A stretch of DNA of 64,000 nucleotides, from NCBI GenBank assembly GCA_013343275.1, contig CP046106.1, positions 320,001-384,000 of the forward strand, written 5' to 3'. Shown in pieces: positions 1 through 64,000 of the stretch (within the stretch, counting starts at the first letter, position 1; the number at the start of each line of letters is the position of its first letter). The position numbers and the translations under genes were made by a program. The DNA is from Candidatus Nanohaloarchaea archaeon. Lineage in GTDB: Archaea > Nanohalarchaeota > Nanosalinia > Nanosalinales > Nanosalinaceae. The notes beneath the pieces are model-generated. The model had not been told where the DNA came from, searched no databases, and worked only from the letters and a program-made list of their open reading frames with translations.

Positions 1-1
1 A

Positions 2-106
2 ACAGATGAACCTGAAGTAGTTGATGAGGGCGAAACAGTAAAAGACATAAGAACTGCAGACAGCCTCAAAGACACTGTTTTCAACTATCTCGGTATTCAG
101 AAGTAG
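2..106 (+). CDS. 3' end of a gene entering from upstream (partial, acidic)
   Basis: Open frame TDEPEVVDEGETVKDIRTADSLKDTVFNYLGIQK* ending TAG 104-106. Confidence 0.6.
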   Translation, partial: TDEPEVVDEGETVKDIRTADSLKDTVFNYLGIQK

Positions 107-361
107 CTACTCTGACTCTATCTCATCTATCCTTTCCTCAAGTTCTTCACGGCCTTCTTCATCAATCTTACCCCAGTAACCTACCAAGATTATCGACAGC
201 AGAAAAATCAGGCCCCATGCTGCAGTGGCAGATTCTTTCGGAACATAAAGCTCGAAAAGCCCGCTGATCACACCCTCCAGAGAGAAAACAATGATAACAG
301 GACCTACAACTTCCCTAGGCAGGAAGTAGTCAAAATAGGTCTTCAGCTTTTCTCTTTCCAT
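107..361 (-). CDS. Small membrane protein (84 aa, 2 TM)
   Basis: Start moved to MEREKLK; the longer ORF overlaps the tRNA. Two hydrophobic segments and an acidic tail. Confidence 0.7.
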   Translation of the reverse strand: MEREKLKTYFDYFLPREVVGPVIIVFSLEGVISGLFELYVPKESATAAWGLIFLLSIILVGYWGKIDEEGREELEERIDEIESE

Positions 362-396
362 ATTCAACAGTTCGGAGAGAAGAGAAAATAAACTTT

Positions 397-525
397 TGGA
401 CCACCCGGGGTTCGAACCCGGGACCGCCGCCTCTCTTCGAGGCCATCGCACTGGCGTGTTTCAGCAACGTTTTTCAGTACGAGGTCCGTATAAGGACGGT
501 GCTCTAACCCCTGAGCTAGTGGTCC
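397..525 (-). tRNA. tRNA-Ile(UAU) with 56-nt intron (433-488) at position 37/38
   Basis: Acceptor GGACCAC/GTGGTCC, D stem GCTC/GAGC, anticodon arm CCGTC-CT-TAT-A^A-GGCGG, T arm CCGGG-TTCGAAC-CCCGG, A73, no encoded CCA. Confidence 0.92.
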
Positions 526-638
526 AAGACTCCTCTATTACATGCAGTTCCTGCGTAAATTAAAAAACCTTTACAGGCTCAGGCAAGTTTCCGGGCTAAA
601 ATGTTTTATTTCAGAGGAAGAATTCCTTATTGTTATCT

Positions 639-2069
639 ATGAATGGTCTGCCTGTTGCCGGGGTTATAATCCTGCTGAACCTTCTTTGCGTATCCCTGAT
701 AGTTAAGCGTAGCCGTTTTGAGTGGGAAAAACGGTTGAGAAAGCGTTTCGGGGTTGACAGGCACTGGTGGATTCCCTTAATTGCGTTATTTCTGTGCCTG
801 GCTTTTTCAGTAGTAAGCTTTTCCAGCGTCAGGGCAGCTTTTCTGGAGAAGTTTGAGATCATTGTATTGATATTTGCTTTCGGCGTTATGGCAGAAGGCC
901 TTCGTTCCTCTGGACTTTTCCAGCATCTAGCGTACCGTATCGTGGAGAAAGGAGATGGTAGCACTTCCCGGCTAATACTATACATGTTTGTACTGACTTC
1001 GGCAATAACATTCTTCACATCGAACGATATCGTTGTCTACGTTCTGACGCCTATAATTGTCTCGATCTGTTTCCAGGCTGGTATAAGGAATACGAAATTG
1101 ATCTTGCTCTCGCAGTTTATCGCTGCCAATACGCTTTCCATGGGGATGTTGATAGGTTCTCCAACAAACCTGATTATAGCCGAGTCCGTAGGCCTAGACT
1201 TCTTCTCCTACCTCCTGCTGATGATCGTTCCTGCCCTCATAGCATTTGGTTCCTCATTTGTACTGCTGAAGTTAACTGTCAAACTGCTTCAGAAAGGCAA
1301 ACTACCATTTTTCTCTGATTTAAAGTTTGAAGAAAGCTACTCTGTGCCGGAGGATAACCCTGAACCAAGATTTACCTCGCAGATGAGAGACTGGAGTATT
1401 ATATTCGGGTTCTTCGTAGCCCTTGTCGCCGTAGTTACCTTCAGGAACTTCTCCCTCCTATGGTGTTCGGTTCCAGCAATAACCATTTCTCTGTTCTACT
1501 GGCATCTATCCGAGAGACACGTAGACATACGAGAACCTCTTCAAAACCTGCCTTACGGGATTTTCTTCTTCGGCATGACTTTCTTCATATTCGCCGAACA
1601 GTTCGCAAGGACGGGTTTCGTGAACACTGATCTAGTGCCGTTTCTTCAGAACCTTTTCCACGGAAACCATGCAATAACCTCATTCACAGGAGTCTTCGCC
1701 TCCGGCATTACAGTCAACCTCTTCCTAGATCTACCTTCCGCAGCAATAATAGCAGAGATACTGCCAAAACTCGAGCTAGGAACAGTAACCGAACACATAC
1801 TAACACAGGCCACCCTAGTAGGGCTGAACATAGGAACCTACCTGACCTCCATCGGAGCTCTAGCAGGTCTGATCTGGTTTGACGAGATAAGGTTGCAGAG
1901 GACAAAAGAAGAGTCGCAGACGCCTGGCCTAGAGGAGGAAATGATATTCCCTGACCGTATAGACCTTCTGCGTTACGGCCTACTGCACTTCCTGTTCACA
2001 GGGATAATCTCCGCACTGTTTATCCTTGTGGAGGCAGGTCTGATAGGCATCCTCACGACAGCCCTCTGA
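639..2069 (+). CDS. ArsB/NhaD-family (IT superfamily) ion transporter
   Basis: Polytopic; FTSNDIVVYVLTP, AANTLSMGMLIGSPTNLI, GLNIGTYLTSIGALAGLIW motifs. Confidence 0.85.
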   Translation: MNGLPVAGVIILLNLLCVSLIVKRSRFEWEKRLRKRFGVDRHWWIPLIALFLCLAFSVVSFSSVRAAFLEKFEIIVLIFAFGVMAEGLRSSGLFQHLAYRIVEKGDGSTSRLILYMFVLTSAITFFTSNDIVVYVLTPIIVSICFQAGIRNTKLILLSQFIAANTLSMGMLIGSPTNLIIAESVGLDFFSYLLLMIVPALIAFGSSFVLLKLTVKLLQKGKLPFFSDLKFEESYSVPEDNPEPRFTSQMRDWSIIFGFFVALVAVVTFRNFSLLWCSVPAITISLFYWHLSERHVDIREPLQNLPYGIFFFGMTFFIFAEQFARTGFVNTDLVPFLQNLFHGNHAITSFTGVFASGITVNLFLDLPSAAIIAEILPKLELGTVTEHILTQATLVGLNIGTYLTSIGALAGLIWFDEIRLQRTKEESQTPGLEEEMIFPDRIDLLRYGLLHFLFTGIISALFILVEAGLIGILTTAL

Positions 2070-2167
2070 TCACTACTTTCGTACATTCTTTTTCTCCAGC
2101 CCTCATCAGGTTAATAAATCTTCTATGGAATAGGTTAGTTGTAACGTTCTAAAGGTGAGAATAATTA

Positions 2168-2878
2168 ATGCAGATGACTAATCCGAATCAGCAGCAGTAT
2201 GACCGTGGAATTACAACCTTCTCTCCAGACGGAAGGCTTTTCCAGGTTGAATACGCAAAAGAAGCAGTAAAGAAAGGCGCAACAGCTCTGGGAATCGTCT
2301 ACGACGAGGGAGTTGTTCTGGGAGCAACCAGAAGTACTCCAGAACTTCAGGTAAGGAACCCTGAGAAGGTTTTCAAGATCGACGACCATCTAGGTGTCGC
2401 AACCTCAGGTCTCGTAGCCGACGGCCGCACACTTGTTGAGGAAGCAAGGAACGAGGCCCAGAAGTACTTGATGACTTACAGCGAGGAGATCCCTACCAGC
2501 AACCTCTCCAAGTTCGTCGCCGATAGATGCCAGCAGTTTACACAGTACGGAGGCGTAAGGCCTTACGGACTGGCAACGATCGCAGGAGGAGTTAAGGACG
2601 GTAAGGCTGAAGTCTACCAGACAGATCCTTCCGGAACACTCAGCCAGTGGAATGCAATCGCAATTGGAAAAGGCGGCAGCGAAGCGAAAGAATACCTCCA
2701 GGAGAACTGGGAGGACGGACTTTCCCGTGAAGACGCTATTGAACTGGCACTCGCAGCACTGAAAGAGGGAGAAGACGACATCGAACTGAAGAATGTCGAA
2801 CTGGGAACTGTTGACGAAGAAAACAATTTCCAGAGAGTATCTCCTGACGAGCTCAGGGAAGAAGGCTTCGAACTTTAA
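2168..2878 (+). CDS. psmA: Proteasome alpha subunit
   Basis: YDRGITTFSPDGRLFQVEYA signature; GGTGA SD upstream. Confidence 0.97.
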   Translation: MQMTNPNQQQYDRGITTFSPDGRLFQVEYAKEAVKKGATALGIVYDEGVVLGATRSTPELQVRNPEKVFKIDDHLGVATSGLVADGRTLVEEARNEAQKYLMTYSEEIPTSNLSKFVADRCQQFTQYGGVRPYGLATIAGGVKDGKAEVYQTDPSGTLSQWNAIAIGKGGSEAKEYLQENWEDGLSREDAIELALAALKEGEDDIELKNVELGTVDEENNFQRVSPDELREEGFEL

Positions 2879-2969
2879 GGCCTTCTCTCCTTTTGTACCC
2901 TATTTTTCTCTTGTTTCTATCTACAGAAATTGAAAAACTGTTTAAGAATAGCAGCTTATAGATATCTTT

Positions 2970-3650
2970 ATGGATACCTCTGATGCGATCAAAGTTCGTT
3001 ATGAAGACTACGAAATTCTGGTAGATCCTGACCTCGCCAAAGAGGCCAAGCTCGAAGGTAAAGAGCATGATATACAGAGGCTTCTTTTCGTCCAGGAAGT
3101 TTTCAAAGACGCCGACCAGGGTGAGAGAGCGTCGGCCGACGAACTGGAAAATGATTTCAACACACGCCAGGTGATGGAGGCTGCCGAGGAAATATTCGAG
3201 AAAGGAGAGATGCAGCTGACGACCGAACAGAAGAAAGAGATGAGAGAAGACAAGAGAAAACAGATAGTTAACATGATCGCAAGAAGGGCCATGGACCCGA
3301 AAACAGGCAACCCGCACCCACCGCAGAGGGTGGAGAACGCACTGGAGGAGGCAGGATTCCATGTAGATGCCATGGAAGACGTGGAAGAACAGTTCGACGA
3401 TGCAATTGAACAGATCAGACCTATCATACCAGTCTCACTGGATAAGAAAACTGTAGGTATCAAGATACCAAACGACAAAGCAGGAAAGGCCTACGACCTC
3501 CTGAAGAGAAAGGCCGACCTGAAAGACGAGCAATGGGGCAACGAGTACTTCATGGCCCGCATCCAGCTACCTGCCGGAGCACTCACGGAACTTATGGAAG
3601 AGCTGCAGGAGATGACCGGCGGCGAAGTCCAGATGACAGAAGAGGCCTAA
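2970..3650 (+). CDS. sdo1: Ribosome maturation factor SBDS/SDO1
   Basis: EILVDPD, QLTTEQKKEM, DPKTGNPHPPQR motifs; canonical position after psmA. Confidence 0.95.
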   Translation: MDTSDAIKVRYEDYEILVDPDLAKEAKLEGKEHDIQRLLFVQEVFKDADQGERASADELENDFNTRQVMEAAEEIFEKGEMQLTTEQKKEMREDKRKQIVNMIARRAMDPKTGNPHPPQRVENALEEAGFHVDAMEDVEEQFDDAIEQIRPIIPVSLDKKTVGIKIPNDKAGKAYDLLKRKADLKDEQWGNEYFMARIQLPAGALTELMEELQEMTGGEVQMTEEA

Positions 3651-3655
3651 AAATA

Positions 3656-4120
3656 ATGCATTCCAGCGCCGAGAGATTCGCAGACAAAGTTGAAGAGAAA
3701 TACGATTTCAGGCCTGAAATCAGGGAGTTCCCGGAAGGCACAAAAACTGCAGAGGACGCAGCAAATGCAATCAACTGTGAAGTAGGCCAGATAGTGAAAA
3801 GCCTGGTATTCGAATCAGAGAAAGGGCTTTACCTGGTTCTGTGCAGCGGGGATAACAGTGTTGACACAGATAAACTGGCGATGAGAACTAGTTCCGATTC
3901 AGTTGATATGGCCTCTCCGGATCAGGTGAAGGAGGTTACAGGCTGGAGCATCGGTGGAGTTCCTCCATTGCTCTCAGATCTCGAGGTATTCATGGATGAT
4001 ACGTTGCTCGACTACGATAAGGTTTGGGCGGCTGCTGGCACTCCTGAGGCCGTTTTCAGTATAGATCCTGAAAGGCTGAAGTCTCTGTCGGATGCCTCTG
4101 TTGAGACTTTTTTCGATTAG
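3656..4120 (+). CDS. YbaK/EbsC-family aminoacyl-tRNA editing protein
   Basis: TKTAEDAA, IVKSLVF, TGWSIGGVPP, WAAAGTP; start moved to MHSSAERF. Confidence 0.9.
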   Translation: MHSSAERFADKVEEKYDFRPEIREFPEGTKTAEDAANAINCEVGQIVKSLVFESEKGLYLVLCSGDNSVDTDKLAMRTSSDSVDMASPDQVKEVTGWSIGGVPPLLSDLEVFMDDTLLDYDKVWAAAGTPEAVFSIDPERLKSLSDASVETFFD

Positions 4121-4217
4121 AAACAGGTATTTAAAGATTGCAGGAGTTTTTCTATTTATAAAATCAGATTCTTTTGTGGAAAGTTGATAGAAGAATAAAA
4201 TTTGAGGTAATAAATTT

Positions 4218-4910
4218 ATGTCACGTGTAAAAGAAGACAATGACTTAGTTGTTCCTGGAGACGTCCTATACGACGGAAGCAACCTATATGCGAACCAGGG
4301 CACCTATGAAGAAAACGATAAAATCTATGCAGAAAGCGTTGGCGTTGTACGTTACAGCGACCAGGGTGTCGAAGTCGTCCCTATGTCAGGAAGATACATT
4401 CCTGAAGAAGGCGACGTAGTAATTGGAGAGATCTCTCGAGTAAGTTATTCTCGATGGACCGTTGACCTGAACTCTCCTTACGACGGCACACTCGGTATCA
4501 GCGACGCAACAGAAGAGTACGTTGACCTTGACGAAGACGACCTTACAGACTTCTACGATGTAGGAGATACAGTAGTTGTCAAGATTGACTCCGTAAGCGA
4601 GTCAATGGACGTCGACCTCTCAATGAAAGACCGCAGATGCAAGAAACTGCACGGCGGACGAGTAGTAGAGATCGCACCATCAAAGGTACCTCGTGTAATC
4701 GGAAAAGGAGGTACAATGGTACAGCAGGTTAACGACAAGACCGACTGCAACATAATCGTAGGCCAGAACGGTCAGGTATGGATCAAAGGCGAACATGCCA
4801 ACCTTGCAGCAAGAGCGATCAAGAAAATCGAAAGAGAAGCTCACACACAGGGCCTGACAGACAGAATAGCTGAATGGCTTGATGAACAGCTAGAAGAGGT
4901 GGATCAATAA
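4218..4910 (+). CDS. rrp4: Exosome RNA-binding cap subunit Rrp4
   Basis: LVVPGD, S1 domain, KH motif KVPRVIGKGG, IIVGQNG. Confidence 0.96.
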   Translation: MSRVKEDNDLVVPGDVLYDGSNLYANQGTYEENDKIYAESVGVVRYSDQGVEVVPMSGRYIPEEGDVVIGEISRVSYSRWTVDLNSPYDGTLGISDATEEYVDLDEDDLTDFYDVGDTVVVKIDSVSESMDVDLSMKDRRCKKLHGGRVVEIAPSKVPRVIGKGGTMVQQVNDKTDCNIIVGQNGQVWIKGEHANLAARAIKKIEREAHTQGLTDRIAEWLDEQLEEVDQ

Positions 4911-4960
4911 TGAAAATCGCAGATTTTCGTAGAGATGAAAACAGAGGTGTTTTCGAATAA
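4910..4960 (+). other. 16-codon bridging mini-ORF (MKIADFRRDENRGVFE) containing two hairpins
   Basis: ATG overlaps the rrp4 TAA and its TAA overlaps the rrp41 ATG; hairpins GAAAATC-GCA-GATTTTC and GAAAACA-GAGG-TGTTTTC. Confidence 0.55.
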
Positions 4961-5712
4961 TGACAGCATCAAAGGAAGACATTGAATGGTTTGACGAAGA
5001 AGGCAAACGTGTAGACGGAAGAGAAAAGGACGAATACAGAGAGACAACAATGGAGATCGGTGTTCTTGACGAAGCCGATGGATCCGCAATGGTAGAAGTA
5101 GGAAACACCAGAGTTGTAGCATCAGTATTCGGGCCACAGGATCTTCACCCGAAGCACCTGCAGGAATCAGACCGTGCAGTCATCAAGATGCGTTACAACA
5201 TGGCTCCATTCAGCGTAGACGACAGAATGAGCCCAGGACCGAACAGAAGAGCAAAGGAAATCGGTCTTGTAGCACGTAGAGCACTTGAACCTGTACTAGA
5301 CCTCGAAAGATTCCCGAAGTCCGGAATCGACATTTCCATGGAAGTTCTGGAGTCCGACGGAGGAACAAGAGTTACAGGAATCACAGCAGCTTCACTCGCA
5401 CTGGCCGACGCAGGCATTCCGATGGAAGGAATGGTCTCAGCAATAGCTTCAGGAGTAGTAGCAGACACACCTGTCCTAGACGTTAACGGCAAAGAAGACA
5501 AAGAAGGAAACGCAGACATCCCTGTCGCAGTAATCAACTACGAAGACGAGGAAGAATCCGACGAGATCACACTCCTACAGATGGACGGAAATCTCACACA
5601 GGAACAGGTAGATGAATGCATCTCACTGGCCAAACAAGGCTGCAGAGACCTCTACGAGGAACAGAAGAAAACCATTGTAGACAACTACGAAGCAATCAGA
5701 GGTGAACAATAA
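4960..5712 (+). CDS. rrp41: Exosome core exonuclease Rrp41
   Basis: RNase PH fold: RVDGR, ADGSA, YNMAPFS, SDGGTR, LADAGIPM, LLQMDG. Confidence 0.96.
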   Translation: MTASKEDIEWFDEEGKRVDGREKDEYRETTMEIGVLDEADGSAMVEVGNTRVVASVFGPQDLHPKHLQESDRAVIKMRYNMAPFSVDDRMSPGPNRRAKEIGLVARRALEPVLDLERFPKSGIDISMEVLESDGGTRVTGITAASLALADAGIPMEGMVSAIASGVVADTPVLDVNGKEDKEGNADIPVAVINYEDEEESDEITLLQMDGNLTQEQVDECISLAKQGCRDLYEEQKKTIVDNYEAIRGEQ

Positions 5713-6497
5713 TGAAGATTAACCAAGAGACAATTCGAAAGATCATCGAAGATGAGGAAAGACTTGACGACAGAGGCCTCGAAGAGTACCGAGATATAGA
5801 GATCGAGACCGGATGGGTAAGAGAAACCGCAGAAGGTTCAGCAAAAGTAACAATCGGAGACACACAGGTACTTGTAGGCCTTTCAGTTGACGTAGAAGAA
5901 CCTTACAGCGACAGACCTGATCAGGGTACAATCGTAACCAACGCAGAGCTTGCGCCAATGGCAGCACGGGAGTACGAATCAGGTCCACCACGAGAACCAG
6001 GAGTCGAACTTGCAAGAGTAGTCGACCGTGGAATCCGAGAGGCAGAAGCAGTCGACCTAGAGGAACTGTGCATCAAGGAAGGAGAGAAAGTTTACACACT
6101 ATTCCTTGACGTACATGTCCTGAACGACGACGGCAACCTGATCGACGCATCCAGCCTCGGAGCACTCGCAGCCCTCAAGACAGGGTTTATTCCAGAGTAC
6201 GACGAGGAAGAAGGCCTTCAGAGAGATGAGAAGGCTATGGACGTCCCTCTACAGTATGAGCCTGTAACAGTTACAGGCCGTAAGATCGAGGACAAGCTTC
6301 TCTGGGATACAACCCGAGAAGAGGAAGAAGCTCTCGACGCACGACTAACTGTTTCCATCAAGGAAGACGGAAACGTAGTCTCAATGCAGAAAGGAGAGAT
6401 GCAGCCTTACAGTCAGCAAGAGATCAGAGACACAATCGAAAAGGCTGAAGAGAAAACCGAAGAACTCCGTGAGCTTCTAGACGAAGCTTGCAGGTAA
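5712..6497 (+). CDS. rrp42: Exosome core subunit Rrp42
   Basis: AEGSA, ELARVVDRGIRE, DVHVLNDDGNLIDA; TAATG coupling to rrp41. Confidence 0.96.
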   Translation: MKINQETIRKIIEDEERLDDRGLEEYRDIEIETGWVRETAEGSAKVTIGDTQVLVGLSVDVEEPYSDRPDQGTIVTNAELAPMAAREYESGPPREPGVELARVVDRGIREAEAVDLEELCIKEGEKVYTLFLDVHVLNDDGNLIDASSLGALAALKTGFIPEYDEEEGLQRDEKAMDVPLQYEPVTVTGRKIEDKLLWDTTREEEEALDARLTVSIKEDGNVVSMQKGEMQPYSQQEIRDTIEKAEEKTEELRELLDEACR

Positions 6498-6567
6498 GGG
6501 TTGAAATCAAACCCTTACAGTGGGAAAAGCCCGATTCTCCTACAGGAGAATAAAAAGCTTTTCTCAC
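6494..6567 (+). promoter_or_regulatory. Structured intergenic RNA element between rrp42 and rpl37ae
   Basis: Hairpin GTAAGGGTT/AACCCTTAC, then GTGGGAAAAGC/GCTTTTCTCAC enclosing ATTCTCC-TACA-GGAGAAT. Confidence 0.55.
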
Positions 6568-6596
6568 ATTTTACTTTTTATTCAAAGTGATAAACA

Positions 6597-6857
6597 ATGG
6601 CTGAAAATAGATCATCCAAAAGATTCGGATCCCGTTACGGTAACAGAATTCGTAAAAACGTAGACGAGGCCGAGAAAGGAGAAGAAGATTATGAGCGAGT
6701 AGCCGCAGGAATCTGGAAAGACAAAGAAACAGGAGAGATTGTAGCAGGCGGCGCTTACAGAAAAGACACAGGCGGAAAAGAAATGCTGGATAAAGCACTA
6801 GAGCTTGAAGGCGGCATCGAAGAACTTGAAGAAGCTAAAGAGGAGATTGAGGAATGA
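6597..6857 (+). CDS. rpl37ae: 50S ribosomal protein eL43 (L37ae), cysteine-free variant
   Basis: RFGSRYG...RK, R..AGIW, AGGAY motifs; position between rrp42 and rpoP. Confidence 0.9.
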   Translation: MAENRSSKRFGSRYGNRIRKNVDEAEKGEEDYERVAAGIWKDKETGEIVAGGAYRKDTGGKEMLDKALELEGGIEELEEAKEEIEE

Positions 6858-6994
6858 CTGCGTACAAATGTGTCAAATGTGAGGAAGAAGTTGACATCGA
6901 CCCCGTCAACGAGAAAGTGATCTGCCCGAAGTGCAGCCACAGAGTACTCCTCAAGATGAGGCCTGAAGACACTGACCGTGTAGAAGCAGTATGA
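6854..6994 (+). CDS. rpoP: RNA polymerase subunit P (Rpo12), not in the ORF track
   Basis: MTAYKCVKCEEEVDIDPVNEKVICPKCSHRVLLKMRP...; ATGA overlaps at both ends. Confidence 0.93.
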   Translation: MTAYKCVKCEEEVDIDPVNEKVICPKCSHRVLLKMRPEDTDRVEAV

Positions 6995-7203
6995 AATCAA
7001 CGGTAGAGATAGACACAGAACGGCCTTCAGATTACAAACAAATACTTGCCCAGAGCCTGACAAGCGACCAGAAAATCCAGTACCAGCTTGAAGCTGAGGA
7101 AGATAAACTGGTAGTACAGGTTGAGGCAGACGGTATCGGCCCATTAAGAGGCTGTACCGATACAGTATTCAGGCTTTCAAGCCTGGTTAAAAAACTATAT
7201 TAG
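6991..7203 (+). CDS. pcc1: KEOPS complex subunit Pcc1
   Basis: 70 aa, LVVQVEADGIGPLRG pattern; superoperon position. Confidence 0.75.
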   Translation: MKSTVEIDTERPSDYKQILAQSLTSDQKIQYQLEAEEDKLVVQVEADGIGPLRGCTDTVFRLSSLVKKLY

Positions 7204-7214
7204 GTGATTTCATT

Positions 7215-7544
7215 ATGGAAGAAGACGCACAGCAGATGATGATGGAAATGCAGCAAACTCAGCAAAAACTACAGGAAGTTGCTGCACAGAAAGAAGAAAC
7301 ACAGGACGAACTCGACGGTATCGAGAAGTCCCTAGAAGAACTAGAGAAAGACGAAGAAGGAGAAGTTTACCAGGAAGTTGGTAACATTCTCGTAGCAAAG
7401 GACCGAGATCAGCTTCAGTCCGATCTTGAGGACAGACAGGAAGATCTCGCAGCCCGTAAGGAAAGACTTGAAAGTAAAGAAGAAGAGCTACGTGAAAAAC
7501 TTCAGGAAGCTCAGAGCCAGATTTCCCAGAGCATGGGCCAGTAA
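7215..7544 (+). CDS. pfdB: Prefoldin beta subunit
   Basis: Coiled coil - VYQEVGNILV hairpin - coiled coil; GGTGA SD. Confidence 0.92.
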   Translation: MEEDAQQMMMEMQQTQQKLQEVAAQKEETQDELDGIEKSLEELEKDEEGEVYQEVGNILVAKDRDQLQSDLEDRQEDLAARKERLESKEEELREKLQEAQSQISQSMGQ

Positions 7545-7571
7545 GGCCTGAGTTCTCCCGGGTGTCTTGAA

Positions 7572-7820
7572 ATGCCATCAGTAGATGCAGTTACGGACAG
7601 AATGAGGGACCTCGCCGATAAAGATGGCGTCCCATCAAATATCTCCGAGCTACTGGAAGAAGCAGCTGAGACCCTGCAGGAAGAAGACAAAGAGCTTTCT
7701 GTAAGGGTTAACACTGCATCTTCTCTGCTTGACCAGATCAGCAATGATCCTAACATCAAGCAGCATACCAGGACCGAGATCTGGAACCTGGCCTCCAAGG
7801 TTGAAAGCCTGGAGGATTAA
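7572..7820 (+). CDS. UPF0147 family protein
   Basis: GVPSNI, LDQISNDPNI..HTRTEIWNLAS.VES. Confidence 0.9.
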   Translation: MPSVDAVTDRMRDLADKDGVPSNISELLEEAAETLQEEDKELSVRVNTASSLLDQISNDPNIKQHTRTEIWNLASKVESLED

Positions 7821-7906
7821 ACTCGATCTCTCTTTTTTCTTCTCAAAGCTTTGAAAAGGTATAAAAGTTCTAGAGAACCAAATTTTAACCAAGAGGTAAT
7901 TAAACT

Positions 7907-8284
7907 ATGCCGCTAGGATTTCTGAAAAAAGAAGGGGAAGATGGAGAAGCTTCTGAAGTAATGGAAGACGACTTCGTCGAACTTGATGCAAACATGTCTG
8001 AAAACGATAGTAAAGTAGTAATAAGAGCTGAAACGCTTAGAGAGTACGACGACGCAGAAAAAGTACAGGAACACCTGCGCAACGACCATATTGTATGGGT
8101 AAACATCGGACCTCTAAAGGAGACAGACATGACCAATCTGAAGAGAGCGGTCAAGAAGCTGAAAAAGACTGTCAAGTCAATTGACGGTGACATGGCAGGA
8201 GTTGACGAGGAATGGATCGTTGTCTGTCCACGGTACGCAGAAATCAAGAGAAGTGAGGAGACCCAAGACGCCGGCGGTCAATGA
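7907..8284 (+). CDS. sepF: Cell division protein SepF (DUF552)
   Basis: IVWVNI.PLK, LKRAV.KLK, IDGDMAG, WIVVCP. Confidence 0.88.
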   Translation: MPLGFLKKEGEDGEASEVMEDDFVELDANMSENDSKVVIRAETLREYDDAEKVQEHLRNDHIVWVNIGPLKETDMTNLKRAVKKLKKTVKSIDGDMAGVDEEWIVVCPRYAEIKRSEETQDAGGQ

Positions 8285-8618
8285 AAACCGTCATCCATTT
8301 ATCTTCAAATAATTCTAACAAGATAGCTGAAGCAGTAGCAAACACCAGAAACCTGCTGCGAGACGAGACAGTTAAAGAGTCAGAAATAGTTCTCCTTGTA
8401 AACAGCGACGCAATAAACTCTCTAGAGAGCGGATCCGCAGCAGAAGCCATATCCAGGACCTTCTAGATCAGGGGGTTGAAGTGAAGGCCTGCAGTAACTC
8501 CCTTGAATCACGGAATATAACAGAAGAAGACCTGATAGAAGGAGTAAGCCCTGTATCTTCAGGAGTGGGAGAGCTCACCCGGCTGCAGGACAATGGCTAT
8601 GCTTACGTCAGGCCATAG
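8281..8618 (+). pseudogene. DsrE-family protein with a frameshift near 8445
   Basis: N half AVANTRNLLRD..LLVNSDAI; the C half GVEVKACSNSL..SSGVGELTRLQDNGYAYVRP* continues in another frame. Confidence 0.8.
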
Positions 8619-8679
8619 GTTCGATCCGTATCGAACAACTTGACGTTCTTTTAAACACTTGCGGTCTCTAAACTGAGAT

Positions 8680-9255
8680 ATGAAAAAGAAAGCACTACTT
8701 ACGGTTACATTTATCCTGATTACAGGGCTTTCCACCGCTGTAGTCGGAGGGCCGAACGCTTCAGAAGGAGAGTACGTCATAATGGACTCCTCAAGCTCGG
8801 CCTCAGGTACATCTGCTGTAGGACCTAATGGAACAGTCTACAGCACAACATTCTCAGTAGTAAATGGTTCCACCACTGCCGATCAAACCGGTGTGATCAA
8901 CTCCAGCTTCGAAAACAACACAGTACATTTCACTGGAGTATATCAGACACCTACCCCCTGCTACGATCTATCTCACTCAGTTGAGAAATCTGGAGAGAGC
9001 TATGTCTTCCAGGTAACTGCTGAAGCAGAGAACGGAACGTGTACACAGGTAATTGCCTACCACAAGTACAAGGCAAGTTTCGAAGCAGGAGAACCATACG
9101 AGCTGACAGTGAAGCATGGGAACGAGTCAGTAAATACACTTACACATCCTGACTACAGTTCAGACAGCAGCGACACAGACCATTCCGATGAAGATACTGG
9201 CGGAGTAAGAGGCCCTATTGCAAGCTTCTTCCACTTCCTAAGCAACCTTTTCTAG
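8680..9255 (+). CDS. Secreted/surface protein with PrcB-C-like Cys pair
   Basis: Signal peptide, TPTPCY...CTQVI, Ser/Thr-rich with N-x-S/T sequons, amphipathic C-terminus. Confidence 0.7.
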   Translation: MKKKALLTVTFILITGLSTAVVGGPNASEGEYVIMDSSSSASGTSAVGPNGTVYSTTFSVVNGSTTADQTGVINSSFENNTVHFTGVYQTPTPCYDLSHSVEKSGESYVFQVTAEAENGTCTQVIAYHKYKASFEAGEPYELTVKHGNESVNTLTHPDYSSDSSDTDHSDEDTGGVRGPIASFFHFLSNLF

Positions 9256-9322
9256 AACTCCCTTACTTCCTATTTCCCTTTTTTTCTTTCCTCTTTTAAC
9301 TTTTCACAGCCAGTTCCTCCAT

Positions 9323-10465
9323 ATGAACGACAAAACCGGTCACGTGCTCATAAGGTATGGCGAGATAGGCACAAAGTCAAGGCCTGTACAGGGCAAGATG
9401 CTTAACGCCCTTAGACAGAGAGTGCAGGACAAGCTTGAGTACGAGGAAATCGATTTCCAGAAGGTTTCTCTGGGCAACGGAAGAATAATTGTAAAGACAG
9501 ATAACGCTGAAAAAGCAGTGGAAAAAATGAAGAACCTTCCCGGAGTTGTCTCCGCCTCTCCCGCACTCAAGGTTAACTCAGAAATAGAGGAGATGAAGGA
9601 GGCCTCGGAGAACTTTGAGTACGGGGAAACTTTCGGTATAGATGCAACCACTTCAAACACCGAGCTCTCTACACTCGACATAAACAGAGAACTTGGAGGT
9701 CATGTAGAAGAGTTCACAGGCTCACCAGTAGATCTTGACAACCCTGAAACCTGGCTGAAGGTTGAGGTCCGTGGTGATGACAGCTTCCTCTTCACCACGA
9801 CAGTTTCCGGGCCGGGAGGCCTACCTGTAGGCACCCAGGATGAATATCTCTCCCTTATCAGCGGAGGTATCGACTCACCTGTCGCAACCTACAAAATGAT
9901 GAAATCAGGAGCAGACATCACCCCAATCTACTTCTACAACCGGCCTATAGCTGCCGAAGACCACCTTATCAGGTTCGAAGCAGTTCTCCAGAAACTGAAG
10001 GAATACCATCCCGGAAAGAAATGGAACTACTACATCGTGGACATGGACGAAGTAAACAAGGAACTTATGGGGATAGAGAAGGGAAGGATGGTTGTACACA
10101 GAAAGATAATGTTCAAGGTAGCAGAGAAAATAGCAGAGAAAGAAGGGCTCAGAGGCCTCGTCACAGGAGAATCCCTCGGGCAGAAATCAAGCCAGACAGC
10201 CAGAAACCTGGAAAACACGACCAGAGAGATAGAGAAGCCTCTGATGCGGCCCCTGCTCACCGAGAGCAAGAACGAGATAACAGCAAAGGCCCGTGAAATA
10301 GGCACTTTCGAGCTTTCAGAGATAAACTCCGCCTGTCGTTCGCTCGCACCAGACTCTCCATCCACAGACCTCAAAGAAGATCAGCTGCAGGAACTTGAAG
10401 AGAAAGTAGATATTGAAGAGCTTGTGGAAAAGGCCTTTACGGAAAGAGAAAAGAAGAGTATATAG
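9323..10465 (+). CDS. thiI: tRNA 4-thiouridine synthase ThiI (THUMP + PP-loop, no rhodanese)
   Basis: IRYGEIGTK, GPGGLPVG, SGGIDS, TGESLGQ.SSQT. Confidence 0.93.
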   Translation: MNDKTGHVLIRYGEIGTKSRPVQGKMLNALRQRVQDKLEYEEIDFQKVSLGNGRIIVKTDNAEKAVEKMKNLPGVVSASPALKVNSEIEEMKEASENFEYGETFGIDATTSNTELSTLDINRELGGHVEEFTGSPVDLDNPETWLKVEVRGDDSFLFTTTVSGPGGLPVGTQDEYLSLISGGIDSPVATYKMMKSGADITPIYFYNRPIAAEDHLIRFEAVLQKLKEYHPGKKWNYYIVDMDEVNKELMGIEKGRMVVHRKIMFKVAEKIAEKEGLRGLVTGESLGQKSSQTARNLENTTREIEKPLMRPLLTESKNEITAKAREIGTFELSEINSACRSLAPDSPSTDLKEDQLQELEEKVDIEELVEKAFTEREKKSI

Positions 10466-10474
10466 AGAAAAATT

Positions 10475-10939
10475 TTATCTGGCGGTTTCAAGCTCGCTGT
10501 ACATCTCCTGTAACTCCTCCCATGCCTCAATCAGCTCCGTCGAGTAATCAATTATCGCACATGGCGAAGGAGACTCCGTGTAGTCAAGGCCCGGAATCCT
10601 GTTTCCAAGATACGGATCTATCTCACGTAAGGCATCTACCATGTCCTCGTATGAGTCAGGATCGGCCTCAATAGTAGATAAATTCACGTCTTGGATATCT
10701 TCCGTCGCAGGATCGATCTCCTGTACCTTTATCGGATACATAATTTCTTCCTGACGGAAAAAAGAATCCAGTTCCTCGTGGGCCTCCTGCAGATAACCAG
10801 AAGCATAATCAATACGGCCTTGAGACGGCTGTTGCATTCCAACAGTTTGTTTAGCAGTGGAGATAGCTCCCTGTAGATTATCAAGTCTATCAAGAAGCTC
10901 ACCGCCAGTAAACGTATAGTTTACTTCTGAAAGATCCAC
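10475..10939 (-). CDS. Hypothetical acidic protein
   Basis: 154-aa acidic ORF, GTG start, no recognisable motif. Confidence 0.7.
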   Translation of the reverse strand: MDLSEVNYTFTGGELLDRLDNLQGAISTAKQTVGMQQPSQGRIDYASGYLQEAHEELDSFFRQEEIMYPIKVQEIDPATEDIQDVNLSTIEADPDSYEDMVDALREIDPYLGNRIPGLDYTESPSPCAIIDYSTELIEAWEELQEMYSELETAR

Positions 10940-10993
10940 TGAAAAACATGTAATGAACTAAATATTTTATTACTTCAGGATAAACAAATATCT

Positions 10994-11566
10994 ATGGATG
11001 CTCCAGAAATACCTTCGATGAAAGACTTCAGCTCAGGAGAAGATAACTCTGGCAACAAGTGGTACGCCGCCACCTTCGCACAGGACGGTGTTGATCTGAA
11101 GGCCAACAACTACGAAAACGGTTACAGCACAAGCTGGGGTACCTACAAATCTTTTGAAGATGTTTTAGATGATATAAACAGTTTCTACCGACTGAAAGGC
11201 TCAGTTGATGTAATTGAAATGAGGGACGGCGAGGCCTCCCCGAGACATCATCGTTTAACCCAGCAGGACGCAAGCATATCTGATTACGATTTCGAGGATG
11301 TTATCCATGTAGATCTTGAATCGGATGACTTCGGTATACAGTGGGCGGAGAATTCGCCGAAGATGCAGGAGAAAAACTATATTCCCTCCAATACTGTCCA
11401 TGTGTATGTAAATGAACCTGTTGAAGAAGTTCCTGAGCCTTTCATGGAGCCGACCTGGCTTCTGATGCAGGAAACTCTGGGTTACAGTGAGGATAACCGT
11501 GAGACAGTAAGTCAGCTTACACATGATGCAGGACGATTCCTGAATCAGACCGAGGATCTGCTTTAA
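10994..11566 (+). CDS. Hypothetical acidic protein
   Basis: 190-aa acidic ORF divergent from 10475-10939. Confidence 0.7.
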   Translation: MDAPEIPSMKDFSSGEDNSGNKWYAATFAQDGVDLKANNYENGYSTSWGTYKSFEDVLDDINSFYRLKGSVDVIEMRDGEASPRHHRLTQQDASISDYDFEDVIHVDLESDDFGIQWAENSPKMQEKNYIPSNTVHVYVNEPVEEVPEPFMEPTWLLMQETLGYSEDNRETVSQLTHDAGRFLNQTEDLL

Positions 11567-11570
11567 CTCT

Positions 11571-12767
11571 CTAGTTGGAGGAAATTATCTCGATCACATC
11601 GCCGTGATCCAGTTCATGATCTGCACCGATCTGTCTGTTCTCACGGCAGTCGATGGCGTTGATAAATCCTTCACCCAGATCGCTGTGTATAGTGTAGGCG
11701 AAGTCCTCTGCTGTAGCGCCTTCTGGTACAAGGAAGCAGTCGGGTAGAATATTGCCGTGTTCGTCACCGAGGCCGTCTGCTCCTCCAGGGAATACAGCCA
11801 TAACCCCCAGCTCATCGAAGAGTGCTGTCTCCATAGCCTGTTGGACCCCTGTACCTCCATACTCATCCATGAAATCTCTTATCTGTTCCAGGCCCTGCTT
11901 CTTCTCCTCCGGCAGGTCATCAACTAGAATCTCGAAATCATCCTCGCCAGGATAGTAGTCAACTATGTCCTTTTCCGCCGCATTCTTCAGGGCCTTTTCT
12001 GCATGAGCTGATGCAGGTACAAAGTCCAGATGTTCGTACTCAGGATCGTTAGTGAGTTCCTCATAGTTTTCCTGGGCCTTATCGGTATCCATCTTGTTAG
12101 CTGCAATAATCATAGGCTTGGTCTCCTTCCTGATGCTACGGGCCAGTTCCCTCCTGTCCTCGTCATCCCATGTGTCAGGATCAAGTTCCAAACCTTCCTG
12201 TAGTATAAGCTGTTTTATTTCGTTCTTGTTCGTCTTGAATGCGCTCATCTGCTCCGCTAATTCCTCTTCAAGCTTCACATCCTTCTTATTATGCTTGGTC
12301 TCGTACCTGTCGACTCCTTTCTCCAGGATCTCCAGGTACCACATATCCAGCTCTTCTTCCAGGAAGTCAATATCTTCTCTCGGATCGTGGCCTTCTGTTG
12401 GTTCTCCCTCGATATCTGTCTCGCCGGAGAAATCTACGATGTGGATCAGTACATCGGCTTCGTTGAGATCGGTCAGGAACTTGTTTCCAAGGCCTTTTCC
12501 TTCATGTGCTCCCGGGATCAGTCCTGCAACATCTACTAGCTTTACAGGTACGTAACGTGTTCCATCGTGGCAGAAACCTACTCTCGGATCGCAGCTCTCA
12601 TCAAAGTCCGGTGCTGCACATTCTACACGTACGTAGGCTTCTCCAACAGAAGGATCAATCGTGGTGAAAGGGTAGTTTCCCTCGTCCACAGAGTTCATCG
12701 TTGCTGCGTTGAAGAAGGTAGATTTTCCTACACTTGGCTTTCCAACTAGGCCGATTTTGTAAGGCAT
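11571..12767 (-). CDS. ychF: Obg-family ATPase YchF
   Basis: GKPSVGKS, YPFTTIDP, DVAGL, NKMD, C-terminal TGS domain. Confidence 0.95.
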   Translation of the reverse strand: MPYKIGLVGKPSVGKSTFFNAATMNSVDEGNYPFTTIDPSVGEAYVRVECAAPDFDESCDPRVGFCHDGTRYVPVKLVDVAGLIPGAHEGKGLGNKFLTDLNEADVLIHIVDFSGETDIEGEPTEGHDPREDIDFLEEELDMWYLEILEKGVDRYETKHNKKDVKLEEELAEQMSAFKTNKNEIKQLILQEGLELDPDTWDDEDRRELARSIRKETKPMIIAANKMDTDKAQENYEELTNDPEYEHLDFVPASAHAEKALKNAAEKDIVDYYPGEDDFEILVDDLPEEKKQGLEQIRDFMDEYGGTGVQQAMETALFDELGVMAVFPGGADGLGDEHGNILPDCFLVPEGATAEDFAYTIHSDLGEGFINAIDCRENRQIGADHELDHGDVIEIISSN

Positions 12768-12835
12768 GAATGCACTGTATTTGAGAACATTTTTAACCCA
12801 AACCGTATTTATCGTTGAGAACCGTGTTTTATCCT

Positions 12836-13561
12836 GTGAAAGTTCTTTCGCTTAACGCTGGTTACTTCCTGGGGTACGAAGGTACTATGAGAGATTATAT
12901 CTGTCACCCTCTGAGAGCAGTAATCGGCGATAAAGTAGTTCAGAGCAGGAAGGTAAGTGAGTTCAGCAAGCTGGTTCACGACACAGATCCTGACACAGTT
13001 CTACTGCAGGAGGTAGATCAAGGTTCTATAAGAAGTTCTGATGCATCTCTACCACGTTCAATTACCAGAAAGCTGCCGGGCGAGTTCTCTGTCCATCCAG
13101 AGACTAAGTATAGGGAAGGTTTCAGGAAGATGCCTTTCGTGAGGAACATGTCAAACGCATTACTCACCAAGGAAGGCAATGTACACAACCATAGAGTTGA
13201 TACAGGTACAAAATGCCTTGTACAGGAACTGCAGCTGGAGAATTTAAGCATATTCTCTGTACATCTGTCAAGATTCGGTAAAAGTGTCCGCAGGAAGCAG
13301 CTTAAGCAGATCTCCGAACTGGTCGAGGGAAGAGAAAACTATATCGTGGCGGGAGATTTCAACTTCATGGATCCCGAAGAGCAGAAAACAGCAGAAGAGA
13401 TTATAGGAAAGAAGTTTTCCGCAGGTGCAACTTTCCCTGCAAAGAAGCCGACCAGAACTCTTGATATGGCCTATACCTCGGAAAGTCTAGATCTAAATCT
13501 GGAAGTTATAGATAGCGAAATATCTGATCACAGGCCTATAATAATGGATATAAATCAATGA
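12836..13561 (+). CDS. Endonuclease/exonuclease/phosphatase (EEP) family protein
   Basis: SLN, LQEVD, GDFN, LD, SDH motifs; GTG start chosen. Confidence 0.9.
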   Translation: MKVLSLNAGYFLGYEGTMRDYICHPLRAVIGDKVVQSRKVSEFSKLVHDTDPDTVLLQEVDQGSIRSSDASLPRSITRKLPGEFSVHPETKYREGFRKMPFVRNMSNALLTKEGNVHNHRVDTGTKCLVQELQLENLSIFSVHLSRFGKSVRRKQLKQISELVEGRENYIVAGDFNFMDPEEQKTAEEIIGKKFSAGATFPAKKPTRTLDMAYTSESLDLNLEVIDSEISDHRPIIMDINQ

Positions 13562-13644
13562 TTGCTCGAGTTCTTAGAAATCCTTCTGAAGTAGGTTTAA
13601 GTTAGATACGGACGTAAATGTAAAATAGAGAGGTTCTATAAGTA

Positions 13645-14026
13645 ATGAGTTCAAGCGGCGAACTGAATTTATCTGTAACTATAATGAGGCTACTACTCAT
13701 AGTGACTCCTCTAACATTCTATATCTCGCCTGCATCAAGCAAACTACATGGAAGCCTCCCTCTACTTACGACAGCTCTTTTCACAGCTTACGGAGTCAGC
13801 ACTGTCTTTGGAGGCCTTCTAAGGGAAAACAAGATCGCTAGGATACTTTGTAGATATATCAGCAGTTGTAGGAGTATTTCTATTTGCGATCGGTCCCGTA
13901 ATAGGTTTCGCAGGGGAAAGTACTTCCGTAAAGATTCTGGCAGCTGCACTTGTCTTCCTCTCTATTCCATCCACATTAGCAGTCTGGTATACCCAGAAAT
14001 CAAACGAAGATAATAGAGATTACTGA
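13645..14026 (+). pseudogene. 4-TM membrane protein with a +1 frameshift near 13822-13829
   Basis: Two TMs, then a non-protein-like tail; the +1 frame gives two more TMs (YFVDISAVVGVFLFAIGPVIG...ILAAALVFLSIPSTLAVWY) to TGA 14026. Confidence 0.65.
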
Positions 14027-14070
14027 AAGACTATTTCAGGCTTAAATTAGTTGAAATCTCAAATCTTTAC

Positions 14071-14481
14071 ATGAGAAAGTTAAAACTCCCAGGAAGAGAT
14101 CAGACCAGGCCTCGCCTTACAGAAGATGATATAAGGCTGATTAAAGAGTCAGGAATACCTGAGATAAAGGATCAGGCCCGTAAAATAGTAGAGAACAAGC
14201 TAAGAGAACAGCCTGATAACGATGGTCAGCAGACTCCTTCAGCAGGAAATCCTGTTTACAAGGCCATGCATGCCTGCAATGTTTCATCCAGAAAAGAGCT
14301 CTCACGAGCCCATAGAATGCCTGCAGGGGGAGAACTAAGCGATAAACAGATAGACGCCATAGTTAACCTTCTTACACGCTGGATTGTCAGAGAATACAAT
14401 TTCTACAAGGAAGAACGGAAGCAACAGCAGAAGAACCTGAACGAGTTCTCAAGGAGAAATAAAGAAGAGGAAACGGCCTAG
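14071..14481 (+). CDS. DUF4186 family protein
   Basis: NDGQQTP..GNPVYKAMHA, H.MP.G.ELSD.Q, RWI. Confidence 0.8.
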   Translation: MRKLKLPGRDQTRPRLTEDDIRLIKESGIPEIKDQARKIVENKLREQPDNDGQQTPSAGNPVYKAMHACNVSSRKELSRAHRMPAGGELSDKQIDAIVNLLTRWIVREYNFYKEERKQQQKNLNEFSRRNKEEETA

Positions 14482-15779
14482 ATAAGGCCTTCGCCTTTCA
14501 GGTGCTCGACAACTTCATCTCTGTCAAGAGCCTCTTCCTCGCCAGAATCCATGTGCTTCATTGTAACTTCATCGTTCTCCAGGTCACGTTCTCCAACGAT
14601 AAGTACTCTTTTTGCATTCATGTCATCGGCGTATCCTAGCTGGGAGCCGAAACCTCTTCCAGCCAGATCGGTCTCCACAGATAGGCCTTCCTCACGTAAC
14701 CTGGTTGCATAATCGAGGGCGACGCCTCTCACGGATTCGCTGACCGAGAGAACGTAGACATCAGTCTCAACCTCTTCTAGAGGGTACCGATCCTCCTTCT
14801 TCAGCAACTCGATTGTAGGCGAGTAACCGAAGGCGAAGCCGACAGCAGGTACTTCCCTATCGCCGAAGGTACCGACAAGTTCATCGTAACGACCTCCGCC
14901 GAACAAAGCCCTGAGCTCTCCTTCACTGTCGAAAGCCTCGAATACAAGCCCTGTGTAGTATGCAAGGCCTCTGACTATCGAGAGATCGAAACGGCACATA
15001 TCAGCTACGCCGTAACTTTCAAGGGCCTCGCCAAGGCTTTCCATTCTGTCAACTGAATCCTGTACCTCTTCAGGGGCTTTTTCACGAAGTTCATCGATCT
15101 GGTCAAGTATAGGACCTGAGATATCTGTCAATTCATCGACCTGTTCTGCATCCTCACGGGAAAGCCCTCTATCCATGAGATCTTCAAGGAACTCTTCTCT
15201 ATCCAGTTTTTCCTTGTCGTCTACTACCTTCATCGCTTCCTCGGTCCTATCGATTCCATGGCTTTCAAGTATCGACTCAAGCAGCTCTCTGTCATTGACG
15301 AGGAAGTTAACCCTGTCATCCAGATCCAGTTTCTGGAAGATGGTTGCTGCCGCAGCGATAACTTCGGCGTCAGCTTCCACCGACTCTATCCCAAAGATAT
15401 CGAAGTCCCCTTGCAGAAACTCCCGGTCACGGCCCTTGGTAACGTCCTCATATCTCCACCGCTTGGAGGTATTGTACCATTTGACAGGAGTCTTGAGGTC
15501 CTTACGTTTCTGTATCAGTCGGGCCCTTGTAGGCGTCTGCTCCGGAACCAGTGTTATCTCGTTATCACCTTTGTCCGTAAACGCGTACATTTCATCGGTT
15601 ACAGAATCCTCTTCCTTCTCTGTCCAGAGTTCCTGTCTCTCGATGCTTGGAGGATCTATCTGCCGGAATCCGAACTCTTCGGCAGTTTCCTCTACTGTTT
15701 CGATCAGTTTCTTCCACGTGGCCCATTCATCAGGATACCTGTCATAGGTACCTTTCAAACTCTCAAGATTAATGCTCAT
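14478..15779 (-). CDS. hisS: Histidine--tRNA ligase
   Basis: WRYE...GRDREFLQ, VRGLAYYTG, GGGRYD, anticodon-binding domain. Confidence 0.97.
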   Translation of the reverse strand: MSINLESLKGTYDRYPDEWATWKKLIETVEETAEEFGFRQIDPPSIERQELWTEKEEDSVTDEMYAFTDKGDNEITLVPEQTPTRARLIQKRKDLKTPVKWYNTSKRWRYEDVTKGRDREFLQGDFDIFGIESVEADAEVIAAAATIFQKLDLDDRVNFLVNDRELLESILESHGIDRTEEAMKVVDDKEKLDREEFLEDLMDRGLSREDAEQVDELTDISGPILDQIDELREKAPEEVQDSVDRMESLGEALESYGVADMCRFDLSIVRGLAYYTGLVFEAFDSEGELRALFGGGRYDELVGTFGDREVPAVGFAFGYSPTIELLKKEDRYPLEEVETDVYVLSVSESVRGVALDYATRLREEGLSVETDLAGRGFGSQLGYADDMNAKRVLIVGERDLENDEVTMKHMDSGEEEALDRDEVVEHLKGEGLI

Positions 15780-15925
15780 TTTTGATTACCTCTTATACCT
15801 ACATTTTCTTCCTCTACTTTTTCAAATACATACGGAGAAGTTCGAAAGATAGAGCTGTAGCTTTTGGAAAGATTTTCAGTTAACGAAGAACTTTTCTGAG
15901 ATCCTTCTGCTCGAAGGATGATCAT
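15776..15925 (-). CDS. Possible 49-aa upstream ORF coupled to hisS
   Basis: GGTGA just before the ATG; TGA overlaps the hisS ATG (ATGA). Confidence 0.3.
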   Translation of the reverse strand: MIILRAEGSQKSSSLTENLSKSYSSIFRTSPYVFEKVEEENVGIRGNQK

Positions 15926-15996
15926 AGTCACCTTTCATTGGTAGTTCGCCTAGTAGATTATTTAGCTCCTAGATTTTTAAGTTAGACGCAGAACGC

Positions 15997-16572
15997 TTAA
16001 AGAAGCGAAGAGGCCTTGCTGAGAGCCTCTTTCTCAATCTTTTCATAGAGATCAAGTGCTGTAGACCAGGCAGGTTCAAGCCGATCCCATGAGATATAGG
16101 CGACACCCAGTCCTATCGCTGCTGCTGCGATCGAACCCAGAATATCGACAGGCCAGTGCTCTCCTACATAGATACGGGCGAAACCTGTAAGAACTGCCGC
16201 AGCAGTTAGAAGCCATCCCAGCCTTTCTCTGTTCCTGTAGATCAGTGGAAATGCTGTTCCGAAAACTGCTGCCGTATGCTGGCTGGGGAAAGAGTTCTCT
16301 GCGTGGAACTCAATCAGTGTACTGTAGGTCGCTGACGGGTTTTCATGGAAGTAGAGAAGGCTCATTACGTAGGCAATACCAATGGTCAGAACCGAGGTGT
16401 AGAACGTGAAAAGTGCGTCCTCCTTCCTTTCACGGCCCTGGAACCATAGATAGATCAAGGATAGAGGAACCAGGAGAACAAGGGCTTCTGCCAGGAGAAG
16501 CATGGTTTGATCGATTAGACCTATACCCGTCAGGCCCTGGATCTTGAGGAAAAGGGCCTCATTAAGCGACAT
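15997..16572 (-). CDS. PAP2-family polyprenyl-diphosphate phosphatase (BcrC-like)
   Basis: SFPSQH and ARIYVGEHWPVD motifs, TM helices. Confidence 0.9.
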   Translation of the reverse strand: MSLNEALFLKIQGLTGIGLIDQTMLLLAEALVLLVPLSLIYLWFQGRERKEDALFTFYTSVLTIGIAYVMSLLYFHENPSATYSTLIEFHAENSFPSQHTAAVFGTAFPLIYRNRERLGWLLTAAAVLTGFARIYVGEHWPVDILGSIAAAAIGLGVAYISWDRLEPAWSTALDLYEKIEKEALSKASSLL

Positions 16573-16639
16573 AATGGTAGTGGCAGGTTTCAGATACTTA
16601 AATTTTCGGTAAGGATTCTATTCTAGGTGAATTAAAACA

Positions 16640-16801
16640 ATGGCACAGAGATTTGAAGAGGCCGAAGAAAGAGTATTCGATAATATCTACATCTGCAGAA
16701 AATGCAATGCTAAGAACAAGACTCAGGATCCTGAGAGCACTAGCTGCAGGAAATGCGGATACCCTGACCTCAGAAAGAAGAACGAACAGTTCGCAGGTTA
16801 A
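16640..16801 (+). CDS. rpl40e: 50S ribosomal protein eL40, not in the ORF track
   Basis: [26 protein letters not shown]...[12 protein letters not shown]; GGTGA SD at 16626. Confidence 0.92.
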
Positions 16802-16921
16802 AACCTGTTCTTCAGGAGAGAACTGTTCCCACTTTCTTCAATTTCCCCTTCTCTACCACAGCCCTAATTTTTAGGACCTAACTGTAACAGTTTTAACTCT
16901 GAACATGGTTTTACTTCTACT

Positions 16922-17549
16922 GTGAGAGATCCTGACCTCTACAGAGAACTTGGAGAAGACTGGGGGAATAGAAGACAACGAAGATATATACACAGGATTT
17001 TCCTCCGCAGCAATACCAGAAGCCATACAGACCAGCAAGGAAATTTTCTATCCAGAATCCCAGAGCATATGGGACTTAATGACTGACTACGGCCTCGACA
17101 AAGCCTCTCACTTTGGCTTCAGCTACTTCGGCTCTAAATCAGTAATGAAGGCCGCAGAAAAGTTCCCTGAATACACCAAATCATTGACAGAAGACCGTGA
17201 AGACCTCCTATCCAGAAAAGCCCATGATATAGGAGTAAAGTTTTCCAGTCCCAGCTTCCAGCAGAAAGCAGGAGCTGCACTACTAGGAGTAGCAGTACTG
17301 GGGTTCGGAAAAGAAATGACAGACCAGTACATCGACTACCTAGACATGACCGCTAACATGACAGGAGCAAGTCTAGGAGTGCTGGACGAATACGGAGACG
17401 GCAGCCTCAGAGAAGGAGGGAAAAAGGCCTTTGAAGATATCAACAGGATGCTATCTGGAGAGCAAGAAACGCAGCACATAGCTGACGGGGGAGAGCTGGA
17501 AGTACCTGAAGAGGTTATTGAACAGCAGAAACTTCTCGGCAAGGCCTGA
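16922..17549 (+). CDS. YfiM/VanZ-like membrane protein, probable frameshift in G5 run 16962-16966
   Basis: DKASHF...GKEMTD...DMTANMTGASLG; the GTG-started frame MRDPDLYRELGEDWG joins the main ORF if one G is removed. Confidence 0.6.
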
Positions 17550-17599
17550 AATCCTAACCCTTTATTAGATTACAACAAACCCAACTAAAATACACAAAG

Positions 17600-17671
<72 letters not shown>

Positions 17672-17709
17672 TTCAGGGATATACTTCAAGATCTCATTTT
17701 CTCAAAGAG

Positions 17710-18612
17710 TTAATGAGTTATCTCTCCGTGGTTTTCTTGATCTTTCTCTATCTGGAGCGTAACTGTCTGGATGTTGAAGTCCTGTTTTAGTTTCTGCGTT
17801 ATTTCTTTTCTGATGTTGTCTGCTCTGTCCCAGGAGTCAACTTTTATCTGTGCGTGAGCGGATGCGATACAGACTTTGGAGCAGATTTCGTAGACTCTGA
17901 TGTGGTGTGCGTCTTCTACGCCTTCGACTGATTCTATTGCCTGTTCTATTTCTGTCGCTGGTATTGGGCTTTTCTGCATCAGGATTCCGAAGCTTTCCCG
18001 CAGGACTTTTGCTGCTGACCAGACTATCAGTCCTGCTATCAGGACTGCTACTGCTGGGTCGATGGCAGTGATTCCTGTGAAGTAGATTACGGTTGTTGAG
18101 AGTATTACTGCGATTGAGCCTCCTGCATCGCCGAGGAGATGGTAGAATGCTCCTCTCTCGTTCAAACTCATTTCTCCACCTTGTAAGTAGTAGACTGAGA
18201 ACAGGTTGACAAGCAGTCCACCGAATCCGATTGCTATCGTTGGAACTACTCCGATGTCTACAGGGTTGAGGAATCTTTTGTAAGACTCCCAGAGGATGTA
18301 TCCTGCCATCGGAATCAGTAATGCTCCGTTGAAAAACGCAGATAAGGTCTCTATGCGGTGGAATCCGAAGTTGTAGTTATCGTTTGCGTCCCAGTTTTCT
18401 GCTGCGTAGGCGGAGAAGAACGCCATTACATAGGCGAGTGCATCGAACAGCATATGGAAGGCGTCGCTCATCAAGGCGACTGAGCCGAACATTATCCCTC
18501 CTGCTAGTTCTACTATGAAACCTATTAGGTTGATTCCTGATACTGTGCCGAGTTTTCTGGTGCTGCTATGGCTGTGGTCGTGACTACTGTTGTTCTCTGG
18601 AATGTTCGACAC
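17710..18612 (-). CDS. czcD: Cation diffusion facilitator (CzcD/ZitB-type Zn efflux)
   Basis: His-rich N-terminus, SDAFHMLFD, HLLGD, C-terminal cytosolic domain; start uncertain. Confidence 0.92.
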   Translation of the reverse strand: MSNIPENNSSHDHSHSSTRKLGTVSGINLIGFIVELAGGIMFGSVALMSDAFHMLFDALAYVMAFFSAYAAENWDANDNYNFGFHRIETLSAFFNGALLIPMAGYILWESYKRFLNPVDIGVVPTIAIGFGGLLVNLFSVYYLQGGEMSLNERGAFYHLLGDAGGSIAVILSTTVIYFTGITAIDPAVAVLIAGLIVWSAAKVLRESFGILMQKSPIPATEIEQAIESVEGVEDAHHIRVYEICSKVCIASAHAQIKVDSWDRADNIRKEITQKLKQDFNIQTVTLQIEKDQENHGEITH

Positions 18613-18871
18613 CCGCCTCAATTATTTCTTCGATGTGTTCATCATTCATACTGTAGTATCGGTGCTTTCCGTCTTTCCTCTTTTCCACAATTCTCCTGTC
18701 TTTGAGTTTCCGCAAGTGATGGGAGATATTTGAGTTGGTCATCTCCAACTGTTCAGTCAACTCGTGGACACATTTCTCCCCTTCAGAAAGCGATAACAGT
18801 ATCTTCAGCCTGTTCTCGCTGGAGAGTGCCTGGAATATTTCTGCGGTTTCTTCGAGGTCTTCCCTATACAT
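18584..18871 (-). CDS. ArsR/SmtB metal-sensing repressor (CzrA-like)
   Basis: FQALSSENRLKIL, CVHEL, ISHHL..L, alpha5 site DEH-x10-HSRE. Confidence 0.92.
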   Translation of the reverse strand: MYREDLEETAEIFQALSSENRLKILLSLSEGEKCVHELTEQLEMTNSNISHHLRKLKDRRIVEKRKDGKHRYYSMNDEHIEEIIEAGVEHSREQQ

Positions 18872-18897
18872 AACATTTGAATAGTTGTTCAAATATT
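18872..18897. promoter_or_regulatory. SmtB/CzrA-type 12-2-12 operator
   Basis: AACATTTGAATA-GT-TGTTCAAATATT (10/12 inverted repeat, TGAA-N6-TTCA core) next to TTTAAATA TATA box. Confidence 0.8.
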
Positions 18898-18923
18898 TAA
18901 ATAATGGTTGGTCAAACAAAGTT

Positions 18924-19130
18924 ATGGAGAATCGTGACTGGATTCTCAGCATAGCCGAGACAGCAGTCTGGTATGGATTCTTCTACTACCTGCTATTCTC
19001 AATAAAACAGGGAACAACACTCTGGAAAGACGCAGCAATCCTGCTCGGACTAACCTACCTCGGCTTTATGCTATGTCCGTGGGTTCACAGAACCAAGGCC
19101 TGGAAAGAAACAATCGGGAAGCTAACATAG
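18924..19130 (+). CDS. Small 2-TM membrane protein
   Basis: MENRDWILSIAETAVWYGFFYYLLF...LCPWV; divergent from the ArsR gene. Confidence 0.75.
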   Translation: MENRDWILSIAETAVWYGFFYYLLFSIKQGTTLWKDAAILLGLTYLGFMLCPWVHRTKAWKETIGKLT

Positions 19131-19358
19131 CTTCCTACTATTTCCTCTTTTCTTGTTAAATAGAATAAAGACTGTATGCCTATACAGACAGACTCCGCCC
19201 TTCGGGAGCATTTTCACCACTATGAGTAGTTGAAGTCAACCGCCAACACTCAGAAAGAGGCTAGCTTCATTCATTGTTTTTTCTGATCGAGGTCTGAGAA
19301 GTTAGTGAGGTTATAAGGATTGGTGTCGGATTGTTGTTTATACAGGAGGTGTATTATT

Positions 19359-19553
19359 TTGAAAGGAACAGTAAAGTTTTTGCACGACGAACACGGTTAC
19401 GGATTCATCGAAACCGATGAGATGGAGGACGACGTCTACTTTGACCTAGATGAGCAGGACAGCGATCTGCAGATCGAAGAAGGAGACGAAGTCGAATTCG
19501 AGCAGGGAGAAGGAGACAAAGGTCCGAAAGCAAACGACATCACAGTACTTTAA
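19359..19553 (+). CDS. csp: Cold-shock domain protein
   Basis: KGTVKF..EHGYGFI, DVYF, GDKGPKA; GGAGGTG SD, TTG start. Confidence 0.9.
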   Translation: MKGTVKFLHDEHGYGFIETDEMEDDVYFDLDEQDSDLQIEEGDEVEFEQGEGDKGPKANDITVL

Positions 19554-19763
19554 CTGGATGTCTAGGCTTAACTCAGCAACATTTTCTATTAAATTTTTCT
19601 TTAAACCACAATCGCTTACTTGAGAGAACTTTTTTACTTTCTCAAAACCTAAAATTCTCTGTGGCTAGAACCTAGTAGAGGACTTACTCAGACATGCCAA
19701 TCGGTCCGATTAACTACCGGCCACAGCAACCTTCTTTAATACTTTTTAGGGTAATTACTTGTT

Positions 19764-19946
19764 ATGACTTCTCTAAACCTTGATTATTACGACAAAATTC
19801 TTGCAGGTATTACAGTTAGCCTGGCCGCAGGGGGCTCTGTAGGAGCCATTACCAAGATATCTCTAGCTTACAGCTTGGGAGCCGGTGCAGCAATATCTCT
19901 AGTGCTCATGTACGATGGAATGTTCAGGAACGGGCCTCTGGGGTAG
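19764..19946 (+). CDS. Small membrane protein upstream of PiT transporter
   Basis: YYDKILAGI...MYDGMFRNGP; co-oriented 6 bp before pit. Confidence 0.75.
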   Translation: MTSLNLDYYDKILAGITVSLAAGGSVGAITKISLAYSLGAGAAISLVLMYDGMFRNGPLG

Positions 19947-19952
19947 TAAATC

Positions 19953-21116
19953 ATGGCCGTCAGTATCTTAATCGTACTTGCAATACTTGCAGCAGTTTTC
20001 GTCGGAATTAACATCGGAGGTTCATCTACAGGAGTAGCCTTCGGGCCTTCAGTCGGCTCCAAACTAGTGTCAAAGACTGCCGCCGCTGGACTGATGACAG
20101 TCTTCGCATTTCTAGGAGGATGGACAGTAGGCCGTAACGTAATCGCAACCATGGGCGGCAAGATAGTGCCTTCAAGCGAATTCACCATGCTGGCCTCTGT
20201 AGTAATACTTTTCTTTATAGGACTTAGCCTGTTGATATCGAATCTTTCAGGAGTACCGGCCTCCACCTCTATGACCGCTGTCGGAGCGATCGCCGGGCTT
20301 GGAATAGCTACAGGAACAATAAGCTGGTCTGTAATGGGCCGGATCATGTCCTGGTGGCTTGTAGCTCCGGCAGTAGCTTTCCTGGCAGGAGGCCTGATAG
20401 GCCGTTACCTGTACACTCATCTAGATGATTACTTCAAGATAGATCAGAGCGAAGGAAATCTGCTGAAGTTCAGTTTTTCATCCCGGCCTGTACAGCTGGG
20501 AGAAGGCACCAGTGTAAGAGAGTTTGTCAGCAGCATTCTGGTTATTGTTATTGCCTGTTACATGGCGTTCTCTGCAGGAGCTTCCAATGTTGCAAATGCT
20601 GTAGCTCCTCTAGTAAGCAGCCCTTCAGCACCTATATCAATGAATGCAGGGATAATACTGGCCGTAGCTGCAATAAGCGTCGGAGGTTTTACCATCGCAC
20701 GTAGAACCCTTGACACAGTAGGCGAGGGAATCACCGATATGCCTTTGCTGGCAGCTCTAGTCGTCTCCACTGTCTCAGCAACCATAATTTCTATTCTCTC
20801 TGCAATGGGGATACCTGCAAGCCTTGCAATCTCAGCGACGATGTGTATTACAGGCCTAGGATGGGGCCGGGCCTCGAGAACAGTGAAGGTTTCAGAGGCC
20901 TTACAGGGAGAGAAACCTGAGATGAAGACTGCTGCTTTGAAAGCTGAAGATAATAAGAAGATCGGAGAGGAATCGGAAGAGGATATACCTGACCAGAGGC
21001 TTTTTGATCCGGATATAATCCATCACGTGGTAACTTTCTGGATACTTACACCAGTAATTTCCGCAGCTTGCTCCTATATATTGTTCCGGATTCTGCAGTT
21101 TGCGGGAATAATGTAG
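19953..21116 (+). CDS. pitA: Inorganic phosphate transporter (PiT family)
   Basis: GINIGGSSTGVAFGPSVG, AFSAGASNVANAVAP, GIPASL. Confidence 0.9.
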   Translation: MAVSILIVLAILAAVFVGINIGGSSTGVAFGPSVGSKLVSKTAAAGLMTVFAFLGGWTVGRNVIATMGGKIVPSSEFTMLASVVILFFIGLSLLISNLSGVPASTSMTAVGAIAGLGIATGTISWSVMGRIMSWWLVAPAVAFLAGGLIGRYLYTHLDDYFKIDQSEGNLLKFSFSSRPVQLGEGTSVREFVSSILVIVIACYMAFSAGASNVANAVAPLVSSPSAPISMNAGIILAVAAISVGGFTIARRTLDTVGEGITDMPLLAALVVSTVSATIISILSAMGIPASLAISATMCITGLGWGRASRTVKVSEALQGEKPEMKTAALKAEDNKKIGEESEEDIPDQRLFDPDIIHHVVTFWILTPVISAACSYILFRILQFAGIM

Positions 21117-21143
21117 AAAAAATGTAATAGGAAAGTAAATTTC

Positions 21144-21698
21144 TCAGGAGTACCTGGCCGTATGCTCCTCGACGTCGTCAAGGAAGGATTCAAAGCGGTC
21201 GATATAGTTGTCGTCTTCAAGCTCTCCTTCTTCATTGAACGTGCTGCCGACGTTGGAGACAGGGATGTCCGGGCCGATATTGCCTCCGAACTCGAGTGCT
21301 ACATCGTGTAGATGGCTTAGAGCTCTAACTCCACCGAAACTTCCTCCTGAAACCGTTACGAATGAGAAAGGTTTATCGTTGTACTCAGGGTAGAGGTGAT
21401 CGAGCAGGTTCTTTAGAGATCCCGGAATAGAGTGGTTGTACTCTGGTGAAACAACCACAAGGCCGTCAGCCTTCTCTACTTTCTGACCGAACTCCTCAAT
21501 ATCCTCGGGATGTTTGTCGTTGTCGCTGTAACGGGTATGTTCCAGCATAGGGATCTCTCTGTCAGCTAGGTCGAAGAGCTCTGTATCATGGCCTCTACTG
21601 TTCAGTTTACGGGTTACGTAGAGTGCAGGTCTGATCGATTTTCTGCCTTCACGGGCAGTTCCTTCAATAACAAGTAGTTCGAGTTTGTCTTCCGTCAT
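21144..21698 (-). CDS. NADPH-dependent FMN reductase
   Basis: GTAREGRKS, SPEYNHSIPGSLKN, SGGSFGG. Confidence 0.92.
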   Translation of the reverse strand: MTEDKLELLVIEGTAREGRKSIRPALYVTRKLNSRGHDTELFDLADREIPMLEHTRYSDNDKHPEDIEEFGQKVEKADGLVVVSPEYNHSIPGSLKNLLDHLYPEYNDKPFSFVTVSGGSFGGVRALSHLHDVALEFGGNIGPDIPVSNVGSTFNEEGELEDDNYIDRFESFLDDVEEHTARYS

Positions 21699-21913
21699 GA
21701 AAAACAGTTGATCCATCTATTCTTATATGGTCTTTTTTCGGACACCTGGTGCAGAGAACGATACCCTGCCTGAGTTAGATAACCGGAAGAATTCTACAGG
21801 TATCGGACATTTCGGACAGCCGAGAATCGCCTTATTAGGGCCTGAAGAGGAATAATTGGTTAGAGGCGAGGACAATATGATACGATCTGCCAACCGAGCA
21901 CCTGAACCTGAGT

Positions 21914-22078
21914 ATGTATCTCTCAAACTACTGGACGACGATGAGAGAGGTGGTTTCTTTGCGGGCCTCCTGCGATAACTGTGGTTTCAAGAAGGCCTCT
22001 GAGGAACATAACTGTTTGAGATGTGGGGCCAGGCCGCCACGTGAGAAACTATCCTTTGCTATGAAGGCTATCTACTGA
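21914..22078 (+). CDS. Putative 54-aa zinc-ribbon microprotein
   Basis: ...SCDNCGFKKASEEHNCLRCGARPP...; fills an otherwise empty gap. Confidence 0.5.
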   Translation: MYLSNYWTTMREVVSLRASCDNCGFKKASEEHNCLRCGARPPREKLSFAMKAIY

Positions 22079-22123
22079 GATTCTTCCTTTCTTCTTTAAT
22101 TTATGTGGTACAAAAAGTTTCTC

Positions 22124-22489
22124 ATGGAGGAAGTTACTGAGTCGCTCCTAGATGATGTAGTCCGGGCCAAGGACTTCAATGATCGGGGTTTTCAGATGTT
22201 TACGCAGAACTTTTATCTGTGTAAGGCCTTTCTACGTTATTTTTCTGTTAAGAGAGGTACCTCGTTTAACTCGTCGAAGGTGTCGAAGAAGTTCCCTCTC
22301 AGTGTGACCGTTGCCGGTACATGTCTCAGCGTTCTGGAGGACCTGGAAGTTGTTGAGAGCCGTACATCCTCCAGCTCCGCCAGTCGATACATGCCCGGTT
22401 CTGTTGATCTAGAGAAACTAGAGAAAATTGAAGAGGTACTGAAGGAGAACCGGGAGATAGATGAGTTTACCGGTAAAGAGAACTCTTGA
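22124..22489 (+). CDS. Hypothetical protein, possible winged helix
   Basis: SKVSKKFPLSVTVAGTCLSVLEDLEVVE resembles HTH plus wing. Confidence 0.65.
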   Translation: MEEVTESLLDDVVRAKDFNDRGFQMFTQNFYLCKAFLRYFSVKRGTSFNSSKVSKKFPLSVTVAGTCLSVLEDLEVVESRTSSSSASRYMPGSVDLEKLEKIEEVLKENREIDEFTGKENS

Positions 22490-23891
22490 AGTTTTCAAAT
22501 ACCTCTTCCCTCAGCCTCCGAGCCTTATCTGAGTCGAGATCTTCTGCTACCGCATCTTTCTGGAATGCAGAGGTTCCTGCTATATCAAGTGTCAGAGATG
22601 AGAGATTCCATCTCCTCTGCAACAGTGTCTGACTCTCAATCAGATTCTGAATCCTGTAGTACGGAACTATCATAGTTTGACGGTTCCAGAACCCGCTCAT
22701 AGTGAAGAAATGTTCTGCACCTCTACCATATCCTACATTAACCCATTTGTAATGCGCTGCGATTGCGGACAAAGGATAGAGTGCCAGAAGAGGCAGGTAA
22801 TTGAATCCCGCCATGTAGTCTGCCGCCATGCCTAGAGCGAGCACTGCGGTCGATACAATTGCATAGCGGCCAAAGTACCTCCTGCGAGCTCTATCCGGGA
22901 TACTTGAGATATTCAGGTCATCAAACTCCTCCACTTTATGTGCAAACTCTATCACTCTCTCACGTCGGCCCATAGGGATTGCGGACTCCGGGCCTTGCTC
23001 CATCGATTGTTCTGCCGAGTAACCTGCAGTCTCAATCTTCAGAGTCGAGTACCCTATCATTCTCTTCAGCGGATTTTCCTCTATCGTCAGTTTCTGCACC
23101 TTCTCCAGAGGTATGCTTCCTTCGGAGCGGTTGAAAAGCCCTCTTTCATACTCTAGGGAGTTGTCGGCCTGGTAGAGCTTGAAATCGAAGTACTTGAAGA
23201 ACTGTGTTGCGGCAGATCCAAGCCATGTAACTATCGCTCCAGTTACAAGTATAAGGCCTCCTGCTAAAGCAGTTGCCAGGCCTAGTCCTTCTATCTGATG
23301 CCCTATAAATCCTCCCATAATTCCAAGTACTGCGAAGAGTCCGGCAATAGCTCGGCCTTGTATAGAGGTGAGGGATAGTAGCCCTAGCTCGTTTCTGTCG
23401 AGTTCGAAAAGTAGCTCTCTACTATCTTCTTCCTCTGTTTCTTCCTGTTCTTCTCCTTTTTTCAGTTTTCTTACCTTCTGCTGTATGTTGCGAGCTTCCT
23501 CCAGATCTACGAACTTGAATGATGCCTCTGTGGTTCCTCCTCCGGCTGTCTCCAGGTTCACCTCTGCGATACCTAGCATTCGATGTACTATGTTCCGGTT
23601 TATATCGACGTTCTGTATTCTGCGGAGAGGTATTTCTCTCTGGTTCTTTCTGATAACCCCATGCTTGATTTTAACACCTTCTTTCTCTATGAAGTACGAG
23701 TAGTTTTTCCAGACCAGGTACTGCCAGGCCAGCGAAATACTGATAGTTGCAATAAATAGAAAACCGACGATCAGGGCTGCTACAAGATTAAAACTCTGGA
23801 TAGATGATGCTCCGGAAAATACGAAGATAGCTAGCAGCGCCAGAACGTTTTGCAGAGCCTTGTAAAGTATTGATTCTTTCGCAAGCTTCAT
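22467..23891 (-). CDS. YdbT-like membrane protein with bacterial PH (bPH_2) domains
   Basis: IPLRRIQNVDI, ETAG repeats, VPYYRIQ. Confidence 0.9.
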   Translation of the reverse strand: MKLAKESILYKALQNVLALLAIFVFSGASSIQSFNLVAALIVGFLFIATISISLAWQYLVWKNYSYFIEKEGVKIKHGVIRKNQREIPLRRIQNVDINRNIVHRMLGIAEVNLETAGGGTTEASFKFVDLEEARNIQQKVRKLKKGEEQEETEEEDSRELLFELDRNELGLLSLTSIQGRAIAGLFAVLGIMGGFIGHQIEGLGLATALAGGLILVTGAIVTWLGSAATQFFKYFDFKLYQADNSLEYERGLFNRSEGSIPLEKVQKLTIEENPLKRMIGYSTLKIETAGYSAEQSMEQGPESAIPMGRRERVIEFAHKVEEFDDLNISSIPDRARRRYFGRYAIVSTAVLALGMAADYMAGFNYLPLLALYPLSAIAAHYKWVNVGYGRGAEHFFTMSGFWNRQTMIVPYYRIQNLIESQTLLQRRWNLSSLTLDIAGTSAFQKDAVAEDLDSDKARRLREEVFENFKSSLYR

Positions 23892-24352
23892 ACTGCATCT
23901 CTGTCCTCTGACTCTATTGCGACATCTCGTAGCTTTCTCTGAATACTGTCTGCATCTTCAGGAACCAGCCCTGGCAGAGTTACGTCAGCACCTCTAGACC
24001 CTGCGGTGTACACTACCACTCTTGAGAGGCTGAAAAGACGATCAAGAACATTTCTCTGGGTATCTACGTGTTGGATCCTTACATACGGAACCATTGAGTA
24101 TACTTTTCTGAATACACCGTGCTCCAGGTAAAGGTGATCTTCCTTCAGTTCAAAGTTCCAGGCCCTGTATCGGTAGAAAGTATAAGTTACGGAAAAAGTT
24201 CCCAGAACCAGCAGAGATGACACAAAAGCGGCGAACCCAGTGAGACTCGTGTACTGCTGAAGCGGCCAGGTTGCCAAAGCAGACAGTACAAGAGTCGGTA
24301 TGATTGCCTGAAGCAGCCAGATGCCTAGTACCTTTTTCTCAGGTTTTCTCAC
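23888..24352 (-). CDS. YdbS-like bPH_2 membrane protein
   Basis: VPYVRIQHVDT, VYTAGSRGADV.LPGL; ATGA coupling to ydbT. Confidence 0.9.
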   Translation of the reverse strand: MRKPEKKVLGIWLLQAIIPTLVLSALATWPLQQYTSLTGFAAFVSSLLVLGTFSVTYTFYRYRAWNFELKEDHLYLEHGVFRKVYSMVPYVRIQHVDTQRNVLDRLFSLSRVVVYTAGSRGADVTLPGLVPEDADSIQRKLRDVAIESEDRDAV

Positions 24353-24426
24353 AGAATATCACCTTTTCCCAGATCTGGGGAGATCATATTATCTGAACCG
24401 GGTATCAATGTGTTAAATCTTTCTCT

Positions 24427-25206
24427 TCACTCATCTTTCTTGCCTGTAAGGCCTCTTTCGGAAGCCTGGGAAAGATATTGCTCTGTAAGATCCGACTTGA
24501 TCTTCTCTGATCTAGAAGACCTGTCTATCCAGTAGTACAGCGTTGCCTTAGGGCCTTCAGAATCAATCCTTACCTCCGGCACTGGTTTGTCTCTAACCTC
24601 TTCATTCTCTCCGGCTACCTCCTTGAGAAGTTCCTGTACTTCTTCCAGTTTGTCAGGTTCCAAGTCTACTGTTAGATTTCTCTTTGTTCTGTCTGCACGA
24701 GTATAATTCAAGGTAGGGTTTCCTGTAATCATTGCGTTCGGTAGGACAACTTTCTGGCTTTTATCGTTCTTTATAACAGTATCTCTGAGGTTTGTCTGCT
24801 TTACAACCCCTGATTTCTCATTTACCTCTATATAATCTCCTCTAACAAATGGCGGGTCGAAGTACATGAGCACACCAGCCATAACATTCGATATCTGATC
24901 TCTCATTCCAAAACCAACTGCAACAGTTAGGGCTGCCGCAATAGCACCTATTATAGAGGCCAGGTTACCGAAAGACCCTGCCTGAAGAGCTACTGTGAAC
25001 GATACGAACAGTCCTGTAAGGCCTGCGAAGTTAACAATGCTGTGAGAGGTCTTGGTATCGGCCTTCTTCCGCACCAGTCTTTCCGTCATCGGCATGACTG
25101 CTACACGGGTTATAACAGCGCCAGCTGCTAGAGTAATCAGAAATCGGATGATATTTACCGCTATTTCGCCACTGCCAAGTACCGTTGAAGGATCAACCTG
25201 AATCAT
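24427..25206 (-). CDS. mscS: Small-conductance mechanosensitive channel
   Basis: AVGFGMRDQISNVMAG, PFVRGDYI, LPN. Confidence 0.9.
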   Translation of the reverse strand: MIQVDPSTVLGSGEIAVNIIRFLITLAAGAVITRVAVMPMTERLVRKKADTKTSHSIVNFAGLTGLFVSFTVALQAGSFGNLASIIGAIAAALTVAVGFGMRDQISNVMAGVLMYFDPPFVRGDYIEVNEKSGVVKQTNLRDTVIKNDKSQKVVLPNAMITGNPTLNYTRADRTKRNLTVDLEPDKLEEVQELLKEVAGENEEVRDKPVPEVRIDSEGPKATLYYWIDRSSRSEKIKSDLTEQYLSQASERGLTGKKDE

Positions 25207-25247
25207 AACAAAGAATGGACAGGACTATTTTTGAATCAAATCCTCCC

Positions 25248-26381
25248 TCAGTTAAGAACAGATATTTCCTCTACGGCGGAGAAAAATTCCTCAATGTCCT
25301 CTCTGTCGTTGTAGAGATGTAGCGATGCCCGGAAGCTGGGCTGTAACTCTTTGCTGTTGAACCAGGAATGAACGCAGTGACGGCCTGATCGAACAGCTAT
25401 ATTCTTTGTATCCAGTATCTCTGCAACTTGGTGAGAGCCTATATTCTCAAAGGCGAAAGAGAATACTCCTTCACCTCTGTCGCCGAGTACCTGGAGGCCT
25501 TCTACTCCAGCAGCTTTCTTTCTCATTAGTTCAGAAAGCCTTTTCTCATGCTCCTGAATCCTGTCCATACCTATATTTTCCAGGTAATCAACTGCGGCAC
25601 CTAGGCCTATAATACCTGCTGCATTCGGGAGCCCGGCCTCAACACAGTGTGGAAAGCTGCGGAAGTCAGAAGTGCGGAAACTCGTATCATTTACTGCTCC
25701 TCCACCGGTTTTCACTTTTCGGAATTTATCCTGCATTTCCTCGGAGACATAGAGTACTCCTGTACCAGTAGGGCCCAGTGCCTTGTGGCCTGAGAAGGCA
25801 AGTATATCAGCCCCAGTATCTTCTACAGAGACAGAAGTATGTGATACGCTTTGAGCTGCGTCAACCACAAGGACCCCTCCGTTATCGTGTACAACTTCGG
25901 AAACTTCTTCTAGAGGGAGTTCCGAACCATCTATATTCGATCGATGATGGAGAGATACTACCGCATCATCATCGACAGCTTTCTCTAGCTTGGCTATATC
26001 AAGACCGTTCTCTGTATCCAGAGCTGTTATTTCTCTATCCTGCCAGGGTACAAGATTAGAGTTATGTTCTTTATCAGAAACAACTACTTTCCCCTGATCC
26101 AGGGCATTTGCAGTAAGATTTAACGCCTCTGTAGTTCCAGACGTAAATGCAACTTCGCTTTCCTCTGCATCTATGAAGTCAGCAACTTTCCTCCTGCTCT
26201 CGTCTATCATTTCAGTTGTCTGTCTGCTCAGCGAGTGACCGCTTCTCCCCGGACAGGCTGAGAACTCTCTGTAGTATCTATCAACAGCCTCCAGCACCTG
26301 TTCAGGTTTCAGTGACATACAGGCGCTGTCAAGATATGTTATATCCCTATTCTGAAGAAGCGGGAAATCCTCTTTATTCAT
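25248..26381 (-). CDS. sufS: Cysteine desulfurase, SufS/Csd type
   Basis: YLDSA, EHNSN.VPW, DAAQ, FSGHK, VRSGRHC; GGAGGTGA SD; start at MNKEDFP. Confidence 0.92.
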   Translation of the reverse strand: MNKEDFPLLQNRDITYLDSACMSLKPEQVLEAVDRYYREFSACPGRSGHSLSRQTTEMIDESRRKVADFIDAEESEVAFTSGTTEALNLTANALDQGKVVVSDKEHNSNLVPWQDREITALDTENGLDIAKLEKAVDDDAVVSLHHRSNIDGSELPLEEVSEVVHDNGGVLVVDAAQSVSHTSVSVEDTGADILAFSGHKALGPTGTGVLYVSEEMQDKFRKVKTGGGAVNDTSFRTSDFRSFPHCVEAGLPNAAGIIGLGAAVDYLENIGMDRIQEHEKRLSELMRKKAAGVEGLQVLGDRGEGVFSFAFENIGSHQVAEILDTKNIAVRSGRHCVHSWFNSKELQPSFRASLHLYNDREDIEEFFSAVEEISVLN

Positions 26382-26740
26382 AGAATCACCTCCAGCAACC
26401 CTGATGCTGCGCAACCGGTAGAGGAGGGGCCTTTACATGAACCGTAGAGATAAAGCAGGACAACTGCTCTCAGACTGATTATGAATGTAATCAGAAATAG
26501 CAGTACGAAGAGGCCTGCTAGCTTCTCCAGATGTCTGTCAACGAAGGATGCTGCTCTGGGGTAACGGCCGAGTAACGGTGAGAGGATCTTCGCCCTGACT
26601 TTATCGTCGAAACTGGACTGGCACTCCCCGGTTACGGTTTTATCTATCAGGCAGTTGAAAGCCTCTCTGGCGAGTTCTCGATGACTAGCTGAGAAAATTC
26701 CCAGGATAGAGAAAACTATTAGAGATGCTATACAGATCAT
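26378..26740 (-). CDS. Cys-containing membrane protein coupled to sufS
   Basis: MICIASLIVFSILGIFS..., 5 Cys, 2 TM; TGA overlaps the sufS ATG. Confidence 0.8.
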   Translation of the reverse strand: MICIASLIVFSILGIFSASHRELAREAFNCLIDKTVTGECQSSFDDKVRAKILSPLLGRYPRAASFVDRHLEKLAGLFVLLFLITFIISLRAVVLLYLYGSCKGPSSTGCAASGLLEVIL

Positions 26741-26814
26741 AGAGTGAAACATCTACATCCGGCCTTAACTCTGTACTGGTAAAATATTCAAAAGCAGGAT
26801 GTTAACAACTAGTT

Positions 26815-27210
26815 ATGAGAGGCCGTATCGAGAGAAAGGTTGAATGTAATCCTGGCATCAGCTTCTCAGAGCTGAAGGAGAGCCTCGAGATGGCTAACGG
26901 CCAGTTACAGTACCATCTCAGAAATGCAGATGTAGAGAAGATAGACAAGGGTTATGTGGGGAAAGGTAAGTGCAGCGAATGCAGTCTGAGCAGTGTCTGC
27001 AGAGATAAATGTATACTTGGAGTTCTCAGAGACAGCAGAAAAAAGAGGATCGCCGCCCTAGTTGATGCAGGTGTGAAGAAAAAAGAGATTTCCTCTCAAC
27101 TGGGTATTGATCCATCCACTCTCAGCTATCATATCAATGACTTGAGGAAGAGTAACGTGCTCGAAGGAGATTCTCTGAGGCCCGAGATCTCAGATCAAAT
27201 AGAATTTTGA
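26815..27210 (+). CDS. Tandem winged-helix regulator with CX2CX5CX3C insert
   Basis: NPGISFSEL...GQLQYHL and EISSQLGIDPSTLSYHI..L HTHs flanking CSECSLSSVCRDKC. Confidence 0.85.
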   Translation: MRGRIERKVECNPGISFSELKESLEMANGQLQYHLRNADVEKIDKGYVGKGKCSECSLSSVCRDKCILGVLRDSRKKRIAALVDAGVKKKEISSQLGIDPSTLSYHINDLRKSNVLEGDSLRPEISDQIEF

Positions 27211-27274
27211 TTCGTTTACTAACAGGTTTTATAGTCCGGTAGAAACTAGAGGTATGTATGAAAGGTGAAATTCT

Positions 27275-28039
27275 ATGAACAGATTTGAAGGAAGAACCGC
27301 TATCGTAACCGGATCATCTTCTGGAATTGGGCGTGAAATCGCCCAGAAACTGGCTGAAGAAGGTGCAGAGGTTGTAGTAGCTGATGTGCAGAGAGAACCT
27401 AACCAGGAAGGCCTTCCTACAGATGAGAAAATCAGAGAGGACGGTGGCGAAGCAGTCTTCATCGAGACAGATGTGAGCGATGAGGAATCGGTAAAAGATA
27501 CTGTATATCAGGCCGCTGAAAAGTACGGAAAGATAGATGTACTGGTTAATAACGCCGGTATCCATATTCCTGGGTCAGCCGTTGACACAGATATGGAGGA
27601 CTGGAGAAAGACTCTTGAAGTCAATCTTGACGGCCAGTATCTCTGCAGCAAACACGTTATAGACCACATGCAGCAGGAGGACATAGAAGGCGACATAGTT
27701 AACATTGCCAGTATCGCTGGCATCGTCGGTTACGGCCAGAACGCTGCCTACTGTGCCTCTAAAGGCGGTGTAGTGGAGCTTACACGTGAAATGGCTCTTG
27801 ACTATGGTGACAAAGGTATCAATATTAACTCTGTCTCTCCAGGTGTTATCAGAACGGCTATGACTGAGGAAATGCTTGAAGATGATGAGCAGAGACAGTT
27901 CATCGACTCAAATACTGTGTCCGAAAGAGTGGGAGAGCCCGAAGATATTGCGAACGCCGTGGCATTTCTGGCCTCAGACGAGAGCGATTTCATAGTTGGA
28001 GAAAACCTGGTCGTAGACGGCGGATGGACAGCACACTGA
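27275..28039 (+). CDS. SDR-family oxidoreductase (glucose 1-dehydrogenase-like)
   Basis: TGSSSGIG, NNAG, YCASK, VDGG. Confidence 0.93.
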   Translation: MNRFEGRTAIVTGSSSGIGREIAQKLAEEGAEVVVADVQREPNQEGLPTDEKIREDGGEAVFIETDVSDEESVKDTVYQAAEKYGKIDVLVNNAGIHIPGSAVDTDMEDWRKTLEVNLDGQYLCSKHVIDHMQQEDIEGDIVNIASIAGIVGYGQNAAYCASKGGVVELTREMALDYGDKGININSVSPGVIRTAMTEEMLEDDEQRQFIDSNTVSERVGEPEDIANAVAFLASDESDFIVGENLVVDGGWTAH

Positions 28040-28045
28040 TCCATC

Positions 28046-29020
28046 ATGAAAGTTGCATGGTTCGACGCTGAGGAGTGGGAGAAGGAGTACCTGCAGTACA
28101 AAACCTCTGATCTGGATATAGAGTTCTTCGAGGAATCGCTGAATGCCGATACCGTGGAGGAGGCGGAAGGTTTCGATGCAGTAGCAGTATTCGTTGACTC
28201 AACTGTAGATGAAGAAGTACTGAATTCTCTTGATGCAGACCTGGTTGCCTGCCGCTCTACAGGGTACGACCATGTAGATCTGGATGCAGCGGAGGAAAAT
28301 AGGATAACAGTCTGTAATGTGCCGCAGTACGGAGGAAGTACTGTTGCAGAGCACACATTTGGACTGATTCTCAGCCTCAGCAGGAAGATCTACGACGCAA
28401 TAAGAAAGGTAGAGGAAGGAAGTTTCGACCATGAAGGCCTTCGAGGTTTCGATTTGAACGGTAAGAAGCTTGGTGTAATCGGCACTGGTGCAATAGGCCA
28501 GAACGTTATACAGATTGCGAAAGGGTTCGGCATGGATGTAATAGCCTACGACCCGTATGGAGATGACAAACTTGAGGAAGAGCTTGGATTCATGTATGTC
28601 TCGCTGGAAGACCTTCTCTCCAAATCCGATGTTGTAACTCTTCACTGCCCTCTAACAGATTCAACCAGGCATATGCTGTCAGAAGATGAGTTCGACCTTA
28701 TGGATGGTGCTTTACTTGTGAATACTGCTAGAGGGGAGCTTGTGGACACAGAGGCCCTGATTAATGCATTGGAGAACGATAGTGTCTCAGCTGCTGGCCT
28801 TGATGTGCTTGAGGAAGAGTGTTACGTTGAGGAGGATATAGAGGTTATGGGAGACCTAGAAGACGAGTGTGATCTGGAACTGATTCTGGAGGATCACATG
28901 TTGATGGAGAGGAGTGACGTGCTTGTTACTCCTCATAACGCTTTCAATAGCGAGGAGGCAATGCATAGAATCGTTGACACTACCTTGGATAATTTAAGAA
29001 ATAGGGAGAACAGGGTTTAA
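28046..29020 (+). CDS. D-2-hydroxyacid (D-lactate-type) dehydrogenase
   Basis: RSTGYDHVD, GVIGTGAIG, NTARG, TPHNAF. Confidence 0.92.
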   Translation: MKVAWFDAEEWEKEYLQYKTSDLDIEFFEESLNADTVEEAEGFDAVAVFVDSTVDEEVLNSLDADLVACRSTGYDHVDLDAAEENRITVCNVPQYGGSTVAEHTFGLILSLSRKIYDAIRKVEEGSFDHEGLRGFDLNGKKLGVIGTGAIGQNVIQIAKGFGMDVIAYDPYGDDKLEEELGFMYVSLEDLLSKSDVVTLHCPLTDSTRHMLSEDEFDLMDGALLVNTARGELVDTEALINALENDSVSAAGLDVLEEECYVEEDIEVMGDLEDECDLELILEDHMLMERSDVLVTPHNAFNSEEAMHRIVDTTLDNLRNRENRV

Positions 29021-29562
29021 TCCCTGAACTTCCACAGAAGCAGGCCTATAGCTACGAAGGCTGTTAATGCGAACATTGGAATGGTCATGTATCCGAAGTA
29101 GTAGGTGAACTTGTCGCTGCAGGATACAGCTAGTGTCGAACAGCCGGAGGTGACCTTGCTGAATATCTGAACCGAATAATGGTAGATTGAGATTGATCCA
29201 CCGATCATAACCATTGGAAGAACGTATTCATGAACGTCTTTTTTCTCCAGCAGCAGTGCAGTTGCTGTCAGTAGCGCGAGTGGGTACATGAATATTCTCT
29301 GGAACCAGCAGAGATGGCAGGGCGTCCAGCCGAGGATATTCGACATGTAGAGGCTTCCAAATGTAGCTACCAAGGATAGAATAAAGGCTAGCTCGAGGTG
29401 CCGGGCTCTGGTTCTGTCATACAGTTTTTCCAGCCAGCTGTAGTTCCTGTAGTCGAACCCTGTAAATCTCTGCGCTATGTAAAGTAGTGTTGTACCTGCT
29501 ATAGCGGCCTGAAGTAGAAGTGTTGCTCTTGATAGTATGAAAATCAGTGATTCTGGATTCAT
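29017..29562 (-). CDS. dsbB: Disulfide bond formation protein B (BdbC-like)
   Basis: PCHLCWFQRIFMYP, second Cys pair, TM helices. Confidence 0.92.
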   Translation of the reverse strand: MNPESLIFILSRATLLLQAAIAGTTLLYIAQRFTGFDYRNYSWLEKLYDRTRARHLELAFILSLVATFGSLYMSNILGWTPCHLCWFQRIFMYPLALLTATALLLEKKDVHEYVLPMVMIGGSISIYHYSVQIFSKVTSGCSTLAVSCSDKFTYYFGYMTIPMFALTAFVAIGLLLWKFRD

Positions 29563-29651
29563 GTTGTAAGTGAAGGCCCTTGAGTTAAAAACTATTTCGC
29601 CTGGTTTGGGGAACCGAAATCTTTACTTATTGAACCTGTTAACTGTGTATT

Positions 29652-30479
29652 ATGGCAAGCTTTAATGAGGATGATTTTAGCTCTCCTGAGGAAGTCGATG
29701 AGTATATCGACGAGAACGAGGATGAGCTGAGCTCCCACGACAAAGAGGAGCTTAAAGGAATAAAGAGAGATCTTGAAACTGAAAAACAGCAGAGAATACA
29801 GAAGAGAAGAAAATGGGCCAAGTACGGAATAACAGGTGTTCTTGGTCTAGGTCTTGCAGTTCTGGTACTGGGCCCACTAGTCCAGGTTGCGCTTTCGCCT
29901 TCTACCCAGCAGAAAGGTTTTAATCTTGAGAACCAGCCTATGATGGGTAATGAAAGCGCCCCGGTTACCATTGTCGAGTTCGGTGACTACCGTTGTCCTG
30001 TCTGTAACCAGTTTGATCAGCAGGTCTTCCCGGCTGTGAAGAATAACTTTATCGATACAGGTAAGGCAAAGTTCTACTTCATCAACTATGCCTTCCTGGA
30101 TCAGTACATGCCTGGCGATACAAGCCAGACAGCAGCAGTCGCTGCAGAGTGTGTCTACCGGCAGAATGAGACAGAGTTCTGGGAGTTCCATCACGCAGTC
30201 TACGACAACCAGAAGTCAGAGAGCAAGGACTGGGCTACCGAGGACTTCATGATGCAGATAGCGAGGGAAAGTACTGAAGGCCTTGACTACGGTCAACTTG
30301 AGCAGTGTCTCTCCAACCGTGAGACTGCAGACGCAGTTAACAGCGACAGGAGAATTGGCCGAGTCAATGGAGTTTCCGGAACGCCTACGATCTTTGTGAA
30401 TGGCGAGCAGCTTTCAGGCTGGGGTTACACGACGATTGCTCAGGCTGTACAGCAGGAGCTAGCTAAGACACAGGAGTAA
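29652..30479 (+). CDS. dsbA: Membrane-anchored DsbA (BdbD-like) oxidoreductase
   Basis: EFGDYRCPVC, GVSGTPT; TM anchor. Confidence 0.92.
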   Translation: MASFNEDDFSSPEEVDEYIDENEDELSSHDKEELKGIKRDLETEKQQRIQKRRKWAKYGITGVLGLGLAVLVLGPLVQVALSPSTQQKGFNLENQPMMGNESAPVTIVEFGDYRCPVCNQFDQQVFPAVKNNFIDTGKAKFYFINYAFLDQYMPGDTSQTAAVAAECVYRQNETEFWEFHHAVYDNQKSESKDWATEDFMMQIARESTEGLDYGQLEQCLSNRETADAVNSDRRIGRVNGVSGTPTIFVNGEQLSGWGYTTIAQAVQQELAKTQE

Positions 30480-30534
30480 AAACCTCCTGCACCCTACTTC
30501 TTCTTTTTTAAATATAGATTACCTTGTTCTCCAT

Positions 30535-30951
30535 ATGCAGCTTCCTGATCAGAAATATATTGCGGTTGCAGCCATCCTTTTCTCGGCGGCCTTTGCAGTC
30601 TCATTTATAGGGCTTTCAGAGCTGAAAAAGAATGGGAAACAGAGTGTATACTCCGAGGAAGTCAGTATCAAAGTTAATTCAAGCATTGGAATTGCAACAG
30701 GCCAGATAGATGGTAAGAATCTTACTATAATGCAGCAGGGAACCAAACAGGCCAAGTTCTTCATAGATGTTACCGGGGACAAGAACATTGATAGAGAGAT
30801 AGACATTGAGAGCGATGGAGAAATCCACAGGAAGAGAATATTTGCAACGCTGGAAGGTCAGACCTACTCTCTAACGATAGAGTACACCGATGATCCCGAA
30901 GTTGAGGGAGATGCATACCTTAAAATTACTCACGCAGAAGCCCTGAAGTAG
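30535..30951 (+). CDS. Hypothetical membrane-anchored protein
   Basis: N-terminal TM, beta-rich remainder. Confidence 0.7.
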   Translation: MQLPDQKYIAVAAILFSAAFAVSFIGLSELKKNGKQSVYSEEVSIKVNSSIGIATGQIDGKNLTIMQQGTKQAKFFIDVTGDKNIDREIDIESDGEIHRKRIFATLEGQTYSLTIEYTDDPEVEGDAYLKITHAEALK

Positions 30952-30999
30952 AAAGAAAAAAGTTGAGAGAGGCCTAGAAAGTCAGGCCTTTTTTCTGGT

Positions 31000-31797
31000 T
31001 TACCAGTCAGGACTGAAGCCCGGGTCAACCAGTCTTTCCTCTCTGTCAATCGACTCAATCCTCTCGATATCTTCTCTGTCCAGTTCCAGTTCTCCGGCCT
31101 TGAAGTTGTCTCTGATATGTTCTTCTGAAGTCGCCTTTGGAATAGCTACGACCCCTTTCTTCTGCATTAGCCATGCAAGACTTACCTGGGCCTCGCTTAC
31201 ACCATGTTTATCGGCTATCTCCTGTAGCTCAGGTATATCAAATACTTTACCTCGGGCCAGCGGAGAGTATGCTACAAGCAGGATATCATGTTCACGGCAC
31301 TTCTCTAGAAGTTCATCCTGCTGAAGTAGTGGATGCATTTCGACCTGGTTTGCCATGATATGTTCCCCGGCGATCTCCATAGCTTCATCTACCTGTTCCG
31401 GTGTGAAATTGCTGATGCCGATGTTTTTGATATCTCCTTCTTCAACCAGCTGTTTGAAGCCTTCGAAAGTTGATTCAGGTTCGTACTGTCCTGAAGGCCA
31501 GTGAATATACATCAGGTCTACATAGTCGACTCCTAGCTTGTCCAGGCTTTCCCTGGTGCTCTGGACAACGTCCTCTCTGGAGAGGTTGCTGATCCAGACC
31601 TTTGAGGCCAGGAAGAATTCTTCCCTATCAACATCGGCCTGTTCAAGGCCTTCTCCCACGTACTCTTCGTTGTCGTAGGCCTGTGCTGTATCTATATGCT
31701 TGTATCCTATGTCTAGTGCGGTTTTTACTGCGTTTCTGCATTCTTCAGGTTCCGTGTTCTGCCAGGTACCTAGACCTAGCTTCGGCATTTCAGTCAT
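31000..31797 (-). CDS. Aldo/keto reductase
   Basis: GLGTW, IDTAQAY, IHWP, IGISNF, IPKA. Confidence 0.95.
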   Translation of the reverse strand: MTEMPKLGLGTWQNTEPEECRNAVKTALDIGYKHIDTAQAYDNEEYVGEGLEQADVDREEFFLASKVWISNLSREDVVQSTRESLDKLGVDYVDLMYIHWPSGQYEPESTFEGFKQLVEEGDIKNIGISNFTPEQVDEAMEIAGEHIMANQVEMHPLLQQDELLEKCREHDILLVAYSPLARGKVFDIPELQEIADKHGVSEAQVSLAWLMQKKGVVAIPKATSEEHIRDNFKAGELELDREDIERIESIDREERLVDPGFSPDW

Positions 31798-31876
31798 GTA
31801 TAGAAAGCAGTGTAGAAGTGTGAAAAACCTTGTTGTGTAGAAATAGAGGAAAATAAAAATGTGGTGAGGAAGTCAA

Positions 31877-32065
31877 TTAAGCCCTCTTTGCATCGGATTT
31901 CCATTTGTTAACGATATTTGTTCCCTTGGACTTCTTTGTGTCGGAACTGTTATCGTTAACGTGTTCCTCTGCTCTGTGGACTCCTTCCTTTGTTTGTGCG
32001 TCCTGATCTTCGTCGCCAGTAAATACTTGGCCACAGTAAGGACATTCAACTTCTTCGTTAGTCAT
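31877..32065 (-). CDS. Small C2H2-type zinc-finger protein
   Basis: CPYCG...HRAEEH. Confidence 0.7.
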   Translation of the reverse strand: MTNEEVECPYCGQVFTGDEDQDAQTKEGVHRAEEHVNDNSSDTKKSKGTNIVNKWKSDAKRA

Positions 32066-32178
32066 GTTATCACGTATCTGTTACAAGTGTTAAATGGTTT
32101 TCGGTAGTTGGCCTATATGCAAATGAGAATATAGACAGCAATAAAGGAAAGCGCCACTTAACTTTATAAACATTTTGA

Positions 32179-34920
32179 CTATTCATCAAGGATATCTGTC
32201 ACAGGCATTACCTCTATACTCCGGACCTTGTCCTCCGATACACAGTAAATATAGGCCTCAACCGGTTTTTCCCTTGCATCCTCTATAGCTGATGCGTACA
32301 GACTGAGCTGCTTCTGGTATTTCTCGGGTTCTTTATCGCCGATCTTGAAGTCGTAGATGCGGATAACCTCTTCCTTTTCGAGAAGCAGATCTATTCTACC
32401 CTTGATAACTCCTCCATCTGCTGGCAGCCTTATATCTACTTCACACTGTTTTCTACCATCCAGGCCTTCTATAAACTGTTCTATATTTTCTTCGTAGTCT
32501 GTGCTGCTACTTGCATCTCCTTGTATCTTTTCTTCGGCGAACTCGTGTAGATCACGGCCTTTCTCTCGGCCATCTCCTTCTTCCAGATCCAGTAGACTGG
32601 TGACAGCAGTAGCTTCGCTGCCTTCATACTCTGGCAGCTCTGGGTCGAAGAAGCTGATATCGGAGGTATTTTCCTCCTGTTCTATAGGCTTCTCGCTGTA
32701 ATACTCTTCCTCAAGAGGCATTTTTTCGAAGAAAGTTGATTTGCGGCCTTCTTCAGCGGTTATATAGAGCTCTTCTTCGGCTCTGGTGATTCCTACGTAC
32801 ATGAGCCTTCTTTCCTCGTCGTAGCCTTTGGAAAGCGTCTGGAAAAGTATTTCAGATCTCCAGTTATCGAAGGAGAATCCTTTTTCCTCATTGTATTTTT
32901 TACGAGTTCTCAGGCCGATAACGTCTCTGTATTCGATCGGTATGTAGTTTCCGTTGGTTGATGGGAAGCGGCTCTGGTTGACATCAGATATAAAGACGAC
33001 AGGGTATTCCAGGCCTTTAGCGGCGTGTATTGTCTGTATCTTTACCACATTTTCCTGCATCGAGTTATCGATCTCATAGATTTCTCCGTCCTCGATGTTA
33101 TCCTCTACAAACTGGATTAACTGGCCTAGGTTCATGTAGGAGCTCTCGAAGGTATCAGTCAGGACCTCTACAATTCGTTCTGTAAACCCGTTGCTGACTT
33201 CGTATCTCGTGAATACTTTTTCAGCAAACTGACCTATGTCGGAAGTGGTATCCAACTCCTCCCGGAACTCCTCCATATCCTTCGGATAATTTTCGTTATC
33301 AAGTATCTCTTTAGCCTCATCTAACGTGTATCCTGCGTTTTCCAGCACCACGGCCCATCCTCTATCCGAGTTAGAGTTGGAGATCCTCATCCACGCAAGC
33401 AGCATAACTGCAGGGTTCGTTTTGAAGAGTTCTACTCCTCCCTCATAAGCTACAGGCACTCCTCTGTTCTGTGCTTCTTTCTGAAGTTCCAGTCCGAAGT
33501 TACGGGTGCGTGTAAGTACCGCTATATCCCCGTACTCTCTTCCTCCCTCCTGAACTCTTCCCTGTATCTTAGCGAGGACATTTTCAGCCTCTTTCTCTGT
33601 CAGAAGCTTCTCTATACGGCCTTCTTCATCTTTCTGTGACTCCAGTGACGTGATCTTGGACCTTATTTCTTCCTGCGGAAGGTTCTCATAACCGGTTGCG
33701 GGGAGTGTAAGGGCCTCCTCTGATAGGTCAAGTATTTCCTGCGTCGACCTGTAGTTCTTCTTCAGCCTTATTTCCTCGACGTTTTCAATCCTGAAATCTA
33801 CTCTCCGCTGGCCTTCGTTCAGTTCTTCACGGTACTTCTCGAGTCTTCTCTGGAATCTTTGAATGTTCTCAACGTTTGCGTACTGAAAGCTGTAGATACT
33901 CTGTTTCCAGTCCCCTACAGCACAGATGTTTGGTTCATCAGCGAGAAGCAGCGTGAGCTTGAACTGTATCTCATTGGTATCCTGGAACTCATCTATCATC
34001 AGGTATTTGAATGACAGCTTGTCTCTCAAAGCCTTTTTCTCTGTCAGGAGCACGTAGGAGAACGCCAGGAGGAAGTTAAAGTTGAGGTAGTTCTTTCTGA
34101 GACAATACTGCAGGTAAGAGAAGTAGATATTATGTACAAACTCTTTAAGCTTCTCTCTGCCCTCATTAAAGGCCTTCTCCCCAAAGTCTCTTCTGACTTG
34201 CTTTGTGCCGTACCCTCCTCTGACCTCTTCTTCGCTGGGAGCATCTTCATCGAAATCCTTGTACTTCATGCTGTAAAGCCTGCTTCTGAGCTCCGACTGT
34301 TTCTTCCCGTTACCACTATTTCTTGGTTTGTTAACTTCCTTGAATATTTTCTTGAACTCCTGGAAGTCGCCATCAATGTATTTCTCCGAGTTGCCGAACC
34401 ATCCCTCTTTCTCTGGCACAATTCCTTTTGCGGCCAGGTTTTTCAACAGGCTCAGAATCTGTGAGTAGTCATCAATTATCTGGTAGAACTCGTGGTACTG
34501 TGAATTCTCATCTATAAACAGGTTCATGAAGCTGTCGAACTCCTGTTTCTCTCGAACCTCGCTCTCCATAAGATTCAGGCTCTGAGTTATGTCCTCCTCT
34601 AGGCCCAGTATTCGTGGAGTGTCGAATCCATGGTTTCGAAGTATCTTCTTTGCGAAGCTGTGGAAAGTTGAAATCGGTGCATCGTAGATCTTGGAGGCCT
34701 TGACATCTGTCCTCTCAATTATTCTTTCCTTCATCTGGTCTGCAGCGTTGTTGGTGAATGTAGCCAGCAGTATATCGCCAGGTTCTACGCCGTCATCCAG
34801 TATCTCTGCGTACCGCCTGGTTATAGTGAATGTCTTCCCTGTACCCGCCCCTGCGTCAACCAGGTAGATTCCATCCGTGTTGTCTATCAGTTTCTGCTGT
34901 TGTTTATTCGGGTCAGTCAT
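32179..34920 (-). CDS. UvrD/AddA-like SF1A helicase with C-terminal RecB-type nuclease
   Basis: AGAGTGKT, TFTNNAA, DEFQD, GDWKQSIY, NYRS, TIHAAKGLE, EERRLMYVGITRA; nuclease GRIDLL..YDFK..QLSLY. Confidence 0.93.
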   Translation of the reverse strand: MTDPNKQQQKLIDNTDGIYLVDAGAGTGKTFTITRRYAEILDDGVEPGDILLATFTNNAADQMKERIIERTDVKASKIYDAPISTFHSFAKKILRNHGFDTPRILGLEEDITQSLNLMESEVREKQEFDSFMNLFIDENSQYHEFYQIIDDYSQILSLLKNLAAKGIVPEKEGWFGNSEKYIDGDFQEFKKIFKEVNKPRNSGNGKKQSELRSRLYSMKYKDFDEDAPSEEEVRGGYGTKQVRRDFGEKAFNEGREKLKEFVHNIYFSYLQYCLRKNYLNFNFLLAFSYVLLTEKKALRDKLSFKYLMIDEFQDTNEIQFKLTLLLADEPNICAVGDWKQSIYSFQYANVENIQRFQRRLEKYREELNEGQRRVDFRIENVEEIRLKKNYRSTQEILDLSEEALTLPATGYENLPQEEIRSKITSLESQKDEEGRIEKLLTEKEAENVLAKIQGRVQEGGREYGDIAVLTRTRNFGLELQKEAQNRGVPVAYEGGVELFKTNPAVMLLAWMRISNSNSDRGWAVVLENAGYTLDEAKEILDNENYPKDMEEFREELDTTSDIGQFAEKVFTRYEVSNGFTERIVEVLTDTFESSYMNLGQLIQFVEDNIEDGEIYEIDNSMQENVVKIQTIHAAKGLEYPVVFISDVNQSRFPSTNGNYIPIEYRDVIGLRTRKKYNEEKGFSFDNWRSEILFQTLSKGYDEERRLMYVGITRAEEELYITAEEGRKSTFFEKMPLEEEYYSEKPIEQEENTSDISFFDPELPEYEGSEATAVTSLLDLEEGDGREKGRDLHEFAEEKIQGDASSSTDYEENIEQFIEGLDGRKQCEVDIRLPADGGVIKGRIDLLLEKEEVIRIYDFKIGDKEPEKYQKQLSLYASAIEDAREKPVEAYIYCVSEDKVRSIEVMPVTDILDE

Positions 34921-34927
34921 GCTTGTC

Positions 34928-37489
34928 TCACTCCACTATCATGTCTCGGTAAGGGTTTCTGTCGATATCGTTGTCGCCGACAGGGAACCGTGAACCTTTG
35001 TACTCATTCAGTTCGTCAACTTTCTCCTCAAGGAATTCCTCAAACCTGTCAAGGTCCTCCTTGAAGAAGTTGGTTTTTCTGAACTCTAAAAGCTTTCTCA
35101 AAGCCTTATCTGCTCCTTTCTCCACGTATTTGTAATCTCCGACGTGTTTTTTTGCGTACTTGACGAACTCTCTACCGAATTCGGACTGAACCAGCTTGTC
35201 CTTGTCGTATGGGTAGGGAATCTTGTTATCCTCAAAGAATTTCTGGAAGTTAGGATGGCCCAGCTTTTCGAGGGTTTTCCTCCTGTCGTTTGACTTTGCT
35301 ACTCCTTTGATAAGTTTCTCAAAAACCTCCAGATCCAGTATCTTGTCGTTGAAATCCTTTGGATAGTAAGTTATGGAAACTGTTTTTTCATCCATATCTG
35401 ATTCGGAGTTTATATCCGAGGCCATGTCGCTGAGGAAGTAGAAGTAGGTGAACTTCAGTTTCTGATCCGGCATCTTGTCTCTGAGCTCGCTCAGGTACAT
35501 TATAGGCTGGAAGTCTGGTTTTTCATCGAAAAGTTCGACGTTGGAATCTCTAATTATCTTTTTCCTGCTTCGGCTCCGTGAACTGCTCTTGTAGTCCACC
35601 AGCTCATTTCCGAGGACGAGATCTATCTTTCCTTTTGCACAGATATCTTTATTCTGGAAGGTTAGTTCTGCGAAGTGCTTCTCGACATCCCTGTCAAAGT
35701 ACTCGGCGAAAATATTCTTGCCTGGACCTTCCTCTGGCTCAAGCTCCACGGCCTCAGGGCTATCTCTTGAGTCGATAAAGCTCTCAATATTTCGGATTCC
35801 GATCCTGAACTCTGTTTCAAGCGTCTCCAGCTCGATGTCATCTACGTAAGGCCTTATCTCTTTCTTCATTATCTCCACGAATTCTTCTCTGCCTTTTTCC
35901 TCTACGAATTCAGGAAAGTTTGCGTAGAACTCTGCGAACTCATGGAAAAGATTCCCTTTAACCATGATATCTTTCTCGGTGTCGGCAACAAGTCTTGAGA
36001 AATAGTAGGCTCTCGGGGACTGTACAAACCTGTTCAGAGAGGACTGGCTGAGCAGCTCTACTGTTTCCGGCTCTTCCAGAGAGTCTTCTTTACTGAAGCC
36101 TGATAGCTTGGATTTCTGCGGGAGAGAAAATCTCTCCGTCCTGTGATCTGAAAAACTTTCGAGGCCGCAGAGCTCTGTGAAGTAGAAGCAGGGAGAGATT
36201 TCTTCGTTCATTTCTTTATCCTGGACGAGGTAGTGTTTCTGTTCTCCATTCTGTATCAGGGCCTCGAAGTTCTGTAGGTTCCTTTTTTCTACTTCCTCTC
36301 TGTCGATCCACGATCTCTGATCTACTTCCTGTGTCCATTCCGAGGACATACCTATGTAGAAGACTACAGGACGGTCTATGTATACCGTTGATTTAGGTGA
36401 AGCGAGTAACACGCCGCTGTCTTCCGAGTTCTGTGTAGGATCAAAGGAATCTAGATAGTATTCAAGCCTGGATATACTACCTTCGGTTATACTTTCCTCT
36501 TTTAGGCCTAGGTCTTCCAGCACCTCTTCTATATGGTTCTGCTCGTATCCAAGTAGATCCTGGAATCCTTCGAGAAAGTCCTGGAAATCCATGAAGGAGG
36601 CCACGTTCAGGAAGTCTGTGAACTCGCTTAGCCTGTCGTCCTCCAGTTCTGATACCTTGACCTGGCTTTTGCTGTCGGAGGAATCAATTCCCAGGTGCTG
36701 TACTACCGGCTCCACATCTCGAAGCCTTATCCTGTCTTTTGCCAGCGCTAGCCTTGCCAGTGATATGAAGGTTCTCAGATCTTCCTTTTCGGAGAGTTTC
36801 TCTGTCGAGTTATAGGGTATTTCCTCGGATTTGAACGCAGACTCTATCAGCGACTGGTATCTTGTATCTGAATCCACAACAAGAGCAACGTTTTCCGCAT
36901 TTTCCTTGGATATATTCCTCTTCAAGGCCTCTACTATCTCGCTTGCGGATGAGAAGATATTGAATTTCGGTAGTTCAAACTCTCTGTTCTCAAATATTTC
37001 AACTGTATCGTAATCATCAGGCAGTACTTTCCTGTCGAGCTCGTTGAACTGGTATGGCGCTATCACAGCTACATCTTTATCTTCATCTATATTGGTGCTC
37101 TCTAGCGCTCTGAAGGGGTTGTTTATCTCCTCCAGTATCTTTATTATCTCTTCGGCAGCGTTTCCGGAGAACTGTTCTTCCTCCAGTATGCTGTAAAGGT
37201 TTCCTGTGTTTTTCCAGGATTCAAGTACTGTTTCCAGCATGTATGATGCCTGTTTCCAGGTAAGATCTGTTCTCTCTACTATTTCAAGAAATATCTCTCT
37301 TTTGAAATCCAGGTCGTCCAGTTCTTCATCGAATGCATATCTGCGTGGTGTTTCCGCAAACTCCCCCACTACTGCTTTATCTATCCGTTTGTTCAGGCCT
37401 TCTGCCAGAGGAGCATCAACTGTAAGCACCAGATCGTAGTTTTTGACCTCTTTATACAGTTTTTCAAGGTTTTTCCTATTCCTTATCAT
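34928..37489 (-). CDS. AddB-like protein: degenerate helicase plus PD-(D/E)XK nuclease
   Basis: No Walker A; SQSSLNRF..SP..YYF, GNLFHE, GKIDLV, VDYKS, Q..MY; 7 bp upstream of the AddA-like gene. Confidence 0.85.
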   Translation of the reverse strand: MIRNRKNLEKLYKEVKNYDLVLTVDAPLAEGLNKRIDKAVVGEFAETPRRYAFDEELDDLDFKREIFLEIVERTDLTWKQASYMLETVLESWKNTGNLYSILEEEQFSGNAAEEIIKILEEINNPFRALESTNIDEDKDVAVIAPYQFNELDRKVLPDDYDTVEIFENREFELPKFNIFSSASEIVEALKRNISKENAENVALVVDSDTRYQSLIESAFKSEEIPYNSTEKLSEKEDLRTFISLARLALAKDRIRLRDVEPVVQHLGIDSSDSKSQVKVSELEDDRLSEFTDFLNVASFMDFQDFLEGFQDLLGYEQNHIEEVLEDLGLKEESITEGSISRLEYYLDSFDPTQNSEDSGVLLASPKSTVYIDRPVVFYIGMSSEWTQEVDQRSWIDREEVEKRNLQNFEALIQNGEQKHYLVQDKEMNEEISPCFYFTELCGLESFSDHRTERFSLPQKSKLSGFSKEDSLEEPETVELLSQSSLNRFVQSPRAYYFSRLVADTEKDIMVKGNLFHEFAEFYANFPEFVEEKGREEFVEIMKKEIRPYVDDIELETLETEFRIGIRNIESFIDSRDSPEAVELEPEEGPGKNIFAEYFDRDVEKHFAELTFQNKDICAKGKIDLVLGNELVDYKSSSRSRSRKKIIRDSNVELFDEKPDFQPIMYLSELRDKMPDQKLKFTYFYFLSDMASDINSESDMDEKTVSITYYPKDFNDKILDLEVFEKLIKGVAKSNDRRKTLEKLGHPNFQKFFEDNKIPYPYDKDKLVQSEFGREFVKYAKKHVGDYKYVEKGADKALRKLLEFRKTNFFKEDLDRFEEFLEEKVDELNEYKGSRFPVGDNDIDRNPYRDMIVE

Positions 37490-38598
37490 CCAATTACTTC
37501 CCCTACTGTGTCATCTATGATATTATTACTGGAATCGTTCTGAGGATCTTTGTTACTGTCTAAGCTGTTGTTTGTGCTGGATGATGAACCTATGTTGCAT
37601 CCGTTGAATGAGGAGCTCGAGTTCTGATCTTCCAGTATTGCTGTTCTGAAGCTGAAGTTACACCTAATTCCTTCTCCCGGCGGGAGCGTGATCTGCTGTT
37701 CTTGTATCTCGAAGGCCAGTTTGAGATTAAGCGTTCCCTCCGTTCTCTCGCCTCTCCTGATATGTGATGCAAGCCAGTCATCTATCTTGCTGTTGTCCAT
37801 CTTGACTCGGAATGTTAGTTCCTCGGTTTCTCCAGGAGCTATAACGTTGTCTTCGGGAGAGGAGATTAGTTTGGCCTGGCTGGTGCTCCACTCTACTAGA
37901 GCGATCTGGTTCATTTCTATCTTGCCAGAGAGGCCAGGAACAGGAAGAGGGTAGCTGTTGGGGTTACGTATTCTGAGATCAATAAGTATATTTGTGCTTT
38001 TTGAGGTTACTTGCCCCCATTCAGCGGAGCCGCCTACAACCTCTATTACCGGGCCTGTACTGTATCCTGCTATCTCTGTACCGTAGTTATACTCTCCTCT
38101 GACCTGTTTCAACGTGCTGTCAAACATTCCTATAATATCGGTATCTATCCTGTCACGGTATGCTACAGTATGGAAAGGTACTGTTACCGGGCCTATGCCT
38201 GCTTTCACGCTGAGAGGTATTCTGAGCTTCGATACTTCGCTGTTTCTTACGTGAGTGGCCCACCAATCAGGTATTTTGTCGTACAGAAGTGTCGAGTTAA
38301 TGGTTTTTGTCTGGTTTCCTTGATCTATCTTTACTCCTTCTCTTGTCCCTTTCACGAGCACTATTTCATTCATCAGTACTCTGTACTGGAGCTTTACGTC
38401 GGAGTAGTTGAATTTTATCTTGCTCGGGTTGTTTATCCAGATAGTGCTTGTAACTGAGATATTTTCCTGGCCTACGCTATTCCAGTCTCCTCTGTCTTGT
38501 ACTCCAAAACTTGGTTTCTGGGTCAGACCTAGGAATGCTGCCGATCCTGCCAGTATAACGGCGGTTGTAAAAAGGATTTTTGTTTTGGACAGAGACAT
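37486..38598 (-). CDS. Tandem LEA_2/WHy-domain exported protein
   Basis: Two repeats (INNPS / IRNPNSYPL, WW.THVRN.E.S / WLASHIRRGE); N-terminal TM. Confidence 0.85.
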   Translation of the reverse strand: MSLSKTKILFTTAVILAGSAAFLGLTQKPSFGVQDRGDWNSVGQENISVTSTIWINNPSKIKFNYSDVKLQYRVLMNEIVLVKGTREGVKIDQGNQTKTINSTLLYDKIPDWWATHVRNSEVSKLRIPLSVKAGIGPVTVPFHTVAYRDRIDTDIIGMFDSTLKQVRGEYNYGTEIAGYSTGPVIEVVGGSAEWGQVTSKSTNILIDLRIRNPNSYPLPVPGLSGKIEMNQIALVEWSTSQAKLISSPEDNVIAPGETEELTFRVKMDNSKIDDWLASHIRRGERTEGTLNLKLAFEIQEQQITLPPGEGIRCNFSFRTAILEDQNSSSSFNGCNIGSSSSTNNSLDSNKDPQNDSSNNIIDDTVGEVIG

Positions 38599-38731
38599 TT
38601 CAAGAAACAAGTTATCTTCAATTTTTAAGACTCTACTTATTCTGGAAAAGGCAATCTAATTAACTGCCTGATAATAGCAACGCCTTGAAAGGTTCGAATA
38701 GATTAAATAATATTCGCTGTATTCTTTTACA

Positions 38732-38824
38732 GTGTTTAGTGAATGCTGTGCAGATGGATGCAGTAGAAAAACTATGTTAGGCCTCTGCAATAAATGTGCA
38801 AAGCAGAGAGTTATAGAGGGTTAA
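38732..38824 (+). CDS. Putative 30-aa Cys-rich microprotein
   Basis: GTG start, MFSECCADGCSRKTMLGLCNKCAKQRVIEG*; TATA-like TTAAATA about 25 nt upstream. Confidence 0.4.
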   Translation: MFSECCADGCSRKTMLGLCNKCAKQRVIEG

Positions 38825-38843
38825 TTAAACATCTATAAAGAGT

Positions 38844-38951
38844 TCAGGGATCGCTACAGTCACGTATCATGCCGCAGTTCGGGCATTTAAGCTCGCAGGC
38901 CACATATTTGAACATTTCTGTGCCGCAGTTCCAGCAAGTTTTATCTACCAT
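38844..38951 (-). CDS. 35-aa CPxCG-type zinc-finger microprotein
   Basis: MVDKTCWNCGTEMFKYVACELKCPNCGMIRDCSDP*; 11 bp downstream of uppS. Confidence 0.75.
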   Translation of the reverse strand: MVDKTCWNCGTEMFKYVACELKCPNCGMIRDCSDP

Positions 38952-38962
38952 CTACCTTGTTT

Positions 38963-39628
38963 TTACCTTCCCTTCTTTCTTCTAAGTTTCTGGTAGTGCT
39001 CCAATGCCTCTTTTACATCCTCCAGCTCTACAGCAGGGAAGTTCTTCTTGATGTGGTAGAACTCGGAGTAGCTTGCGTTCCATATCGGAAAGCCTGATAG
39101 ACACTCACGCTCTGGATTGTCTCCTGTACGGATAACGAAGTCTATAGACGAATCAAGTTCAAGCGATGAAGCCATGTTTTCCTCGGTAAAGCCGTCTTCT
39201 TCCTCAGCTATACTTTCTGAGGCCTGTAGAATATCGGATTTGCCATCGTAGGAGATCAGTGCGTTGATCTGTTTCTTCCCCTCGCTGAACTGTTCCTCGA
39301 GGTCTGACAGCTTCTGCTGCAGATGATCCGGTAAGGCATCTGGCATGGTTGTAGCCCAGTTAAATCGGAAGCCTCTGTCCCCAAACTCTTCAGCTACCTC
39401 CGATATTGTGGATTCAAGTAGCTTGAATAGGTCTTCGAGTTCTTCATCGTCTCTTTTCAGGTTCTCCTCGGAGAGAAGGTAGAAGCTTACTTCTTCGACA
39501 TCTTCATCTTTCAGGTTGCGGCCTATCTGCTTAATTACATTTTTAGCTTCTCTGTAGGCCTCGGCGTTTTCAATGCCTTCGTTGTCTGCGTATCTGCGGT
39601 TTCCGTCAGGTATTACTCCCAGATGCAT
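38963..39628 (-). CDS. uppS: cis-prenyltransferase (polyprenyl diphosphate synthase)
   Basis: HLGVIPDGNRRYA, LSEENLKR, IRTG..LSGF.IW.ASYSE. Confidence 0.92.
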   Translation of the reverse strand: MHLGVIPDGNRRYADNEGIENAEAYREAKNVIKQIGRNLKDEDVEEVSFYLLSEENLKRDDEELEDLFKLLESTISEVAEEFGDRGFRFNWATTMPDALPDHLQQKLSDLEEQFSEGKKQINALISYDGKSDILQASESIAEEEDGFTEENMASSLELDSSIDFVIRTGDNPERECLSGFPIWNASYSEFYHIKKNFPAVELEDVKEALEHYQKLRRKKGR

Positions 39629-39689
39629 TATATCTTCTACCTATCTGAAATCAGATTATTAGACTTTTAAATTAAGTCAATCCTCTCCA

Positions 39690-40895
39690 TTACTCGTACC
39701 TCAGTGCCTCGGCTGGCTCAAGTGCTGCGGCCCTCTTGGCAGGTAGCACTCCTGAAACAATCCCTAGTATAGTGGAGAACAGGAGCGAACCTATCAGAAG
39801 TTTAGGACCGAGGTAGGGGGAGATATTCAGGGAGGCGGCCTGGGAGACTCCGTAAGCTCCGATCCATGATAGTGCTGATCCGAACAACAGCCCGAGTAGT
39901 CCTCCTAGAAAACCTATCGCTGCGGATTCAAGCAGGAATATAAACATTATCTGCTGTGTCTGAGCTCCGATAGCCCTCATTACCCCTATCTCTCTTGTTC
40001 GCTGTGATACAGAGGTATACATAGTGTTCATTATTCCTACTGCACCTACAAACAACGATATAGAGGCAATCCCTACTACTACTCCACTCACTACACTAAG
40101 GATACTGTTAAAGGATTCGAGTAGATCTTCCTGCGTGGAGACTGTGAAGTCCTCACTACCTTTCTTCACGTTCCTTTCGTTCCTCAAAGCTGTATTAACG
40201 TCTTCCTCAGCTTCCTTAACTTCAGTTCCTTCCTCTACAGAGGCAAATATCCAGTCATAGCCTTCATTCCTATCCATGGCTTCCCGGGCAGAATCAAGAG
40301 TTAGTATCACCGCAGTGTCTATAGAGGGATCGCCCGTCGGGGCCAGAACACCTACTATCCTGTACTCCTGACCGTTGACCTCCAGTTTTGATCTGATACC
40401 AGGTTCCTCGCTAAAGACTCTGTTAGCTATCCTGCTGCCGACCACAATGTTGTAGCGGTCGTTTTCTCTCACCATTCTTCCGGACTCTATCTCCATCGCC
40501 CAGCTCTCAAGCACCAGTTGCTGTTCATGGCCAGCAGGTATCCCTATGACAGGAAGGTATCTCAGCTGGTCATTATAGCTAACTCCTGTGCTCATGAATA
40601 TAGCACCTCCTGCACTCTCCACAGATTTAACAGATCTCACTGCAGCCAGATCGCTCTGATCTAGAGTAGCTGAGCCCGCAGTCTGGCTCTGGAACTGATT
40701 GCCTCCAGGATTGATAAACAGCTTGTTTCCTCCGATTGACTCGAACTCCTGCTGTATCGAAGTCTGCAAACCCTGTCCTAGAGATACCAGAGATACTACA
40801 GCAGCTATCCCGATAAATATTCCGATAACTGTCAGGCCTGTCCTGCGCTTTCTGCGCATAATATTCCGGAAGCTCATCTTGACGTACTCTATCAT
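39690..40895 (-). CDS. MacB/FtsX-family ABC permease
   Basis: LTVIGIFIG, GIMNTMYTSV.QRTREIGV, PAKRAA.LEP.EALRYE. Confidence 0.93.
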   Translation of the reverse strand: MIEYVKMSFRNIMRRKRRTGLTVIGIFIGIAAVVSLVSLGQGLQTSIQQEFESIGGNKLFINPGGNQFQSQTAGSATLDQSDLAAVRSVKSVESAGGAIFMSTGVSYNDQLRYLPVIGIPAGHEQQLVLESWAMEIESGRMVRENDRYNIVVGSRIANRVFSEEPGIRSKLEVNGQEYRIVGVLAPTGDPSIDTAVILTLDSAREAMDRNEGYDWIFASVEEGTEVKEAEEDVNTALRNERNVKKGSEDFTVSTQEDLLESFNSILSVVSGVVVGIASISLFVGAVGIMNTMYTSVSQRTREIGVMRAIGAQTQQIMFIFLLESAAIGFLGGLLGLLFGSALSWIGAYGVSQAASLNISPYLGPKLLIGSLLFSTILGIVSGVLPAKRAAALEPAEALRYE

Positions 40896-42097
40896 TTGTC
40901 GTACCTCAGGGCATCTACTGGATTCATTTTAGCTGCTTTTCTGGCAGGGAGGAAACCTGATAAAGTCCCTATAACAAAAGCAAAGGCCATAGCGCCCAGT
41001 ATCATCTGTGGGCTTGCTCCTGGAGTCATCTCCAGGCCTACCTGCTGGGAGATTATTTCGCTGGCGGCAAAACTTATTCCGAGACCTGCGACCACACCGA
41101 AAAACCCTCCTACAAGCCCGATAATACCGGATTCTATGAGAAATATTCGAAGTATCTGCCAGTTAGTAGCTCCTACTGCCTTCATTACCCCTACCTCCTG
41201 TGTTCTCTCAGTTACGGAGGTGTACATCGTATTCATTATTCCAACCCCTCCTACCAGAAGGGAGATTGCGCCCAGGCCTACAAGAAATCCTCTTATTAGA
41301 GCTAGCTGGCTCTGGAACGAACTTATTATATCAGCAGCAGTTCGGGTAGTGAAGTCTTCCTCACCTTTTCTCAGGCCTCTGTTCTGGCGGAGCGAGGCCC
41401 TTATGTTCTCTTCAACTTCAGCAGGTTGATATCCGGGATCTACTCTTGCAATTATCTGGTCATAGGTATCTTCCTTATCGAGTACTTTCCGAGCAGTTTC
41501 CATCTGCATGATTATACCGGAGCTGGCAGTCCCCGAGGTCTCAACTATCCCTACTACCCTGTAGTCAGTGCCGTTTATCGAGAGTTTGGATCTGAGATGA
41601 AGTTCGTCCTCAAAACGGTTCTCTGTAGCGGACTGGCTGACAAGTATGCTGTATCTGTCGTTGTCACGGAGATATCTTCCTTCAACTACTTCAAGACCTG
41701 AGGCCTCTTTTGCAAGTCCAGCACTGGTTCCTGTAGGCAGACCTGTTACCGAGAAATAACTTGACTCATCTCCGTAGCTGGCTATGATTGAGGACGAGAC
41801 AAGGCCTACTGCTTCATCCACCCCTCGAGTATTTTCTATGGTTCGGAGACTTTCATCTGTAAGCTTGGCTGTGCTCGAGGTAAATCTTGAGGATAGGCTG
41901 TTGCCGCCTGGCGAGATGAAAACCTTGTTACCTCCTAGCTCCTGTAGTTCCCCCTGCACCGAGTTTTCCAGGCCCTGCCCTATTGATAGCAGCGAAACTA
42001 TGGCCAGAATGCCTACCATTGTGCCGATAATGGTGAGCCAGGAACGTTTCTTTCGGTGGCTTATGTTCCTGACTGCAAGCCGGAAGTAATCGAACAT
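40892..42097 (-). CDS. MacB/FtsX-family ABC permease (paralog)
   Basis: GGVGIMNTMYTSVTERT.EVGVMKAVGA, NPVDALRY. Confidence 0.93.
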   Translation of the reverse strand: MFDYFRLAVRNISHRKKRSWLTIIGTMVGILAIVSLLSIGQGLENSVQGELQELGGNKVFISPGGNSLSSRFTSSTAKLTDESLRTIENTRGVDEAVGLVSSSIIASYGDESSYFSVTGLPTGTSAGLAKEASGLEVVEGRYLRDNDRYSILVSQSATENRFEDELHLRSKLSINGTDYRVVGIVETSGTASSGIIMQMETARKVLDKEDTYDQIIARVDPGYQPAEVEENIRASLRQNRGLRKGEEDFTTRTAADIISSFQSQLALIRGFLVGLGAISLLVGGVGIMNTMYTSVTERTQEVGVMKAVGATNWQILRIFLIESGIIGLVGGFFGVVAGLGISFAASEIISQQVGLEMTPGASPQMILGAMAFAFVIGTLSGFLPARKAAKMNPVDALRYDK

Positions 42098-42104
42098 AGA
42101 TCAG

Positions 42105-43298
42105 CTACCTTCTCTTTCTCCAGTAGTAGATAGCTCCTGCGGCCAGCACAACGACGACAATCAGAGGTATTACCGGGCTTCCTGATTTTGTGCCGTACTT
42201 CTTTTTCTCCTCTGCAGTTAGTGCATCAACTGCTACATCCGTAGTGAACGATTTCTCCTCTCCGTTCTCCTGATAGGTAACCTTCACTGGAACCTGAAGA
42301 GAGTCAGCACCAGCAGCCGCATAGACTTCGGCTTCCGCCGTCTGATAGTCATCAGGGTTCATATCTCCCAGGTAGACGCTGCTTCCAGATCTTATACTGT
42401 AGTTCTGGCCGTCAAGAACCTCTACCTTGACGAATTTAGCGGTTCCCTCTCCACGGTTGATGAACCGGAATGTTACTGTGCCAGTACTGCCAGAATCGAT
42501 TGCTCCGTCTTCATTCAGTCCAATCTCCAACTGAGGCTTACCTCCGACCACTATACCCGTGGTCTCAGATTTCGATAGGGAAGCACCGGCCTCGTTCTCA
42601 TATTTAAGAGAGATAGGTATGCTGTAGACTCCGTTCTCGGCGCTTTCATCTATATGGAGCGTGTATGAAACCGTTCGTGTTTCCCCTGGTGCAATACTAC
42701 CTATTCTCTTTCCTGAAGTTCCTGATACCACTGCAGGGGTACTAGTTCCCGGGTTAAGCGAGATCTCTACATTCCGGAAGTACGCTCTTGCGGTATTCTT
42801 TATAGTTAAGTTCATGGTGCGTGATGTTCCTGCTGCTACCTTCTCAGGGAAAGAGACATCGCCTATAACAAGGCCATCGTCGTCAGCCTTTACCTGTACT
42901 GGTATCTTGTAGTTTCTGCCAGTATATTTGGTTGATACCTTGAATTCGAGAGTTTCCTCTCCCTGGAGCGCATTTGAATCTACTCTTATCTGCATCCTGA
43001 ACTCATAGCTGTCTCCCGATTCAAGGCTAGCTATACGCCACCTTTTCTCATTGTCAGGATCTACCGAGAAAGGATAATTCTCCTTGAAAGTAACCGTAAC
43101 ATTACTGTAATCCTCCGACCTTAGATTCGATACCTTAAACCTTACATCAGCATACTGCCCTATCTTCAGAGGCGAGGGCTCCGTGGACATAACCTGTAGA
43201 GAAATCTCTCCAGGCATTGAGACATTTTGCTGTGCTGACACAGGTCCTGAAAACAGGACTGCAAGCGCAATCGTAAATACTAGTGCTAGTCGTTTCAT
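42105..43298 (-). CDS. COG1361-like S-layer-domain exported protein
   Basis: Signal peptide, Ig-like repeats, C-terminal TM plus basic tail; lies within the ABC operon. Confidence 0.85.
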   Translation of the reverse strand: MKRLALVFTIALAVLFSGPVSAQQNVSMPGEISLQVMSTEPSPLKIGQYADVRFKVSNLRSEDYSNVTVTFKENYPFSVDPDNEKRWRIASLESGDSYEFRMQIRVDSNALQGEETLEFKVSTKYTGRNYKIPVQVKADDDGLVIGDVSFPEKVAAGTSRTMNLTIKNTARAYFRNVEISLNPGTSTPAVVSGTSGKRIGSIAPGETRTVSYTLHIDESAENGVYSIPISLKYENEAGASLSKSETTGIVVGGKPQLEIGLNEDGAIDSGSTGTVTFRFINRGEGTAKFVKVEVLDGQNYSIRSGSSVYLGDMNPDDYQTAEAEVYAAAGADSLQVPVKVTYQENGEEKSFTTDVAVDALTAEEKKKYGTKSGSPVIPLIVVVVLAAGAIYYWRKRR

Positions 43299-43307
43299 AG
43301 TATTGAT

Positions 43308-44027
43308 TTAATCATCTTGAATTCTCGAGGTGTACTCGTAGTTGTCTTCCTTCTCTTTTTTCGTAGTTACACCATCCGTTATATCTACTATATACTCTGC
43401 GTACTGTGCATCGTGCGGATCATGTGTCACCATGATAATAGTCTTTCCTTCTTCCTCATTAAGCTCCTTTAACAGCTCCATTACCTTGTCCCCAGTCTCT
43501 GTATCCAGATTTCCTGTAGGCTCGTCCGCCAGGATAATCTCGGGATCATTTACCAGAGCCCGTGCGATTGAAACTCGCTGTTGCTGACCTCCCGAAAGCT
43601 CAGAAGGCATGTGATCCAGTCTGTTACCTAGGCCCATACGTTCCAGCAGTTCCTTACTTCTCTCCATTCTCTCCTTCCGGGACGAACCTCTGAAGAGCAT
43701 AGGTAGAGCCACATTCTCCTGGGCCGTCATAGAGGAGATCAGGTTGAACTTCTGAAAGACAAAACCTACCTTCTCACTTCTTAACCGGGCTAACTCGTTC
43801 TCACTTAATTCAGAGAGATCGTTGTCATCCAGCGTTACTTTTCCTTTTGTAGGTACATCGAGAGCTCCAATCATATTCATCAAGGTAGATTTTCCTGATC
43901 CTGAAGGACCCATGATGGCCACGAAATCTCCCTGATTTATTTCCAGATCAGAACCTCTCAAGGCCTTTACAGTATTCTCTCCCATCTGGTACTCTTTAAC
44001 TACGTCTTCTAGATCAATCAAAGCCAT
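43308..44027 (-). CDS. ABC transporter ATPase (LolD/MacB type)
   Basis: [29 protein letters not shown]. Confidence 0.96.
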
Positions 44028-44069
44028 CTGTTAGATACAGTTATCAGGATTCTTTATCAAGTCTTGGGA

Positions 44070-44091
44070 AAATTCGGTTTCCATCGAATTT
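44070..44091. promoter_or_regulatory. Candidate operator for the GbsR-like regulator
   Basis: AAATTCG-N8-CGAATTT inverted repeat between the divergent ABC operon and the regulator. Confidence 0.55.
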
Positions 44092-44128
44092 ATTCATTTT
44101 TTATTTCTGCCTCTCCAACCATAAAATA

Positions 44129-44659
44129 ATGGCCAGCGATCAGGATGCAGCAGAGACAGTTATAGAAGCGATGGAAGATGTTGCCGAGGTGTACGGTTTC
44201 AGGAAAAGCTACGCCAGAGTCTACGGCACACTCTATTTCCAGACCGATGCCCAGACCATGGACGAGCTAAGCGATAAGACGGGTTTTGCCAAGTCAACAG
44301 TTTCCGATGCTCTGCAGAAGCTGGAGGAGCTGCATATGGTCTACAGCGAGAAGAGAGAAGGTCATGGGAAGACCAAGTTCTACCAGGCTGAAGAAGACCT
44401 GGAGAAGGCCATGAAGAAGATAATAGATAATCAGGCTACGGACGAGATCCAGATAATGCTCGACGCCCTGGAAGAGGCGAAAGAACAGGCCGATGAAGGA
44501 AGTACGGAAGAGGAGAAGATAGAGAATCTGCAGGATTTCTACCAGAAGTCAAGAAAGATTATCGGGCTTTTCAAGAAAATGCCGAGTGGCAAAGTGCTCT
44601 CACGGATCTCAGAGTCTTTAAAGACCAGCCTGTCAAGAGTCAGCGGAAAAGACTCCTGA
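44129..44659 (+). CDS. GbsR/MarR-family transcriptional regulator
   Basis: AEVYG..KSYARVYG.LYF, TMDEL..KTGFAKSTVS. Confidence 0.9.
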   Translation: MASDQDAAETVIEAMEDVAEVYGFRKSYARVYGTLYFQTDAQTMDELSDKTGFAKSTVSDALQKLEELHMVYSEKREGHGKTKFYQAEEDLEKAMKKIIDNQATDEIQIMLDALEEAKEQADEGSTEEEKIENLQDFYQKSRKIIGLFKKMPSGKVLSRISESLKTSLSRVSGKDS

Positions 44660-45707
44660 ACTGATCAAAAGAAAGTAGAGTAGAAGGCCTATCCATATGA
44701 ACACCTATTTCTCCCTCAAAAATCTTTAAACCTGATCTCTGGATTAATTCGGGCCACGAGTAGGCTTTCTCGAAAATCTTACCTGCCCGGATTTCGTTCA
44801 GAAGTTCCGACCGCCAGGCCTTCTCGTAGTCATCAAGAGTATCAGGATCCTCAACATCTATGGATTCCGCAGCTTTTTCTACTGCTCTCATTCCGTAAAG
44901 TATCCCTCCCCCGGTGAATGGCTTGGTCTGGGCTGCTGCATCACCTACAAGGAATACTCTTTCAGAAGTAACCGTTTGTGCAGGCCCTACAGGTATAGCT
45001 CCCGCACAGATATTCCTCTGCTCTTCCTGATCGATGAAGCCATCTGTTATCTTATTCAGCCATTTCTGAGGGTTCTCACCTTTCGGTACTGCGGCGCCGT
45101 ACTCTACAGAGTCTCCTCTGGGGATTCTCCAGCCGAAAAACTCTGGAACTTCAAGAAAAACATCCACAAAGTCCGAAGGATCGTTCTCATCCGAGAAACA
45201 GAGGATTCCCTGATAGAAATGGTCCGGTTCTGGAAGACCGATCTGATCTCTGACGGTAGATGAGGCACCATCACATCCTGCAACCATAGAGGCCCGGTAT
45301 TCCCCTCTGTCAGTAAGTACCTTAACCCCGTCTTTATTCTCCTCTACTTTTTCAACTGTCTCTCCAAGCCTGTATTCTGCTCCTGCATCCTTAGCCTCCT
45401 CTGCCTTCAGTTTATCTAGCTCCACACGGTCTATAACATAGGAAACTGTCTCATTCTTGTAGAAACTGTATTCTGCATCGGACTCGGTGTGGAAGTTTGC
45501 TCCTGTGATCTCATTCTGGTAAAGCCTGTCACGAGCTTCCTCTGGTACGAAATCCCAGATATCGGGCGAAACATGACCTGAACAGGCAAGAGGCTTACCT
45601 ATCTCATCTGAACGCTCTATTAGAAGTACTTCAAGGCCTTTCTCCTGCATTTTCTGTGCGAGGTGCGATCCTACAGGACCTGCACCTACAATGATTAAGT
45701 CTCTCAA
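44640..45707 (-). CDS. Geranylgeranyl reductase-family flavoprotein
   Basis: VGAGPVG, LACSG, DR..LD, GCDG, VGDAAAQTKPFTGGGI; TTG start. Confidence 0.88.
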   Translation of the reverse strand: MRDLIIVGAGPVGSHLAQKMQEKGLEVLLIERSDEIGKPLACSGHVSPDIWDFVPEEARDRLYQNEITGANFHTESDAEYSFYKNETVSYVIDRVELDKLKAEEAKDAGAEYRLGETVEKVEENKDGVKVLTDRGEYRASMVAGCDGASSTVRDQIGLPEPDHFYQGILCFSDENDPSDFVDVFLEVPEFFGWRIPRGDSVEYGAAVPKGENPQKWLNKITDGFIDQEEQRNICAGAIPVGPAQTVTSERVFLVGDAAAQTKPFTGGGILYGMRAVEKAAESIDVEDPDTLDDYEKAWRSELLNEIRAGKIFEKAYSWPELIQRSGLKIFEGEIGVHMDRPSTLLSFDQFRSLFR

Positions 45708-45760
45708 CCGAAAATCGCCTGGATTTTCTGTGAAATCTTAAAATCAGAGATTTTATTCAT
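45704..45760 (-). other. 18-codon bridging mini-ORF (MNKISDFKISQKIQAIFG) containing two hairpins
   Basis: ATG overlaps the ferredoxin TAA; TGA overlaps the reductase TTG; hairpins TAAAATC-TCT-GATTTTA and GAAAATC-CAGGC-GATTTTC. Confidence 0.55.
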
Positions 45761-46065
45761 TAGTACCAGTCGGGTTCGGAGATTTTGATGTCGCCGTAGA
45801 CTTCTGTCTGGCAGCTCAGACGGAACGGGCCATCCAGTACTTCTTCTCCCTGGAATCTTCGAAGAGTATTTTTCTCGTCCTGCTGTTGTTCGGAGAGGTT
45901 TTCCATTCCTTCTTCGACTTTTACCCGACAGGTTGTGCAGTTGCAGAATCCTCCACATGCGTGCATCCATTCGACCCCTCCGTGAAGAAGTGCCTGTAGT
46001 ATTGACTGGCCGTCCTCTGCCTCTACCTCTTCGTCCCTGTCGGTGAACTCTATTTTGTGTGTCAT
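45760..46065 (-). CDS. fdx: 2Fe-2S ferredoxin (adrenodoxin/ISC type)
   Basis: HACGGFCNCTTC...RLSCQ. Confidence 0.92.
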   Translation of the reverse strand: MTHKIEFTDRDEEVEAEDGQSILQALLHGGVEWMHACGGFCNCTTCRVKVEEGMENLSEQQQDEKNTLRRFQGEEVLDGPFRLSCQTEVYGDIKISEPDWY

Positions 46066-46137
46066 AATTGTTGAGGTCTGTCCAAGTTACAAATAGGTTT
46101 GGAAGAGTTTAAGTTCGAGAGAACTCTTTTTCTCTAC

Positions 46138-47532
46138 ATGAGCGATCTCGGATTTAGAGAATCTCTTGCTATGGGCGTCGGCGGTATTATTGGAGGAGGT
46201 ATTTTCGCTGCTTTAGGTGTTGCCGCAGCAATCGCAGGTAACGCAGCCCCGCTCTCCTATCTACTAGCTGGTATAGTTGCGCTTGCATCTGCCTACTCGT
46301 ACGTAAAAATGACTGCTCACTTCGAAGACGAAGGAGGATCGTTCACATTCCTTGAACATTACGTAGATAATGAGAACATTGCAGGAATAGTTGGATGGAT
46401 ACTCGTAGTTGGATACATCGGTACAATGGCGATGTATGCCTATGCATTCGGTTCTTTCGCCGCCAATATTTTCCCGATGAGTTTCTCGCTACTCCGGCCT
46501 GTTCTATCAGTTGCAATAGTCGCAATCTTTGTACTGGTTAACTTTTCAGGTACTTCCAGTGCTGGAGAATCCGAGGATCTGCTGGTCTACGTCAAGGTCC
46601 TTATACTAGGCCTCTTCTCAGTTTCCGGCATTTACATGATATTTCAGCAGCCTGAGAGAGCATTCTTCACAGGAGGGTTCCTGCAGCACGGTGTTCTATC
46701 GCCTATATTTGCTGTTGGCGCCATATTTGTCTCTTTCGAGGGTTTTCAGCTACTGACTTATGAATACTCGGAGATGAAGGACGGCATAGATACTCTGAAG
46801 AAAGCAGTCTACCTCTCCGTGATCACCTCTTCTGTAATCTATGTGCTGGTCGCTCTTGTCACCACGAACCTGATGACGGCTGAACAGATAGCAGTTCACA
46901 AGGAGACTGCTCTGGCATTTGCCTCATCACAAATCTTCCACAACCAGCTCTTTCAGGCCGCAAGCGTGTTTCTGGTGTCATTAGCCGCTCTTTTCTCAAC
47001 GGCATCAGCAATAAATGCAACCCTTTTCGGTACCTCCAGGCTCACGTATAGAATCGCCAGCGACAACGAAATGCCCGAACTTTTCTCCTTCCGCAACTCT
47101 CACGGAGTACCCACCCACAGTATTGCAGCAGTAGGAGGCCTCACAGCTCTCTTCACCTTTGCCGGTTCACTGGAAGAAGTTACAACCTTTGCATCAGTGG
47201 CCTTCATCTGCATATTCGGAATAGTCAATTTCATCTGCCTCAAAGACACAGAGGCCAGGGACAGGGCATGGATACCAGCTCTCGGCCTGTTCGGATCTAT
47301 CACCTCTCTCGGGCTTCTTGTGATGCATCTTTACCGGACCAACCATCACATGCTGTACTACATAGGAGGAATCTTCATAGCGATATTTATCGCCGAGTTC
47401 TTCTACTTTGAAAGAGAGGAAATTGAGGAAGAGGTCGAAGAGATAGAGGAGGAAGCTGAAAAAGAGGAAAGAGAACTGGAGAAAGAAGTAGAAAATATAG
47501 AGAGCAATCTGGAGGAAGAGTTTGAAAAATAA
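46138..47532 (+). CDS. APC-family amino acid permease
   Basis: GGIIGGGIFA, FVSFEGF, SAINATLF; acidic tail. Confidence 0.92.
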   Translation: MSDLGFRESLAMGVGGIIGGGIFAALGVAAAIAGNAAPLSYLLAGIVALASAYSYVKMTAHFEDEGGSFTFLEHYVDNENIAGIVGWILVVGYIGTMAMYAYAFGSFAANIFPMSFSLLRPVLSVAIVAIFVLVNFSGTSSAGESEDLLVYVKVLILGLFSVSGIYMIFQQPERAFFTGGFLQHGVLSPIFAVGAIFVSFEGFQLLTYEYSEMKDGIDTLKKAVYLSVITSSVIYVLVALVTTNLMTAEQIAVHKETALAFASSQIFHNQLFQAASVFLVSLAALFSTASAINATLFGTSRLTYRIASDNEMPELFSFRNSHGVPTHSIAAVGGLTALFTFAGSLEEVTTFASVAFICIFGIVNFICLKDTEARDRAWIPALGLFGSITSLGLLVMHLYRTNHHMLYYIGGIFIAIFIAEFFYFEREEIEEEVEEIEEEAEKEERELEKEVENIESNLEEEFEK

Positions 47533-47552
47533 TAAGAAAAAGGCGGCAAGGC

Positions 47553-47942
47553 CTATACTGTGCCGGAGAATGTTGCAGCGTAGAAAACTGCTGTCAGGAA
47601 GATAGCAGAGACTGCAGAGTAGTAATGAATTCTCCTGGCCATTTCTCTATCCTCATCAAGCTTCTCTTCCGGAACCTCTTCGGTCTCATCTTCTTCACCT
47701 TTGCTCCGGATGCCTTTAGTTGCAAATCCTGCGCAGAAACTGAATCTTCCCTGATAAAGGCCCTCGAATCCTGCGATTAACGCTGCAAGGACTCCTACAG
47801 TCATTAGTGGCTGGAGATCGAAGCTGTAGGTTGCAAGACTCATTATCCCTGCAGCTCCGAACCCTATTGCCGACATTAGATATCTTCTTCGCTGCTGGTA
47901 CCTGTTGATATTACAGGATCCAGCTTCGTACTCGTAGCTCAT
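47553..47942 (-). CDS. Hypothetical membrane protein
   Basis: YEAGSCNI...RRR, FSFCAGFA; 3 TM. Confidence 0.75.
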   Translation of the reverse strand: MSYEYEAGSCNINRYQQRRRYLMSAIGFGAAGIMSLATYSFDLQPLMTVGVLAALIAGFEGLYQGRFSFCAGFATKGIRSKGEEDETEEVPEEKLDEDREMARRIHYYSAVSAIFLTAVFYAATFSGTV

Positions 47943-47969
47943 AGAGAAGAATAAAGGAAAAGAGATATT

Positions 47970-49172
47970 TTAGAGTACCGATACCGAGATCCCCAGAACC
48001 AGGGATCCGAGGAGACCAGCCCAGACAACCAGCGACCAGTAATTCAGTACGCCCCGTCCATCAGGGTAGAACCTCTCGAGGAACGCATCTACAACCTGTC
48101 CTCCATCAAGAGGTTTAGCTGGCAGCATGTTGAAGAACCCTACTACAAAGTTCAGGTAGGCCACCATCTTCAGCAGGTTGATAAACCACTGCATACCTGC
48201 AGCGAAAGGCATAACACTTGGAATATACTCTCTGTAAGTGTATTCAACAGTCTCTACAGTGAAACTACCTTCGCTTGTCTGTAAGACCAATGTCTGATTT
48301 GGCCTGAGGCCTTCAGAAATATTTCTCAAATCCTGAGGAGTCTCTATCACTGTACCGTTAATGGATTCAAGAGTTCCATTCCTCATACCGGCTTCGTACG
48401 CCGGGAAGCCTTCCATAGCCTGGTACTTAAGGCCACTATCCGTTGGCTGGGTCTGGATGCCGATAAACCCTGACTGCTGGACAGTAGTGGTGGCGGCGAT
48501 AGTTCCTAGGAATAGAAGCCCAAACACTGCGGCTGTAAGGTAGTTAGCGAAGCTTCCTGCACAGAGAACCTTCAACCTCTGTGTCCATGTACCTTGATCC
48601 CACATGCCGCCTTCTCCATTCTCTGAGGACTCCATATCTTCATCTTCTCCTGGAAGCATGTTCTCTCCTTTTGGCTCTACGAAAGCACCTGGAATAACGC
48701 CCATTACTATCCAGCCAACAGAGTTAATTTCGAAGTCCTCTGCACGGGCCACTATGCCGTGGCTGAACTCGTGGACAACCATCAGTACTGCTATCGATGC
48801 AATCCAGTACTCTACAGGGATGAACGAAATCCCGGACTGGAATGTGGCCTCTCCGCTGAGACCTGGAGCGATCAGTGCCGGGCCGCCTCCGCTTGCAGGG
48901 CTTTTGAAAAGGCCTATTATTGCTGAGCCAGCAAGGTAGAGTGCAGCTGGAATGCTTATGAGACCGAACAGAACTCCTGTCCAGCCGTATACATTCCAGA
49001 GTCTTGGGAATTTTTTCGCAACCTTATCTATGAACTCTACACCATGCTTGGTTCTCCGGTAGAAAAGTATTGATACCCGCTGAATCTTGTTTCTGTCATA
49101 CCATAGAAAGGCTGAAAGCGCTGCCAGAAAAACTATTGAGAATATAACTCGCGGTTCAAGTCCATAGATCAT
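47970..49172 (-). CDS. Site-2 (M50) intramembrane metalloprotease with PDZ-like domain
   Basis: HEFSH, GAFVEP, AGSFAN, NMLPAKPLDGG. Confidence 0.93.
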   Translation of the reverse strand: MIYGLEPRVIFSIVFLAALSAFLWYDRNKIQRVSILFYRRTKHGVEFIDKVAKKFPRLWNVYGWTGVLFGLISIPAALYLAGSAIIGLFKSPASGGGPALIAPGLSGEATFQSGISFIPVEYWIASIAVLMVVHEFSHGIVARAEDFEINSVGWIVMGVIPGAFVEPKGENMLPGEDEDMESSENGEGGMWDQGTWTQRLKVLCAGSFANYLTAAVFGLLFLGTIAATTTVQQSGFIGIQTQPTDSGLKYQAMEGFPAYEAGMRNGTLESINGTVIETPQDLRNISEGLRPNQTLVLQTSEGSFTVETVEYTYREYIPSVMPFAAGMQWFINLLKMVAYLNFVVGFFNMLPAKPLDGGQVVDAFLERFYPDGRGVLNYWSLVVWAGLLGSLVLGISVSVL

Positions 49173-49255
49173 GTATCTTCTTGAAGTGTCGGATGCTTAA
49201 AAACTCGTGCTCGAGTATCGAGCGGTATAAAAAATTCTGCAAGTAAAAGGCCTAC

Positions 49256-50857
49256 ATGAGCGAGCAACCTTTGTTCTGGTCAGACCAGCTGGCGTTTGGC
49301 GTCAGGAAAAAATTTGAAGATGAAGAGACATATGTATGCGCCTCAGGGATCAGTCCTTCAGGCCTTGTACACGCAGGAAACTTCAGAGAAATTATTACCA
49401 CAGATTTTGTTGTTAAATCACTGAAGAACTATGATGAAGATGTCAGGTTTATCTATTCCTGGGATGACTACGACAGATTCCGAAAGGTTCCCTCAAACGT
49501 ACCTGATGAATGGGAACAGTACATAGGCCTACCGCTAAGTGAGGTCCCGGATCCGGAAGGTTGCCACGACAGTTACGCAGAGCATTTCGAATCCAGACTT
49601 GAGGACGAGCTTGAAGGAATGCATATGGATATCGAGTTCATCCGGCAGAGCGAGAAGTTCAAGGCCGGAGACTACACCGAGCAGATCAAGAAGGCCATGA
49701 ACAACCGAGAGAGGATCAAAGAGATACTAGATAAGTACAGAAGAGAGCCTCTGGAAGAACCTTACTTCCCTCTAAGAGTATACTGTAAGGAATGCGGTAA
49801 AGATTTCACCGAGGTCACCGATTACGACGGGGAGTATACTGTCCAGTATCACTGTGGGGAATGTGAGAAAGATCACGAGCTTAACTTCAAAGAAAATCCT
49901 TCTGTCAAGCTGCCTTGGCGTGTTGACTGGCCTATGCGCTGGGAGTATGAGGGAGTCGACTTTGAACCTGCTGGGAAGGAGCACTCTGCCTCAGGAGGTT
50001 CACGGGATACAGGAAACGAGCTGGCTCGCAAGATTTTCGACAAGGAGCCGCCTGTCCACCAGATGTACGAGTTCGTTACGAAAGACGGAGCCAAGATCTC
50101 CTCAAGCTCCGGAGAGAACGTCTTCACAGTCTCCACGTTAAAAGAGGTTTACTCGCCGGAGATAATCAGGTTCCTGTTCTCCAACACGAAGCCAAGCAAG
50201 GCCTTCGAGATTCCTTTCCAGTCAGAGGACATCTTCCAGCGGTACGATAACTTCGACAAGGTAGAGAATGCGTACTTTAACCCGGAAGAAGTGGAGAACG
50301 ACAGGAAGAGAGAGCACTGGAAACGCGTATACGAAATTGCAATGGTCGATATACCTGAAGAGCAGCCTGTAAGAGTTCCATTCCAGCACGCAGCGTTCAT
50401 TGCTCAGACAGTGCCGGAAGAGGAATGGCGAGATAAAGGAATTGAATCACTGAAGCGTACAGGCCATATCCCAGAAAATATCTCGGAAGAAAACGTTGAA
50501 AGAGTGCTTGATCGGTTAGAACGTGCGAAGAACTGGGCCCGTGACTATGCTCCAGAGGAGTACGTCTATGAGATCAATACAGAGATAACAGATGAGATCA
50601 GAGATGAGTTAAGCGAGGACGAACAGGAGGCCATGGTTCTGCTGGCTGATCTACTTGAATCCACAGATTTCGAGGATCAAGACGATCTAGACGGCAAGAT
50701 CTTCGATGTGAAAGAAGATTCTGAACTTGGCACTGGAGAGTTCTTCACTGCGGCCTACAAAACACTTCTATCGAGAGAGCAGGGGCCTCGACTCTCCCGT
50801 CTGATCATGTCGATCGGAGTTGAGGACACTGCAGAAATTTTGAGGCAGCTGGAATAA
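49256..50857 (+). CDS. lysS: Lysine--tRNA ligase, class I
   Basis: SGISPSGLVHAGN, KLPWRVDWPMRW, KISSS, GPRL. Confidence 0.97.
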   Translation: MSEQPLFWSDQLAFGVRKKFEDEETYVCASGISPSGLVHAGNFREIITTDFVVKSLKNYDEDVRFIYSWDDYDRFRKVPSNVPDEWEQYIGLPLSEVPDPEGCHDSYAEHFESRLEDELEGMHMDIEFIRQSEKFKAGDYTEQIKKAMNNRERIKEILDKYRREPLEEPYFPLRVYCKECGKDFTEVTDYDGEYTVQYHCGECEKDHELNFKENPSVKLPWRVDWPMRWEYEGVDFEPAGKEHSASGGSRDTGNELARKIFDKEPPVHQMYEFVTKDGAKISSSSGENVFTVSTLKEVYSPEIIRFLFSNTKPSKAFEIPFQSEDIFQRYDNFDKVENAYFNPEEVENDRKREHWKRVYEIAMVDIPEEQPVRVPFQHAAFIAQTVPEEEWRDKGIESLKRTGHIPENISEENVERVLDRLERAKNWARDYAPEEYVYEINTEITDEIRDELSEDEQEAMVLLADLLESTDFEDQDDLDGKIFDVKEDSELGTGEFFTAAYKTLLSREQGPRLSRLIMSIGVEDTAEILRQLE

Positions 50858-51465
50858 TGAGGGAGAAAGTAAAGGAAGGCTACGATGAAGGAGACTATGA
50901 AGGGGATTACAGAAAAGGCCGTGAGGTCAGGGAAAAAGAAAGAGAGCTACTAGACCGGTTATTTGGCAGAGTCTCTAGCAGCCGTGTACTGGATCTTGGA
51001 TGTGGTACAGGCCTTCCTTTCGACCGTTTTCTTGTAGAGAAAGATTTCGATGTTACCGGAGTAGATATTTCGGAGAAACATGTGAAGATGGCTCGGGAGA
51101 ACGTTCCTGAAGCCGACTTCATTGAGGGAGACTTTTTCGAAAGAGATTTCGAAGAGAACACCTTTGATGCTGTAGTCAGCTTCTATGCCATTTTCCATAT
51201 TCCTCGTCAGGAGCACCCTGAACTCTTCACCCAGATCAGGAAATGGGTCAAAGAGGACGGTGCTGTACTGATTACGCTGGGCCCTGAAGAAATGGACAAC
51301 CACCACGGAGAGATAGGCGGACAGGAAATGTTATGGAGTTCATACTCTCCTGAGAAAAATATCAAACTGCTGGAAGATGCTGGTTTCGACATTGTAACTA
51401 CCTACACAGAGGACTACAGAGACGAAACCCATTTCTGGGTTCTTGCAGAGCCTTCAGGACAATGA
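50857..51465 (+). CDS. Class I SAM-dependent methyltransferase
   Basis: VLDLGCGTG, GVDIS, FDAVVSFYAIFH. Confidence 0.92.
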   Translation: MREKVKEGYDEGDYEGDYRKGREVREKERELLDRLFGRVSSSRVLDLGCGTGLPFDRFLVEKDFDVTGVDISEKHVKMARENVPEADFIEGDFFERDFEENTFDAVVSFYAIFHIPRQEHPELFTQIRKWVKEDGAVLITLGPEEMDNHHGEIGGQEMLWSSYSPEKNIKLLEDAGFDIVTTYTEDYRDETHFWVLAEPSGQ

Positions 51466-52091
51466 AAAACAACCAGTTCCACTTTACGGCCTTGATTTTC
51501 TGCTTTTTTCTTTCTCTAGTCTATGCTGGCCAGTATCTTTATGGGTGGCAGCCAGGCTTTCAGGCCTCGGTATCGCCGTGGTGGAAGTTCTTCACATCAT
51601 TCCTCGGGCATTCAGGTCTGGAACACCTTCTCAACAATCTGTTCTTCCTCGGGCTTTTCGGCTCGATGTACGAGCTGCTGACCGACGGCAAAACCTTTCT
51701 CGGGACTTTCCTGATTTCAGCACTTGTCGGAAACCTTACAGCATTCATCTTCTTCCCGAACTCAGTAATCATCGGGGCCTCTGGAGGTGCTGTCGGTGTT
51801 CTGGCAGCGCTTGCTGTATACCAGCCTAACAAGATAGGTCTTGTGTTCGGAGTTCCAGCACCTATGTGGGCGGTGCTTCCAGGATATATAGCTCTGAATC
51901 TTATCGGTTTAGGAGCAGAAAATAGCGTGGCTTACGAGGCCCACCTGTTTGGAATGTTTGCAGGTGCGGCTATAGGCCTTTATCTACGTGAAGGAAGTAG
52001 TGAGGAAGAATCTGGAGAAGAGCGAGGAGAGGGAAATGACGAGGACTGGAGAAGCAGGATTAGAGAATGGGAAGAGAAGTATATGCTCTAA
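51462..52091 (+). CDS. Rhomboid intramembrane serine protease
   Basis: H...HL..N, GASG, AHLFG. Confidence 0.93.
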   Translation: MKNNQFHFTALIFCFFLSLVYAGQYLYGWQPGFQASVSPWWKFFTSFLGHSGLEHLLNNLFFLGLFGSMYELLTDGKTFLGTFLISALVGNLTAFIFFPNSVIIGASGGAVGVLAALAVYQPNKIGLVFGVPAPMWAVLPGYIALNLIGLGAENSVAYEAHLFGMFAGAAIGLYLREGSSEEESGEERGEGNDEDWRSRIREWEEKYML

Positions 52092-52531
52092 CCCATAGGA
52101 TTGAAATCTCTATCTGAGGAGTCATCCTCGTCCTCAAAGAAATCGTCTACGTCTTTATCGTCTTCCTCTTCCTGATCCCTGGAACGGCCTCTACTGCTGT
52201 TGGAGTTTTGCTGGCTTCGGCTACTGTTTCTGGAACGGGAGCGACCAGAGTTACTGTTTTTCCGGCTTCGGTCTGTATCAGAATTGCTACCTGAATTTCT
52301 ACTTGAACCTCTATCCTGGCTCTGGCTCTGCTGCCGGGCCTGTTGCTGTTTCTGCTGGCTTTGCTGCTGTATCTGGCTGATAAACTGGTCTGTGTCGATG
52401 CCTTGGTCCTCGAGTGCGCTCAGATGTCTTTCCAGCTGAGAGTTAACTATCTGTAGTATTCTTGAAAGCTCTTTCTTCTCATGTAGAAGTGTTTCAACTG
52501 CACCTTTGTGACGGCCTATTTCCTCTGACAT
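52088..52531 (-). CDS. Hypothetical protein: helical N-terminus plus Q/S/R-rich disordered tail
   Basis: IGRHKGAVETLLHEKKEL...; low-complexity C half. Confidence 0.8.
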   Translation of the reverse strand: MSEEIGRHKGAVETLLHEKKELSRILQIVNSQLERHLSALEDQGIDTDQFISQIQQQSQQKQQQARQQSQSQDRGSSRNSGSNSDTDRSRKNSNSGRSRSRNSSRSQQNSNSSRGRSRDQEEEDDKDVDDFFEDEDDSSDRDFNPMG

Positions 52532-52573
52532 AACGGTTTCTTCGCACCCGACTTCATTAAAACTTCCTGTAGT

Positions 52574-53698
52574 TCAGCCGATGAGAGATGCGATGTACCC
52601 TGCGGAGATAAATGTCGCTGCGGCGCTGCCGATCGTTACAAAGCCGAAGGTCAGGAGTATCCTCCCCATCTGGTTGTTCCATAGCTCTCTGTAACTCTCG
52701 ATCTTCGAGACATCTTCCAGTTCTTCCACGGTTGGAGGGTGGAGCTTGGCCTCTGCATAGGATGCAACCATACCCGCCCCAAGAGCAGGATCAAGCGAGG
52801 TGAGAGGAGCAGCAAGGAAGGAAACTATCCATGTAGAGACATGTGATCGAGCTATTATCGCTCCCAGCATTGCAAGTATACCATTGGAGAGAATCCAGAA
52901 CTTAGTAGCTGATACACCGGTAGCGAAACCTATCTGAAAGAAGCTGTAGGCAAGTCCTGCTATAATAAATGCCGGTACTCCATAACTCAGGGCCTTCATC
53001 CACGGGAAGCCTTTGACATCAGGGAAGTCTGTGTCTCTACTTTCTTTCTTCAGCTCCTCTATCAGGCCTTCCATGTGTGCTGCGCCGACCACTACAACTG
53101 CGGAGTCAAAGTCCTCCTCCAGTATTTTCTTTGCCATATACGTGTTTCTCTCATTCAGGAACACTCTGGAGAGCTCGGGGAACTCCTCTTCCAGCTGCTG
53201 CACCAGCGTGTTGATTAGATTGTCTTCCTTCAGTTCCTCAACTTCCATCTCCTCGCCGGAGACCATGAGTGAGGCCGCCAGCTTCATCTTATCCCATAAG
53301 CTGAGAGAACTGATCGCTCTGTTCAGAGTAACGTTGATATCCTGATCAACCAGTGCATAGTCAAGGCCTTCATCCTCTGCAGTTTTAACGGCCTCAAGAA
53401 GTTCCTCTCCAGGTTTCATTCCCTGTTCCAGTCCTAGCTGTCTCTGATAGATTGAAAGTATAAGGTTTAACAGCAGAAGTTTTCCGTTGCCTTCTCTTAT
53501 GGCCTCAGTTACATCCAGGTCACGCCATCCTGAATCCTCTCTAAGAGATTTCAACCTGTTCTCATCCAGCTCTACACATACAGTGTCCGGTCTCTCCTCT
53601 TCGATAGTTTTTCTGACCTCTTCCTTGCTCTCCTGGGACACGTGTGCGGTACCGACTACCGTGATCTCTCTGTCATCTAGCTGGATTTTCTTCTTCAT
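52574..53698 (-). CDS. TraB/PrgY (pheromone shutdown) family protein
   Basis: VGTAHVS, VCVELD..R, ERN.YMA, VVGAAH; C-terminal TMs. Confidence 0.93.
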   Translation of the reverse strand: MKKKIQLDDREITVVGTAHVSQESKEEVRKTIEEERPDTVCVELDENRLKSLREDSGWRDLDVTEAIREGNGKLLLLNLILSIYQRQLGLEQGMKPGEELLEAVKTAEDEGLDYALVDQDINVTLNRAISSLSLWDKMKLAASLMVSGEEMEVEELKEDNLINTLVQQLEEEFPELSRVFLNERNTYMAKKILEEDFDSAVVVVGAAHMEGLIEELKKESRDTDFPDVKGFPWMKALSYGVPAFIIAGLAYSFFQIGFATGVSATKFWILSNGILAMLGAIIARSHVSTWIVSFLAAPLTSLDPALGAGMVASYAEAKLHPPTVEELEDVSKIESYRELWNNQMGRILLTFGFVTIGSAAATFISAGYIASLIG

Positions 53699-53722
53699 TA
53701 AAACAGGAAAGCGGACTGAAGA

Positions 53723-54253
53723 TTATTTAAACTGCTGCAACTCCTGGAAATCCTTTTCCACGAGTTCACCGAACTCAAGCTCACGCCAGAAAAAGTACGG
53801 TTCATCACCGAGCAATATACTGAAGTAGAGGCCGTGACCTACCACGAGAACCCTTTCATACTCCATATCCTCAAGTTTCTCAATAAAGGTTCTAATCCTG
53901 TTTTTAACCTCTGATTTCGGCTCCCAGGCCGTTTTTGGGAAGTCATTCTGCAGGTATGTCTTGGCAGTCTCCACGTACTCAGAATGATCTTCAATAAAAC
54001 CTCTACGAGATCTATCTACTTCACGCAGCTCCTCCATAGGTACAACTTCCTCTCCTGTCTGCTCTAGAATCTTTTCCGCAGTATTTCGGGCCTTTGGCTC
54101 CGGACTTGTCAGTATCGCTTCGACATCAGGGATATCTCTATCCAGGAACTCCTGTAGCTGGTTCATTCCTTCTTCCGAGAGCGTCCACTCTGAGACCGGA
54201 GTGTCGGGATCTACCTCTGTCTGGAAATGCCGGAGGAAGAATACTTTCTGCAT
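53723..54253 (-). CDS. Histidine phosphatase family protein
   Basis: FLRH..T, TSPE.KA..TA, LRE, VGHG. Confidence 0.85.
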   Translation of the reverse strand: MQKVFFLRHFQTEVDPDTPVSEWTLSEEGMNQLQEFLDRDIPDVEAILTSPEPKARNTAEKILEQTGEEVVPMEELREVDRSRRGFIEDHSEYVETAKTYLQNDFPKTAWEPKSEVKNRIRTFIEKLEDMEYERVLVVGHGLYFSILLGDEPYFFWRELEFGELVEKDFQELQQFK

Positions 54254-54281
54254 AAAGAGACGTTAGTCATTGCAGGTATAT

Positions 54282-55286
54282 TTATCTTCTCAATTTCTTA
54301 CCGAATGCGTTCCAGGCCGGTAGGATGAATGCTCCAATACCTATCACCATGATCACTGCCTGAGCCATAGCACCTACTACAGGTATCAGGTCAAGGAACA
54401 GCCAGAGAAGGACTCCGAGAAACATGGCCAGGTAGTCATGCTGCGACTGCTCTGTAGCTATTGCCCTCTTCATAATACTGTAAGGGCCATAGAACGTTCC
54501 GAGCAGAAGAAGCACGATAAATACAATACCTATGAGAGCTGCCAGAGGAAGACCTACAAATGTGAATGCCAGAACTAGAGCTGCTGCAGGCAGAAATATT
54601 AGGGAAGCTAGACCCAGAAATGCAGAAGCAGCAGTCCGTCCCCGGAAACTTTCATCAACTCTACGGGCATAGGCAGGAGCCAGAGCTATCAGTACAAGGC
54701 CTGCTGCCATCCGTATAACAGCTGTTACTGCCTCAGTAACTATATCTGTGAATTCACTGGATATATCGAGTTCTCTACTATCTATTTTCTTTCTGAGAAT
54801 CTTGCCTGTGACATTGGCCTGTTTTTCGAAGGTATCGGCGTCATAGATAAGCGTTCCGTTGACTCTGGCCAGAGAATCGATTACAAGTCTTTCAGAATCT
54901 ACAGTGGAGTTCTGTACTGATCCGTTGATGTGTGCGTTCTGTGCAACCACTTTCAGAGATCCGTTTATAGCGCCTGTGTGCCTAAGTGAGAAAGATTCTG
55001 CATATATTTCTGCGTTACCTTCTACAGCTCCCCATATTTCAACCTGGCTGGCGTATACAGTTAAATCGCCCTTTACCGGTCCTTTAACTTTCACAGTATT
55101 GGCAAACAGCGTTAGATTTCCTCCGGCCCTCTCCACGATCACGTCTTTGCCGAAGACTGTGGTACTGGTATTGGTGTCTACACGAATATCATCTCCGAAA
55201 ACAGTCTCAGCTGCGGCTGCAGGCGTCAGAACCAGCATTAGTAATGATAAAGCCAGGAGAACAGAGATTTTGCTCTTTGAAAACAT
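54282..55286 (-). CDS. Exported beta-helix (bactofilin-like) domain plus C-terminal membrane domain
   Basis: Signal peptide, V.G.V.G repeats, 4-5 TMs; start uncertain (55286 or 55310). Confidence 0.8.
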   Translation of the reverse strand: MFSKSKISVLLALSLLMLVLTPAAAAETVFGDDIRVDTNTSTTVFGKDVIVERAGGNLTLFANTVKVKGPVKGDLTVYASQVEIWGAVEGNAEIYAESFSLRHTGAINGSLKVVAQNAHINGSVQNSTVDSERLVIDSLARVNGTLIYDADTFEKQANVTGKILRKKIDSRELDISSEFTDIVTEAVTAVIRMAAGLVLIALAPAYARRVDESFRGRTAASAFLGLASLIFLPAAALVLAFTFVGLPLAALIGIVFIVLLLLGTFYGPYSIMKRAIATEQSQHDYLAMFLGVLLWLFLDLIPVVGAMAQAVIMVIGIGAFILPAWNAFGKKLRR

Positions 55287-55358
55287 AATACCTGTAACCT
55301 TTTCCGACATTAAGATATCTTTCGGTTCTGCCGAGATAGTTGATTTTTTGTAGTTTGT

Positions 55359-55742
55359 GTGGCAAAAACCAGTTATATGAACTTGGAGAAGCTTATACCC
55401 GACAATTACGGACAACTGGAAAACGATGACCTCGCTCTTTCAGAAGGACGAATCCGGAGAATCATTCGTGAAGGAATGGACGAGGAACAAACTCTTGACG
55501 GCGATGTACCTCACGTAATCAACTGCGTCCTCTCAAGAATGCTTGACGAGATAACAGAAAAAACACTTGAAGAAGGCGAGATGATGGCAAAAATCAAGGA
55601 GGCGCACCTTCGATCCGCACTGAGAGATCTGGAGATAGAGGAAGAGTATTCTGCCAGAAGCGAGGCCTTTATCGACCAGCTCCGAAGCATCTCAGAGGAA
55701 ATGGAGAGAACAGCCGAGAAACTGGAGCAGAAGCAGAATTAA
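55359..55742 (+). CDS. Histone-fold protein with C-terminal coiled coil
   Basis: LALSEGRIRRIIRE (alpha1), long alpha2, KIKEAHLRSAL (alpha3), heptad tail. Confidence 0.7.
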   Translation: MAKTSYMNLEKLIPDNYGQLENDDLALSEGRIRRIIREGMDEEQTLDGDVPHVINCVLSRMLDEITEKTLEEGEMMAKIKEAHLRSALRDLEIEEEYSARSEAFIDQLRSISEEMERTAEKLEQKQN

Positions 55743-55795
55743 GGCCAAGCTATAAAATCTTCAGGCCAGTAATACAGGACTAGGTGAAAAATTCA

Positions 55796-56035
55796 ATGGC
55801 AGACGTAAAATATCTCGACTGGTCTACTCTTGCACTGGTAGTAATCGGCGCCCTTAACTGGGGTCTTGTAGGATTAGGGATGCTGACAGGTGCAGACAGA
55901 GAAGCGTACAACCTGGTCAATCTGATCTTCGGGGGAGTAGCCGGTGGACAGCTCGAAGCAGCAGTCTACCTACTAGTAGGACTGGCAGGACTTTACCAGA
56001 TCTACTTCGGCTACGAGCTCTACGAAGAAAAGTAA
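55796..56035 (+). CDS. DUF378 family membrane protein
   Basis: LVVIGALNWGLVG...NLVNLIFG...YLLVGLAG. Confidence 0.9.
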   Translation: MADVKYLDWSTLALVVIGALNWGLVGLGMLTGADREAYNLVNLIFGGVAGGQLEAAVYLLVGLAGLYQIYFGYELYEEK

Positions 56036-56039
56036 AAAA

Positions 56040-56267
56040 TCAATCCGTATTTTCCTCTTCTTTATTCTCAACTTCCTCAACGCCGCCTAAATCATCTACA
56101 TCACCAAGGCCTTCAGTCAAATCCTGCGTTGATTCCATCAAATCACTCATCTGATCCTCCATCATACCGAGCTGCTGCCTCATCTTCCACCTCAGATAAA
56201 GCAGAGCTCCTCCAAGGCCTACAAAAATACCGACAAAGACACCAGCTACAAAGATCATCCAGTTCAT
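56040..56267 (-). CDS. Single-TM small protein
   Basis: MNWMIFVAGVFVG...; acidic coiled tail. Confidence 0.75.
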   Translation of the reverse strand: MNWMIFVAGVFVGIFVGLGGALLYLRWKMRQQLGMMEDQMSDLMESTQDLTEGLGDVDDLGGVEEVENKEEENTD

Positions 56268-56395
56268 AACTACAAGCTTGGAGAAGCAGAAATTAAAAAC
56301 TGCTTGATGGACTCTGGAGGTTAGAAAATCAGATGAGTTTTTTGGCATGAAAGCGATGCAGGGCATGGCTTATGATGATCAAACTTTCAGAAGTT

Positions 56396-56555
56396 TGGAC
56401 TCTGTGGGATTTGAACCCACGGCCTCCTGCTATTTCAGGCCTTTACACTGATCAAGGTTCCTACATAATCCATGCGAAGCATGGTTTGTTGCGTGCCGCA
56501 CTCAGCGTAACGAGGCGTGCGAAGCCGGCGTTCCGCCAAGCTGAACTAAGAGCCC
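56396..56555 (-). tRNA. tRNA-Ala(CGC) with 86-nt intron (56432-56517) at position 37/38
   Basis: GGGCTCT/AGAGTCC acceptor (G3:U70), CCGGC-TT-CGC-A^A-GCAGG (one G:A mismatch), GTGGG-TTCAAAT-CCCAC. Confidence 0.85.
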
Positions 56556-56612
56556 TTTCAGTCCAGGTTTCTTCTGGAAATTATTAAGTAGCTACTGTTG
56601 GAGTATACTTGT

Positions 56613-57032
56613 ATGAACGCCCTCGATAACATCCGCGACAATATTACTGATGAATCAGCGGCATACGGGTATACGCTGAGCATCTGGGGTTCAGGAGCCC
56701 TTCTGCTAAACAAATATTCTATGGATCCTGGCGCCATATTGGCTTTCGTCTTCGGGGGCGTAATAGGCTTCGCTTTACTCGCTGCCATCAGCTTTAGAGG
56801 GCTCTTCGAAGAGGTAGAGTCGCCAGATGTAGACCATATAGCCGCCTCGATGATCCATATTTTTGCCTCTCTAGGTAGTGTGCTGATAACATATCTAGTT
56901 ATAACAAGTGTAGAGAACTTCTCAAAACCACTAGTCTTCCTGATAGGAGCTCATGTAACATTCACATACAATCTGCTCCTGGTTCTGGAAGAATTAGTTT
57001 CAGAAGACATTTACCGGCTAGAGAATCAGTAA
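56613..57032 (+). CDS. Hypothetical 4-TM protein
   Basis: ESAAYGYTLSIWGSGALL; hydrophobic segments. Confidence 0.8.
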   Translation: MNALDNIRDNITDESAAYGYTLSIWGSGALLLNKYSMDPGAILAFVFGGVIGFALLAAISFRGLFEEVESPDVDHIAASMIHIFASLGSVLITYLVITSVENFSKPLVFLIGAHVTFTYNLLLVLEELVSEDIYRLENQ

Positions 57033-57033
57033 A

Positions 57034-57204
57034 ATGAATAAGAAATTTTTGAAAGCTGTACTGGCCTTCGTTGCAGTTAATTTAACCGGCATTGGCGCTG
57101 CGGCATTCATAGCAAGGCATGATATAGGTGCAGCACTGCTCACATTAGCTGTTTTCCTGATTGGTGGTCCTGCGCTCGTCTTTGATCGTTTCTTTACACA
57201 GTAG
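57034..57204 (+). CDS. Small 2-TM protein (56 aa), not in the ORF track
   Basis: MNKKFLKAVLAFVAVNLTGIG...LVFDRFFTQ*; starts 1 bp after the previous stop. Confidence 0.6.
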   Translation: MNKKFLKAVLAFVAVNLTGIGAAAFIARHDIGAALLTLAVFLIGGPALVFDRFFTQ

Positions 57205-57586
57205 CGAACTCGTAATCTTCCTCATACTTCAGGAATCCTGTAACGGCCCCTGCCAGCACACTTGAGACCAGAACGTATGCTGATGCAAATACAAACATCT
57301 TCATGGTTGTATCGAAAGGTGCAAAGCCTATTGCAGAACTGAAGATACCTTCTGTAGGGAACACAGAGCCATAGTATAGATTAATTACTCCGAAGAAAAG
57401 TAGTGTAAACCCTATGATGGAGCCTGTTAAGAGGCCTTCTTTACCATTCTTAGCCAGTAGAAAAGCTGCTACAGCGGCACCAGCTACTGTGGAGATTAAC
57501 TGTAAAGCTGGCAGAAAGACTGATCCTGCGAGAGCAACTGCAAGGCCCGCAAATATCCCTACCTCAAGACCTCTTTCCTCGAACAT
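57194..57586 (-). CDS. Hypothetical membrane protein (DUF5518-like)
   Basis: 4 TM, G/A-rich helices. Confidence 0.7.
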   Translation of the reverse strand: MFEERGLEVGIFAGLAVALAGSVFLPALQLISTVAGAAVAAFLLAKNGKEGLLTGSIIGFTLLFFGVINLYYGSVFPTEGIFSSAIGFAPFDTTMKMFVFASAYVLVSSVLAGAVTGFLKYEEDYEFATV

Positions 57587-57744
57587 GGATGAGTTATACC
57601 GAGGCTAGTTAATAGGGTTTGTCCCGTAAATACCTAGACCGAGATATTCTAACTCCAAACACCTCTTCTAGAAAGCTATAAAAGGCCTGTCCCGGCCTAA
57701 ACAGAGTTTCTTCTTTTTAAGGGTTAATCCGTTGAGAGTCCTAC

Positions 57745-57978
57745 ATGGCCTCAAAATCAGCTGTTGACAGGTTTGCTGCAGCCTTCGTCCAGATACACCT
57801 AGCCTCAATTCTTGCAGGTATAATAGCAAATAGGACATCTGGAACTCTACACGGCCTCGCAACCTACCTGTTCTCAATACACCTCTTAGCTGGTCTGATC
57901 TACATATTCAATGTCAAAAGCAGCAGGGCTCTAAAAGAACTGGCTGTCAAAATGCTGGCTGAAATGAAAGAACAGTAA
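57745..57978 (+). CDS. Small membrane protein
   Basis: 77 aa, 2 hydrophobic segments, TATA-like TTTTTAA upstream. Confidence 0.6.
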   Translation: MASKSAVDRFAAAFVQIHLASILAGIIANRTSGTLHGLATYLFSIHLLAGLIYIFNVKSSRALKELAVKMLAEMKEQ

Positions 57979-57991
57979 GTAGAGAAAGACT

Positions 57992-58065
57992 TGGACTCTG
58001 TGGGATTTGAACCCACGGCCTCTTCCCTGCCAAGGAAGCGTTCCGCCAAGCTGAACTAAGAGCCC
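57992..58065 (-). tRNA. tRNA-Ala(GGC)
   Basis: GGGCTCT/AGAGTCC, CTTCC-TT-GGC-AG-GGAAG, TTCAAAT. Confidence 0.96.
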
Positions 58066-58127
58066 GTTGCTGTAAAGAGAAACTGGAGGGCAGAATTTTT
58101 TAAATTAGAGTGAAGGGACGTGAACTT

Positions 58128-58886
58128 TTAGAAAACGTACGGCCCTTGCTGCCTGATTGCTTGGTTGTGTGGTTTACCCTGTACAGCGACTATCCTGAGT
58201 TCTTGACCTGCAATGTCTACTTTATCGGCTTTTTCGATTGTAAGTACGTCTCCCTCTCCAAAGGCCTGATCTTTTACCTTTCCGCTGCCTTTAACCCCGA
58301 AGAGAAATCCTTGCCATCCCTCCCTGATTTCCCAGCTCCATTCTCCACTGATCTCTACATCCAGATACTGCATCTCGGTTTGAAGTGTTATAGGCGATCC
58401 TTCTCCGATTACAGTAGTAATTTCTGCGTCTTCAGTTTCTGATGTCGGTAACTCGCTTTTCTCAGCGTCCTGATAGCCGGCTTCGATCTCTTTTTTATCT
58501 CGTGGCAGATTCACCCAGAGCTGAAGGCCGTTACAGGACTTATCATTTGCTGGAAATTCGGAGTGTCTTATTCCACTGCCGGTAGTTATCCTCATGACTT
58601 CCCCTTCGCTGGCCGTGTTTTTGACTCCTAGAGAGTCTTCATGGGCCATTCCTCCTTCGATCATGTAGGATACTATTTCGAAGCCTTTATGCGGATGCAT
58701 AGGAAATCCTTTATCCTCGTCTATGTAGAAACGCTCGAACAACACGAAAGGATCTAAACTACTGCTGTAATTGCTCGTTGGGAATGCACGTCTAGAGTTA
58801 ACGCCAGTACCGTGTTTAACCATTTCGCCTTCAACCAGACGGCCTTCAAACTGTTGATTGCTTTGAGTTTCTTTTTCCTCTGTCAT
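58128..58886 (-). CDS. Pirin family protein
   Basis: LDPFVL, GFPMHPHKGFE, HEDSLG, GIRHSE, GLQLWVNLP. Confidence 0.94.
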   Translation of the reverse strand: MTEEKETQSNQQFEGRLVEGEMVKHGTGVNSRRAFPTSNYSSSLDPFVLFERFYIDEDKGFPMHPHKGFEIVSYMIEGGMAHEDSLGVKNTASEGEVMRITTGSGIRHSEFPANDKSCNGLQLWVNLPRDKKEIEAGYQDAEKSELPTSETEDAEITTVIGEGSPITLQTEMQYLDVEISGEWSWEIREGWQGFLFGVKGSGKVKDQAFGEGDVLTIEKADKVDIAGQELRIVAVQGKPHNQAIRQQGPYVF

Positions 58887-58961
58887 AGTAGAAAACCGGA
58901 GATCAAAACTTAAACAGAGACAGGTAACACTCATGCAACCTACTGGCTAAGAAAAAAGAAT

Positions 58962-59588
58962 TTACTCTACAAGAGTTATTTCCTCAACTTCCTCTACTCC
59001 CCCTTCATCTCCAATCGTTACTGAGAAGGCCTTTCCTGTTGATTCTGCTGCTGCATTGAGCACTTTTGTACCCATAAGTTCTCTTTCGCCGAAGTCTTCG
59101 TGTACATGGCCGTTGGCCCATAGTGCCGGTTTCTGCTTCAGGATTAGTTCTCTGAACTCTCCGAATCCGATTCTGTCTCCTGAGTGGATTCTGTCACCTA
59201 CTTTCAGTGGAGGATAGTGTGAGCCTACAATTACTTTCGAGGAGTCGCCGTGTTCTTCAATTATGTCAGTTACCTGCTCTTTGATGTCGTCAGGGAAGTC
59301 TCCGCCGATCAGGATCACGAGGTATTCTTCGTCGACATCAGCTTCAAGGAAGTGGAATACCGGCGCTTTATCCAGCATCTCCTCATCGTCAAAGAGGTCT
59401 CTGTTACCAGTACAGCCCAGGCCCGGAATCTCGATCCTGTCAAAGAGGTCCTCTGCGTACTCCGGCTCGATAAAGTCTCCTAGGTTCAAGTATAGATCGT
59501 AATCTCCTGAATTAGCTTCTTCGATAGCTGCCTCCTTCAGGTCCTCTTTTGCGTGAAAATCGCTGGTAACAAGTAGCTTCAGGCCCAT
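58962..59588 (-). CDS. Calcineurin-like metallophosphoesterase
   Basis: SDFH, LGD, GNRD, SHYPP, GHVHE. Confidence 0.9.
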   Translation of the reverse strand: MGLKLLVTSDFHAKEDLKEAAIEEANSGDYDLYLNLGDFIEPEYAEDLFDRIEIPGLGCTGNRDLFDDEEMLDKAPVFHFLEADVDEEYLVILIGGDFPDDIKEQVTDIIEEHGDSSKVIVGSHYPPLKVGDRIHSGDRIGFGEFRELILKQKPALWANGHVHEDFGERELMGTKVLNAAAESTGKAFSVTIGDEGGVEEVEEITLVE

Positions 59589-59694
59589 AGAGAGAAAGAA
59601 GTTGATTCAATCTTTTAAGTATTCTCAACCTCTTCCAGACAAAGTTTATTTACAGCGCCAGTTCAAAACCTGTAACAGGTGTTTTTCTAAAACA

Positions 59695-60414
59695 ATGAAA
59701 GCTATCAAAGCAGAAGGCCTCTCCAAAAGTTTTGGAAGTGTTGAGGCCCTAAAGAGCCTTGATCTAGAGGTTGAGGAAGGAGAACTCTATGGTTTTATCG
59801 GGCCGAACGGAGCTGGAAAATCTACTACCATCAATATTTTGACAGGACAGTTATCTGCGGACTCCGGTTCTGCGGAGGTTCTGGGTGTTGATCCTCAGAA
59901 GCATCCGAGAACTGTTAGGGAGAAGATAGGTATCCTGCCTGAGAGGGAGGATCCGCCAAGTTTTCTGACTCCCAGAGAGTACTTCCAGTTTGTGGGGGAG
60001 ATAAGAAATATTGAGGTAGCTGAAAAAGTTGATGAATGGGCTGAGAGACTGAAGTTTGAGGAGAAGCTTGATACATTGAATATGGATCTCTCGAAAGGAG
60101 AGAAACAGAAAGTTATGGTTGCCCAGGCCTTCATTCACGAGCCTGATCTCGTCTTCATTGATGAGCCTCTGACTAACCTGGATCCTCTGGTTCAGGAGAA
60201 CGTCAAGAGCTTCTTCCAGGAGTACCAGGAGAAAGGCAACACTATCTTCCTATCTACTCACGTACTGAGCCTGGCGCAAGAAGTATGCACAAAGATAGGA
60301 GTGCTTGACGAAGGAGAGCTAATCAGCGAGCACGATATCGAGGAGGTAGGAGAGCTGACAGAGGAGTTCCTTGACGAGGTGGAAGGATTTGAGTCTGCTC
60401 AGAGAAATGATTAA
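59695..60414 (+). CDS. ABC-2 type transporter ATPase
   Basis: GPNGAGKST, LSKGEKQK, IDEP, STH. Confidence 0.95.
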   Translation: MKAIKAEGLSKSFGSVEALKSLDLEVEEGELYGFIGPNGAGKSTTINILTGQLSADSGSAEVLGVDPQKHPRTVREKIGILPEREDPPSFLTPREYFQFVGEIRNIEVAEKVDEWAERLKFEEKLDTLNMDLSKGEKQKVMVAQAFIHEPDLVFIDEPLTNLDPLVQENVKSFFQEYQEKGNTIFLSTHVLSLAQEVCTKIGVLDEGELISEHDIEEVGELTEEFLDEVEGFESAQRND

Positions 60415-61786
60415 AGAAGAATGGAGGATGCATTCCGAACTGTTCGGAGGCCGTAACTTCGCTCTATTCCCTGTAGTAATATTTGCGGCCTCAGCTTTCC
60501 TGGTAGCGTCTTCCTTTGTAACAGGATTCACAGTAGGTCAGATAGAGTCAGGGATTCTGGCATTGCTCTTCTTCCTCGGACTCAACGTCGGCTCAATAGG
60601 GTTTATCAGCAAGGATAGAGCTGCCAATCTCATAGGAGAGAATAACCTGCTTATATACTCGTCCAGGACACTTCCTATACAGCAGAGAAAGATTGTATCC
60701 ACATTCATACTGAAAGACCTGATCTACTACGCTGGACTGTTTGTAGCACCTCTATCACTGGGGCTTGTTGCTATTAACTACTTTACACCCTACAGCTTTC
60801 TGAGTATTGCTACAGCATGGGTTGCAGGCTCAGGGATGTTTATGCTTGGTGTATCGATCAGCCTGGCCTTTGCATCACTCTACAACCTGGGCAAGGAGTA
60901 CCTGGCAGGATTTACTCTTCCGCTCGCAGCTGTAATCTACTATGCTGATGTAGGCCTTCTGGAGCTTACACCGGTAGCCTTCTTCAACAACCCGGGAATT
61001 GGAAGCTTTATTGCAGGATTCCTACCATTTACAGTTCTCGCTCTCTACAGCGTGGCAATCTTCAAACCTTCACCCGGCAGGAAAAGCCGGACCAGCGATG
61101 CCAAGTTCATCGAGGTAAGAAACTGGCTGGATTTCGATGACACAGGGATAGTAGCCAAGTCAGTACTTCAGTTACTCAGAAGCAGCGGCGGCATAATCAA
61201 AATTTTCTTCTCCTACGGCCTGATCTTCAGTTTCTATGTATTCATGATGAGTCAGATCCCATTCCTGACCGCCGGGACAGCAGCACCAGGCCTTATCGCA
61301 GCACTTATCCTGTCGATCGCATCCCTCTCAACATACAACTGGATTACCTTGAACGACAGGCCTTCCAGCTACCTGAAATTCCCTATAGAGATGCATGAAG
61401 TATTTGACAAAAAGCTAAGCCTGTATCTGGTAGTATCGGTTCCGGTTTCCTGGGTATTCATGGCTGTAAACACCAATCTTTACGGGCCTACAGGAGGGAT
61501 TATCGGAGCACTAAGCCTTCCATCGATCTCGGTATATCTTGTCGGGGTTGCCGCATACCTTTCAGGACTTGAACCTAACGAGATGCTGTTCGGTGCCCGG
61601 AAATTCACTATATTCATGTTCAGCGCTGGCACAGTACTGGTGCCTATGTTTGTAGCAGGGCTGATGTACAGTTACGCTCCAATGGCTATCTCTGTAGGTT
61701 TCCTGCTGTTTTCAATGGTTATGGGGCTTGCAGGATTCCATATTTTCCATGAAGCAGCTCGTAAATGGGAGAGAAAGAACAAGTAA
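60389..61786 (+). CDS. ABC-2-associated polytopic permease
   Basis: EEWRMHSELFGG..FALFP; about 12 TM; overlaps the ATPase gene. Confidence 0.85.
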   Translation: MSLLREMIKEEWRMHSELFGGRNFALFPVVIFAASAFLVASSFVTGFTVGQIESGILALLFFLGLNVGSIGFISKDRAANLIGENNLLIYSSRTLPIQQRKIVSTFILKDLIYYAGLFVAPLSLGLVAINYFTPYSFLSIATAWVAGSGMFMLGVSISLAFASLYNLGKEYLAGFTLPLAAVIYYADVGLLELTPVAFFNNPGIGSFIAGFLPFTVLALYSVAIFKPSPGRKSRTSDAKFIEVRNWLDFDDTGIVAKSVLQLLRSSGGIIKIFFSYGLIFSFYVFMMSQIPFLTAGTAAPGLIAALILSIASLSTYNWITLNDRPSSYLKFPIEMHEVFDKKLSLYLVVSVPVSWVFMAVNTNLYGPTGGIIGALSLPSISVYLVGVAAYLSGLEPNEMLFGARKFTIFMFSAGTVLVPMFVAGLMYSYAPMAISVGFLLFSMVMGLAGFHIFHEAARKWERKNK

Positions 61787-61831
61787 AAAATTTGGAGAAG
61801 GCGGGGCCTTTCTTTTCCCTTTAATTTCTTC

Positions 61832-62164
61832 TTATTCATCAAAGTCGTCGAAGTTCTTGAAGGAGTCTACACCGTAGGCCACTGTTGATGCTGCTCTTAC
61901 TTCTGCAGCGATCTGTACCGCATCTGCTACCTCTTCCCTATCTGCACCGTGCCTGATTGCCTTCTTGCTGTGGGCATCGATACAGTAGTCACATTTTATG
62001 GCAGATGCTACGGCCAGCATCATCAACTCCCGTGTCTTATCATCGAAGCTAGTGCTGTCTTCAACCTCATTCTGCCACTCTGTAAACTTCCGGCCTCTCT
62101 CACCGGATGCCTCTTTGTACTCCTTCGCAGCCTCTTTATGGTCATGGTCAATCAGATCTGACAT
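61832..62164 (-). CDS. Carboxymuconolactone decarboxylase/AhpD-like protein
   Basis: KTRELM.LAVA..IKCDYCIDAH...A...GA. Confidence 0.9.
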   Translation of the reverse strand: MSDLIDHDHKEAAKEYKEASGERGRKFTEWQNEVEDSTSFDDKTRELMMLAVASAIKCDYCIDAHSKKAIRHGADREEVADAVQIAAEVRAASTVAYGVDSFKNFDDFDE

Positions 62165-62220
62165 ACCTGAGATTTCGAATTGCCTGAATATTAAACCATT
62201 TGCCGACTAAAAGCAAGACA

Positions 62221-62853
62221 ATGGTGGAAAATTCAGACATAGAGAAATACTTTCTCCAGATACTGCCCGAAATCTTCCCTAGCGACGAATGCAGAGCTCT
62301 CCTGACACTGATAGCTGGCGAAAGGCCCGGCGTACTCCTGATGAGCGTGCAAGAAGAGGACGAAAAAGTAGTGGAGAACTTCTGCAACGATTTCAATCTT
62401 GAACTACGGTTTATGGGGGAGAGAAATGAGTTGTTTGAGCCAGGAGCGTTCATAGCTCATGAGGAAGACAGGTTCTCAGTCCTTGAGGAGAGTCACGGCA
62501 AGTTTTACACCTGTTCGGATGAAGCCGTTGGGAAGTTCCTCGGATATCCGGAGGATGCCATCAAGTTCTACTCCAGTACTGAGGAAGACGAGATTCCAGG
62601 CCAGAAATTCAGAGAGAAGGTTAAAGGACTCTTTGAAAGAGATGTACTGGACGAGGAGGATTTAAAGCACCTTCAGCTCGTTGACTACGTGCCAAGACCC
62701 GAGAAAGAGAATATTATTGAAGCTGTTAAGAGAGGGAAGAAAAAGGAGAAAAGCCTCAGGCAGTTCGACGAGAGAAGAGAAACCCGTGTCGCCGAAATCT
62801 ACCTCAGGGAGCTGTACGAAAGGTTCGATGTCGAGGAATTCCTATCCTCCTAA
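62221..62853 (+). CDS. Hypothetical protein
   Basis: Acidic; GKFLGYPEDAI motif. Confidence 0.75.
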   Translation: MVENSDIEKYFLQILPEIFPSDECRALLTLIAGERPGVLLMSVQEEDEKVVENFCNDFNLELRFMGERNELFEPGAFIAHEEDRFSVLEESHGKFYTCSDEAVGKFLGYPEDAIKFYSSTEEDEIPGQKFREKVKGLFERDVLDEEDLKHLQLVDYVPRPEKENIIEAVKRGKKKEKSLRQFDERRETRVAEIYLRELYERFDVEEFLSS

Positions 62854-64000
62854 CGCTTGAGCACCGGTTCCGGAAGATAAACTCTTCTATCCCCTGAGCT
62901 GAGACTTACTTCTTTGACTGTTTCCCAGCTCGTCTCATTGATTGCTACTGCCTTACTGCTAGAGAATACATACATGGTGTCGCCAATGTAAGTTGCTCTC
63001 TTCGGATTCTCTAACTCTACCTTCTTGATCTCTTCAAGCCCGTCACTGTAGCTGTAGATGTAGCCACCATCGGATGCCGGGAGGAAGAATGCCTTGTGTC
63101 TCCTGTCGATCATGAAGGCATGATGGTTGTTGAGTGCTGCAGAGTAGCTCTCGTTCAGCGATTTACTGGCCGATATCTCGGGACTTTCTCCTGAGACATC
63201 GAATACAGTCAGTTTGACAGAGCCGTTCTGCCTTCCAACACCTAGGATTCTGTCCTCTGAAAGAGGATGCAGATAGGAGGAGTATCCTTCCAGCTTCAGC
63301 TTACCCTCGAGAACGGGTTGATCTCCCGAGAGATCGATTACGTGGAAAGGATCAGTCCTCCGGTACGTCACTACATAGGCCTTATTATCGATAAAACGTG
63401 CAGAGTAAACCCTCTGCTTTAATCCCATACCTTTCAGAGATGATTTAACTTCAAGATCGCTGTTGAGTACGTAGAGATCGTTCTCAGATACCGCATCAAA
63501 CCTCCAGGAATCTCCTACCGTAGTTACAATCCTGAACTCTTCTCCCTGCTCATCCATCGAGAACTGATCATTGACTTCTCCAGGAACGCTACCTTCAGCC
63601 TCCAGCTTCAAATTGTCGAGTCCAAACCTGGCGATCGAGGTATTTACCAGCTTTCTCTTGCGTTCATCAGTGTAGTTTCCGAAAGCGTTCTCGAACTCTT
63701 TCTCAAACTGTTTTCTCTCGCTCTCCGAAAGCTGGGAGCGGTAATCCCTGAGAGTGGCCTGAATCTCGGCCTCAAGCGCTTGTTGAGATAGATCATAGCT
63801 GAAAACATCCTGGAGATGATTCCTGGCCTGGCTGTCAAGCATTTCAAGACCTTCTGCCTTCAGGAAGTCGACTGTGACCTGTGTCTCATCAGCTGAGCGG
63901 GAGTAAGTCAGGTAGATGTTATCTTTCGACATGTAGACCTCTGTATTTGAAGGGGAGCCTAGGAAGGCCTTCCTGGACTCTACTTTTCCATCTCGGGAAA
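62850..64000 (-). CDS. Secreted beta-propeller domain protein (partial, 5' end outside the window)
   Basis: VYMSKDNIY, NDQFSMDE, YSARF, VTYRRTDPFHVIDLS, GYSSYLHP; frame open to the window edge. Confidence 0.9.
   Translation of the reverse strand, partial: SRDGKVESRKAFLGSPSNTEVYMSKDNIYLTYSRSADETQVTVDFLKAEGLEMLDSQARNHLQDVFSYDLSQQALEAEIQATLRDYRSQLSESERKQFEKEFENAFGNYTDERKRKLVNTSIARFGLDNLKLEAEGSVPGEVNDQFSMDEQGEEFRIVTTVGDSWRFDAVSENDLYVLNSDLEVKSSLKGMGLKQRVYSARFIDNKAYVVTYRRTDPFHVIDLSGDQPVLEGKLKLEGYSSYLHPLSEDRILGVGRQNGSVKLTVFDVSGESPEISASKSLNESYSAALNNHHAFMIDRRHKAFFLPASDGGYIYSYSDGLEEIKKVELENPKRATYIGDTMYVFSSSKAVAINETSWETVKEVSLSSGDRRVYLPEPVLKR

What the first reader, a model, noticed from the sequence alone, without database searches (positions are those of the whole stretch)
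4910..4960. Bridging mini-ORF with twin hairpins between rrp4 and rrp41 (copy 1)
Seen: the spacer is exactly filled by a 16-codon ORF. Its ATG overlaps the rrp4 stop (TAATG) and its TAA overlaps the rrp41 start (TAATG). It holds two hairpins, GAAAATC-GCA-GATTTTC (4912-4928) and GAAAACA-GAGG-TGTTTTC (4937-4954); the second partly sequesters the rrp41 SD (GAGGTG). Established: stop/start overlaps drive termination-reinitiation coupling in archaea. Inference: a ribosome relay in which translating the mini-ORF melts the SD hairpin and ties rrp41 output to rrp4. A related element at 45704-45760 makes chance less likely. I know of no description of this element.
Basis: partly seen in the sequence, partly recalled or inferred. 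Interest (0 to 1): 0.8.

Follow-up and report, generated by a model that had tools for sequence, protein, structure and literature searches.

The report
Repeated mini-ORF cassette between operon genes
The tiny reading frame between the two exosome genes is one copy of a small two-hairpin DNA cassette, scattered over gene junctions in this salt-loving nano-archaeon, that probably passes ribosomes from one gene to the next, much like the MIRU repeats of mycobacteria.

Summary
In detail: a 16-codon ORF (4910-4960) fills the rrp4-rrp41 spacer, with TAATG overlaps at both ends and two hairpins. It is not a device specific to this gene pair. It is one of at least 18 copies of a ~50-nt twin-hairpin cassette in this 0.92-Mb nanohaloarchaeal genome, nearly all between genes for subunits of one complex. 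At the orthologous rrp4-rrp41 junction, 28 of 29 relatives lack it and mostly show a plain SD plus stop/start overlap. A same-genus genome lacks 16 of 17 copies. Copy number and occupied junctions vary between genomes. The bridging frame almost always accompanies the hairpins: 26 of 26 two-hairpin gaps in ribosomal-protein clusters and 39 of 40 covariance-model hits, against 16 and 11 of 40 after artificial frameshifts. Both stems covary. The cassette is far better conserved than synonymous sites. Best reading: an archaeal functional analogue of mycobacterial MIRUs, a propagating junction repeat whose mini-ORF keeps termination-reinitiation coupling. Translation is not shown, and no mobilising enzyme was found.

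The parts
4218..4910 (+). rrp4 (exosome RNA-binding subunit), upstream gene; its last codons carry SD1
   Evidence: ORF list. Pfam RRP4_S1, KH_6 and ECR1_N_2.
4896..4901 (+). SD1 GAGGTG inside the rrp4 3' end, 8 nt before the mini-ORF ATG. In relatives without the cassette the same motif serves rrp41 directly.
   Evidence: Sequence. 16S 3' end GGATCACCTCC. Empty junctions such as ...GAAGGTGAATCAATAATG in G001.
4910..4960 (+). Bridging mini-ORF, 16 codons plus stop (MKIADFRRDENRGVFE*). ATG overlaps the rrp4 TAA and TAA overlaps the rrp41 ATG.
   Evidence: 47 of 51 nt are identical to the copy between the E1-alpha and E1-beta genes elsewhere in the genome. 2 of 52 nt differ from the G002 copy, against 46.5% difference at 4-fold sites in the flanking genes.
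4912..4928 (+). Hairpin 1, GAAAATC-GCA-GATTTTC; extends to 4910-4930 and then pairs the AUG
   Evidence: In the 63-sequence alignment 99.1% of cells are paired, 6 of 7 pairs show changes on both sides, and there are no G-U pairs.
4937..4954 (+). Hairpin 2, GAAAACA-GAGG-TGTTTTC, holding SD2
   Evidence: Stems differ between copies but pair. Many G-U pairs indicate folding of the sense-strand RNA.
4944..4949 (+). SD2 GAGGTG for rrp41, 10 nt before its ATG; GAGG in the loop, TG in the stem
4960..5712 (+). rrp41 (RNase PH-type exosome subunit), downstream gene
45704..45760 (-). Second copy in the window, on the minus strand: an 18-codon mini-ORF MNKISDFKISQKIQAIFG*. Its ATG (45760-45758) overlaps the TAA of a 2Fe-2S ferredoxin gene (46065-45760). 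Its TGA overlaps the TTG start of an FAD-dependent oxidoreductase gene (45707-44640).
   Evidence: Covariance-model hit 45711-45755, minus strand, 36.8 bits.
45739..45755 (-). Hairpin 1 of the second copy, TAAAATC-TCT-GATTTTA
45710..45728 (-). Hairpin 2 of the second copy, GAAAATC-CAGGC-GATTTTC, with AGG in the loop

Best explanation
The spacer is one copy of a dispersed, gained-and-lost intercistronic cassette of Nanohaloarchaeota. A cassette has four parts, in order: a start codon at or just after the upstream stop, served by the SD that once served the downstream gene; hairpin 1 (consensus GAAAATC-N3-GATTTTC); a short linker; and hairpin 2, whose loop and 3' arm hold a new SD, followed by a stop that overlaps or abuts the downstream start.

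Proposed mechanism (inferred, not shown). The ribosome finishing rrp4 covers and melts hairpin 1 and reinitiates at the overlapping AUG. It translates the 16 codons and unwinds hairpin 2. It terminates on the TAA that overlaps the rrp41 AUG and reinitiates there with help from SD2. Two -1 overlaps thus replace the single ancestral TAATG overlap, so a 50-nt insert does not break coupling. Without upstream translation, both starts are partly buried in the hairpins.

How copies spread is unknown. The repeated 'SD-N8-TAATG' at both cassette ends could support copy-in and precise copy-out by recombination; that too is inference.
For: Repeat family. There are 15 covariance-model hits at E<=1e-4 in this genome, all at operon junctions, plus weaker ones. 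I found 18 operon copies with mini-ORFs of 13-19 codons. Flanking pairs include S12>S7, RpoE'>Spt4, Spt4>S24e, AtpA>AtpB, Rrp4>Rrp41, E1a>E1b, L23>L2, L22>S3, L14>L24, L5>S14, S5>L30 and TopoVI-B>A.

Presence and absence. The cassette is at rrp4>rrp41 in this genome and in G002, and in 0 of the 28 other relatives examined. 16 of 17 copies are missing from same-genus G001, where 14 sites show <=6 nt between the flanks. Model hits per genome are G000 15, G001 1, G002 8, G024 19, and 0 in G004, G014, G017, G018 and G020. Cassette-size gaps sit at different junctions in 22 ribosomal-protein clusters. A copy nested inside another, and composite copies, still keep one frame of 33-34 codons.

Bridging frame. 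26 of 26 gaps with two or more hairpins, 10 of 11 with one and 7 of 20 with none have a bridging ORF. 39 of the 40 best model hits in relatives have one, although the model holds no start or stop. The 40th is read through by the upstream gene itself. After deleting 1 or 2 nt the count falls to 16 and 11 of 40. Mini-ORFs use all three frames relative to hairpin 1 (10, 22 and 7), so the peptide is not what is kept.

Structure. 92.1% of cells are paired, with 53 double changes against 12.3 in shuffles (0 of 500 reach the observed value).

Constraint. The cassette differs at 3 of 54 nt between G000 and G001 against 29.7% at 4-fold sites. It differs at 2 of 52 nt between G000 and G002 against 46.5%.

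Rationale from the literature. About 20 nt of spacer almost abolishes termination-reinitiation, and overlaps are enriched in genes for heteromeric complexes (abstract). MIRUs are described in the same terms (passages).
Against: No transcript, processing or ribosome data exist for this organism in the runs searched, so translation of the mini-ORF is unproven.

The cassette core is poor in stop triplets in all three frames: 86 of 120 frames are open against 30% in shuffles. Openness is therefore partly built into the sequence. The permissive ORF criteria give a 28-40% background.

At the old L22>S3 junction, hairpin 1 has decayed in G008 and G021 while the mini-ORF persists. The hairpins may therefore not be needed for the relay.

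Twin hairpins of the same GAAA...TTTC type also lie after gene ends and beside tRNA genes without any mini-ORF. The hairpins thus have a role, or a life, outside translation.

No candidate mobilising gene tracks cassette load. Y1 transposase is in 0 of 1 (own genome) and 1 of 41 genomes, reverse transcriptase in 3 of 41, and GIY-YIG above cut-off in 6 of 41.

Gain versus loss is inferred by parsimony, and for rrp4>rrp41 only. The pair counts come from an alignment fitted to the model.
Confidence: 0.7

Rival explanations
1. Host-selected gate. The cassette was kept because its hairpins block independent initiation, so the downstream subunit is made only when, and as often as, the upstream one is. 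The repeat character is secondary.
For: Hairpin 1 pairs the mini-ORF AUG in several copies and hairpin 2 pairs part of SD2. Almost all occupied junctions join subunits of one complex. The cassette is much better conserved than synonymous sites. Some copies have a quite different hairpin 1 sequence but the same layout, for example G019 S17>L14 and S4e>L5.
Against: Most relatives do without it at the same junctions. The hairpins are weak, at -5.5 and -6.4 kcal/mol. Hairpins decay at old sites while the ORF stays. The same hairpins occur where there is nothing to gate.
Confidence: 0.3
2. RNA end, processing or termination element. The hairpins stabilise or define mRNA segments, or attenuate transcription, as REP elements do. 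The mini-ORF is only what must be there so that ribosomes are not stranded.
For: The same twin hairpins lie 5-27 nt after stop codons of last genes and next to tRNA genes. There is an array of four hairpins at genome 434620-434715. Hairpin modules of this type occur in intergenic DNA of other archaea. REPs within 15 nt of a stop codon affect translation in E. coli (passages).
Against: The stems carry only T4 runs and are weak. In operons for ribosomal proteins and RNA polymerase, termination would be costly. SD2 is built into hairpin 2 in the operon copies only. This reading is not exclusive of the best explanation.
Confidence: 0.2
3. The mini-ORF encodes a functional micropeptide.
For: The G000 and G002 copies differ by one synonymous change and one change at the stop. 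One sub-family shares MKIADFR..EN.RGVFE.
Against: Copies read hairpin 1 in all three frames and give unrelated peptides, such as MKIADF..., MTENQRF... and MIRNSENF.... Lengths run from 13 to 34 codons. Similarity follows the nucleotides of the stems.
Confidence: 0.02
4. Chance spacer with a fortuitous ORF and hairpins.
For: For the single copy, the fold z-score is only -2.1.
Against: Motif counts against controls, the family of copies, covariation and the frameshift control all speak against chance.
Confidence: 0.01

Closest known systems
MIRUs (mycobacterial interspersed repetitive units; Supply et al. 1997, as summarised in PMC12548453 section 11 and PMC3184786 section 9; I read those passages, not the original paper)
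   Same: Both are short (40-100 bp) dispersed repeats inside operons. Both carry an ORF whose ends overlap the flanking genes' stop and start. Both show filled and empty sites among relatives. MIRUs are described as inserting at start codons so that coupling is kept. Composite or multiple units occur in both.
   Different: This element is in Archaea (a DPANN lineage), not Actinobacteria. It is AT-rich rather than GC-rich, and no sequence relation is expected or was tested. It has a defined twin-hairpin core with the new SD inside hairpin 2. It uses both -1 (TAATG) and -4 overlaps. The same hairpins also occur in non-operon settings. No fixed 4-nt direct repeats were seen.
Termination-reinitiation coupling at overlapping gene pairs (Huber et al. 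2019 and 2023; abstracts read)
   Same: The -1 and -4 overlaps are the same, as is the enrichment in genes for heteromeric complexes. The empty sites in relatives are exactly such overlaps.
   Different: Here one overlap is replaced by two in series, joined by a mini-cistron. This has not been tested experimentally.
REP/BIME elements with RAYT transposases; IS200/IS605-derived miniature elements
   Same: Both are short palindromic repeats in transcribed intergenic DNA, often a few nucleotides after stop codons, with variable copy number between strains.
   Different: A Y1 transposase was not found in this genome and was found in only 1 of 41 related genomes. REPs are not read as bridging ORFs.
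Synthetic bicistronic design (BCD) translation cassettes (search listing and abstracts only; design details recalled)
   Same: Both have a short leader cistron that contains the SD of the gene of interest and ends in a stop overlapping its start, so that the ribosome's helicase activity clears structure.
   Different: BCDs are man-made and sit behind a promoter. This element is natural, repeated and placed between genes.
MIRU-like junction repeats noted earlier in this scan in several bacterial phyla (AI notes)
   Same: They share the logic: a repeat sits in a former stop/start overlap, and its mini-ORF rebuilds the overlap at both ends.
   Different: All of those are bacterial and unrelated in sequence. 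This would be an archaeal case.

Membership tests
MIRU-type junction repeat (functional class) | Short dispersed repeat, tens of copies per genome | tested here: met
   15 strong model hits and 18 operon copies in 0.92 Mb; 1-19 hits in 24 of 40 relatives.
MIRU-type junction repeat (functional class) | Sits between co-directional genes of one operon | tested here: met
   17 of 18 G000 mini-ORF copies lie between co-directional genes, and one lies after a last gene. 36 of 40 hits in relatives have an upstream gene.
MIRU-type junction repeat (functional class) | Internal ORF overlaps or abuts the upstream stop and the downstream start | tested here: met
   26 of 26 and 39 of 40; control 16 and 11 of 40.
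MIRU-type junction repeat (functional class) | Filled and empty sites in close relatives | tested here: met
MIRU-type junction repeat (functional class) | The ORF is translated and couples the flanking genes | not testable with these tools
   No RNA-holding run was listed. This needs Ribo-seq or reporters.
MIRU (mycobacterial family proper) | Sequence homology to mycobacterial MIRUs | not tested
   No MIRU sequence was on hand. The host domain and base composition differ, so I do not file it as a member.
REP/RAYT or IS200/IS605-derived miniature element | A cognate Y1 (HUH) transposase in the genome | tested here: not met
   PF01797 was found in 0 of 1 (own genome) and 1 of 41 (G039 only). The control genomes gave hits.
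Retro-mobilised short element | Reverse transcriptase co-occurs with the element | tested here: not met
   PF00078 is in 3 of 41 genomes (G000, G021, G022). The cassette-rich G024, G008, G007 and G006 lack it.
   PF01541 is above cut-off in 6 of 41 genomes, most of them in open frames of 564-617 aa (one of 181 aa). None is in the cassette-rich genomes.
Any Rfam RNA family | Match to a curated covariance model | tested here: not met
   0 matches at E<=10 over window 4600-5300.
Termination-reinitiation coupled junction | Stop/start distance of -4 or -1 nt at each step | tested here: met
   The distance is -1 at both ends here. In relatives the stop-to-next-start distance is mostly -4 or -1.

The most novel reading that the evidence does not exclude
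A transposase-less, self-propagating 'translation relay' cassette of DPANN archaea. It would have evolved to colonise the tightest operon junctions of a minimal genome by bringing its own SD, start/stop overlap and hairpins that are nearly stop-free in all three frames. It would be kept uniform by selection or copy correction. Its hairpin module would belong to a wider class of archaeal hairpin repeats, not found described in the literature searches made here, seen in Woesearchaeota, Pacearchaeota, methanogens and haloarchaea.
Probability: 0.3. Interest if true: 0.8.

Novelty: new variant of a known kind. Interest (0 to 1): 0.62.

Why it matters
MIRU-type repeats show that selfish or semi-selfish DNA can live inside operons if it keeps ribosomes moving. 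An archaeal counterpart in 0.6-1.3-Mb symbiont genomes would show that this solution arose independently where intergenic space is scarcest.

It would also give a natural series of test cases for termination-reinitiation in archaea: two overlaps in series, with or without hairpins, in three frames. They sit at junctions that set the stoichiometry of the ribosome, RNA polymerase, ATP synthase, the exosome and topoisomerase VI.

There are practical consequences too. The mini-ORFs and their variable presence explain odd 45-110-nt 'spacers' and spurious small genes in nanohaloarchaeal annotations. Filled and empty sites could serve as strain markers.

Tried and rejected
Rfam at E<=10 gave no family.

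RNA evidence: the look-up of sequencing runs listed no RNA holder and only small-share DNA holders. Nothing was laid, so this says nothing about expression.

A naive genome-wide scan for any mini-ORF between two open frames of 60 or more codons gave 324 hits in the real genome. For G001 read backwards it gave 162. Most of the output was cut from view, and I judged the scan too noisy to use.

The MAFFT alignment of whole cassettes misaligned hairpin 2. I therefore built a covariance model and used its alignment, which leans towards the model structure.

Mobilising enzymes: neither Y1 transposase, reverse transcriptase nor GIY-YIG tracks cassette load.

A fixed target-site duplication was rejected. 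Flanking repeats range from ATG (3 nt) through AATAATG (7 nt) to 8-11 nt beside tRNA genes. The right-hand TAATG is part of the cassette, because two copies share ...TTTTCGAATAATG.

Literature: 'nanohaloarchaea + palindromic + intergenic' gave 0 papers. A search on archaea, miniature inverted-repeat, hairpin, intergenic, operon and DPANN listed nothing relevant. 'nanohaloarchae + hairpin + repeat + operon' led only to PMC10266531, which reports four unclassified ncRNAs with a 'hairpin-hinge-hairpin-tail' shape. Their sequences are in a supplementary table I could not open, so I cannot tell whether they are related.

The earlier-findings look-ups by place and by sequence returned nothing.

Full report
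**1. What is in the sequence**

The finding is accurate to the base. rrp4 (4218-4910; Pfam RRP4_S1, KH, ECR1_N) ends in TAA at 4908-4910. An ATG at 4910-4912 opens a 16-codon frame, MKIADFRRDENRGVFE. Its TAA at 4958-4960 overlaps the ATG of rrp41 (4960-5712; RNase_PH).

Hairpin 1 is GAAAATC-GCA-GATTTTC (4912-4928). It can extend to 4910-4930, which pairs the AUG itself, at -5.5 kcal/mol. Hairpin 2 is GAAAACA-GAGG-TGTTTTC (4937-4954), at -6.4 kcal/mol.

The 16S rRNA of this genome ends in GGATCACCTCC. GAGGTG at 4944-4949 is therefore a good Shine-Dalgarno (SD) site, half in the loop and half in the stem. A second GAGGTG at 4896-4901, inside rrp4, stands 8 nt before the mini-ORF ATG.

The fold of this one stretch is only mildly better than shuffles (z = -2.12, 5 of 200). 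The case rests on comparison, not on this one fold.

**2. It is a repeat family**

The hairpin-1 motif occurs twice in the window (0.01 expected) and at 14 sites in the 915,886-bp genome, against none for the reversed control. Reading the sites showed the same build again and again: start codon, hairpin 1, linker of about 8-11 nt, hairpin 2 with an SD in its loop and 3' arm, and a stop on or next to the next start.

A covariance model of the two hairpins finds 15 strong hits in the genome, all at operon junctions. With the weaker ones I count 18 operon copies.

Their flanking genes are S12>S7, RpoE'>Spt4, Spt4>S24e, an unassigned 116-aa ORF>AtpA, AtpA>AtpB, Rrp4>Rrp41, 2Fe-2S ferredoxin>FAD oxidoreductase, L44e>S27e, aminotransferase>prephenate dehydrogenase, E1-alpha>E1-beta, L23>L2, L22>S3, L14>L24, L5>S14, S5>L30 and TopoVI-B>TopoVI-A. 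One copy lies after RpoA''. The flanks of one more (genome 144941) were not annotated.

The 'related element' at 45704-45760 is a copy on the minus strand, between the ferredoxin and oxidoreductase genes. Relatives' record titles place the organism among the Nanohaloarchaea.

**3. It comes and goes**

I read the rrp4-rrp41 junction in this genome and in 29 relatives. Only this genome and G002 (same genus) have the cassette. G001 (same genus) reads ...GAAGGTGAATCAATAATGACAGCA, a plain SD plus TAATG overlap. Nearly all the others are similar, and G013 has an unrelated 345-nt insert. The 50 nt therefore look like an exact insertion behind the ATG of a former overlap.

In G002 the TAA has mutated, but the frame ends one codon later in an ATGA overlap.

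Against the complete G001 genome, 16 of 17 copies are missing. 14 sites have <=6 nt between the flanks, one has an ordinary 20-nt SD spacer and one a 29-nt remnant-like spacer. Only L22>S3 is shared.

Model hits at E<=1e-4 number 15 in G000, 1 in G001, 8 in G002 and 19 in G024. There are none in five genomes of the same family. The hairpin-1 motif is in 51 of the 70 genomes held for the phylum, against 1 of 70 for the control. Counts range widely within genera, for example 7, 11, 19 and 3 in one genus.

In the ribosomal-protein clusters of 22 genomes, cassette-size gaps sit at different junctions in different genomes. In the exosome operon itself, G024, G021 and G007 carry a cassette at rrp41>rrp42 instead.

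One gap in G008 holds a cassette nested in hairpin 1 of another. Composite copies of 100-119 nt occur in G006, G008 and G024. Within G000, the rrp4>rrp41 and E1a>E1b copies share 47 of 51 nt.

**4. The frame goes with the hairpins**

In the 22 clusters I examined 57 gaps of 38-160 nt. Before counting I dropped pairs whose upstream partner was SecY or one of the ORFs I had labelled x1, x2, 'SUI1?', x6874 and 'RNaseP1?', pairs with 'SUI1?' downstream, and one gap masked with N. Three of the dropped L29>'SUI1?' gaps look like cassettes.

| Gaps of 38-160 nt | With a bridging mini-ORF |
|---|---|
| Two or more hairpins of >=6 bp | 26 of 26 |
| One hairpin | 10 of 11 |
| No hairpin | 7 of 20 |

Several of the no-hairpin gaps with a frame are visibly decayed copies.

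As a test less tied to my eye, I took the 40 best model hits outside G000. The model holds no start or stop codon. 39 have a start codon near hairpin 1 whose frame runs through both hairpins and stops -8 to +6 nt from the next gene's start, mostly -4 or -1. The 40th is read through by the upstream gene. Four have no upstream gene and sit as leaders.

Deleting 1 or 2 nt in the linker drops the count to 16 and 11 of 40. That shows both how permissive the criteria are and how far the real value exceeds them.

The mini-ORFs use all three frames relative to hairpin 1 (10, 22 and 7). The core is poor in stop triplets in every frame, with 86 of 120 frames open against 30% in shuffles. What is kept is ribosome passage, not a peptide.

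**5. Structure and constraint**

On 63 aligned copies, 92.1% of cells pair. There are 53 cells with changes on both sides, against 12.3 in shuffles (0 of 500 reach the observed value), and the slid controls fall to 32-67% paired. Hairpin 1 is 99.1% paired, with compensatory changes in 6 of 7 pairs and no G-U pairs. Hairpin 2 has many G-U pairs, which points to the sense-strand RNA. This alignment was fitted to the model and so leans towards it.

| Genome pair | Differences in the shared cassette | Differences at 4-fold sites in flanking genes | Binomial P |
|---|---|---|---|
| G000 and G001 (L22>S3) | 3 of 54 nt | 29.7% (528 of 1779) | 1e-5 |
| G000 and G002 (rrp4>rrp41) | 2 of 52 nt | 46.5% (94 of 202) | 8e-12 |

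The flanks next to the rrp4>rrp41 cassette are diverged as usual. Either the whole sequence is under selection or copies are corrected against each other.

**6. How it most likely works**

These points are shown by sequence: the layout, the overlaps, the SDs, the covarying stems and the link between hairpins and frame.

These points are established elsewhere: -4 and -1 overlaps give strict termination-reinitiation coupling in Haloferax and E. coli, about 20 nt of spacer nearly abolishes it, and such overlaps are enriched between subunits of one complex (abstracts).

The rest is inferred. A 50-nt insert would cut the coupling of rrp41 to rrp4. The cassette avoids this because the ribosome ending rrp4 restarts on the overlapping AUG, having melted hairpin 1. 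It reads 16 codons, opens hairpin 2, stops on the rrp41 AUG and restarts there with SD2.

I cannot tell whether the hairpins add a benefit (a gate against independent starts, mRNA ends or stability) or are the part that spreads. Their decay at the old L22>S3 site argues for dispensability. Their strong conservation elsewhere argues for function or copy correction.

The same GAAA...TTTC hairpins also lie after last genes and beside tRNA genes, there with 8-11-nt duplications of the tRNA end. Similar modules turn up in intergenic DNA of other archaea.

**7. How it spreads**

This is unknown. None of the three enzyme families tested follows cassette load.

| Enzyme family | Genomes with a hit |
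|---|---|
| Y1 transposase (PF01797) | 0 of 1 (own genome); 1 of 41 |
| Reverse transcriptase (PF00078) | 3 of 41 |
| GIY-YIG (PF01541), above cut-off | 6 of 41 |

Each cassette is bracketed by two versions of the junction motif SD-N8-TAATG. Some donor and recipient junctions also share upstream sequence, for example GAACAGCT..AGAGGTG before both the rrp4 and the E1a copies. Recombination at these short repeats could copy a cassette in or remove it cleanly. That is my inference.

**8. Comparison with what is known**

The nearest described thing is the mycobacterial MIRU. MIRUs are 40-100-bp repeats in operons whose ORFs overlap the adjacent genes, with filled and empty sites. They are said to insert at start codons so that their ORF is coupled to the gene behind (passages read). 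The present element works like a MIRU. I do not file it as a member of that family: it is archaeal and AT-rich, it has a defined twin-hairpin core carrying the new SD, and homology was not tested.

REP/RAYT membership fails on the transposase. Synthetic bicistronic-design cassettes are a man-made parallel (design details recalled).

Notes from earlier in this scan report MIRU-like junction repeats in several bacterial phyla (unchecked AI notes). I reached the MIRU comparison from the review before seeing them.

My searches found no description of such an element in Nanohaloarchaeota or other archaea. One paper's supplementary ncRNA table could not be opened.

**9. Verdict**

The spacer is a new, archaeal variant of a known kind of element: a junction repeat with a coupling mini-ORF. 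Translation and mobility remain to be shown.

Noticed in passing
L175 (genome 208397-211987; ORF at genome 209684-210679), outside the window: A reverse-transcriptase gene (PF00078, E=8e-26, 331-aa ORF) is present in this genome. It is absent from same-genus G001 and was found in only 3 of 41 related genomes. It could belong to a diversity-generating or retron-like element.
   Followed up: partly
L017 (genome 542336-542480) and genome 600506-600553, 861332-861378: Twin hairpins of the same type lie directly after or before tRNA genes, flanked by 8-11-nt duplications of the tRNA end (for example CGGACGCCGCA after tRNA-Gly). This looks like insertion with target duplication.
   Followed up: partly
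L014 (genome 434620-434715): An array of four GAAA...TTTC hairpins, followed by a GC-rich hairpin, lies 5 nt after a gene end and ahead of a 268-nt spacer. It may be a 3'-end or terminator region.
   Followed up: no
L204, L216, L227, L243, L263 (haloarchaeal records): A near-identical stretch of about 90 nt (...GGATTCACGGAAAATCGAAGATTTTCCTGAAGTCGAAAACGC...CGTTTTCGGAATTCACC...) is conserved across Halovenus, Haloarcula, Haloferax and Halobellus (L263's record title was not listed). It contains the same two hairpin types. I did not determine what it is.
   Followed up: no
L179-L293, e.g. L191, L192, L197, L229: Woesearchaeota, Pacearchaeota, Nanoarchaeota, Methanosarcinales and Methanobacterium records carry arrays of AT-rich hairpins with short (3-6 nt) loops (GAAAATC/GATTTTC, CGAAAAC/GTTTTCG) in intergenic DNA, some repeated within a contig. 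Chryseobacterium has a repeat of its own that matches the pattern.
   Followed up: no
L032 (G013), rrp4-rrp41 junction: This relative has a 345-nt insert between rrp4 and rrp41 that carries an extra open frame (ATGAGCACAACGGAA...) instead of a cassette.
   Followed up: no
L324 (G024:C52:6911-6958): Here the cassette has no start codon of its own. The upstream gene's frame runs through both hairpins and stops just before the next ATG, so the cassette peptide is added to the upstream protein.
   Followed up: partly
window 2970-3650 and 3533-4120: The listed ORFs for the SBDS-family gene and the tRNA-editing-domain gene overlap by 118 nt. The true start of the second is probably further downstream.
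   Followed up: no
L168 (G024), L23>L2 junction: The 106-nt gap at this junction is masked with N in the stored data, so it could not be read.
   Followed up: no

Follow-up and report, generated by a model that had tools for sequence, protein, structure and literature searches.

We propose that a small tandem winged-helix protein of a nanohaloarchaeon, encoded by a gene here termed reg, carries a four-cysteine (Cys4) sensor, binds the sequence TTkGAA-N5-TACCAG and controls a gene pair for a membrane protein (mem) and a cysteine-desulfurase paralogue (des), together with thiol and peroxide defence genes. From sequence comparison, we give this reading a probability of roughly 0.55. The genes lie in a window of 64,000 nucleotides (the whole stretch of DNA that was analyzed), and their coordinates are collected in Table 1. 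Hardly anything is known of how DPANN archaea regulate their genes, and reg with its 23-nt site would be a candidate regulator–operator pair with a small peroxide/thiol regulon in an organism attached to aerobic haloarchaea.

Table 1. Features of the reg and mem–des locus and of the genes next to it (positions in the window)
Feature	Position	Strand	Remarks
des (type II cysteine-desulfurase paralogue)	25248..26381	-	ORF, 377 aa; start overlaps the mem stop
mem (membrane protein)	26378..26740	-	ORF, 120 aa from the family-conserved M-I-C start; alternative ATG at 26752
Inverted repeat, left arm	26755..26766		Near chance; not conserved in L008
T/A-rich box AGTTAAGG, putative TATA box of the mem–des promoter	26763..26770	-	2–3 nt after the 23-nt element
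23-nt element GCTTTTGAATATTTTACCAGTAC, candidate operator	26773..26795	-	Imperfect palindrome TTkGAA-N5-TACCAG
Inverted repeat, right arm	26791..26802		Shares 5 nt with the distal end of the 23-nt element; near chance; not conserved in L008
reg (regulator)	26815..27210	+	ORF, 131 aa: PF24266 N-terminal winged helix, Cys4 loop, ArsR-like winged-helix domain
Cys4 codons C53-X2-C56-X5-C62-X3-C66	26971..27012	+	Linker from the wing of domain 1 to the first helix of domain 2
Short-chain dehydrogenase (SDR)	27275..28039	+	Pfam; frequent downstream neighbour of reg
D-2-hydroxyacid dehydrogenase	28046..29020	+	Pfam; frequent downstream neighbour of reg
DsbB-like gene	29017..29562	-	Pfam DsbB 47.6 bits; end of syntenic block
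DsbA-like thioredoxin gene	29652..30479	+	Pfam Thioredoxin_4 113.3 bits; end of syntenic block

By its domain content and predicted structure, reg is a transcription factor of the HVO_0163-type tandem winged-helix family, in a form so far seen only in Nanohaloarchaea. Residues 2–37 matched PF24266 (HTH_HVO_0163_N) in Pfam with 53.3 bits (cut-off 31), and residues 84–117 matched ArsR-type HTH models (HTH_20, 33.6 bits with a cut-off of 27; HTH_5, 31.8 bits with a cut-off of 22). In the AF2 model (pLDDT 94, pTM 0.82), the Cys loop connects two winged helices, the second of which consists of helices at residues 74–84, 89–96 and 100–112 and a wing. The open reading frame, the Pfam matches and the AF2 model thus confirmed a sequence-only reading of this DNA that had described a tandem winged-helix protein with CX2CX5CX3C between its HTHs.

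The reg sequence can be aligned end to end with HVO_0163-type members of ~170 aa, with which it has the two-domain organization (PF24266 plus a second ArsR-type HTH) in common. However, the wing and linker of those proteins (GRTHYYP...ER..ALLRRET) are replaced by the Cys4 loop in reg, and their C-terminal helical tail of ~40 aa is absent. Because of the exchanged linker and the missing tail, we regard reg as a distinct subfamily; its Cys-bearing members are 120–136 aa long, and all of the named ones come from Nanohaloarchaea. A literature search turned up no characterized example among the HVO_0163-type (PF24266) members. HVO_0163, the family namesake, is reported to increase in Haloferax volcanii exposed to hypochlorite (PMC10294847).

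Comparison of the reg model with the PDB using Foldseek gave no match at E ≤ 1e-3, the best hits being SelB and ScpB with their tandem winged helices (TM ~0.33), and the reg sequence had no match to solved structures below E 0.15. The C-terminal part (from residue 40 or 48 to 131) superposed on ArsR/SmtB folds with Z values of 7.2–8.3, a range rated common by the comparison tool, namely on HlyU (4k2e; residues 48–131, Z 8.3, rmsd 3.1, 78 aligned residues), SmtB (8qkf; Z 7.8) and BigR (3pqj; Z 7.2), and also on CzrA. With the ArsR/SmtB model NF033788, reg scored 23 bits and did not reach the cut-off of 55, and 25 of the 26 family members likewise matched only below the cut-off. ArsR/SmtB sensors, including the thiol/persulfide sensors BigR and HlyU, resemble reg in their redox or sulfur gene context. 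However, reg carries an additional N-terminal winged helix, and its cysteines precede helix 1, whereas those of ArsR/SmtB sensors occupy alpha3, alpha5 or BigR positions.

The Cys4 loop of reg is CSECSLSSVCRDKC at residues 53–66 (CX2CX5CX3C). The four cysteines were invariant in 10 of 10 and then in 26 of 26 aligned relatives down to 25% identity, so that the conservation on which the sequence-only reading depended was borne out, and they make up four of only six invariant columns among the 26 sequences. The exact spacing was retained in 24 of the 26 aligned members and in 28 of 30 distinct reg-like proteins taken from the loci, and the AF2 model reached a pLDDT of 92–93 across residues 51–70. 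The knot is likely a sensor. As a hinge between two winged helices, the Cys4 would represent a new sensory location, in which loss or oxidation of a cofactor could alter the spacing of the DNA-binding heads.

As to the cofactor, the motif had been likened to SPASM domains, in which this spacing was taken to bind an auxiliary [4Fe-4S] cluster. The SPASM model TIGR04085 matched 21 of the 26 family members below its cut-off (best E 1.4e-4), with 15.5 bits for reg compared with a cut-off of 27, a similarity largely driven by the Cys spacing. This spacing is indeed identical to that of the SPASM motif of radical SAM enzymes. However, the parallel is looser than had been stated: in SPASM enzymes, the last (fourth) motif Cys is a ligand of Aux I, a different cluster from that of the other motif cysteines, while other cysteines complete Aux II and further ones are required (PMC5715301), so that the four do not jointly bind one cluster. 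Only four conserved cysteines, not the seven of SPASM, were present in reg, and Pfam gave no radical SAM match. FNR, WhiB-like proteins and endonuclease III have a CX2CX5C triad among the ligands of their [4Fe-4S] clusters. The FNR and WhiB-like proteins, which sense O2 or NO through their [4Fe-4S] clusters, share with reg both this triad and, if reg acts as we propose, the role of an oxidant-responsive transcription factor, but their folds (CRP-type and the small helical Wbl fold, respectively) are unrelated to that of reg, which had no sequence match to either family in Pfam or NCBIfam.

We consider it plausible, if tentative, that the Cys4 of reg holds an Fe–S cluster; a Zn–thiolate redox switch or a structural Zn site is about as probable, and a metal-free thiol or persulfide switch appears rather unlikely. 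If the cofactor is an Fe–S cluster, the design has no described archaeal precedent known to us: a search of the main texts of openly available papers found no archaeal regulator of this design with such a cluster.

We examined the gene pair that is transcribed divergently from reg. The des product matched Aminotran_5 in Pfam with 340 bits, and the SufS model TIGR01979 in NCBIfam with 341 bits, below the cut-off of 475.1. Its closest solved relative was B. subtilis SufS (5j8q, E 2.2e-73), in which SSHK and RAGHHC align with the SGHK (PLP-Lys) and RSGRHC (catalytic Cys) motifs of des. The PLP-binding Lys and the catalytic Cys were invariant in all 20 des paralogues, and the family has two additional invariant cysteines at positions 20 and 42. 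No SufE, SufU or SufBCD gene adjoins des, whose partner gene is mem. A second desulfurase gene at 537.7 kb of the contig (C1) scored 495.1 bits with TIGR01979, and a SufU-like gene comes next; this canonical SufS–SufU pair is ~190 kb from des, and sufB and sufD are at 527–529 kb. Judged by these matches, des is a SufS paralogue and not the housekeeping SufS of Fe–S assembly. The earlier description of a divergent, translationally coupled membrane protein–sufS pair was therefore correct with regard to the divergence and to the overlap of the mem TGA and the des ATG (ATGA at 26381–26378, preceded by GGAGGTGA), but not with regard to the identity of sufS.

The start of mem is most likely at 26740 rather than at 26752 because all family members begin with M-x-C. 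Two hydrophobic segments are predicted in the product; Cys3, Cys30 and Cys40 are invariant in the family, and Cys102 and Cys110 are nearly so. Homology links the mem protein to DsbA fusion proteins of ~310 aa from Patescibacteria and from other DPANN archaea, in which the matching part is the N-terminal ~120 aa (E 1.7e-41). It matched no family in Pfam or NCBIfam, hence neither DsbB nor VKOR, which have four transmembrane segments compared with the two predicted in mem, so that the homology to the N-domain of the DsbA fusions is its only tie; in the ESM Atlas, it fell into unnamed clusters only. The AF2 model of mem from 58 aligned sequences (pLDDT 63, pTM 0.43) was too poor for a fold search, and a complex prediction for des and the mem loop (residues 17–78) gave a score of 0.02, which is uninformative either way. 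We found mem in 26 of the 70 genomes of the phylum, with des adjoining it in all 25 full-length loci (mem→des in 23, des→mem in two) and the order dsbA→mem→des in genome G054. The des and mem families are uncharacterized and always occur together; they may connect the desulfuration of cysteine with thiol chemistry in the envelope.

A bolder and very unlikely reading is that mem–des forms a quinone-independent machine for extracytoplasmic disulfides, with reg as its redox sensor. Here, des would turn cysteine into an enzyme persulfide, whose sulfur would accept two electrons on becoming sulfide, and mem would act as a two-helix thiol relay (cytoplasmic Cys30/Cys40, outer Cys3/Cys102/Cys110) that carries electrons inward from DsbA-type oxidoreductases. 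To our knowledge, the Patescibacteria and other DPANN archaea with mem–DsbA fusions have no quinone synthesis. If true, this reading would explain how DsbA is re-oxidized without DsbB or VKOR chemistry.

The spacer between reg and mem contains an imperfect inverted repeat that had been put forward as the operator. The repeat exists (ACATCC/GGATGT, 10/12 complementary, arms 24 nt apart), but a 10/12 repeat was reached in 41 of 2000 dinucleotide shuffles of the spacer and in 51 of 3000 random genome 62-mers, and a perfect 6-bp stem in 476 of the 2000 shuffles. The hexamer pair occurs three times in the genome, compared with ~1 expected, and L008, the one relative (a sister species) sharing the divergent layout, does not conserve the arms. 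We accordingly rejected the repeat as an operator, since it is marginal compared with shuffles, defines no regulon and has different arms in L008. At roughly equivalent positions, L008 contains a different GC-rich pair, TGGCCGGG / CCGGGCCA; with two sequences, compensatory change and chance are indistinguishable.

The same spacer harbors a conserved 23-nt element. In 14 of 25 loci from many genera, its TACCAG/A/T end lies at a fixed distance of 34–35 nt (in one case 45 nt) from the mem ATG downstream. A T-rich stretch was also seen in the aligned mem promoters at the position of the T/A-rich box of our window; this box is a putative TATA box, and the TACCAG half would lie at the BRE position. 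On its other side, the element overlies an AT-rich stretch ~30 nt before the reg ATG. With a PWM built without the site of our genome, this site scored 22.2 bits and the next match in the genome (915,886 bp) scored 15.8 bits; the latter falls between genes, 32 nt ahead of an OsmC gene (genome position 285 kb). The exact pattern TTkGAA-N5-TACCAG had 34 matches in the 70 genomes, compared with 11 for a reversed control, and with one extra base in the spacing the counts were 19 and 23, respectively. About half of the exact-pattern matches examined lay in coding sequences or had no gene at promoter distance.

We then compared the distribution of the element with that of reg. The element was present upstream of mem or its operon in 16 of 17 reg-positive genomes and in one of eight reg-negative genomes (Fisher P = 1.3e-4), a comparison in which 13 of the 17 element sites had also gone into building that PWM and in which Fisher values overstate the case linking the element to reg, because the genomes are related and not independent. 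An independent PWM, built from eight promoters of genomes in which mem does not adjoin reg, gave seven matches of at least 18.9 bits in six of the 24 mem-less reg loci (77.9 kb), and none of at least 15 bits in 57 kb of control loci. In the whole of our genome, its single match of at least 17 bits was the true site.

Across the 70 genomes, 18 contained both reg and mem, eight only reg, eight only mem and 36 neither. The sequence-only reading had called for a neighbourhood survey of the Cys-motif regulator beside the desulfurase; reg adjoined mem–des in six of 26 mem loci, and most were not adjacent. The adjoining units diverge in genus g1, whereas in g3 and g18 they converge and overlap at their 3′ ends, and in two loci reg and mem–des have decayed jointly. 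Because adjacency is limited to six of 26 loci and reg occurs without mem in eight genomes, including the single-contig genome G032, mem–des is not the sole target of reg. The comparative evidence points to an action of the reg family on the mem–des promoter. The earlier claim that the regulator controls the membrane protein–desulfurase pair thus survives, with the 23-nt element in place of the repeat.

Proximity and co-occurrence suggest that reg is the reader of the element. A factor other than reg may read it, perhaps a regulator of the HxlR type or a variant of TFB; the element would then lie near reg by inherited synteny, and reg would regulate, for example, the SDR or 2-hydroxyacid dehydrogenase genes downstream. 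These genes, not mem–des, are the most frequent neighbours of reg (2-hydroxyacid dehydrogenase in 10 of 30 loci, SDR in six of 30); in addition, the TACCAG half is at the BRE position, and tandem copies of the element precede an HxlR gene in locus L032. However, the uniqueness of the element in our genome speaks against a general factor, and the element stands beside genes of the reg family in six loci whose other genes differ considerably and is absent from mem promoters in seven of the eight reg-less genomes. We therefore consider a different reader improbable, and return to reg.

Two of the six independent element loci (L031 and L032) adjoin Cys-free paralogues of reg, which suggests that the Cys knot is not needed for site recognition. 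DNA recognition without the knot would also be expected if the Cys4 were a Zn(Cys)4 staple with no role beyond structure and reg an ordinary or signal-blind regulator, linked to redox only via its targets, and four cysteines within 14 residues in a short, confidently modelled loop fit a small metal knuckle. We nonetheless regard such a staple as unlikely, because the motif lacks the CPxCG-type knuckles that are common among haloarchaeal zinc fingers, the knot replaces the linker exactly between the DNA-binding domains, where a switch would act, and the regulon is redox-themed.

The genes behind the element comprise, by Pfam, OsmC, DoxX, Thioredoxin_4, Cu-oxidase, HxlR and SDR members. In genomes G033 and G039, an OsmC gene behind the element leads straight into mem–des. 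In genome G025, it lies 28–31 nt before sufB, and this one promoter in one genome is its sole Fe–S link. The presence of OsmC, DoxX, DsbA-like, multicopper oxidase and HxlR genes behind the element argues for oxidative or thiol stress rather than Fe–S supply. On this comparison of promoters, reg is probably a lineage-specific regulator that senses redox state or oxidants and has genes of thiol and peroxide stress as its regulon.

The sequence-only reading had instead seen in reg an Fe–S-sensing switch like IscR or SufR, which would bind ACATCC/GGATGT and tune sulfur mobilization for Fe–S assembly. Such a switch would be consistent with the invariant cysteines, the weak similarity to the SPASM model in 21 of 26 members, the CX2CX5C triad of the [4Fe-4S] proteins named above, a cysteine desulfurase as the nearest target and the element before sufB in G025. 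We find it unlikely, given that the repeat is near chance and not conserved in L008, that the canonical SufS sits with SufU near sufBD (527–539 kb) with no element nearby, and that the element otherwise precedes genes of peroxide and thiol metabolism. Sulfur mobilization for Fe–S as the target is not borne out either: des is not the housekeeping SufS but a paralogue always paired with mem. IscR (Rrf2) and SufR resemble reg in that a winged-helix regulator with a Cys cluster occurs near a cysteine desulfurase, and a similar way of working is possible. However, their target is the suf or isc operon, whereas reg combines a tandem winged helix and linker cysteines with a SufS paralogue as its target, and no match of reg to Rrf2 or DeoR/ArsR-SufR-type families was found at E ≤ 0.1 in Pfam or NCBIfam.

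According to the reading that we favor, reg would bind the imperfect palindrome, the half-site centres of which are ~11 bp apart, so that each reg domain could occupy one half-site. In our genome, this site would immediately precede the TATA-like box of the mem–des promoter, at the BRE position, and lie before the reg ATG; its occupancy would thus set mem–des expression and feed back on reg. The weaker copy before the OsmC peroxiredoxin gene at 285 kb would extend the control to peroxide defence, and with sites that in other genera head OsmC–mem–des, DoxX, DsbA-like, multicopper-oxidase and HxlR genes, the regulon would be one of thiol and peroxide stress defence. The metal or cluster occupancy of the Cys4, or its oxidation state, would lock or loosen how the two winged helices are oriented to each other. 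In this scheme, we observe the domain architecture, the invariance of the cysteines, the operon structure, the conserved site with its uniqueness in the genome and its fixed position, and its association with reg genes by proximity and co-occurrence; binding of the site by reg, the sign of regulation (on or off), the signal and the cofactor are what we infer.

The syntenic block downstream of reg that ends in the DsbB- and DsbA-like genes is kept in loci L077, L036, L037 and L040. Scanning metagenomes for closer relatives that share the divergent arrangement yielded one usable locus, L077, which is without mem–des. Weak TACTA-type variants of the element precede the dehydrogenase genes in L010, L015, L017 and L028. 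In our window, a 5.1-bit trace of the element is present at 27203.

Alignment of the regions upstream of mem, a gene for a small membrane protein that is divergent from the tandem winged-helix gene reg, exposed in 14 of 25 genomes a 23-nt element with the consensus kTTkGAAnnyTnTACCAGwA. Its TACCAG/A/T ends 34–35 nt (once 45 nt) 5΄ of the family-conserved mem ATG, with a T-rich box a few bases 3΄ of the element. Together, the half-sites TTkGAA and CTGGTA, the complement of TACCAG, make an imperfect palindrome whose half-site centres lie 11 bp from each other. Scored with a PWM built without it, the site in the window (see table) reached 22.2 bits, whereas the runner-up in the genome (a single contig of 915,886 bp, 96.5% complete) reached 15.8 bits. 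This second match, outside the window at G000:C1:285092-285114 (-) (locus L128), is in an intergenic region, 32 nt 5΄ of a gene of the OsmC family; in two other genomes (G033 and G039) the element lies 5΄ of an OsmC gene that heads the operon, its end abutting mem and the desulfurase gene des.

The sequence-only reading had proposed a different operator, an inverted repeat in the reg/mem spacer. The repeat is indeed present, but a 10/12 repeat was also matched by 41 of 2000 shuffles and 51 of 3000 random genomic 62-mers, the genome has three copies of its hexamer pair where about one would be expected, and the arm sequences differ in the sole relative with the same divergent layout (L008). The palindromic element is the better operator candidate.

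Table. Features of the reg–mem–des region (window coordinates)
Feature	Position	Strand	Remarks
reg	26815-27210	+	ORF, 131 aa; CSECSLSSVCRDKC at residues 53-66
Candidate operator element	26773-26795	-	Between arms of the inverted repeat; consensus from mem upstream alignment
Inverted repeat	26755-26766 / 26791-26802		reg/mem spacer
TACTA-type variant	27203-27225		5.1 bits
mem	26378-26740	-	
des	25248-26381	-	
MscS-type mechanosensitive channel gene	24427-25206	-	Directly 3΄ of des; same neighbour in sister species
Two membrane-protein ORFs	22467-24352	-	474 and 154 aa; 4-nt overlap at 23888-23891
DsbB-like and DsbA-like genes	29017-30479		Pfam

Across 70 genomes of the phylum, the exact pattern gave 34 matches compared with 11 for a reversed control, and a spacing control with one extra base gave 19 compared with 23 for its reversal. 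About half of the 30 exact-pattern loci examined were promoter-like (seven mem; OsmC, DoxX, SDR, HxlR and one sufB), and the remainder lay inside coding sequence or lacked a gene at the right distance. The sufB case, 28–31 nt before the gene in L124 (G025:C28), was the sole link to Fe–S assembly seen.

We compared the occurrence of the element with that of reg, and found it at the operon level in 16 of 17 genomes with a Cys-type reg and in one of eight without (Fisher test, P = 1.3e-4, a value that overstates the case owing to the relatedness of the genomes and to the use of 13 of the sites in training the PWM). For a cleaner test, a PWM was built from only eight promoters, all of them from genomes that have mem and reg apart. 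In 24 reg loci without mem (77.9 kb), this PWM gave seven matches of at least 18.9 bits, in six loci, versus none of at least 15 bits in 57 kb of control loci; in the genome of the window, the one match of at least 17 bits was the true site. At promoter distance, the sites in reg loci without mem precede genes for DoxX, a multicopper oxidase, an OsmC fragment, a DsbA-like protein and an HxlR regulator. Weaker sites occur ahead of reg itself (L034) and ahead of the SDR and 2-hydroxyacid dehydrogenase genes 3΄ of reg. The simplest account of these sequence patterns is that reg would bind the palindrome and thereby control mem–des and OsmC, its control extending to further redox genes in other genomes. 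Autoregulation is also likely, since the window element covers an AT-rich stretch about 30 nt before the reg ATG. A weaker variant ending in TACTA rather than TACCA (14–18.5 bits; L005, L010, L015 and L017) lies directly 3΄ of reg, 5΄ of SDR or 2-hydroxyacid dehydrogenase genes.

Pfam assigned residues 2–37 of reg to PF24266 HTH_HVO_0163_N (53.3 bits, cut-off 31) and residues 84–117 to the ArsR-type HTH_20, HTH_24 and HTH_5. The AF2 model, for which 26 sequences were used, was confident (pLDDT 94, pTM 0.82): helices 2–11, 17–24 and 28–37 with a hairpin at 40–49 make up the first winged helix, a short helix (52–55) bears the first two cysteines, and a loop extends to residue 66, where the second winged-helix domain follows. 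A Foldseek search of the PDB found no whole-chain relative; residues 48–131 superpose on the ArsR/SmtB proteins HlyU (Z 8.3), SmtB (7.8) and BigR (7.2), scores in the range that VIA-align calls common. When aligned, HVO_0163-type proteins of ~170 aa have a wing and a linker between their domains, whereas reg has the Cys loop in that place, and they possess a C-terminal tail that reg lacks. On this evidence, reg is a PF24266 family member in a distinct Cys-bearing subfamily. The Pfam and NCBIfam tests run ruled it out as an Rrf2/IscR, SufR, SPASM or canonical ArsR/SmtB protein. The family namesake, HVO_0163, rises under hypochlorite in Haloferax volcanii (PMC10294847). The mode of action of reg may resemble that of oxidant-sensing regulators such as FNR, WhiB, SoxR or those of the Zn-thiolate type. 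A literature search confined to the main text of openly available papers found no published description of reg. The protein diverges much faster than its syntenic neighbours: between L077 and the window (26815-30479), its identity is 50% compared with 77–82% for the SDR, 2-hydroxyacid dehydrogenase, DsbB and DsbA-like proteins.

Conservation of the Cys motif among homologues, singled out for a check by the sequence-only reading, held in both sets aligned: all four cysteines were invariant in 10 of 10 close homologues and in 26 of 26 sequences from an exhaustive search (identity down to 25%), where they account for four of the six invariant columns. These 26 were drawn from 37 Cys-bearing proteins among 160 retrieved, with fragments, the fused P0032 and P0037, and near-duplicates excluded. 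The exact CX2CX5CX3C spacing was kept in 24 of them and in 28 of 30 distinct reg-like proteins from relatives' loci, the other two being Cys-free family members. Placed at the hinge between two DNA-reading domains, the Cys4 knot would occupy a natural switch position. The element also occurs near Cys-free reg paralogues (L031 and L032), so the knot appears to be unneeded for site recognition and is better viewed as a sensor or staple. In L032 (G062), two tandem copies of the element, ~30 nt apart (1300-1401), separate such a paralogue from an HxlR-family gene.

As the cofactor of the knot, an Fe–S cluster and Zn(Cys)4, the latter as a redox switch or staple, are equally likely. Fe–S is favoured by the presence of the CX2CX5C triad in FNR, in Wbl proteins and in endonuclease III, and by sub-threshold matches to the SPASM model in 21 of 26 family members. 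However, the full SPASM motif as described in PMC5715301 has seven cysteines binding two clusters, and anSME Cys330, the counterpart of the last Cys in CX2CX5CX3C, belongs to Aux I, which counts against a simple transfer of the SPASM precedent invoked earlier.

The mem TGA overlaps the des ATG as ATGA (26381-26378), preceded by GGAGGTGA, which agrees with the coupled membrane protein–desulfurase pair described previously as divergent from reg. The name sufS given to the second gene could not be upheld. The des product carries the PLP-Lys and catalytic Cys of type II enzymes, and its best solved relative is Bacillus subtilis SufS (E 2.2e-73); on the SufS model, it scores only 341 bits against a cut-off of 475. 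Because a second copy at C1:537.7 kb scores 495.1 bits, is followed by a SufU-like gene and lies ~9 kb from sufB and sufD, des of the window is a paralogue. This family (A7 alignment, 20 paralogues) has two extra invariant cysteines, one in DSACMS (position 20 in the window sequence) and one in ACPGRS (position 42); neither is a cysteine in B. subtilis SufS or in the canonical copy of the genome. The paralogue is in every case a neighbour of mem. Among the 70 genomes, 26 have mem, and a desulfurase adjoins it in all 25 full-length loci (mem first in 23, des first in two), being nearer to the des paralogue than to canonical SufS in 23 of them.

Neither Pfam nor NCBIfam has a family that the mem product matched. 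The protein contains two hydrophobic segments, with Cys3, Cys30 and Cys40 invariant and Cys102 and Cys110 nearly so. A profile search of longer proteins found 90 of ~300–320 aa (P0172-P0261), mostly from Patescibacteria and some from DPANN, that are homologous to mem over their first ~120 residues (best match, E 1.7e-41, with ~45% identity across 93% of the query); the remainder of each is a DsbA/Thioredoxin_4 domain with CxxC. The five Cys positions are conserved in this N-terminal region, which carries no annotation, and the gene order dsbA-like, mem, des is found in a congeneric genome (L056). By this homology, mem appears to be a so far undescribed membrane module that partners DsbA, and we regard the mem–des pair and the homology to DsbA fusions as the most intriguing by-product of the analysis.

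The named relatives of the window proteins are Candidatus Nanohaloarchaea, so 'reduced symbiont' is a fair label. At E ≤ 1e-8, reg was found in 29 of the 70 genomes, 26 of these having the Cys type; reg and mem occur together in 18 genomes, reg alone in eight, mem alone in eight and neither in 36. In six of 26 mem loci reg adjoins mem–des; the arrangement is divergent in genus g1, and in g3 and g18 it is convergent, the genes overlapping at their 3΄ ends. The commonest reg neighbours are 2-hydroxyacid dehydrogenase (10 of 30 loci) and SDR (6 of 30) genes, followed by DsbB. Two loci show decay: in L019 (G027), reg lies beside a remnant of des residues 269–375 and mem residues 5–30, and in L030 (G050), an in-frame fusion joins reg residues 2–93 to des residues 313–376, giving the same protein as P0032.

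What the first reader, a model, noticed from the sequence alone, without database searches (positions are those of the whole stretch)
45704..45760. Second bridging mini-ORF with the same twin-hairpin design (copy 2)
Seen (minus strand): an 18-codon ORF fills the fdx-reductase spacer, starting in the fdx stop (TAATG) and ending over the reductase start (TTGA). Its hairpins TAAAATC-TCT-GATTTTA and GAAAATC-CAGGC-GATTTTC mirror copy 1, the SD-like AGGCGA again sits in the second hairpin, and the peptides align (MKIADF versus MNKISDF). Both copies join plausible partner proteins. Inference: a reusable translational-coupling cassette, or a small REP-like repeat tolerated only when it preserves coupling.
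Basis: partly seen in the sequence, partly recalled or inferred. Interest (0 to 1): 0.8.

Follow-up and report, generated by a model that had tools for sequence, protein, structure and literature searches.

The report
Hairpin cassette relaying translation between genes
The 52-base spacer between a ferredoxin gene and its reductase partner is one copy of a spreading twin-hairpin DNA insert that carries its own tiny reading frame, so ribosomes can still pass from the first gene to the second.

Summary
On the minus strand, window 45704-45760 holds an 18-codon ORF. It starts in the ferredoxin stop (TAATG), reads through two 7-bp hairpins, and ends on the reductase TTG start (TTGA).

It is not a one-off pair. 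This 0.92-Mb genome holds at least 16 such cassettes, probably 18 to 21. All lie between co-directional partner genes: ribosomal proteins, RNA polymerase subunits, exosome, Topo VI, ATP synthase and E1 alpha/beta.

Fourteen of the 16 are absent from the same junction in a congeneric genome, which has the plain SD-plus-start there. Copy number ranges from 0 to 20 among 70 genomes of the phylum.

In 43 of 45 hairpin-bearing spacers a single ORF bridges the upstream stop to the downstream start. The figure is 7 of 174 (ATG starts) for equal-sized non-cassette spacers. Decayed copies lose the hairpins but keep the ORF.

Best reading: a REP/RPE-like, stop-codon-poor palindromic insert that lands at start codons. 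It survives because its relay ORF, with a Shine-Dalgarno motif in hairpin 2, preserves termination-reinitiation coupling. It is a natural counterpart of the synthetic bicistronic design.

No transposase was found. Translation is inferred, not shown.

The parts
45760..46065 (-). 2Fe-2S ferredoxin gene (101 aa), the upstream partner. Its stop TAA is at 45762-45760.
   Evidence: ORF. Pfam Fer2 at 51.5 bits. NCBIfam gives 2Fe-2S ferredoxin hits below the equivalog cut-offs.
45704..45760 (-). Relay mini-ORF of 18 codons plus stop (MNKISDFKISQKIQAIFG). Its ATG overlaps the fdx stop (TAATG) and its TGA overlaps the reductase TTG (TTGA).
   Evidence: Covariance model built from 9 other copies: 29.8 bits, E = 1.4e-4.
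45739..45755 (-). Hairpin 1, TAAAATC-TCT-GATTTTA (7 bp, 3-nt loop). The closing pair is T-A where the family usually has G-C.
   Evidence: (closing pair GC in 9 copies, UA in 2).
45710..45728 (-). Hairpin 2, GAAAATC-CAGGC-GATTTTC (7 bp, 5-nt loop).
45714..45720 (-). SD-like AGGCGAT in the loop and 3' arm of hairpin 2, 6 nt before the TTG. It matches 6 of 7 bases of AGGTGAT.
   Evidence: 16S rRNA 3' end ...GGATCACCTCC. In the family, an SD-like motif lies inside the last hairpin in 37 of 45 spacers.
44640..45707 (-). Geranylgeranyl-reductase-family flavoprotein gene (355 aa, TTG start), the downstream partner.
   Evidence: NCBIfam TIGR02032 at 203.1 bits, above the 158.8 cut-off. Pfam FAD_binding_3. 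Start position matches the orthologues.
4910..4960 (+). Copy 1 of the same cassette, between exosome genes rrp4 and rrp41 (MKIADFRRDENRGVFE, TAATG at both ends). Hairpins at 4912-4928 and 4937-4954.
   Evidence: z = -2.78; 64.3 bits. Empty site in congener G001.

Best explanation
The spacer is one copy of a proliferating twin-hairpin insertion cassette of about 45-55 nt. It is a stop-codon-poor, 'translatable' palindromic repeat, REP/RPE-like, with no known mobilising enzyme.

In this genome the copies are found only between co-transcribed partner genes. Each cassette sits exactly at the downstream gene's translation start. The native initiation signal, here the fdx-stop/ATG overlap and elsewhere the native SD plus ATG, now opens a relay ORF of 14-20 codons.

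The relay ORF reads through both hairpins. Hairpin 2 carries a fresh Shine-Dalgarno motif 5-10 nt before the re-created start. The relay stop overlaps or abuts that start (TAATG, ATGA, TTGA or TGAATG).

Ribosomes therefore pass from fdx to the relay ORF to the reductase by two termination-reinitiation steps, melting the hairpins as they go. This keeps the coupling that an untranslated 52-nt gap would abolish.

The insert itself is most likely selfish or neutral. The open bridging frame is what host selection maintains.

Shown: the anatomy, the repeat family, the insertion polymorphism and the conservation of the bridge. Inferred: co-transcription, translation of the relay, reinitiation, and how the element spreads.
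For: 1. Family. AAAATC-N3-GATTTT occurs 14 times in the genome, against 0 to 3 for other spacings. A profile and a covariance model find 12 to 18 full copies.

2. Context. All 16 junction copies lie between co-directional partners: S12|S7, RpoE'|Spt4, Spt4|S24e, Rrp4|Rrp41, L44e|S27e, L23|L2, L22|S3, L14|L24, L5|S14, S5|L30, Top6B|A, AtpA|B, E1a|b, aminotransferase|prephenate dehydrogenase, RpoA''|NusA and Fdx|reductase.

3. Insertion. 14 of 16 are empty in congener G001, 1 is shared and 1 (this one) is a 27-nt remnant. The empty site equals the filled site minus the cassette, for example Rrp4|Rrp41. At Fdx|reductase only G000 has the full cassette among 11 adjacent orthologous pairs. The others have 2-25 nt, except one with an unrelated 90 nt. 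In G021 the native L2 RBS and ATG precede the cassette.

4. Bimodal spacers. Of 291 junction observations, 245 are <=20 nt, 2 are 21-27 nt, 43 are 28-200 nt and 1 is longer.

5. Bridge. 43 of 45 hairpin-bearing spacers have one ORF from the upstream stop to the downstream start, including cassettes of 100-144 nt with 3 to 5 hairpins. Controls are 25 of 174 with any start codon and 7 of 174 with ATG. Decayed L22|S3 copies without hairpins keep the bridge. G002 changed TAATG to ATGA and kept the overlap.

6. SD. An SD-like motif lies inside the last hairpin in 37 of 45 spacers, 5-10 nt from the start.

7. Stop depletion. 4.39 of 6 frames are open, against 2.15 in shuffles and 3.41 in random genome 46-mers.

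8. Dynamics. Copy numbers are 12/2/7, 20/11/6 and 14/8/8/2 within three genera.

9. Literature (passages read). A gap of 22-23 nt abolishes reinitiation in Haloferax volcanii (PMC10666635).
Against: - No transposase is linked to the family. Y1_Tnp is found in 0 of 25 family-f1 genomes and in 1 of 41 overall. DDE_Tnp_1 has no match in this genome. The only reverse transcriptase belongs to a DGR.
- There is no consistent target-site duplication beyond the start codon (permutation p = 0.86) and no clear terminal inverted repeats. Transposition is therefore unproven, and precise deletion in relatives cannot be formally excluded.
- Many hairpin-2 stems differ completely yet stay perfect (41 distinct among 45). 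This could mean selection on the structure, that is, a host function.
- This copy is the most divergent one: LOO E = 0.02, z = -0.78, an imperfect SD and a TTG restart codon.
- There are no expression data of any kind.
Confidence: 0.62

Rival explanations
1. A host-beneficial regulatory device. In this reading the cassette is recruited to enforce or tune coupling between subunit genes. Hairpin 2 sequesters the downstream SD so that only ribosomes arriving through the relay ORF can start. The alternative pairing of the 3' arm of hairpin 1 with the 5' arm of hairpin 2 could work as an ermC-like translational attenuator.
For: - The SD lies inside the last hairpin in 37 of 45 spacers.
- Hairpin-2 stems vary but stay perfect, and some are built on sequence resembling the local RBS (Top6B|A, AtpA|B, aminotransferase|prephenate dehydrogenase).
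- A middle hairpin (TTTTCG...CGAAAA) of at least 6 bp is possible in about 10 of 45 spacers.
- All hosts are stoichiometric partner genes.
- This copy kept two perfect hairpins although its flanks are only 78-82% identical to G001.
Against: - Orthologous junctions work without the cassette in most relatives.
- Copy number swings between congeners.
- Hairpins decay while the ORF persists at L22|S3.
- The same element occurs in frame inside genes, where no coupling is at stake.
- Perfect palindromes can be kept by template-switch correction without selection (established knowledge of quasipalindrome mutagenesis, recalled from memory).
Confidence: 0.2
2. An RNA- or DNA-level signal unrelated to translation. 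Possibilities are a binding site for a conserved factor on the GAAAATC-N3-GATTTTC palindrome, an mRNA-processing or stabilising hairpin like intercistronic REPs, or a weak bidirectional terminator or attenuator (stem plus T4).
For: - The hairpin-1 sequence is conserved across the phylum: 49 of 70 genomes carry it, and the reversed control is found in 0 of 70.
- Copies also lie next to tRNA genes and in larger intergenic regions.
- Intercistronic REPs with such roles are known in E. coli (PMC12306157, passages).
Against: - It does not explain why 43 of 45 spacers keep an ORF phased from stop to start through many independent indels.
- It does not explain why decayed copies keep the ORF but not the hairpins.
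- It does not explain the stop-codon depletion in most frames.
- There is no Rfam match.
Confidence: 0.08
3. A family of genuine micropeptide genes, with MKIADF...GVFE-type products that have their own function.
For: Some peptides are similar between non-orthologous sites and between genera, for example MKIADFRRDENRGVFE and MKIADFREDENNRGVFE.
Against: - Hairpin 1 is translated in two registers, giving unrelated peptides (KIxDF or ENxRFS).
- Lengths range from 14 to 48 codons.
- The conservation follows the DNA palindromes.
- Decayed copies have unrelated peptides.
Confidence: 0.02
4. A chance ORF and chance hairpins in an AT-rich spacer.
For: The single-copy statistics are weak: 34 of 100 shuffles; z = -0.78.
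Against: and the remnant of the same cassette at the same junction in G001.
Confidence: 0.01

Closest known systems
REP/BIME repeats of enterobacteria (extragenic palindromes, often intercistronic, mobilised by RAYT Y1 transposases)
   Same: Short multi-copy palindromic hairpins, often between genes of one operon and close to stop codons. Copy number varies between strains.
   Different: REPs are not translated and carry no start, SD or stop. Here the cassette is one phased ORF. No RAYT or Y1 transposase was found, and the stems lack the GTAG/CGTC tag named in the title of PMC3733652 (search listing only).
Rickettsia palindromic elements (RPE): selfish palindromes inserted in frame into protein-coding genes
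   Same: Palindromic repeats that stay open when translated. Members of this archaeal family also sit in frame inside genes: an HhH-GPD glycosylase in G022, tnpB in haloarchaea and a DHH protein in Methanobacterium.
   Different: RPEs are about 100-150 bp and are described for Rickettsia ORFs (PMC10969869, passages). These are about 45-55 nt, archaeal, and mostly stand alone as relay mini-ORFs at stop/start junctions. No sequence relationship was tested.
Synthetic bicistronic design (BCD) translation-initiation elements
   Same: SD1 plus a short leader cistron (17 aa in BCD2), SD2 embedded in the 3' end of the leader, and the leader stop overlapping the start of the gene of interest by 1 bp (PMC5995908, passages). 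The cassette has 14-20 codons, an SD in hairpin 2, and TAATG or ATGA overlaps.
   Different: BCD is engineered, bacterial and has no designed hairpins. This unit is natural, archaeal, repeated and apparently self-spreading.
[quoted passage not shown]
   Same: Overlaps of -1 or -4 nt between genes for subunits of heteromeric complexes. Reinitiation is lost at gaps of about 20 nt (PMC10666635, passages; PMC6728339, abstract only).
   Different: Here two such junctions in series are joined by a repeat-encoded mini-ORF, instead of one direct overlap.
Leader-peptide translational attenuators (ermC/cat type; recalled from memory, not read here)
   Same: A short ORF plus four segments able to pair 1:2 and 3:4 or 2:3, with the downstream SD in segment 4.
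   Different: The relay ORF runs through segment 4 to the downstream start. No stalling signal or inducer is known. The cassette lies within operons, not in a 5' leader.

Membership tests
REP/RAYT (REPIN) system | Short palindromic repeats, multi-copy, extragenic | tested here: met
   105 perfect GAAA..TTTC hairpins and 18 adjacent pairs, none inside a bona fide gene in G000. 12 covariance-model hits.
REP/RAYT (REPIN) system | Cognate RAYT / Y1 (HUH) transposase gene in the genome | tested here: not met
   PF01797: no match in G000. Found in 1 of 41 relatives (G039 only) and 0 of 25 in family f1.
REP/RAYT (REPIN) system | Conserved GTAG or CGTC tetranucleotide at the foot of the stem | tested here: not met
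   Stems start with GAAAA or TAAAA in all copies aligned. The defining feature is taken from the title of PMC3733652 (listing).
MITE | Terminal inverted repeats and a fixed-length target-site duplication | tested here: inconclusive
   Only the 5-6 nt GAAAA/TTTTC of the outer arms are inverted. Flanking similarity is no greater within a cassette than between cassettes (p = 0.86). Long direct repeats occur in only 3 copies (18, about 12 and 12 nt).
MITE | Autonomous IS with matching ends in the same or related genomes | tested here: not met
   No Y1_Tnp and no DDE_Tnp_1, and only sub-threshold TnpB-like zinc ribbons in G000. Other transposase families were not searched. The haloarchaeal IS that carries a copy has unrelated GC-rich end hairpins.
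RPE-like translated palindromic elements | The repeat stays in frame and open when it lies in coding DNA | tested here: met
   G022 HhH-GPD gene has a 66-nt insert that is absent from the 81%-identical G001 orthologue. tnpB of 4 haloarchaeal records. 4.39 of 6 frames open.
Termination-reinitiation (TeRe) coupled junction | Stop and start overlap by 1 or 4 nt, or are a few nt apart, at both ends of the relay ORF | tested here: met
   This copy has TAATG and TTGA. The family has 43 of 45 within -6 to +4 nt.
Termination-reinitiation (TeRe) coupled junction | Downstream translation depends on upstream translation | not testable with these tools
   Needs reporter or Ribo-seq data. No sequencing run was listed.
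Bicistronic-design-like initiation element | A short leader cistron with SD2 in its 3' end and a stop overlapping the next start | tested here: met
   14-20 codons for most, up to 48. SD inside the last hairpin in 37 of 45. This copy has AGGCGAT, 6 of 7 matches, 6 nt from the TTG.
C/D box sRNA or other described RNA family | Match to an Rfam model | tested here: not met
   Best match is SNORD91 at 18.8 bits against a gathering score of 51, E = 9.2. Only a tRNA was found in three other loci.
Archaeal BHB intron | Lies in a tRNA or mRNA and is removable at a bulge-helix-bulge | tested here: inconclusive
   1 of 7 DPANN hits is called by ARAGORN as a tRNA with a 47-nt intron holding the hairpins. 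The tool ARAGORN and Rfam found none. The phased ORF of junction cassettes argues that they are not spliced out.

The most novel reading that the evidence does not exclude
Archaea harbour a widespread, so far undescribed class of 'translatable palindromes'. These are GAAAAYC...GRTTTTC hairpin units depleted of stop codons in most frames, which lets them colonise the few places a gene-dense genome allows.

The places seen so far are start-codon junctions inside operons (as self-contained relay mini-ORFs with their own SD), loops of proteins (in frame), and a tRNA intron.

In Nanohaloarchaeota they have expanded lineage by lineage into core operons for ribosomal proteins, RNA polymerase, the exosome, ATP synthase and Topo VI. 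They spread by a hairpin-dependent mechanism that needs none of the transposases searched for here.
Probability: 0.35. Interest if true: 0.88.

Novelty: new variant of a known kind. Interest (0 to 1): 0.8.

Why it matters
1. It would be a third way for selfish DNA to be harmless. Introns and inteins remove themselves at the RNA or protein level. This element would be bypassed at the level of translation, by termination-reinitiation through its own relay ORF.

2. It gives a natural test bed for how strict archaeal coupling is. More than 200 covariance-model hits lie in 39 genomes. In the junctions examined in detail, the inserts keep a stop/start overlap at both ends (43 of 45 spacers).

3. It is a natural counterpart of the engineered bicistronic design, and so a possible portable coupling part for haloarchaeal synthetic biology.

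4. It affects annotation of DPANN genomes: unannotated mini-ORFs, mis-called starts such as TTG inside TTGA, and spurious 'insertions' in proteins.

5. Protein-coding palindromes were described as a Rickettsia peculiarity (reference title seen). An archaeal counterpart would generalise the phenomenon.

Tried and rejected
- **Rfam.** Searches of the locus and of three other loci found no family.
- **C/D-box sRNA.** Rejected: no boxes in register, and the guide regions would be self-complementary.
- **Single-copy statistics.** Not significant. The argument therefore rests on the family.
- **Gap histogram.** A crude histogram of G000 against G001 shows no visible bump at 45-60 nt, because promoter-bearing spacers of that size are common.
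- **Long target-site duplication.** The first permutation run used 6 mis-anchored coordinates and was redone (p = 0.86). No general duplication was found.
- **IS200/IS605, RAYT, DDE and retro-mobilisation.** No Y1 or DDE_Tnp_1. TnpB-like hits are sub-threshold zinc ribbons. The reverse transcriptase is a DGR. One integrase-like ORF was not linked to any copy.
- **IS ends.** The ends of the haloarchaeal IS that carries a copy have unrelated hairpins.
- **tRNA-intron idea for DPANN hits.** The tool ARAGORN found 0 of 5, Rfam 0 of 3, and my ARAGORN -i run 1 of 7.
- **Earlier findings.** The look-up returned nothing.
- **Sequencing runs.** None was listed and no RNA holder was listed.
- **Literature.** Searches found no description of this element.
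- **MAFFT and RNAalifold.** They could not align hairpin 2. Model R1 therefore encodes only hairpin 1 as structure.
- **Junction script.** It failed for most L2|S19 and L24|S4e pairs. One spacer (G024 L23|L2) was an N-run and was dropped.
Full report
**1. The observation**

On the minus strand the ferredoxin gene (45760-46065) ends in TAA. The last A of that stop is the first base of an ATG. The ORF from that ATG, MNKISDFKISQKIQAIFG (18 codons), ends in TGA at 45706-45704. That TGA lies inside the TTG start of the next gene (44640-45707), giving TTGA.

TAAAATC-TCT-GATTTTA lies at 45755-45739 and GAAAATC-CAGGC-GATTTTC at 45728-45710.

The downstream gene passes the NCBIfam cut-off for the geranylgeranyl reductase family (203.1 against 158.8 bits). 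The upstream gene is a 2Fe-2S ferredoxin. The TTG is at the position of the start codon of 10 orthologues.

The 16S rRNA ends in ...GGATCACCTCC, so the SD is GGAGGTGATCC. The AGGCGAT in hairpin 2 matches 6 of 7 bases and lies 6 nt before the TTG.

**2. Taken alone, this copy is weak evidence**

- The hairpin-2 pattern appears in 34 of 100 shuffles of the window.
- The fold of -11 kcal/mol has z = -0.78, and 47 of 200 shuffles fold as well. Copy 1 has z = -2.78, with 0 of 200 shuffles as good.
- A profile built from the 10 other copies finds this one only at rank 19, E = 0.02 genome-wide.
- A covariance model built from 9 other copies (A2, R1) does find it full-length at 29.8 bits, E = 1.4e-4 in the window. 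That is second only to copy 1 (64.3 bits). The next unrelated hit is at E = 1.8.

It is a divergent member of a real family.

**3. The family in this genome**

The genome is one contig of 915,886 bp. AAAATC-N3-GATTTT occurs 14 times, against 0, 0, 0 for spacers of 0-2 nt and 1, 1, 1, 2, 3 for spacers of 4-8 nt. Reading the hits gave 16 cassettes in gaps of about 46-69 nt (81 nt at RpoA''|NusA) between co-directional genes.

By Pfam the gene pairs are:
- S12|S7
- RpoA''|NusA
- RpoE'|Spt4
- Spt4|S24e
- Rrp4|Rrp41 (copy 1)
- Fdx|reductase
- L44e|S27e (the S27e identity is my reading of its N-terminus, not a search)
- L23|L2
- L22|S3
- L14|L24 (L14 from its position and sequence, not searched)
- L5|S14
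- S5|L30
- Top6B|Top6A
- AtpA|AtpB
- E1 alpha|E1 beta
- aminotransferase|prephenate dehydrogenase

Two more clear copies lie at about 89.2 kb (before atpA) and 144.9 kb. Three possible decayed ones lie at 273.5, 693.4 and 717 kb. These turned up among the controls.

Twin hairpins also lie beside tRNA-Gly and tRNA-Arg and in three larger intergenic regions. None of the 18 adjacent hairpin pairs lies inside a bona fide gene of G000.

**4. Anatomy**

A typical copy reads, in order:
- native SD (GGTGA-like, at least 5 nt in 34 of 43 bridging copies);
- ATG, at or within a few nt of the upstream stop;
- hairpin 1, (G)AAAATC-NNN-GATTTT(C);
- a linker of 8-10 nt;
- hairpin 2, GAAAACAC-N2-7-GTGTTTTC or a variant;
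- 3-8 nt;
- a stop overlapping or abutting the next start (TAATG, ATGA, GTGA, TTGA or TGAATG).

An SD-like motif of at least 4 nt lies inside the last hairpin in 37 of 45 spacers. For motifs of at least 5 nt (38 of 45) it sits 5-10 nt from the start.

Hairpin 1 is read in two registers, KIxDF or ENxRFS. Hairpin 2 is always read GAA AAC. A 1-nt difference in the linker is offset by a 4-nt difference after the ATG. The nucleotide design is therefore conserved, not the peptide.

Arms covary: GAAGATC/GATCTTC, GAAATTC/GAATTTC and TAAAATC/GATTTTA for hairpin 1. There are 41 distinct last hairpins among 45 spacers.

**5. Controls for chance**

Among the 187 co-directional gaps of 35-75 nt in G000:

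| Spacer class | n | Bridging ORF, any start | Bridging ORF, ATG start |
|---|---|---|---|
| Cassette | 13 | 13 | 12 |
| Non-cassette | 174 | 25 | 7 |

Of those 7 non-cassette spacers, 2 to 5 are further or decayed copies.

For perfect hairpins (stem of at least 6 bp):

| Spacer class | n | One hairpin | Two or more |
|---|---|---|---|
| Non-cassette | 170 | 17 | 0 |
| Cassette | 17 | 3 | 13 |
| Shuffled cassette spacers | 200 per spacer | 5.9% | 0.2% |

One cassette spacer has none.

**6. It is an insertion**

I fetched the whole genome of a congener (G001, 1,046,959 bp) and compared flanks. Of the 16 junction cassettes:
- 14 are absent from G001, which has the plain SD-spacer-start there;
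- L22|S3 is shared;
- Fdx|reductase is a 27-nt remnant, TAATGAAC.AAATCTCTG...ATCCCAGG. It keeps the first 17-18 nt and the loop of hairpin 2 but has no hairpin.

At Rrp4|Rrp41 the empty site is exactly the filled site minus 50 nt. G002, another congener, has the cassette but has changed the 3' overlap from TAATG to ATGA.

At Fdx|reductase only G000 has the full cassette among 11 genomes with adjacent genes. In two further genomes fdx lies about 1.1 kb away. The other spacers are 2-25 nt including the stop, two of them TGATG overlaps, except for an unrelated 90 nt in G019.

In G021 the native L2 RBS and ATG sit in front of the cassette, so the relay ATG is (or replaces) the native start. The RpoA''|NusA copy went into a site without a start codon. 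It brought its own ATG and has no terminal overlap, and its ORF runs on for 26 codons. The element therefore carries an ATG, and the overlap is kept only where a gene start follows.

**7. Survey in relatives**

With L2, Rrp41 and S4e as anchors I took 30 loci each and measured 12 junction types. My script failed for most L2|S19 and L24|S4e pairs, and one spacer was an N-run and was dropped.

The 291 observations are bimodal: 245 are <=20 nt, 2 are 21-27 nt, 43 are 28-200 nt and 1 is longer.

Long spacers are patchy:

| Junction | Long spacers |
|---|---|
| L22\|S3 | 10 of 27 |
| L14\|L24 | 6 of 28 |
| L5\|S14 | 6 of 30 |
| L23\|L2 | 4 of 30 |
| Rrp41\|Rrp42 | 4 of 30 |
| S4e\|L5 | 4 of 30 |
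| L4\|L23 | 3 of 30 |
| Rrp4\|Rrp41 | 2 of 28 |
| S14\|S8 | 2 of 30 |

Adding 13 G000 spacers that I had already identified as cassettes gives 55 spacers of at least 28 nt. These 13 were chosen, not sampled. Of the 55, 45 have at least one perfect hairpin, and 43 of those 45 have one ORF from the upstream stop to the downstream start.

The two misses are both in G019. One lacks a start codon. In the other the stop is 10 nt early.

Cassettes with 3-5 hairpins (100-144 nt; G007, G024, G008, G009, G013) are still a single bridging ORF of 33-48 codons. At L22|S3 three copies with no surviving perfect hairpin (G012, G021, G008) keep the bridge. The ORF is what is conserved, and the hairpins may decay.

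**8. Distribution**

The hairpin-1 palindrome is in 49 of 70 genomes of the phylum, all of one order. The reversed control is in 0 of 70.

Model R1 at E <= 0.001 finds full cassettes in 39 of 70 genomes: family f1 35 of 49, f3 1 of 10, f4 2 of 8, f2 0 of 1 and f5 0 of 1. The counts differ sharply between congeners:
- G000 12, G001 2, G002 7;
- genus g7: 20, 11, 6;
- genus g20: 14, 8, 8, 2;
- genus g11: 9, 6, 3, 2, 1.

This search used stricter filters because more than 40 genomes were scanned. Near-identical cassettes sit at different junctions in different genera, for example Rrp4|Rrp41 in G000 and Rrp41|Rrp42 in G021.

**9. Beyond junctions and beyond this phylum (partly followed)**

In G022 a 66-nt twin hairpin lies in frame inside an HhH-GPD glycosylase gene. 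The 81%-identical G001 orthologue lacks exactly those 22 residues. A G000 paralogue has a decayed insert at the same protein position, and its G001 counterpart lacks it.

52 of the 119 also close a second GAAAAC...GTTTTC hairpin. Among the 80 titled loci, 33 of the 34 such hits are archaeal: Nanohaloarchaea, Nanosalina, Nanohalobium, Woese-, Pace- and Nanoarchaeota, Methanosarcinales, Methanobacterium, haloarchaea and Heimdallarchaeota (my count from the titles). The single-hairpin hits are mostly bacterial.

In three haloarchaeal records (L222, L234, L245) the hairpins are in frame inside a near-identical tnpB ORF...DS(R/W)KI(E/K)DFPEVEN..RFRNS.... Pfam (run on L245) puts them just before its OrfB_IS605 domain. 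A fourth record (L235) has the hairpins at the same place in a different tnpB. In a Methanobacterium record they are in frame in a DHH/DHHA1 protein. One Nanoarchaeota hit is called as a tRNA whose 47-nt intron holds them; 6 others are not.

The twin-hairpin cores are poor in stop codons. On average 4.39 of 6 frames are open, against 2.15 for shuffles and 3.41 for random genome 46-mers. At least 5 frames are open in 9 of 18 cores, against 0.8% and 15%.

**10. What moves it is unknown**

- Y1_Tnp has no match in G000 and is found in 1 of 41 relatives.
- DDE_Tnp_1 has no match.
- TnpB-like hits are sub-threshold.
- The only RVT_1 gene sits next to a 116-nt TR/VR pair with 17 of 18 mismatches at template adenines, so it is a DGR.
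- Flanking similarity is no greater within a cassette than between cassettes (p = 0.86).
- Long flanking repeats occur in only three copies (18, about 12 and 12 nt).

**11. Mechanism proposed for this copy**

The steps below are inferred:
1. fdx and the reductase gene are co-transcribed.
2. A ribosome ending fdx at UAA restarts at the overlapping AUG.
3. It reads 18 codons and melts both hairpins.
4. It stops at UGA inside UUGA and restarts at UUG, helped by AGGCGAU 6 nt upstream.

The rationale comes from passages of PMC10666635. In Haloferax volcanii a gap of 13-14 nt lowers reinitiation by 40-60%, and a gap of 22-23 nt abolishes it. Overlapping pairs are enriched for subunits of complexes.

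A 52-nt untranslated insert would therefore uncouple the pair, and a phased mini-ORF would not. The layout equals the synthetic bicistronic design: a 17-aa leader, SD2 in its 3' end and a 1-bp stop/start overlap (PMC5995908, passages).

**12. Novelty**

Five literature searches and passages of a MITE review and a REP survey gave no description of such an element. The MITE review names archaeal MITEs in Sulfolobus, Halobacterium, Haloquadratum and Desulfurococcus, plus 'several other archaeal genomes'. Supplements were closed.

I file it as a new variant of known kinds: palindromic repeats (REP, RPE) combined with termination-reinitiation coupling.

**13. Caveats**

- The seed copies were chosen by an exact hairpin-1 motif, so its invariance is circular.
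- Gene calls are from my own crude ORF caller.
- There are no expression data.
- The polarity of gains and losses rests on majority-empty outgroups, not on a tree.
- Perfect palindromes can be maintained by template-switch correction without selection, so covariation alone does not prove a functional RNA structure.

Noticed in passing
G000:C1:208397-211987 (L161), outside the window: A diversity-generating retroelement. An RVT_1 reverse transcriptase (89.8 bits) lies next to a 116-nt template/variable repeat pair, 84% identical. 17 of the 18 mismatches are at template adenines.
   Followed up: partly
L012, L013, L016, L018, L020 (families f3/f4), and G000 542336-542479: Single GAAAATC-N3-GATTTTC hairpins lie next to duplicated tRNA 3' ends, with direct repeats of about 12-33 nt and often an inverted T-arm-like segment. 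In G000 a twin hairpin follows tRNA-Gly(tcc), flanked by a 12-nt repeat of the acceptor end. The mechanism is unexplained.
   Followed up: partly
L245 4902-6610 (Haloferax record); also L222, L234, L235: An IS200/IS605-type element (TnpA plus TnpB by Pfam) whose tnpB carries an AT-rich twin hairpin in frame, just N-terminal of the OrfB_IS605 domain. It is seen in several haloarchaeal genera.
   Followed up: partly
L022 1192-1974 (G022), and G000 about 116,230-116,420 (minus strand): In-frame twin-hairpin insertions at the same position in two HhH-GPD (endonuclease III-like) paralogues. Both are absent from the respective G001 orthologues.
   Followed up: yes
G000 434,615-434,983 (L004), downstream of ftsZ: An array of at least four GAAA..TTTC hairpins in a 370-nt intergenic region, conserved with compensatory changes in G001. 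There is no Rfam match.
   Followed up: partly
L060 (G024), L23|L2 spacer: The 106-nt spacer is almost entirely a run of N in the stored record, at a junction where relatives carry cassettes. It was dropped from the counts.
   Followed up: no
window 56395-56426 and 57991-58022: Two identical 32-nt stretches that look like the T-arm and 3' end of tRNA genes on the opposite strand, about 1.6 kb apart, with a further 41-nt repeat (88%) beside them (families D6 and D15).
   Followed up: no
L205 (record titled Nanohaloarchaea), S12|S7 junction: A three-hairpin cassette whose ORF seems to run on into the downstream gene for at least 80 codons. This may be an in-frame N-terminal extension of S7 rather than a separate relay ORF.
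   Followed up: no
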